From the IMG/VR virus record IMGVR_UViG_3300027793_000005: a stretch of 20,000 nucleotides of DNA, one strand, 5' to 3'. The notes beneath the pieces were generated by a model. It was not told the origin of the DNA. It worked only from the letters and a program-made list of their open reading frames with translations, and searched no databases. Shown here in pieces: positions 1-20,000 of this stretch. The stretch comes from an uncultured virus (IMG/VR IMGVR_UViG_3300027793_000005). Its lineage: Duplodnaviria; Heunggongvirae; Uroviricota; Caudoviricetes. Within the stretch, counting starts at the first letter, position 1; each line of letters starts with the position of its first letter. The position numbers and the translations under genes were made by a program.

Positions 1-990
1 TCGATTTCCGGCACGTACTCCAGACTCGTAAGTTGGTTCGCCATACGGCTGGCGACAGTCGCGTACACGTTCATCAAGTCAGACTCGTAGCCCTTATAGC
101 CGTCACGCTTGCGGTACAACTGCCGCACAGACGAAGCCGGGATCTGATCAAGGTACATCTCATACAGCGCCCGCTTGACTGCTTCAGGGGCGTTGCGGCT
201 CTTGAGGTCATCAAGCACACGGTTGAAGAACGTGCCCGGCCCGTTGTTCTGGAAGAAGTCCTCGACGCGGGCGAACATCTGCTCGCTACCGCGCATCGCC
301 CCATTGGCTACCGCTTCCTTCCAAGCGAGTTCACGCTCGTAGTTGGACTTGAACGACTGCACCACAGTCTCGTTGTTGGCGTCCTGATACCGAAGCCAGT
401 AATCCCCCTCACGGTAGAGCGGCAGGTAGACCCGCAGGCGCTTCTTCGCCATCTCACGCTGCAAGCGGTTGGCCTCACGCGGGGACAAGTTTTTGGAGAT
501 GAGCGTCAAGTATTCATCGGCCATCCCCTTGTAACTCGCCAGCATCTCCCAGTACATCTTCTGGAGATCAGTAGGCAGGCGGTTGAACCGCTGAGTCAAG
601 GGGTGACTAGCGAACTTCTGGTTGTTGAACTCGACCTGCAAGCGCGTCGATTCATGGGCGATCTCGTAGAAATCATCTTTGTGCTTGATGTGCTTCTTGA
701 TGACGTCGTTCCACTTGCGGATGTTGCGATCGAGGCCCTCCTTCCTGTCCTTCAAGGCGCTGGCACGGACGTTCAGCACGTTGAGCAGGCCCTTCAGGGT
801 GGGCAGTTCCTTGGCGAACATCTGCACGTGCTGGGGGAGCGAGGTGAACATGTACAACGCCGACCGCATGGCGTCCGTGATACGGGTCGAGTCCAACGCA
901 GCGCGTACAGCGATATAGGTCTTGTTGTTGAACCTAGGCTGACTGTTGATGGCAGCGCCGACGTTGTTGAGCGCCGCACGGCCCGCACGG
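1..990 (-). other. C-terminal helical region of the giant protein containing a PLxRFG-like motif
   Basis: YLPLYREGDYW at 396-428 resembles the Y-x-P-L-x-R-(F)-G-x-Y signature of the PLxRFG domain of phage polyvalent proteins. The surrounding sequence is helical and K/R/E rich. Confidence 0.6.
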
Positions 991-3900
991 CGAGACTGCC
1001 TTATGTCATTGGCTTTGGGGCTGAACTTGCCGCTGTTACCGATGGCAGACTTGACCTGATTAGGCTCATAGACAGCGAGGTTTTTAGCCTCGACGCGATC
1101 CCCTAATTGGGGTGAAAACATGCTTTCCAGCACATAAAAGCCGTCATGGCCGATCTTTTTGATCGCCTTTTGCACTGTCGGGTTCTCGATAGTGCGCCAA
1201 TCCCCGTCTTTAATAGCCGAAACCATCTCGTCCCAGTTAAGAAAGTCTCCGGTGGCCCTGACATTCCCCCCTGATTTGTCAAACTCTTCAGCAAGAGCGG
1301 CCTCAAGTGCTGCAATATGCTGCTGATTTTCGTAGTCAAACGGGTTCTTGGCGTTGACGTACACCGCGTAAATAGGGCCTACGTCGTAATCGTACTCATC
1401 AACCGTAAAGCGGTCAGCAAAATACGGATCAGGTGACAAGAAAATAGCCTTTGCACGCCCACCGGGCCGGAACACCGAAAACACTTTCGGGGAGCCGTGA
1501 TACATGATGATGGGGCGACCCTCTTCGTCCACCACCTTGGACCCACTGAACCAATCCCAGAAGTTCTTCAACCCTTCGATGCTCGGGAAAATAGGACGCG
1601 GACCCTTGAACCCCATAGCCTCCTTGATCATGGAAGCCGCCATAGTATCGTTAGGCGTGCCTAGTCCATCGAGGAAGTCCTTGACCGCCTGTGAAGGCAG
1701 GAACTCGGGGCGTTTGCCCGTGAGGTAGGCTGCAATCCGCTTCAGTTTGGCAGCGAGAGTTGAGAAGAACTTCTCTACGACAGACAGCGGCTTCTCGCTG
1801 GTCGTCATCCACTTGGCTACGTTGTCCGCGAACCACTCCGCAAACGACTTGAAGTACTCTTGGTCTTTCTCGCTAAGCACCATGTCTTCGGACAGGTCCG
1901 ACAAATCGGCTTCCGCCGTTGCCCATGCACGTACTTTGCGGATCAACTTGGCGGTGGTCTCACCCTCGTTCTCGGAAAGCCATGCCAGATAGTCATTGAA
2001 GATGGCGTTCCGCGTCTTCTCGTCCGCGTTGCTGAGCGCTTCGTATTCGACGATATGCCCAAGTTCATGCCCGATGTTTTCGAGCAAAACATTTATTTCC
2101 GTGTTTGAATCCACGAACAAGGCGTAGCCCTGCCCGTTAGGAAGGGGCATAACAGCGCCAAACGTATTCGGGCTTGTCGCGTCCGTCACCAGCCCTTCGA
2201 CACTGAATCCGTCATACAAGCCGTACTTGTCTGCGGTAGCGGTCAACGCCTCCGGGGTGGCCAACTCGACTTTGTCAAGCACGATGATGTTGGTGTTCCC
2301 AAGCCCGATCTGACTGACGATGGACTTGATGAACCCGTCAACACGGGGACTAAAGCGCGGGCTGACGACCACCTTGCTTTTACCAAACGGTCCTTTACGC
2401 CCACGCGGAGTCCCCCTCGCGGCGAGACGTTTGGCAACACGATCGGCCACCTCTTTCTTCTGCTCCGTCGTCGGAGCGCTAGGACGGCGTTGGGCTTGAG
2501 GAGCATTTCTGTCGCGCTCAGTTTTTCTCGGCAAGCCCGGAACATCAGGTGCAGGCGAGGCCTCTACTTTTTGCGTAACGCTCGCTTCAGGTGCGGTGTA
2601 CTTGACCGTCATCTGCGGGGGCGGGATGAACTTATCGAGCGCACCCACCTCGTCCGGAACCACGCCTACGCGGGCACCCCCACTGTAATTCGGTACGATG
2701 TAATTGTTCCAGTTATCGACGCCGACGTTGATGCAGCCATATGAGACCTTGTTGTCCGTCGCGTCAGCAGAAGCCAGCCGCTCAAGACGGCGCTCCTTGA
2801 TGTCCCCTGTATATACCTGATGGATCGCCATCGAACCTCGGTTGCCCTGCGCGTCTTGAAAAAACAGTGCAAGCCCGAAGTTCTTCTCTGGCCTTAGTAC
2901 AGCGGTGTAGTCACCAGCGGGAGTGATCTTCTCGTTGTCGAGAGTCTGATCGATCTCCTGCCCGGTCATCTGCTGGCCTATCGGGTGCGACAGCACATCC
3001 CCCGCAGCCTTGCCGTATAGCGCGGGGAAGAACTTGATCAACTCCCCGTCCGCTTTGAAGAGGAAGATCTGCCCCGTAGGCTTGTCTGCGATGATGAACG
3101 GAATACCCTTGTTGTCCAACATGAACCGCTCATACGTAGCGCGGGCAGCGGGGGACATGGCCTCTGCCGCTTCAGCCGGGGGGGCGGGTTTGTCGGCCTC
3201 AACCGTAGTCACCGTGGACTTCGTAGTCACGAACGTGGGCTTCGCGTTCAAGTTCATGAACGCGGAGTTGTTGAACACCGCACCCGTCGAGAGCAGTCCA
3301 ACTATGATCGCACGGACGATGCCACGCAGGCGGGCACGAACAGACGTGATGCCTTGGTTGACACCCTTGATGACTTCTTCAAGGAAACCTTTCTTGGCAG
3401 CGTCGTTGTACGAGTCCTGCCCGAACTCCTTGGCGATAACACCTTTTTGGGTCTCGCTAAGCCGATCGTGGACGAGGCTCTGCTCGGACTCAGATAGGGT
3501 CTGGGTCGGGGCTTCTTGGGCAGGCTCGACAGCGGTGGGTGCTTCCGTCAGTGCAGGCTCGCCGCGTCCTTCTCGTTCAGCAGCCCGTTCAGCAGCAGGT
3601 GCAGTACCCCCCACTCCTCCGACTGAAGGTTCCGCAGCACCGAGTCCTTCGGCGGCATCTCGCTGTACAGACAGATCAGGGCTTCCTGCAACTGCTCCAG
3701 AGACAACTTGCTCAGCACTGGTTGATACGGGTTCACTTGTAGTCTCCGTGGTGGGAGTGGTGGGTGTCGCAGCAGGCGTCTCCGGGGCTTTGCGAGTGAA
3801 CACCACGGACCCGTCAGGATTGTCGGTGCGCGTGAACTCCTGCTGGAGAACCCTGCGAATCAGCCAACGCAGCCCCTTAATGTCTCTCTTCGGGTTCTTG

Positions 3901-6125
3901 AAAGTGATGCTCTCGACAGCCCTCGGGGCGAAGATGTCGCTGCGGTACTCGACTCCGCCGATGACGCCAGTCCCCGGTTTCGGGTTGAGTTCGCCGCTCA
4001 CGGAGTTGGGGCGGAACCGAACCATCACGCCCTTGTTGTTACCCTGCCCGATCGCCAAGTCGGGGTCATCGGTGACGAACCCGCCGATATGTGAGAACTG
4101 TTTGTCCGAGATGAGCAGGTCGAGCAAGTTGTCCGCAGAGGTCTCGCGGAACAGCGGCTTGCCCTCCGCGATCACGTTTGGGATTATGACCGTGGGGCCA
4201 AAAGGGATTCTCTGGATCGAGTCAACGCGTGGGAACATCTCCTCTACTTTCGCCCCAGCGGGCGCAGGGACCATCTCCGGGGGCTTAGGTTCGGCAACTT
4301 TTTCTTCCGCTAGAGCAGTCTCTACCGCAACCTCTTGCTCGGCCTCGACCGTCTCCGTTGCCTTCGGCGCGAGCAATTTGAATCTGTCACCTGCCTTGCC
4401 ATAACGCTCAACGATGCCTTCGTCCACGAAGCCACGCATGACAGCAGCGGCCTTGGGCTGGTTCAGCCCGGTAGCCTCAGAGATCGCCTTGATGGTCGGC
4501 CTGACCTTGATGGCTTCAAGCGCCAAAGCACGTACGTCCGGCGTGGGAGCAGGAGCCGGGGCAGGAGCAGCGGGTTCCTCACTCAACAACTCCTGCTGAA
4601 CCGGGCGGTCAGCAAACGGCTTGACGGGGGCCGGGGCGGGAGCCGGAGCGGGAGTAGTTGAAGTTGCAACTGAAGGTGTAGTTGCAACCTGAATGTTCGG
4701 GGCCGGAGCAGGGGGAGCAGGGGGAGCCGGAGCCACCGTGACTTCCCCGTTCATGCGCTGCATGAAGTTCTTGTGAAAGACGTCAAGCCGCGTAGTCAGG
4801 TTGTCGTAAGTCCGCGACAGATCAGCAGAGAAAGCCTCTACAGACACGTTCCGCGCCGCCGCTTGAGCCGCAAGTTCCTCCGGGCTGAACAGAAGCGATG
4901 CCAGTTGTTCTTGTACCTGCTCCATCTGATCAATCTCTTCATAGACTTGATCATCTGTCAGGTTCATAGGCTCTTTGCGCAGAGCCTCCGGAGCATCTTC
5001 AGCCACAATTCTCGGCGGAGCATTGAGTAAGTCCTGTGCGGACTCGATCGGCTTGGGAGGCGGTGGGGGCGTAGACGCTTCTTCGGTCTCGCGCTGCTCA
5101 AGATCGCCCGGATCCAGCGGGACGGATTCCGGTCTAGCAGGCCCCATAGCGCCAAGCCCACCACCCAAGATCGCACCGGCAGCGCCTTCAAGAGTGGCCG
5201 CGCCCGCCACTCCACGGAACGTGGGGACGTCAAACCCCTCACGCTGCAAGGCGACGTTTTCGGCAAACTGTTCTTGACCTGCCTGAAGCGCCTCGGGACC
5301 GGCTTCCTTAGCCGCGCTCATCGCTGTACGCCGGATCAATCCTTGCTGAGCAGCCTCTTCCGCTGCCTTCCCCGCCGCTGCACGGCCTAGAATCCTGTTG
5401 GCCACAGCCTTTTCAAGCCCCGTCCCGGCTGCGAGGATGCCAAGCCCAGAGCCTGCCAGTATCAGATCGAGGTTCTTGCCACCGTACTCTTGCGCCTGCT
5501 GAGCGGTGCGTTCAGCCTGTTCTTCCGTAGCGCCAGTCTCAAGCAGCGTCTGCTTGGTGGCGTCATAAATAGAACTCTTGATGGTTCCCGCACCAGTCAA
5601 CGCACCGATAGTCGGCACTGCTACAAGACGCAGCACTCCACCAGCCAGACCGCCGATGATGGTAGGCACCGCCGTGCCCGCTGCCTGCGAAAGAGTATCA
5701 AGCGGAGCAGTAGCAAGCGCTTTAAGGCCTCCAACGACCTGTGCGCCGATACCTTTATCTTCCGCATCTTTCATGATGCGGGCGACTTCAGCCTGATCTT
5801 GCTTGGACTGGGCGCTCAGTAGCCCCTGCAAATAGTCTTCAACGCTACGAATATTCTGAGAGACAGGATTATCCGCACCGAACGCATCGGTGATAAAGCG
5901 GACACCCTGCGCAATACCTGTACCAAACTTGACCGGAACATCGGCTACGCTGCGGAAAACAGACTGTTCTTCAGGGGTAGGCTCCGGCGCAAACCCGATC
6001 TTCCCGGCAAAATCATCGAAAGGGATATCACTGTAGTACGCACGATGCAGCCCCTCCGCAAGTTGTTGATCGGTCAGATCTTGATACTGCGGATACTGTT
6101 TGCGGATTTCAGCGATAGTAGGCAC
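1..6125 (-). CDS. Giant polyvalent phage protein (>2041 aa, truncated at the window edge); probable virion-packaged, ejected protein
   Basis: Hand translation from GTG at 6125 gives MPTIAEIRKQYPQYQDLTDQQLAEGLHRAYYSDIPF... and stays in one frame to ...QLTSLEYVPEI at position 3. The frame was checked at 4140-4154, 2733-2822, 2055-2069, 1491-1505 and 396-428. An internal stop would have produced an ORF call in the track, and none is listed. Motifs: AIH...SYGCINV, HELGH...EWFAD, WFSGSKVVDEEGRPIIMYHGS...NQVKSAIGN, YLPLYREGDY. It follows three ejection-type genes. Confidence 0.9.
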   Translation of the reverse strand, partial: MPTIAEIRKQYPQYQDLTDQQLAEGLHRAYYSDIPFDDFAGKIGFAPEPTPEEQSVFRSVADVPVKFGTGIAQGVRFITDAFGADNPVSQNIRSVEDYLQGLLSAQSKQDQAEVARIMKDAEDKGIGAQVVGGLKALATAPLDTLSQAAGTAVPTIIGGLAGGVLRLVAVPTIGALTGAGTIKSSIYDATKQTLLETGATEEQAERTAQQAQEYGGKNLDLILAGSGLGILAAGTGLEKAVANRILGRAAAGKAAEEAAQQGLIRRTAMSAAKEAGPEALQAGQEQFAENVALQREGFDVPTFRGVAGAATLEGAAGAILGGGLGAMGPARPESVPLDPGDLEQRETEEASTPPPPPKPIESAQDLLNAPPRIVAEDAPEALRKEPMNLTDDQVYEEIDQMEQVQEQLASLLFSPEELAAQAAARNVSVEAFSADLSRTYDNLTTRLDVFHKNFMQRMNGEVTVAPAPPAPPAPAPNIQVATTPSVATSTTPAPAPAPAPVKPFADRPVQQELLSEEPAAPAPAPAPTPDVRALALEAIKVRPTIKAISEATGLNQPKAAAVMRGFVDEGIVERYGKAGDRFKLLAPKATETVEAEQEVAVETALAEEKVAEPKPPEMVPAPAGAKVEEMFPRVDSIQRIPFGPTVIIPNVIAEGKPLFRETSADNLLDLLISDKQFSHIGGFVTDDPDLAIGQGNNKGVMVRFRPNSVSGELNPKPGTGVIGGVEYRSDIFAPRAVESITFKNPKRDIKGLRWLIRRVLQQEFTRTDNPDGSVVFTRKAPETPAATPTTPTTETTSEPVSTSAEQVVSGAVAGSPDLSVQRDAAEGLGAAEPSVGGVGGTAPAAERAAEREGRGEPALTEAPTAVEPAQEAPTQTLSESEQSLVHDRLSETQKGVIAKEFGQDSYNDAAKKGFLEEVIKGVNQGITSVRARLRGIVRAIIVGLLSTGAVFNNSAFMNLNAKPTFVTTKSTVTTVEADKPAPPAEAAEAMSPAARATYERFMLDNKGIPFIIADKPTGQIFLFKADGELIKFFPALYGKAAGDVLSHPIGQQMTGQEIDQTLDNEKITPAGDYTAVLRPEKNFGLALFFQDAQGNRGSMAIHQVYTGDIKERRLERLASADATDNKVSYGCINVGVDNWNNYIVPNYSGGARVGVVPDEVGALDKFIPPPQMTVKYTAPEASVTQKVEASPAPDVPGLPRKTERDRNAPQAQRRPSAPTTEQKKEVADRVAKRLAARGTPRGRKGPFGKSKVVVSPRFSPRVDGFIKSIVSQIGLGNTNIIVLDKVELATPEALTATADKYGLYDGFSVEGLVTDATSPNTFGAVMPLPNGQGYALFVDSNTEINVLLENIGHELGHIVEYEALSNADEKTRNAIFNDYLAWLSENEGETTAKLIRKVRAWATAEADLSDLSEDMVLSEKDQEYFKSFAEWFADNVAKWMTTSEKPLSVVEKFFSTLAAKLKRIAAYLTGKRPEFLPSQAVKDFLDGLGTPNDTMAASMIKEAMGFKGPRPIFPSIEGLKNFWDWFSGSKVVDEEGRPIIMYHGSPKVFSVFRPGGRAKAIFLSPDPYFADRFTVDEYDYDVGPIYAVYVNAKNPFDYENQQHIAALEAALAEEFDKSGGNVRATGDFLNWDEMVSAIKDGDWRTIENPTVQKAIKKIGHDGFYVLESMFSPQLGDRVEAKNLAVYEPNQVKSAIGNSGKFSPKANDIRQSRRAGRAALNNVGAAINSQPRFNNKTYIAVRAALDSTRITDAMRSALYMFTSLPQHVQMFAKELPTLKGLLNVLNVRASALKDRKEGLDRNIRKWNDVIKKHIKHKDDFYEIAHESTRLQVEFNNQKFASHPLTQRFNRLPTDLQKMYWEMLASYKGMADEYLTLISKNLSPREANRLQREMAKKRLRVYLPLYREGDYWLRYQDANNETVVQSFKSNYERELAWKEAVANGAMRGSEQMFARVEDFFQNNGPGTFFNRVLDDLKSRNAPEAVKRALYEMYLDQIPASSVRQLYRKRDGYKGYESDLMNVYATVASRMANQLTSLEYVPEI
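999..1565 (-). other. ADP-ribosyltransferase domain (ART-PolyVal type) within the giant protein
   Basis: FWDWFSGSKVVDEEGRPIIMYHGS (His at 1497-1499), AIFLSPDPYFADRF, IYAVYVNAKNPFDY, GHDGFYV and NLAVYEPNQVKSAIGNSGKFSPKANDIR follow the motif order characteristic of ART-PolyVal. Confidence 0.85.
1650..2340 (-). other. Zincin-like metallopeptidase domain (MPTase type of polyvalent proteins) within the giant protein
   Basis: GHELGHIV (HExxH at 2055-2069) is preceded by beta strands (GAVMPLPNGQGYALFVD) and followed by EWFAD (1824-1838), a candidate third zinc ligand. The later VVEKFFSTLAAKLKRI amphipathic helix is typical of these domains. Confidence 0.75.
2655..3160 (-). other. YkuD-family L,D-transpeptidase-like catalytic domain within the giant protein
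   Basis: DNKGIPFIIADKPTGQIFLF...PALYG...TPAG...AIHQV...KERRLERLAS...DNKVSYGCINV...VGVVPD. The catalytic His (2820-2822) and Cys (2733-2735) are present in the YkuD H...S-x-G-C-I motif. Confidence 0.85.
3790..4250 (-). other. Compact globular domain between Pro/Ala/Thr linkers; possible divergent ADP-ribosyltransferase fold
   Basis: LFRET (4140-4154), FVTDDPDLA (4053-4079), GVMVRF and GVEY (Glu at 3948-3950) mirror the ART order of strand 1 (R), strand 2 plus helix, strand 3 and catalytic E. Confidence 0.4.
4371..4538 (-). other. Winged helix-turn-helix-like domain within the giant protein
   Basis: DVRALALEAIKVRPTIKAISEATGLNQPKAAAVMRGFVDEGIVERYGKAGDRFKLL has three helices with a TIKAISEATGL HTH turn, then GIV and a beta wing. 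It is flanked by PAPAPA linkers. Confidence 0.55.
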
Positions 6126-6131
6126 GGGGTA

Positions 6132-7745
6132 TTACCGAATACCGAGCGGATCAGTCAAAGACGTGGTAGCAGTAACGGGCGCTCCGCCTGCTCTGGTCAA
6201 TTGGTCGCGCTCACGTTCAACACCAGCGAGTTCTCTACGGGCATCGTCATATGCTGCTTTTTCTGTTGGACTAAGATCAAACCCCCGAAGGCTGTTTATA
6301 TACTCAGTCAAGGAATCAGCCCTGTTTTTCAACACAGCAAGCCTGTTCTTCACCTCGGTCTCAGGAGTGATCGCGCCCGGCGTGGGCTTCATGCCTGCTA
6401 GGTCGGCACGGGAGGCTGCACCGATTTCGGCAGCACGGATAGTGGCCCCAGCACTTCTACGCGAGTTCTCTACGGTGGCAGCAATCTGCGCGTAGTCCAC
6501 CTTCAACTTGTCTTCATGTTGCTGACGCTGAAGCATCTCAGTACGCGCCTGCTGGGCGATCTGCATAGCGCTCTTGAAATCGCCTTCCTTCTCAAGTTCT
6601 TCTGCCTCGCGCAGTTTAAGCATGGACTCCTTAAGCCCACGACGGTTGGCATCCATCTCTTTCTGGATACCGCGAAGCGCCTGAGTGCCAGACATAGCAC
6701 CCTCAGCCAACGCGCCCAAGAAAGTAGCACCCGGACGTGACGCGGCAGCGGCCATCTTGAACCCCGCCTCAGCAAACGCCATCATGCGGTCGCGCCCAAA
6801 CTGTTCAGTCAGTTTGTTGTTCTCGTCAGACAAGAACTGCCGCATCTCCTGCCGCGCAGCCCCAAGCCCTTCACGCTTACGAAACGCCTGAATCCGATCG
6901 TACTCACGGCTTTCCATGTCCTCGCGGGTCGGCTCGGCCGCAGCCTTTGTTGCAGGAGGAGTAGAAGCCATGCGGGTGCTGGTAGCAGTCTCGCGGCGAG
7001 GAACAAAAGCGCCGTCCCCCTGTTCCACAGGAGAAGCAGAAACTGCGGGGCTTTCCTGTGCTCGCTCAGTGGCAAGCCGATCATCTTGTGCCTTTTCAAG
7101 CGGATTCTGCGGTCCGCGTTTAAGAGCAGTTGTAGAGAACGGACTAGTGCTTTCAGGCGCAGGACTAAGCGCGGAAGCAGGAGCCACGCCACGGGATTTC
7201 AGTACTTGCAACGACCTATATGCCTGCTTATAAGCGGGTTCAAATTGCTTCAAAACCTGCTGCTTCTGCTCAGAAGAAAGCGAACCAAAGTTAGGCATCT
7301 GCTTGCGCACGAAAGATATGATGTCGGTCGTATCAGTCATGAAGTCCGGCACTTTGGCCCGCAAGTCGTCGTTGAATTCGTAGGAGACCGTACCACCGCC
7401 GTCAAACGCCACGATGCCGCCGCCTGCGAACTGAGCCTGCTCCATAGCCGGAGCGGGCATGCCACCAAGCCCCTGCTGCATCGCCATCTGCTGCTGACGC
7501 TGCTGAGCCTCAGCCATGTTCAACTGATCACGGATGGTGGGCGGGGTCTGCGGAGCCTGCACGGGCTGCTGCTTCAGACGCTGGAATTGGTTCATCATGG
7601 CGTATAGGTCCGCCATAGGAGCCACGCCCTGCGTAGCCATGCTCTTGACATACGCAATCGCCTGATCCGGCGGCATACCCTTCGACATCGCCTGCTGGAG
7701 CGAAGCCATCATGGCCCGCCCGGTACCGCTGACTGGACCGATCAT
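6132..7745 (-). CDS. Probable phage ejection / DNA-transfer protein (537 aa, coiled-coil, Gln/Ala/Met rich)
   Basis: SD GGAGGT upstream and an ATGA overlap with the 442-aa gene. Contains an FAGGGIVAFDGGG motif, a hydrophobic MMAFAEAGFKMAAAASRPGATFLGALAEGA segment and long charged coiled coils. It lies between the tail genes and the giant protein. Confidence 0.6.
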   Translation of the reverse strand: MIGPVSGTGRAMMASLQQAMSKGMPPDQAIAYVKSMATQGVAPMADLYAMMNQFQRLKQQPVQAPQTPPTIRDQLNMAEAQQRQQQMAMQQGLGGMPAPAMEQAQFAGGGIVAFDGGGTVSYEFNDDLRAKVPDFMTDTTDIISFVRKQMPNFGSLSSEQKQQVLKQFEPAYKQAYRSLQVLKSRGVAPASALSPAPESTSPFSTTALKRGPQNPLEKAQDDRLATERAQESPAVSASPVEQGDGAFVPRRETATSTRMASTPPATKAAAEPTREDMESREYDRIQAFRKREGLGAARQEMRQFLSDENNKLTEQFGRDRMMAFAEAGFKMAAAASRPGATFLGALAEGAMSGTQALRGIQKEMDANRRGLKESMLKLREAEELEKEGDFKSAMQIAQQARTEMLQRQQHEDKLKVDYAQIAATVENSRRSAGATIRAAEIGAASRADLAGMKPTPGAITPETEVKNRLAVLKNRADSLTEYINSLRGFDLSPTEKAAYDDARRELAGVERERDQLTRAGGAPVTATTSLTDPLGIR

Positions 7746-9070
7746 CGCCCACCTCCGCCGCCAAGGCCACCGAAGAGACTACCAAGCCCCAATCCTACAC
7801 CTGCGATCTGTCCAAACAAACTCCCCGGCTGCTGATAGAGCGTCTGGGTCTGGTTGCCTGCCGGGATGCCCCGCAGGATGCCCATGCCGAACTCGGCCTG
7901 CTTGTACGGGAACTGCTGGGCGTTGATGAAGTCCTGCAACTGCTGATTAAGCAACTGCTGTTCCATCGCCTGCATCTGGCCACCCGCACCCATCTGAGCC
8001 TGATTGATCCCGAGGCCCTGCTGGTGCTGCATCTGCCCCAACTGACCCAACTGGCCGGACGCCGCCAACTGCTGCTGGAGACCCTGAAGGCCAAGCCCTG
8101 CCCCGAACTGCCGGGACTGCTCACCCAACTGTGCCCCTGCAAGGCCGTACTGCGCTCTCTGGGCGGCGTTCTGGAGGCCGAACTGATTGGCTTGAGCAAG
8201 TTGCCCGAGCCGCTGCTGCTGCGCCTGAAGTTGCGCCGCTTGGTTCAACTGCCCCGACTGCATGCCGAGGTTGGCACCCAACTGCTGCTGGTTGAGCAGG
8301 GCCTGAAGGTTAGTCTGCCCCGTTTGCATCCCGGCCTGCTGATTGGCCAACTGCGCCTGCATCTGAGCCGCACGATCAGCCCCGAATTGCTGCGTGGCCT
8401 GTTGGTATGCCTGCTGAAGCCCGGTCGATTCGATGTCCGCTAGACGGTCAGACAGACTACGCTGTGCCTCAGACTGCATGAGAGCGTGGCGGGTGCCGCC
8501 CAACGCGCCATACTTGGACGCCGTTGACCCCATGCCGGGAAGTTGCCGCATGAAGTCCCGGACAGCACCCTTCTTCTGCGACTCGATCACGCCGCTCATG
8601 TACGGCGACATGTACTCCTGCATGGCACCAAGACCGAACCGCTCAGCCCCGACCCGCTCAGGGCCACCCATCTGGAACCGCTCAAGCGACGGAGCGCCGA
8701 CCCGCTCGAAATCGACCTGCCCCTCACGGAAACTCGGGTCTTGGTAGAACTGCTGGTTCCCCATAGGGGAGTACTGCCCGAGTTCGCCCGCCCGCCGTCC
8801 AGCCAGCCCCGCAAGACCCGAAGCCTCACCGATCTGGGGAGCGACCTGCATCCCGGCGACACCTTCCATCGCCTGCTTCTGGAGCGGGTTGAACCCAGCA
8901 ACGGTCTGACCGCCGTAGCGCTGGTAGCCTTCACCGATGAGGCCCGGCACCCACTGGCCCGTGTCCGGGTCCATGTTGCCAAAGACGTTACCCAGCAAGT
9001 ACTGGGCATACGGCTCCGCGTACTTCGGGATGCTGGAAGTGATCTGTGTCTGTTCAGTAGGAGATGCCAT
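7742..9070 (-). CDS. Probable phage DNA-ejection / pilot-type protein (442 aa, Gln/Gly/Ala-rich coiled coil, hydrophobic Gly-rich C-terminus)
   Basis: SD GAGGA upstream. N-terminus MASPTEQTQITSSIPKYAEPY, extensive Q/G/A/L helical repeats, and C-terminal SLFGQIAGVGLGLGSLFGGLGGGGGR. Composition and position match podovirus DNA-transfer proteins. Confidence 0.65.
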   Translation of the reverse strand: MASPTEQTQITSSIPKYAEPYAQYLLGNVFGNMDPDTGQWVPGLIGEGYQRYGGQTVAGFNPLQKQAMEGVAGMQVAPQIGEASGLAGLAGRRAGELGQYSPMGNQQFYQDPSFREGQVDFERVGAPSLERFQMGGPERVGAERFGLGAMQEYMSPYMSGVIESQKKGAVRDFMRQLPGMGSTASKYGALGGTRHALMQSEAQRSLSDRLADIESTGLQQAYQQATQQFGADRAAQMQAQLANQQAGMQTGQTNLQALLNQQQLGANLGMQSGQLNQAAQLQAQQQRLGQLAQANQFGLQNAAQRAQYGLAGAQLGEQSRQFGAGLGLQGLQQQLAASGQLGQLGQMQHQQGLGINQAQMGAGGQMQAMEQQLLNQQLQDFINAQQFPYKQAEFGMGILRGIPAGNQTQTLYQQPGSLFGQIAGVGLGLGSLFGGLGGGGGR

Positions 9071-9079
9071 GTGTGTTCC

Positions 9080-12000
9080 TCAGACGGGCAGGAAGCGATC
9101 GGCTTTGACAGCGGGGGCCTGCTTGGTCCGTCCCGTCCGTGCCTGCCGTACCTTGTTCATCATGTCGTAGAGTTTCTGCGCCCCGGCTTTGGTCGAGCCG
9201 TTGCCAAGATGCGATACCACGTCAGCCGGGATGACGAACTCGCCATCAGCCAACGCAGCCCGTTGTACGCCCTTGCCGCGAATCACGGCAGGGATATTAT
9301 CGGACATCCCGTCACCGGGACCGTTCAGCAACTTGCCACCAGCCGCGTACTCGCCGGGCATACCACCCCCTGCGAAGCCGAAGTTGTAGTCCTCACCGAT
9401 AGCCCCGCCACCTGCAAAGGCATACTGCGGCTCATCGCTCAACTCCGAGAAGGGAGACATGAACTCCATTTCTCTACGACGCGGGATGTAAGGCTGCTCT
9501 TCTTCGACGGGGACAGGACGTCCGTAGACCGGGAAGTCTTCCTCGACGGGAGGGATGTACGGAGTCGTGTCATAGACCGGACTCGGCGGAGCGTAGGGTG
9601 ACTCATAGACCATCGGCGGGGTATAAGCCGGGGGCGCGTAGACCGGAGCCTCTTCAACCTGCGGCCTTGGGATGTAGACCGGCTCTTCCTCGACGGGAGC
9701 GGGCGGAGCAAAAATAGCCGGAGGCGTACCCACCTTCGACTGCGCAGGGGGCATCGGAGCGGTAGGCTCTTCCTCGATGATACGAGGGCTATACGGAGTA
9801 GGAACAGGCGCAAGTTCGCGGGGTTCGCTGAACGGGGTCGGCGGGGGGCCAGCAGTCTGCTGTAGTTGTGCCGCACGATGCGCCGCACCCGGACTCTCAC
9901 CAATCCCAAAACTGTTTATACGGTTTCCGCCAGAGGTCAACTCCGGGGCTGAAACAATCTGATTATAAAAACTGTACTTTCCTAACTCAGCGGGCGTACC
10001 TGCATAGACAGGCCGCTCGCTCACGATCTTGTATTTATTGTCGCCCTTGACCTGCGCGTTGCTGATCGGCTGTCCATACATGAAGTTGTGGACTAGATCG
10101 GTCATCATGTAATCGACAACAGCCTGTGTTTTAGGATCTTGTGTACCAGATCCCATAGAGTTAAGCCACGGCTGTACAACATCGTTATAAATGGTATTCG
10201 CATCAGCGGTCTTGTCTACTTTACCGCTCTTGACTGCGTCGTTAATGACCCGCGTCATGTCATACATGAAGTCTTCGTTACCAGTGCGTCCATATTTTTC
10301 TTGGCCGGGAAAATTGAACTTGTCAGTACGGAACAGATTTATAAATCCACGACTCAACACACTTGGATCGCTTGTTCCAAAATAAGTTGCATTATTTTGA
10401 GCGGCTTGATCAACTCCCTTCCAATAACTTTTAAGGTCATTTGCCCCCATCTCTTCAGTGTTGACCAACGAAGCACCGATGGCAGCGATAGCGGCAGCAG
10501 TGAGCATTCCCGCAGGGCCACCAAGCGCCCCAATGCCAAACAGTTTGCCAGCAGATGCAGCCGTCATCGCTGCATTGAACGCGGCACGACCTTCCTTGCC
10601 CTGTTCGATGGCTTTTCCGGTCTCATACGCACCAAGTACTGTACCGACACCGGGAAGAATCTTGTTCTGCATCAGGCTGCCAAGTCCAGCCTGCGTGCCA
10701 GTATTGATGCTTGGAATCGCAGTCAGATCAGCGACTGAATTTACGCTGCCAGACAAATTACCAAGTCCAGCCACGTCATCTGCTATGGAGAAGCCGTCAA
10801 CAAGTACTCTACCTGCGCGAGGTATAAGCGAGGATACGCCCGCTCCAGCGGAAGCCGCAGAGGCAAGATTGGTAGCGTTAGAAGAAGGCGGCTTGTAGTC
10901 AGGCCGGGACTCCGGAGCGTAGGGGTCATTCGGCAGTTCCTCGATCGACACACTCGGTGTCGGCAAAGACGTCGGGTCAAATGAAGGGATCGACGCAAGC
11001 CCCGCCGTGATAAGCGGATCTTTGATGCCCGGCGTAGTCGGTTCGACTTCAGTAAGTCTCCTCTGCCCAGTAACCTCAACTTCTTGCAGATCTTCCGGCC
11101 CCGTAGTGAACTTGTCTTTCAGGTATCCAAAGCCCTTGCCGATACCTTTGTCGATCAGATAGTTCGTAGCAATCGCACCAGCAAGGTCAGCAACACCCCC
11201 GCCACCGCCACCGACATCCCCGCCACCGCCGCCCGGAGCCACGTACGGAGTGAACGGTACTTTGAAGCGGCCAAGCCCGCCTGAAGCGGCGTCTCCCATG
11301 CCGGGACCCGGCACAGGGTTCTTGGCGCGAGCATTGAGTTCTTCGATGTACTGGCGGGTCGCCAACACGTTGGGGTCAACGTACTGCTGCGCAGCGAACG
11401 GACTCTTGGGCGCAGAGACACCAACCTCGCCGCCTTCAGCGAACTTCTCTTCTCCGGTGAACGGGTTGATACGGGCACCAAACCCCCCAAAGACTTCCTG
11501 ACCACGTGGCGCATTGGGTGAGTAACTCGTCTGCATCACATCAGCCAGCGGGTAACGTTCGTTGGTATGCGGGTAAGCCTCTCGCGAGTACGGCAGGGCA
11601 GGGCGCTGATTGATGACACCCCCGCCTGCGTAACCACGCCACGGCTTCACACCTTGCGGAGTGCGTTGGACCCACCTGCCGGGCAAGTAGTAGGGTTGAT
11701 CACGGCTTGATCCATACTGCGGATTGCGCTGGCCGCGAATGTAGTAGAGACCGCTGCCCTCCTCTCCGCCCATCGGGAACGGCTTCGCTTCCTCAGCGAG
11801 AGGCATCATGGCCCCGGCGAACGTCGCGTACTGACTCGCCTTTTGCAGGAGCGGACTCTCGAACCCGCCACCCATCGCGTTCATGAATGCGGGCATGCCT
11901 TCCTTCGTGGTGAAAAGGTTCTTCGCGCCCTGCCAGAGGGACGGGGTAGACGAAGTAGGAAGTGCAGGGGCCGGGGTCACTGTTCGCGGGATCGGCAGGC

Positions 12001-12571
12001 TGAGATCCTTGGTCTTGGAGACCATGTCATCGAACATCGAACCCGAGTCAGACGTCTTGCTGCTGTAGAACGGGATGGCTGACCCTTCCTGAGCGAACCG
12101 CGTATCCGCAGTGGCAGGCGCAGTACCGACGACACTGGTCGGAGCCTCTGGCGTGCCCCCTCCGGCGACCGATGCTGCCCTCAACCCAGAAGCGATGTTG
12201 GCACCGCTGTACGCGCCAAGGCCCGCCTGCAAACCCTTCTTGAGGTCACCTTCGATGAGTCCGGTCGCACCGCCGACAAGCAACGCGCTGCCCAGAGCCT
12301 CGCTACCAAATCCGATCGTCTTGGCGAAGTTACCAAGACCGGGAACAGACGGAATGACCGCGCCGAGGATATGGGGCAGGACCTTCTTGAGGAACGACGC
12401 CTCGTACAAACCCGTTTTCGGATTGATGGTCAGGCTACCGCCGTGAGCCATCGCAAGACCCTGAAGGCCCTGCACCTCGCCGGGGGTCATGTGTACAAGG
12501 ACAGAATCGCCGTTCCGACCACGGGAGGCCAGAAGCGAGGCGAGTCCAGATTCGGGGGCGTTGTTGTACAT
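9080..12571 (-). CDS. Probable internal virion / ejection protein (about 1163 aa) with multiple [FYM]AxGG motifs
   Basis: ATG at 12571 (the track starts at TTG 12577). N-terminal GRNGDSVLVHMTPGEV...INPKTGL module and C-terminal GPGDGMSDNIPAVI...LADGEFVIPADVV module, a motif class also seen at the ends of tape-measure proteins. Gly-rich hydrophobic segments and Pro-rich linkers. Confidence 0.65.
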   Translation of the reverse strand: MYNNAPESGLASLLASRGRNGDSVLVHMTPGEVQGLQGLAMAHGGSLTINPKTGLYEASFLKKVLPHILGAVIPSVPGLGNFAKTIGFGSEALGSALLVGGATGLIEGDLKKGLQAGLGAYSGANIASGLRAASVAGGGTPEAPTSVVGTAPATADTRFAQEGSAIPFYSSKTSDSGSMFDDMVSKTKDLSLPIPRTVTPAPALPTSSTPSLWQGAKNLFTTKEGMPAFMNAMGGGFESPLLQKASQYATFAGAMMPLAEEAKPFPMGGEEGSGLYYIRGQRNPQYGSSRDQPYYLPGRWVQRTPQGVKPWRGYAGGGVINQRPALPYSREAYPHTNERYPLADVMQTSYSPNAPRGQEVFGGFGARINPFTGEEKFAEGGEVGVSAPKSPFAAQQYVDPNVLATRQYIEELNARAKNPVPGPGMGDAASGGLGRFKVPFTPYVAPGGGGGDVGGGGGGVADLAGAIATNYLIDKGIGKGFGYLKDKFTTGPEDLQEVEVTGQRRLTEVEPTTPGIKDPLITAGLASIPSFDPTSLPTPSVSIEELPNDPYAPESRPDYKPPSSNATNLASAASAGAGVSSLIPRAGRVLVDGFSIADDVAGLGNLSGSVNSVADLTAIPSINTGTQAGLGSLMQNKILPGVGTVLGAYETGKAIEQGKEGRAAFNAAMTAASAGKLFGIGALGGPAGMLTAAAIAAIGASLVNTEEMGANDLKSYWKGVDQAAQNNATYFGTSDPSVLSRGFINLFRTDKFNFPGQEKYGRTGNEDFMYDMTRVINDAVKSGKVDKTADANTIYNDVVQPWLNSMGSGTQDPKTQAVVDYMMTDLVHNFMYGQPISNAQVKGDNKYKIVSERPVYAGTPAELGKYSFYNQIVSAPELTSGGNRINSFGIGESPGAAHRAAQLQQTAGPPPTPFSEPRELAPVPTPYSPRIIEEEPTAPMPPAQSKVGTPPAIFAPPAPVEEEPVYIPRPQVEEAPVYAPPAYTPPMVYESPYAPPSPVYDTTPYIPPVEEDFPVYGRPVPVEEEQPYIPRRREMEFMSPFSELSDEPQYAFAGGGAIGEDYNFGFAGGGMPGEYAAGGKLLNGPGDGMSDNIPAVIRGKGVQRAALADGEFVIPADVVSHLGNGSTKAGAQKLYDMMNKVRQARTGRTKQAPAVKADRFLPV

Positions 12572-12586
12572 GTTCAACCCATCATA

Positions 12587-13186
12587 CTAAAGGTTTATGG
12601 CCGATATCCAAGCGACCGTCACGATGACGGAGGGGATCTCGGGTACGTTTCCGCTGGCTGCTTCAGACAAAAGCACCATCGCCGTATCGGATGACTGCCA
12701 AGCGATCTCGAAATAGTCGTTCTCTGCCAGAGTCACCATCCAGTTCCACGCTGCGACTTTCTCGTCGTTCGGGCCAGATATGACCATTTTGGTAGCCGAA
12801 TGCGCCAGATCTTGCCCATTGATGCGGAGCCAGATGAAGGTTGTTGCGCTGCCGCCACCCGTCTTGTCCAACTGGGCGGAGAAGGCGATGTTGTACACCC
12901 CGGTCTGGGTGACGTACACCCGAGAGACATCCTTCTTCACGCCATAGATCGTCGCCCCAGCCGTGTTGTAGACGCTGTTGAAGGACATCAAGTTGACGGC
13001 GCTTGCGACCGGGTTGGTCTGAGTCGTGGTGTCGTAGAACGAGCCGTAGGGGACAGGCGCGTTGATCTTGTTCGTGACCGTGTTGAAGAAGAGTCGCAGG
13101 ATGTTGGAGAACTGCTCCTGATAGCGCGGCTCGTACTGCGAGGGAGCAGAGGGCAGGTTCGGCGGTACGACGTTCAGGGACGGCAT
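12587..13186 (-). CDS. Phage tail-associated protein (199 aa): short N-terminal helix plus a beta-sandwich (C1q/BclA-C-like) domain
   Basis: TGATG overlap with the 763-aa gene. PNLPSAPSQYEPRYQEQFSNILRLFFN N-terminus, then YGSFYD...VTQTGVYNIAFSAQL...IWLRING...LAENDYFEI, a jelly-roll beta pattern. Confidence 0.55.
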   Translation of the reverse strand: MPSLNVVPPNLPSAPSQYEPRYQEQFSNILRLFFNTVTNKINAPVPYGSFYDTTTQTNPVASAVNLMSFNSVYNTAGATIYGVKKDVSRVYVTQTGVYNIAFSAQLDKTGGGSATTFIWLRINGQDLAHSATKMVISGPNDEKVAAWNWMVTLAENDYFEIAWQSSDTAMVLLSEAASGNVPEIPSVIVTVAWISAINL

Positions 13187-15477
13187 CAGCGTCTCCCGTC
13201 AGGGCGCACATCGAGGCGCATCATGCCCAACTGCCACGCCACCCCAAGGTCGGTCGAGTCGATCCGGAAGGCCATCTGACGCCCCCTCACCCGCGTGTAG
13301 ACCTGCCCGGTGTACTGCTGGATCGGCACCGTGGAGGTGCGCGTGACGGTGGGCTGATCGGCGCTGGAGTAGTTGACACCCGAGTTTTGGCGCGGACGCA
13401 CGGTCATCGTGACACTCGGGGTGCCTGCCACGGAACCGGTAAACGTCAGGTCAGGCAGCATTCTCCAGACATATCCGAAATTGTGTCCGTCTTGGATGTC
13501 GAAGTCCGAAGTCTCGACGTACGCAGCGATCGGTACAGGAGTAGGGAGCGATTGGTCATCCGTGCCCACTTCGTGGAGCATGGCCTGATTCGGCACCGTA
13601 TAGGTGACAGCCGTGTAGATGGTGTGGGACGCCGCAGTCGTGCCTTCTGCGCCTCGCGTACATCCGGTGAGGGTATTGCCCGACTTGCCCGTGTAGGTGA
13701 TCTTCTCAGACTCGATCAGCACCGTGCCTGCATCAGGATAGGTCGAAGCATCGATGAGCGCGATGGACGCAATCGAGGAATTGACGTCCGTGGTCAGGAA
13801 CGAGTTCTGGACGCTGAACGCGGCGATCGGATTGTTGCGCTGTGAATGCTCAGACCACGCGGTCCGGTTGATGGTGCCGTAGTACCAGATCCGCTCAAGG
13901 TAGTTGTAGATGACGTAGCGGTCGTTCGTCGTGCTGTTGGCAGAGGGGTAGAACCACCAGACTTCGTTGAAGCCCTCATTGGCACCCGCGACGACCTGCT
14001 CGATCTGGTCGTAGTTGATGTCGCTGAAGACATACTGACGCAGGGTGCAGGGGAGAGTCTCAACGCGGCCCGAGTAGACGAAGAACTTGTCCCGCCCCAT
14101 CCAGTAGACGACGTTGTTGACCGTGATGACAGAGTCCTGCGAGGCCACCGACACGTCTTGGTCAAGCAGGGTAAAACTCCAGACGAACGGAGCGCCGACG
14201 TACTGCATCGAGAAGAGCGCCGTGTCCGACCAGACAAGGATCTCCTGACGGGTGTGCAACGCCGTGACAAGGTAAGAGCCGTGCGAGAGTTTCTGCTCGC
14301 CCGACTGGTTCGTGACTTCCGGCACCCACTCAAACCCGTTCGCTTGGTCCGACCACCGCACAAGAAGCGGCTCAAATGAAGTGTTGAACGAAGTCGGGTC
14401 ATACGGCGTCGAGCCGATGGCGATCACGAAGTCGTTCGTGGGCGAGTTGATGATCATGTTGACTTCGTTCGGGACGTGCCGCCCAGCGTAACTGAACGAG
14501 ACATCCGCTCCCGTGCCCGAGGCCGTCGTAGCCACCGAGATCGGTACCGAAGTGCTGCCGTCCCACGCTGTCGTGACATACGCCCCCGCCGGGATGCCAG
14601 TACCCGACACAACGGCTCCGGTAGTGATGCCAAGCGTGTCGGCCACGGTGATCGTGGTAGCGCCCGAGGAGAAGTTGGCGGTCGTAGAGACCTTGGTGAT
14701 GGTGTTGGCCTTCTCTTCAAGCGTGGTCGCTCTGGGCCAAGTCGAGACGTTCGTCGTCCAGTAGTAGATCTCACCACTGCGCTCAGCGAACATCAGATCA
14801 TCAGCGTAGTTGAACATCGACCAGAGTCGCATCGGGACGCCGGAACCCGTCGCGGAACCCCACCCGCCTGCGCCCCACGGAGGAGCGCCCCAGCCGACCG
14901 TGCTGGTGTAGATCGCGTTGCCCGCGTCGATGTCGAAGGTCGCAACGGCAGATGAGCCGCCGCCCGTGGTGGTCGCATTGGCAGCGGTCGGAGAGTAGAT
15001 GACGATCGAATTGGCGTTCGGGGTTGCCTGCACCTCGTACTCGCCATTCAAGGTCAAGCCAGCAACAGCAGTCGCGCCCGAGAAGGTCACGTAGGTGCCG
15101 ATCGTCGTGTTGTGCCCGGTCACCGTGACGGTGACAGCCTTGCTCCCGTTGGTCGTGGCGAAAGGAGCAGCGCCGAGTGAGATCGTGCTGCCAAGCGGGG
15201 TGATGTCATGGTACTCACCGCCCAGTTCGACGTAGACCTTCTGGTTGGTACCGAGACCAAGAAGGTTCTGGTTGACCGAGGTGATCCAGTTCCAGATGTT
15301 ACGGCAGATACCCTTGAAGGTACTGTTGTTGGAGTTGATACTCTGCCAGCCACCGATCTTCTCAGGGAAGCCCGAACGGAAGCGCACCTTGTCGGTGGCG
15401 TAGTAGCCACCTTCGTTGGCGTAGGTCGTGGACTCGCGGTTTACGCCGGGTCGCAACTCAAGTTTTTGGAGGGGCAT
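13186..15477 (-). CDS. Phage tail nozzle / head-tail stabilisation protein (P22 gp10 / T7 gp12-like beta-propeller), 763 aa
   Basis: MPLQKLELRPGVNRE...KIGGW N-terminus, LLVRWSDQ, VYWMGRDKFFVYSG, FNEVWWFYPS...RYVIYNY...WYYG and C-terminal RVRGRQMAFRI...WQLGMMRLDVRPDGRR. Aromatic-rich repeated beta blades. It sits directly before the ejection genes. Confidence 0.7.
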   Translation of the reverse strand: MPLQKLELRPGVNRESTTYANEGGYYATDKVRFRSGFPEKIGGWQSINSNNSTFKGICRNIWNWITSVNQNLLGLGTNQKVYVELGGEYHDITPLGSTISLGAAPFATTNGSKAVTVTVTGHNTTIGTYVTFSGATAVAGLTLNGEYEVQATPNANSIVIYSPTAANATTTGGGSSAVATFDIDAGNAIYTSTVGWGAPPWGAGGWGSATGSGVPMRLWSMFNYADDLMFAERSGEIYYWTTNVSTWPRATTLEEKANTITKVSTTANFSSGATTITVADTLGITTGAVVSGTGIPAGAYVTTAWDGSTSVPISVATTASGTGADVSFSYAGRHVPNEVNMIINSPTNDFVIAIGSTPYDPTSFNTSFEPLLVRWSDQANGFEWVPEVTNQSGEQKLSHGSYLVTALHTRQEILVWSDTALFSMQYVGAPFVWSFTLLDQDVSVASQDSVITVNNVVYWMGRDKFFVYSGRVETLPCTLRQYVFSDINYDQIEQVVAGANEGFNEVWWFYPSANSTTNDRYVIYNYLERIWYYGTINRTAWSEHSQRNNPIAAFSVQNSFLTTDVNSSIASIALIDASTYPDAGTVLIESEKITYTGKSGNTLTGCTRGAEGTTAASHTIYTAVTYTVPNQAMLHEVGTDDQSLPTPVPIAAYVETSDFDIQDGHNFGYVWRMLPDLTFTGSVAGTPSVTMTVRPRQNSGVNYSSADQPTVTRTSTVPIQQYTGQVYTRVRGRQMAFRIDSTDLGVAWQLGMMRLDVRPDGRR

Positions 15478-15841
15478 CCGTCACTCTCCGCCATTCGGGC
15501 TTGCCGATTCCACGCGAGAAGTGCGGGGTGTCCACCAACTTGACCCCGTTGCCGCCCCATGAGTTCAAGGGATTCAGAGATTCCCAGTACCGTCCAAGTG
15601 GGGCGAGGACGGCCTTATCGTAGCACAACTTGCCATCCTTGAAGAAGTTCAAGTCGATGGCCCTGCGGCTCAGGTGCAGCGAGTTCATGGTCTTGCTGCG
15701 ACCAGCCTTGACATGGATCTGCTGCTGTTCTGCGGTACGGAACAGTTCACCGCCCGTGACCACGAAGCCGAGTTCGATCGCCTTCTGGATGAGTTTGCAG
15801 GCGTCGGACAGGAAGTCAGCCTGCTCCTGAACGTTGCTCAC
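15458..15841 (-). CDS. Endolysin, peptidase M15 family (Peptidase_M15_4-like, zinc LAS peptidase), 127 aa
   Basis: FRTAEQQ (Arg), SLHLSRRAIDL (S-x-H-x6-D), WGG and DTPHF (D-x-x-H). GTG start overlapping the holin stop (GTGA). Confidence 0.85.
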   Translation of the reverse strand: MSNVQEQADFLSDACKLIQKAIELGFVVTGGELFRTAEQQQIHVKAGRSKTMNSLHLSRRAIDLNFFKDGKLCYDKAVLAPLGRYWESLNPLNSWGGNGVKLVDTPHFSRGIGKPEWRRVTDAPPKT

Positions 15842-16383
15842 TTCAGCACCCCCTTCAGCATGTCATCCTTGGCCTTGCTGCCAGCCGAGGAGCCGAAGTA
15901 GTACGAGATGACCTGCGTGGCGACCGTGGACAGCACACCGAGGACGTAGATGAGGATGTCCTTGCGCGACGGGTCCACCGGGGCGTTGTCGAACATGACC
16001 ACGCCGAACAGGAAGAAGGTCATGCCAAGAAGGGTCAGCGCGAGAACGGGGGTCACAATCTTGTTGAGCAAAGGTGCTTTGTCAGAGGTGGAGATTTGTA
16101 CCTCTCGTTCCCGCGCTGAATCTGTGTCCTTGAGCCGAAGTTCAAATTCGGCAAGGTCGAGTTTGTTCTCTTCGATGCGAAGCCGCAGCAGTTCCTCCTC
16201 ATGCTCCATCTCGGCAGTCTTGAGACGGATGATGTCATCAGCCGACATGTCGGGCTTGAGTTCGACTCCCAACTTCTCCTCAACCGCCTTCTTGCCCTTA
16301 GCGAGGACAGCGTTGGCGACGAGGGTGAGACCGTTCGCAAGGAGCGGCTTCAGGATAGGTGCAAGTGCTGCGGGGATGCCCAT
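15838..16383 (-). CDS. Holin-like membrane protein (3TM / GTA-holin type), 181 aa
   Basis: ATG at 16383 with SD AAGGAGG. Hydrophobic N-terminus, charged coiled coil, two TM segments (IVTPVLALTLLGMTFFLFGVVMF; ILIYVLGVLSTVATQVISYYF) and FGSSAGSKAKD end. Immediately upstream of the endolysin. Confidence 0.7.
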   Translation of the reverse strand: MGIPAALAPILKPLLANGLTLVANAVLAKGKKAVEEKLGVELKPDMSADDIIRLKTAEMEHEEELLRLRIEENKLDLAEFELRLKDTDSAREREVQISTSDKAPLLNKIVTPVLALTLLGMTFFLFGVVMFDNAPVDPSRKDILIYVLGVLSTVATQVISYYFGSSAGSKAKDDMLKGVLK

Positions 16384-16544
16384 CACTCAGCCTCCTTGTC
16401 CTTCTTCAGTTCGACCACCTGCGGCTCTGCCTGAGCGCGGATGTTCATAAGCAGGGGGTAGAGTCCTGCCTTCGTCGGCATTTCACCGAGAATCGAAACG
16501 ATGGCGTTGACTTCATCGAGGGTCAGTTTGAGGGTGAGTTCCAT
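16383..16544 (-). CDS. Small hypothetical protein (53 aa), not in the ORF track; possible tail-fibre accessory or chaperone
   Basis: MELTLKLTLDEVNAIVSILGEMPTKAGLYPLLMNIRAQAEPQVVELKKDKEAE*. SD AAGGAG 6 nt before the ATG. It fills the gap between tail fibre and holin exactly, with a TGATG overlap. Confidence 0.8.
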   Translation of the reverse strand: MELTLKLTLDEVNAIVSILGEMPTKAGLYPLLMNIRAQAEPQVVELKKDKEAE

Positions 16545-16553
16545 GTGCGCTCC

Positions 16554-18257
16554 TTATGCGTTGGCGATGGTGGTGACGGTGCCGCTGCTGCCGCGATACT
16601 TGAGCGCGCCCGCCTCGACATACAGGACGCCGCCGCCGGTCGGGTTGCCGGTCGGCACCGTCACAGCGTTGCCGATGCCAATCACGCGCACCGATGAGGC
16701 ACCGAACGAGGTCGTCCCGATGCCGAGGTTGCCGCTGCTGTCGAGCGTGGCCCGCAAGGCACCACCAGTCCAGAACTGCATCGGAGTGGCGGAAGCGTTG
16801 TAAAGCACCGCAGCGTAAGCGGTGGAGCCGGGGAAAAACGCGCCGCCCGTACTTGATTCGGTGCCGACATAGAAATCGCCGCCCGTGCTTGTAAGACGGA
16901 CAAACCGAGACGATGTGCTAGCGGTGTTGATTGCGTTAGCGTTGAAGCCGATGCCGTTAAACGCCGCGTCTCCGTTTACCGTAAGTTTCTCCGTAGGCGA
17001 ACTCGTCCCGATGCCGACATTGCCGCCGTTGGGCTGCAAAGCAAAGTCGTAGTAGGTCTGGCTTGCAGAGTTACGAACCTGCAAGTAGCCAAGCACGGAA
17101 CTACCAGAGCCAATTTCAACGCAGCCTGCGCCCGCAGTAGTGTTTGTGATAAGAAACGCGCCGCTAGGCGTTGTATCGCCCGGAGTCTGCGATGCCTTGT
17201 TCGTATGCAGTCGCGTTCCCGGCGAACTCGTCCCGATGCCGAGGTTGCCGCTGTCGTTGAGCCGCATAACCTCCGCAGTTGCCACGCGCCAGACATAGGA
17301 CGGAGTGCCGCTTGACGATGTGACATCCCATCCCCACAGCCCCGCCGAGTCGTCGAGGAACATCGACCCGCGACGGTTGTTCGCGCCGTCGTTGACGTAG
17401 AGCGAATAGCCGATGACGGCGTTGTTGCTGTCGGACTGAAGATAAACGCCTTTGTTCAGCGAGGGCGTGGTGCTAAGAGTTCCGCCGATGCCGAGGTTGC
17501 CGGAGGTGTCGAGGCGCATCCTCTCTACGGTGTTCAGCGAAAATGTCATGCCTCCGGTAGTGTTGCCAGCGTCAAAACCTGATGTCGTTGCATCAGTTCG
17601 CAGCGCAATCTCAACACCACTTGAGGAATTTCGCAGCCTAGCCCCAATGCCATTTACTGCATGGAACACATCAAGCCTGTTCACAGGCGCAGCCGTACCG
17701 ATACCAAAGTTGCCCGCCGAACTGAGCCGCATGCGCTCGCTGCCGCCGACGCCCCAAGCGAGGGTGTCCGCTCCGGGGCTGTGCATGAATATGCCAGCAG
17801 GGGTGCTGGTGATTCCAGAGATGTTGATGGAACCGACGCTGAGAGCGGAGAAGTGAGAGATTGCCGTAACGACATCGGTGCCGTTGCAGACGAGGCTCAT
17901 CTTGGCAGCGGCGGGGACAGACACGCCAGTCTGACCCGAGACCTTGACGGTCACCGCTCCGGTCGAGTTGTTGAAGATGAAGTAGAGTTTCTTGTTGGCA
18001 GGGACGACGAGTTCAGTGTTCCCGCCACCGCCAGTCCCGGTCAACTCGATGTACATGTTCCGGGCAACGCCCGTGGCACCGTTCGGGATGGTGATGGTCG
18101 TGGCAGTACCCGTCGAGACCGCTTGGGTCACATAGCCCGAGATGGCCTGCTCGATCAGGGTACCGAGGTTGTTGTTCGTGGTGTTGCCCCAAGAGCCAGC
18201 CTGATCGTTGTTGCCGATCAGTTCCAGAGCAAGGTTGGTGCTGTAAGTAGATGCCAT
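16554..18257 (-). CDS. Phage tail fibre protein (567 aa) with five GN(L/V/F)GIG repeats
   Basis: SD GAGGT. N-terminal MASTYSTNLALELIG...WGNTTNNNLGTLIEQAISG anchor. Repeats: ERMRLSSAGNFGIGT, ERMRLDTSGNLGIGG, EVMRLNDSGNLGIGT, LQPNGGNVGIGT, LRATLDSSGNLGIGT. G/S/T rich. Confidence 0.8.
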   Translation of the reverse strand: MASTYSTNLALELIGNNDQAGSWGNTTNNNLGTLIEQAISGYVTQAVSTGTATTITIPNGATGVARNMYIELTGTGGGGNTELVVPANKKLYFIFNNSTGAVTVKVSGQTGVSVPAAAKMSLVCNGTDVVTAISHFSALSVGSINISGITSTPAGIFMHSPGADTLAWGVGGSERMRLSSAGNFGIGTAAPVNRLDVFHAVNGIGARLRNSSSGVEIALRTDATTSGFDAGNTTGGMTFSLNTVERMRLDTSGNLGIGGTLSTTPSLNKGVYLQSDSNNAVIGYSLYVNDGANNRRGSMFLDDSAGLWGWDVTSSSGTPSYVWRVATAEVMRLNDSGNLGIGTSSPGTRLHTNKASQTPGDTTPSGAFLITNTTAGAGCVEIGSGSSVLGYLQVRNSASQTYYDFALQPNGGNVGIGTSSPTEKLTVNGDAAFNGIGFNANAINTASTSSRFVRLTSTGGDFYVGTESSTGGAFFPGSTAYAAVLYNASATPMQFWTGGALRATLDSSGNLGIGTTSFGASSVRVIGIGNAVTVPTGNPTGGGVLYVEAGALKYRGSSGTVTTIANA

Positions 18258-18268
18258 AGTGTGTTACC

Positions 18269-19120
18269 TCAAGTAACGATATCAGTCCAGTTCGCACTCT
18301 GAGAAGTTGAGACAGGGTTCCAGTTCGGGGTCTGTGCAGTACCTACGGCGGTCCAGTTCGGGGTCTGTGCAGTACCTACAGCGGTCCAGTTCGGGGTCTG
18401 TGCAGTACCTACAGCGGTCCAGTTCGGGGTCTGTGCGGTGTCGATTATACCCCAGACGTTGGCCAAATTTACCACACCGAGGGCAGATACCCCATTCAGC
18501 AGGACGGTCACATCCGAATAGTACGAAACCGTACCGATCGCCCCCGTGGCAGACACCCCGGTGACCGAGACATCTATGCCAATCGCGACCGTTTCGTCGC
18601 CAAGGGCAGTGGTACCAACCACCCCCGTAACCGGGACATTGGCCACTCCGATGACCGCGACCGTGCCGATCGATCCCGTGGCAGACACTCCGGTCGGGGT
18701 GACCGTGGTCTGGGTGATGACCGTCTCGTTGCCGAGGGCCGTCGTGCCAACCACCCCGGTGACGTTGACCGTGGCACTGATGGAGACCGTCTCGTCTCCA
18801 AGGGCTGTAGTACCCACCACCCCGGTGACCGGGATGACAGCGTTGGTCAGGACAGTTACAGACCCCAGCAGGCCACTTGCCGCAACCCCGGAGACGAAGA
18901 TGATGACATCGCCGCCTGTCTGGACGGTGACGGATCCAAGGGTCGTCGTGCCGACCACCCCGGTGACGGGGAAGACCATGTCCGTGAGGACAGTCTCGCT
19001 CCCGAGGATGGCTGACGCAGAGAGTCCTGTGACCGAGACAGTGACCGTCCCGGCCTGTATGTCGAATGCCGAAGTTGAGAACGCCGACGTCGAAAACGCC
19101 GACGTCGAGAAAGAACTCAC
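18269..19120 (-). CDS. Thr/Val/Gly-rich repetitive phage structural protein (283 aa)
   Basis: GTG start overlapping the upstream TGA. N-terminal STSAF repeats, many V(T/S)GV(V/S)(G/A)T(T/G)A(L/I)G repeats, and C-terminal TAQTPNW repeats. Confidence 0.7.
   Translation of the reverse strand: MSSFSTSAFSTSAFSTSAFDIQAGTVTVSVTGLSASAILGSETVLTDMVFPVTGVVGTTTLGSVTVQTGGDVIIFVSGVAASGLLGSVTVLTNAVIPVTGVVGTTALGDETVSISATVNVTGVVGTTALGNETVITQTTVTPTGVSATGSIGTVAVIGVANVPVTGVVGTTALGDETVAIGIDVSVTGVSATGAIGTVSYYSDVTVLLNGVSALGVVNLANVWGIIDTAQTPNWTAVGTAQTPNWTAVGTAQTPNWTAVGTAQTPNWNPVSTSQSANWTDIVT
18319..18436. repeat. 33-bp in-frame tandem repeat (about 3.6 copies) encoding TAVGTAQTPNW
   Basis: tccagttcggggtctgtgcagtacctac(g/a)gcgg starts at 18319, 18352 and 18385, with a partial copy at 18418. 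The full copies differ at one base. Confidence 0.95.
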
Positions 19121-19476
19121 GGCGTTCCGCGCCAGAGGTCTCCAGACGCGCCGCTACCGTAGACGGTAGCCGAGTTCATCTTGGAGACGTTGACATCAGG
19201 CACTGCCGCAACAACCTCCTCACGAAGATCAGTAGGGTCCGCGCCGCTCGCAGTGACGTGAAGGACGAAGTCACCGATGGTGTTGGTGTGGGTCGCAGTC
19301 AGGGCAAGGCTGTACCAGCCATCACCGCGCTCGGTGACAGTCGGAGTAATAGAGGCGAACGCCGCCCCGTTTTTGGAGAGCGTGATGGTCAGGGTCGCAC
19401 CAGTCTTGCCCGTCACATGGTCAGACGAGTCGGTCATAAACACCATCAGGTCCCGAGCGGTACTTTGAAGCAGCAT
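19117..19476 (-). CDS. Small beta-sandwich (Ig-like) phage accessory or structural protein, 119 aa
   Basis: Alternating beta pattern TLTITLSKNG...VTERGDGWYSLALT...DFVLHVTASGAD. Tight coupling with both neighbours. Confidence 0.6.
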   Translation of the reverse strand: MLLQSTARDLMVFMTDSSDHVTGKTGATLTITLSKNGAAFASITPTVTERGDGWYSLALTATHTNTIGDFVLHVTASGADPTDLREEVVAAVPDVNVSKMNSATVYGSGASGDLWRGTP

Positions 19477-19482
19477 GATTGG

Positions 19483-20000
19483 TTACCTGTTCACGACACG
19501 AGAACGAGAGTAGGTGTTGCCACCGCCAGCCGGGGGCGGGTAGTACAGAATCACCGCCTCGATGTCGTAGTTGTGGAATGTCGATGACGCGCCAAGCAGC
19601 GGGAATTCACCCGTTGCAGAGGTTCGCCCAGATACCAGAGCCAAGCCCTGACCGGGCTTGACGATGATGCCCGAGCCGGAATCAGCCTCGAACATCAGGG
19701 AATCGTTCATCGTGGAGGACTGAAAACCGATGGCGTTGCTGATGCCAACATCTGGAAAGACGGGCGTGTAGGTCTTGCGATTGAAGACGGCAGCGTTGAG
19801 GTTATATCTCAGCCATGCCGCAACGCCTGCGCCTGCGCCGACGAAATCGTTTCCATGCGTGGTGTAGTAGTCAGACTGCCATTCGCCCGGCAAGCGAATC
19901 TGCAACGGCCCGCTCGTTACCTTTAGGCTACTCGGAGCGGTCTTCGACGTGTCGGGGCTTATAGGCGTGACGGCATCGCCGTCAAGCGCGATACCGTCCA
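19483..20000 (-). CDS. Hypothetical phage protein, 5'-truncated at the window edge
   Basis: The frame stays open upstream of the track's TTG (19905) to the window end (...DGIALDGDAVTPISPDTSKTAPSSLKVTSGPLQIRL...). It ends GGGNTYSRSRVVNR* at 19483. Confidence 0.7.
   Translation of the reverse strand, partial: DGIALDGDAVTPISPDTSKTAPSSLKVTSGPLQIRLPGEWQSDYYTTHGNDFVGAGAGVAAWLRYNLNAAVFNRKTYTPVFPDVGISNAIGFQSSTMNDSLMFEADSGSGIIVKPGQGLALVSGRTSATGEFPLLGASSTFHNYDIEAVILYYPPPAGGGNTYSRSRVVNR

What the first reader, a model, noticed from the sequence alone, without database searches (positions are those of the whole stretch)
2655..3160. YkuD L,D-transpeptidase-type domain with intact His/Cys embedded in a phage ejection-type protein
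Seen: PFIIADK...PALYG...TPAG...AIH-x25-SYGCINV, with a longer than canonical His-to-Cys spacing (H-x28-C) containing ERRLERLAS. Known: virion-associated peptidoglycan enzymes are usually lytic transglycosylases, lysozymes or peptidases (e.g. T7 gp16). The YkuD family (PF03734) includes 3-3 crosslinkers, protein-to-peptidoglycan anchoring enzymes and hydrolytic members (E. coli DpaA/LdtF, H. pylori Csd6). From memory, the sequence resembles a stand-alone proteobacterial YkuD subfamily with the same insert. Inference: the phage captured a host Ldt and may use it to cut L,D-linkages or outer-membrane tethers during entry, to anchor its ejection channel covalently to peptidoglycan, or to reseal the wall after entry.
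Basis: partly seen in the sequence, partly recalled or inferred. Interest (0 to 1): 0.85.

Follow-up and report, generated by a model that had tools for sequence, protein, structure and literature searches.

The report
Phage-injected cell-wall anchoring-type enzyme
A giant protein that this phage probably injects with its DNA carries an optional, intact cysteine enzyme for the bacterial cell wall, and the enzyme's bacterial relatives sit beside proteins sharing an apparently undescribed tail tag, which suggests a new way of fastening proteins to the wall.

Summary
Confirmed. Residues ~986-1172 of a 2607-aa polyvalent/PLxRFG protein form a YkuD fold (pLDDT 95.7; Z 12.8 against 3.4 for unrelated folds). 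His1102 and Cys1131 are invariant in 182 of 182 rows, and Cys1131 is the protein's only cysteine. The scan noted such domains before on other phage DNA. (1) The domain is an optional, mobile cassette: 10 of 120 nearest scaffolds carry it. (2) A four-helix domain ending in a signal-peptide-like helix precedes it (113 of 134 giants, 10 of 665 controls), which would place the enzyme in the periplasm. (3) Its stand-alone bacterial sister clade lies beside genes for lipoproteins, OmpA or TpsA adhesins ending in [KR]xxRN (57 of 76; 30 of 44 in a later set). This points to a dedicated protein-to-peptidoglycan anchoring system that I did not find in print. The phage has no tagged gene and lacks several residues fixed in the cellular clade, so its reaction is open: I put wall anchoring of phage protein at 0.35 and hydrolysis or detaching at 0.27. 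Direction of gene transfer is unresolved. No activity is shown.

The parts
3..6125 (-). Giant polyvalent / PLxRFG ('DarB-like') protein, 2041 of 2607 aa inside the window; last gene of the virion operon; probable ejection protein
   Evidence: P0003, 2607 aa; rest read in L001; NF032893, aa 1899-2592, E 2.3e-116
2610..3170 (-). YkuD-fold catalytic domain, aa 986-1172
2820..2822 (-). Catalytic His1102 codon
   Evidence: sequence; invariant in 182 of 182 rows
2733..2735 (-). Catalytic Cys1131 codon; the only Cys of the 2607-aa protein
2748..2795 (-). Subfamily insert between His and Cys (aa 1111-1126) with invariant Arg1113 and conserved Glu1111, Arg1116, Leu1117, Asp1124; two short helices in the model
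3273..3491 (-). Four-helix domain (aa 879-951), always upstream of the enzyme in full-length giants; no family found
3273..3338 (-). Signal-peptide-like end of helix 4 (aa 930-951): basic stretch, then a hydrophobic stretch; no clear AxA site in this copy
2505..2534 (-). Internal basic motif (aa 1198-1207) resembling the cellular C-terminal tag, at the 3' edge of the cassette; significance uncertain
1716..2378 (-). Zincin-like metallopeptidase (MPTase-type) region with HExxH at aa 1353-1357; limits approximate
   Evidence: motif in sequence; family name by analogy with PMC5512222 section 8; no profile hit of its own
1023..1529 (-). ART-PolyVal ADP-ribosyltransferase domain, aa 1533-1701
   Evidence: E 3.2e-18
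432..878 (-). LPD39 domain, aa 1750-1898
   Evidence: E 9.5e-7
6132..7745 (-). 537-aa upstream gene, probable second ejection protein (position only)
   Evidence: no Pfam, PHROG or NCBIfam hit
7742..9070 (-). 442-aa DNA ejection protein
   Evidence: phrog_4287, E 2.1e-8

Best explanation
The domain is an active YkuD-fold cysteine acyl-transferase, carried as an optional three-part cassette (four-helix domain ending in a signal-like helix, flexible linker, enzyme) inside a packaged and ejected polyvalent protein. Shown computationally: the fold, the dyad, the coupling to the helix, the mobility of the cassette, and the tagged partners of the cellular sister clade. Inferred: (1) the giant protein is packaged and ejected; (2) the helix, basic side inward, holds the enzyme on the periplasmic face of the inner membrane or routes it there once the polyprotein is cut; (3) there it works as its cellular sisters appear to, forming a covalent link between a protein and a peptidoglycan stem peptide. 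The likeliest protein partner is a phage polypeptide, possibly the basic linker just downstream, so that the ejected conduit is fastened to the wall. It helps infection but is not needed for entry.
For: Fold and dyad. Selection on the Cys: 118 of 144 giants with the domain have exactly one Cys, and 108 of 110 cassette-less relatives have none. Signal-like helix: 113 of 134 giants pass a combined charge/hydrophobicity test, against 36 of 49 N-termini of stand-alone copies and 10 of 665 control windows; 126 of 134 have net positive charge before the hydrophobic stretch. Cellular sisters lie downstream of an ORF ending [KR]xxR[NY]: 57 of 76 (pattern read off these loci; background 10 of 13,738 segments), 30 of 44 in loci fetched later, and 57 of 67 and 25 of 28 on either strand within 2.5 kb. 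The partners are TpsA adhesins, OmpA, Lpp/OprI-like and small proline-rich lipoproteins. Phage and cellular copies share the catalytic core and insert and group together against other YkuD proteins (SH-aLRT 98). Protein anchoring is the commonest specialised role of YkuD enzymes (PMC12729407 passage). Virion location of similar giants: phi24B gp47 and JC1 gp69.
Against: No ORF of this phage's roughly 64.7-kb genome ends in the tag, and the tag is near only 1 of 19 and 3 of 29 giant-protein loci. Residues fixed in the cellular clade (Arg1072, Trp1089, Asp1091, Tyr1092, Tyr1154 positions) vary in the giants, so specificity may have changed. A profile of the cellular tag scores the downstream linkers no higher than shuffles of themselves (e.g. 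2.12 vs 1.80 +/- 0.35, 60 representatives); only a regex shows about two-fold enrichment, in a minority (11 of 60 vs 4.8); and [KR]xxRN itself occurs in 1 of 132 linkers. The signal-like helix is modelled as helix 4 of a well-folded domain and may simply be buried; AxA sites are not enriched overall (28 of 134 vs 18% of controls). The anchoring role of the cellular clade is itself an inference from gene neighbourhood. The host is unknown.
Confidence: 0.35

Rival explanations
1. Hydrolase or detacher: the enzyme reaches the periplasm and trims tetrapeptides, cuts L,D-links, or removes the host's wall-anchored lipoproteins and OmpA (a DpaA-like reverse reaction), loosening the envelope for entry or for lysis.
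For: Hydrolytic members rank among the nearest folds: Bd1075 and Csd6 are Foldseek ranks 1-2; Csd6 Z 12.3 and Pgp2 Z 11.7 are tied with transpeptidases. No tagged partner in phage loci, and loss of cell-clade residues. Wall-acting domains in polyvalent proteins were read as breaching enzymes (PMC5512222). Tlde1 is a precedent for an injected YkuD-fold carboxypeptidase.
Against: 110 of 120 nearest scaffolds lack it and show no precomputed wall-hydrolase family in its place. At least one phage group has both the cassette and a separate tail-lysozyme gene (L110-L112, L118). Fold ranks do not separate hydrolases from transferases. The closest cellular kin look like ligases.
Confidence: 0.27
2. Post-entry wall remodelling: after injection the cassette is cut out, exported and makes 3-3 cross-links or D-amino-acid exchanges that reseal the wall or block superinfecting phages.
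For: A signal-like helix with a basic n-region suits export from the cytoplasm; AxA follows it in 24 of 60 copies outside the main 'FNP' group; an HExxH peptidase lies downstream in 60 of 144 giants; the cassette is accessory.
Against: Only 4 of 74 'FNP'-type copies have AxA, and this copy has none. 78 of 144 giants show no HExxH by my pattern. The nearest cellular clade is tied to tagged proteins, not to general cross-linking.
Confidence: 0.18
3. Not a wall enzyme in the phage, or not delivered by the virion: the Cys cuts or cross-links the polyprotein itself or another virion protein at an Arg-containing site, or acts late in infection.
For: About a third of cellular tags have no Lys (33 of 105 pattern matches, some of them chance), so the clade may cleave a protein bond; a weak G-[RK]-E motif follows the domain in 12 of 58 representatives vs 3% in shuffles.
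Against: All 20 top structural matches are YkuD-fold enzymes of the peptidoglycan-acting family. The signal-like helix and the Cys-free scaffold point to the periplasm. No internal start codon at aa 900-945 that could give a separate late product.
Confidence: 0.12
4. Inactive passenger or chance match.
For: Pfam score under the cut-off on the whole protein; His-Cys spacing outside the canonical range; dispensable.
Against: Invariant dyad in 182 of 182 rows at 27-80% identity to the query; sole Cys kept; confident fold.
Confidence: 0.03

Closest known systems
YkuD-family L,D-transpeptidases (Pfam PF03734; PDB 4xvo, 6fj1, 1y7m)
   Same: Fold (Z up to 12.8, rmsd 1.9 A over 110 residues), His and Cys, S-x-G-C-hydrophobic motif.
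   Different: 28 residues between His and Cys with an Arg-rich helical insert; Tyr/Phe for His before Gly-Cys; no sequence-level match in the PDB; embedded in a phage polyprotein.
Protein-anchoring Ldts (E. coli LdtA/B/C for Lpp; Dickeya Ldt03/84 for OutB; Brucella, Agrobacterium and Coxiella OMP-anchoring Ldts)
   Same: The cellular sister clade is exported and paired with lipoproteins, OmpA and adhesins that share a C-terminal signature.
   Different: Known links use a C-terminal or internal Lys or an N-terminal Gly/Ala (PMC12729407 Table 1 and PMC12274547 passages). Here the conserved end is Arg-Asn, many tags lack Lys, and enzyme and partner are neighbours.
Hydrolytic YkuD members (Csd6, Pgp2, Bd1075, DpaA) and the T6SS effector Tlde1
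   Same: Fold (Z 12.3, 11.7, 8.6, 9.4, 6.6); Tlde1 is also delivered into another cell's periplasm.
   Different: No sequence similarity; Tlde1 has a shorter, not longer, His-Cys spacing; single versus double access to the active site could not be judged.
Phage polyvalent proteins (Iyer et al. 2017, PMC5512222); DarB-like/PLxRFG giants of PBC5-, Skulduggery-, Parlo- and PEp14-type podoviruses; phi24B gp47
   Same: ART-PolyVal, LPD39, HExxH peptidase and PLxRFG C-terminus; last gene of the virion operon.
   Different: The paper's main text lists lysozyme, SpoIID-like, DD-peptidase and zeta-kinase domains as wall-acting and has 0 hits for YkuD or transpeptidase (supplements not seen). No cultured phage with the cassette was found.
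1,3-L,D-transpeptidase LdtGo (PDB 8qzg)
   Same: Alpha/betaproteobacterial, divergent YkuD domain.
   Different: Z 8.6 only; His245-Cys264 spacing 18; rows with a similar short spacing fell in the outgroup.

Membership tests
YkuD / L,D-transpeptidase fold (PF03734) | Profile score above the gathering cut-off | tested here: met
   25.5 bits vs 23.4 on the excised domain; 20.2 bits (under) on the 2041-aa frame
YkuD / L,D-transpeptidase fold (PF03734) | Beta-sandwich YkuD fold | tested here: met
YkuD / L,D-transpeptidase fold (PF03734) | Conserved catalytic His and Cys | tested here: met
   182 of 182 rows
YkuD / L,D-transpeptidase fold (PF03734) | His and Cys juxtaposed in three dimensions | not testable with these tools
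   No coordinates returned; secondary structure puts His at a strand end and Cys before the next short strand
Canonical L,D-transpeptidases | Motif HXX14-17[S/T]HGCh (as printed) | tested here: not met
   H-x25-S-Y-G-C-I; spacing 27-29 in 179 of 182 rows; Tyr/Phe at the second His position in most
Canonical L,D-transpeptidases | Acyl transfer from a tetrapeptide donor; carbapenem acylation | not testable with these tools
   needs bench assay
Protein-anchoring Ldts (LdtA/B/C type) | Partner protein with an acceptor amine (C-terminal or internal Lys, N-terminal Gly/Ala) | tested here: inconclusive
   Cellular partners share [KR]xxRN but many lack Lys; the phage has no tagged ORF and only an internal look-alike
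L,D-carboxypeptidases (Csd6/Pgp2/Tlde1) and DpaA | Active site open on one side only | not testable with these tools
   criterion; no coordinates available
Phage polyvalent proteins | Disparate enzyme domains with LPD, ART and MPTase in one large polypeptide | tested here: met
Ejection (internal virion) proteins | Packaged in the virion and ejected into the envelope | not testable with these tools
   indirect only: gene order, phrog_4287 neighbour, proteomics of other giants (homology of those two to this scaffold not checked), Cys-free scaffold
Sec signal peptide | Basic n-region and hydrophobic h-region | tested here: met
   113 of 134 vs 10 of 665 controls by a simple in-house score, not SignalP
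Sec signal peptide | N-terminal position and AxA cleavage site | tested here: not met
   internal at aa 930-951; no start codon at aa 900-945; AxA in 28 of 134, none in this copy

The most novel reading that the evidence does not exclude
This subfamily is a sortase-like system of Gram-negative bacteria. The YkuD-fold Cys attacks the Arg-Asn bond at the C-terminus of a dedicated partner (adhesin, OmpA, lipoprotein) and transfers the protein onto mDAP, the reverse of known Ldt chemistry. Podoviruses use the same enzyme in cis: an internal signal-like helix sets it in the periplasm and it welds the phage's own ejected protein to the host wall during DNA entry.
Probability: 0.15. Interest if true: 0.92.

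Novelty: new variant of a known kind. Interest (0 to 1): 0.74.

Why it matters
Virion wall enzymes are thought of as cutters. A widespread cassette whose nearest kin look like protein-to-wall ligases raises the possibility that some podoviruses build on the host wall during entry, and it gives a 190-residue domain that can be assayed. The internal signal-like helix suggests how one injected polyprotein serves both cytoplasm (ART) and periplasm (YkuD). Apart from the phage, the [KR]xxRN tag with its neighbouring enzyme would be a new protein-sorting signal of proteobacteria and other diderms, tethering two-partner adhesins, OmpA and lipoproteins to peptidoglycan. It is directly testable and could serve as a wall-display tool.

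Tried and rejected
Sequence and profile searches of the PDB found nothing relevant for the domain or the whole protein. Cultured phages: only 35-38-residue matches in 4 Stenotrophomonas phage records and none for a second cassette. Internal translation start before the signal-like helix: no ATG/GTG/TTG at aa 900-945 here and no shared start with a ribosome-binding site in 29 viral loci; rejected. YkuD as a stand-in for a lytic transglycosylase in the same scaffold: cassette-less relatives list no wall hydrolase among precomputed families; not supported. The four-helix domain has no atlas, Pfam or convincing fold match (best Z 5.8; it was not folded alone). A likeness to the MPTase C-terminal helices was weak in the HMM search and absent in profile comparison (probability 1.4%). 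A family-wide in-cis RN tag was rejected (1 of 132), and the tag profile did not beat shuffles. A genome-wide DNA pattern for the tag in 5 genomes gave no more hits than its reversed control and was uninformative. Complex prediction of the domain with aa 1176-1207 gave no answer (score 0.01, mark 0.32) and is evidence neither way. Direction of transfer: the rooted tree nests the cellular clade among giants, but the constrained tree is as good. NCBIfam names neither the enzyme nor the tag. Literature: no paper held 'polyvalent proteins', 'phage' and 'transpeptidase' together; searches listed nothing on a virion YkuD or this tag (listings only, top 15-20 rows each); tag strings hit only unrelated papers among the 15 of 47 listed. 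Supplements of PMC5512222 could not be read and may list the domain. No whole genome was held for the window; its remainder was read from an overlapping record.
Full report
Setting. The finding lies on the - strand in an ORF that starts at 6125 and runs off the window. The full protein is 2607 aa (its end was read in L001). The window and an overlapping record, identical over 3,968 and 29 bases at the two ends, add up to about 64.7 kb. That record holds terminase, portal, major head protein, DNA polymerase and helicase genes. The giant gene closes the virion operon, two genes after a 'DNA ejection protein' (phrog_4287). It carries ART-PolyVal and LPD39, an HExxH motif at aa 1353-1357 and a PLxRFG domain. 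Its C-terminal third matches giant 'DarB-like' proteins in 53 cultured phage records, 23-27% identical in the 30 listed. It is thus a phage polyvalent protein. That it is packaged and ejected is inferred. phi24B gp47 (LPD38) was found in virions and proposed as an ejection protein (passages), and JC1 gp69 gave 51 peptides in virions (passages); I did not test their homology to this scaffold.

Observation. The motifs are as described. Pfam YkuD passes its cut-off only on the excised domain (25.5 vs 23.4 bits; 20.2 on the long frame). The model is confident (pLDDT 95.7), and the 20 best of 48,161 chains are all YkuD-fold proteins (Z 12.8-6.6, next 3.4; Foldseek agrees). Transpeptidases and carboxypeptidases are tied at the top, so the fold does not give the reaction. 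His1102 and Cys1131 are present in all 182 aligned rows, with 28 residues between them in 163. Cys1131 is the only cysteine in 2607 residues. 118 of 144 giants with the domain have exactly one Cys, and 108 of 110 related giants without it have none. The dyad is therefore under selection in a scaffold that otherwise avoids cysteine. The His-Cys distance could not be measured.

Spread. 855 cluster representatives match at E <= 0.001, of which the best 150 were listed. Of 181 proteins held at that point, 110 are at least 1000 aa, 66 at most 420 aa and 5 in between. In viral contigs 30 of 34 matches lie in ORFs over 1300 aa; in the best 80 of 598 GTDB matches none lies in an ORF over 901 aa. The GTDB copies are mostly Burkholderiales, Sphingomonadales, Lysobacterales, Caulobacterales and Syntrophobacterales. 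No cultured phage with the full domain was found.

An optional, mobile cassette. Of the 120 listed nearest relatives of the C-terminal scaffold (of 323), 10 carry the domain, this protein included; a few of the other 110 are N-terminally incomplete. Full-length relatives 63-74% identical over aa ~1200-2605 lack aa ~860-1200, while P0006 is 70% identical over aa 861-1201 but only 41% in the C-terminus. Copies 71-79% identical to this domain sit in LPD38 rather than LPD39 scaffolds. The enzyme is therefore not required for entry, and it moves between scaffolds as a unit.

A signal-like helix. About 60 residues before the enzyme, the giants share a basic stretch followed by a hydrophobic one. The best 15-residue hydropathy reached 1.6 in 95 of 134 distinct giants, against 5 of 133 and 2 of 134 in flanking windows. 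A combined test passed 113 of 134 giants, 36 of 49 N-termini of stand-alone copies (positive control) and 10 of 665 control windows. It ends a four-helix domain (aa 879-951, pLDDT above 90) joined to the enzyme by a disordered linker. A profile of this domain hits 144 of the 148 long proteins (circular, as it was built from them), none of 110 cassette-less relatives, and all 22 giants fetched later, some of them near-copies of earlier rows. Against a true signal peptide: it is internal, there is no start codon at aa 900-945, AxA is not enriched overall (28 of 134 vs 18%; 24 of 60 outside the main group, 4 of 74 inside), and the helix may be buried in its domain. If it enters the inner membrane, the positive-inside rule (established knowledge) puts the enzyme in the periplasm.

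The cellular sisters have tagged partners. The gene upstream of the stand-alone copies often encodes a protein ending in a proline-rich stretch and [KR]-x-x-R-N. Counted on the same loci, 57 of 76 genes with at least 700 bases upstream have such an ORF within 900 bases, against 10 of 13,738 other segments, five of which look like true tags nearby. With the pattern fixed, metagenome loci fetched later gave 30 of 44. On either strand within 2.5 kb the counts are 57 of 67 and 25 of 28 loci, against 1 of 19 and 3 of 29 for giant-protein loci. The partners are unrelated envelope proteins: TpsA adhesins behind a TpsB-like gene, OmpA proteins, Lpp/OprI-like and small proline-rich lipoproteins. A shared tail on unrelated exported proteins beside a periplasmic YkuD enzyme is what a dedicated anchoring system would look like; this is inference. 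33 of 105 distinct pattern matches have no Lys in the last eight residues, a few being chance matches. A Lys acceptor as in Lpp therefore cannot be general, and cleavage at Arg-Asn with transfer to mDAP is an open possibility. The table of known Ldt attachments in a 2025 review lists no such tag (PMC12729407, section 4 part 1 and passages), NCBIfam names none, and searches (listings only) and passages of PMC13721041 and PMC12274547 showed none.

What carries over to the phage. Giants and cellular copies share Asp1014-Lys1015, Gly1038, Asp1043, the TPAG motif, His1102, Arg1113, Arg1116, Asp1124, the GCIN motif and Pro1157. Positions fixed in the cellular clade (1072, 1089, 1091, 1092, 1154) vary in the giants (135 and 84 rows). 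No ORF of this genome ends in the tag. This protein has an internal look-alike at aa 1199-1204, at the cassette's edge, with one of the highest scores (10.9). Over 60 representatives, however, the tag profile did not beat shuffles; only the pattern [KR].[DE]R was enriched (11 of 60 vs 4.8; 0 of 200 shuffles as high). An in-cis partner is thus a lead for some lineages, not a family property.

Origin. The subfamily groups against 13 other YkuD domains (SH-aLRT 98), and the main cellular clade is one group (100) that the rooted tree nests among giants (96 rows). The tree holding the giants together is as good (p-AU 0.53). Capture from a host is not shown.

Mechanism and rivals. I favour an active, periplasm-directed acyl-transferase that links a phage polypeptide to peptidoglycan after ejection (0.35). 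The rivals are hydrolysis or detaching of host tethers (0.27), post-entry remodelling (0.18), a non-wall role (0.12) and inactivity (0.03). That it is an active YkuD-fold enzyme acting on the host wall in some way I put at about 0.8.

Novelty. The fold and the polyvalent proteins are known. The main text of the polyvalent-protein paper has no hit for YkuD or transpeptidase (PMC5512222: passages and section 8; supplements not seen), and one search found no paper joining the terms. Other papers seen as passages only: PMC10864386, PMC9638812, PMC9024508 and bioRxiv 2020.02.18.954545. Structure databases hold such proteins under generic names, and this scan noted the domain before in other phages. 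The signal-like cassette and the tagged-partner system were not among the scan's notes returned. I rate it a new variant of a known kind, with interest 0.74; much of that rests on the cellular tag system and on the cassette anatomy.

Noticed in passing
L007-L086, L160-L221 (e.g. L036:1100-4558 +, L014:5098-5739 +, L022:4597-5448 +): Unrelated envelope proteins ending in [KR]xxRN lie next to the stand-alone enzyme, often as TpsB-TpsA-enzyme operons or in convergent pairs; a candidate new protein-sorting system that deserves its own study.
   Followed up: yes
L039, L084, L165, L166, L168, L172, L195, L203: Many cellular loci hold a second, adjacent paralogue of the enzyme, several with GCVV in place of GCIN; could be a partner or a reverse-reaction enzyme.
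   Followed up: no
L121:3821-4171 (Stenotrophomonas phage DLP5 gene 121; also Summit and DLP3): A 116-aa stand-alone, shortened member with His, insert and Cys follows a predicted membrane-protein gene in cultured phages; a possible bench model.
   Followed up: partly
P0169, P0175, P0304: Short homologues with Trp where Gly is conserved, suggesting organisms that read TGA as Gly; no signal peptide seen.
   Followed up: no
P0107/P0303 and P0048: Stand-alone variants outside the main cellular clade: one with an N-terminal region resembling a peptidoglycan-binding repeat (by eye), one with two tandem domains, the first lacking the His and Cys.
   Followed up: no
P0170 aa 1313-1383: A second copy of the four-helix domain without the hydrophobic tail, followed by LPD23 instead of YkuD.
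   Followed up: partly
L087, L108, L162, L164 and related proteins: A W-G-x-D motif 30-45 residues after the enzyme in 7 of 58 representatives (0.1% in shuffles), unexplained.
   Followed up: no
window 15458-16386 (-): M15 peptidase endolysin-like gene and a 182-aa two-helix membrane protein inside the tail gene cluster.
   Followed up: no
window 18269-19120 (-): 283-aa protein with ~35-residue Val/Thr-rich repeats and a four-fold 11-residue C-terminal repeat.
   Followed up: no
window 4383-4529 (-): Weak winged-HTH matches at aa 533-581 of the giant protein (E 0.04-0.2); relatives list FtsK_gamma.
   Followed up: no
P0311-P0313: One assembly of this phage has the giant gene in three pieces, broken upstream of the cassette near proline-rich stretches; assembly error or frameshift not decided.
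   Followed up: partly
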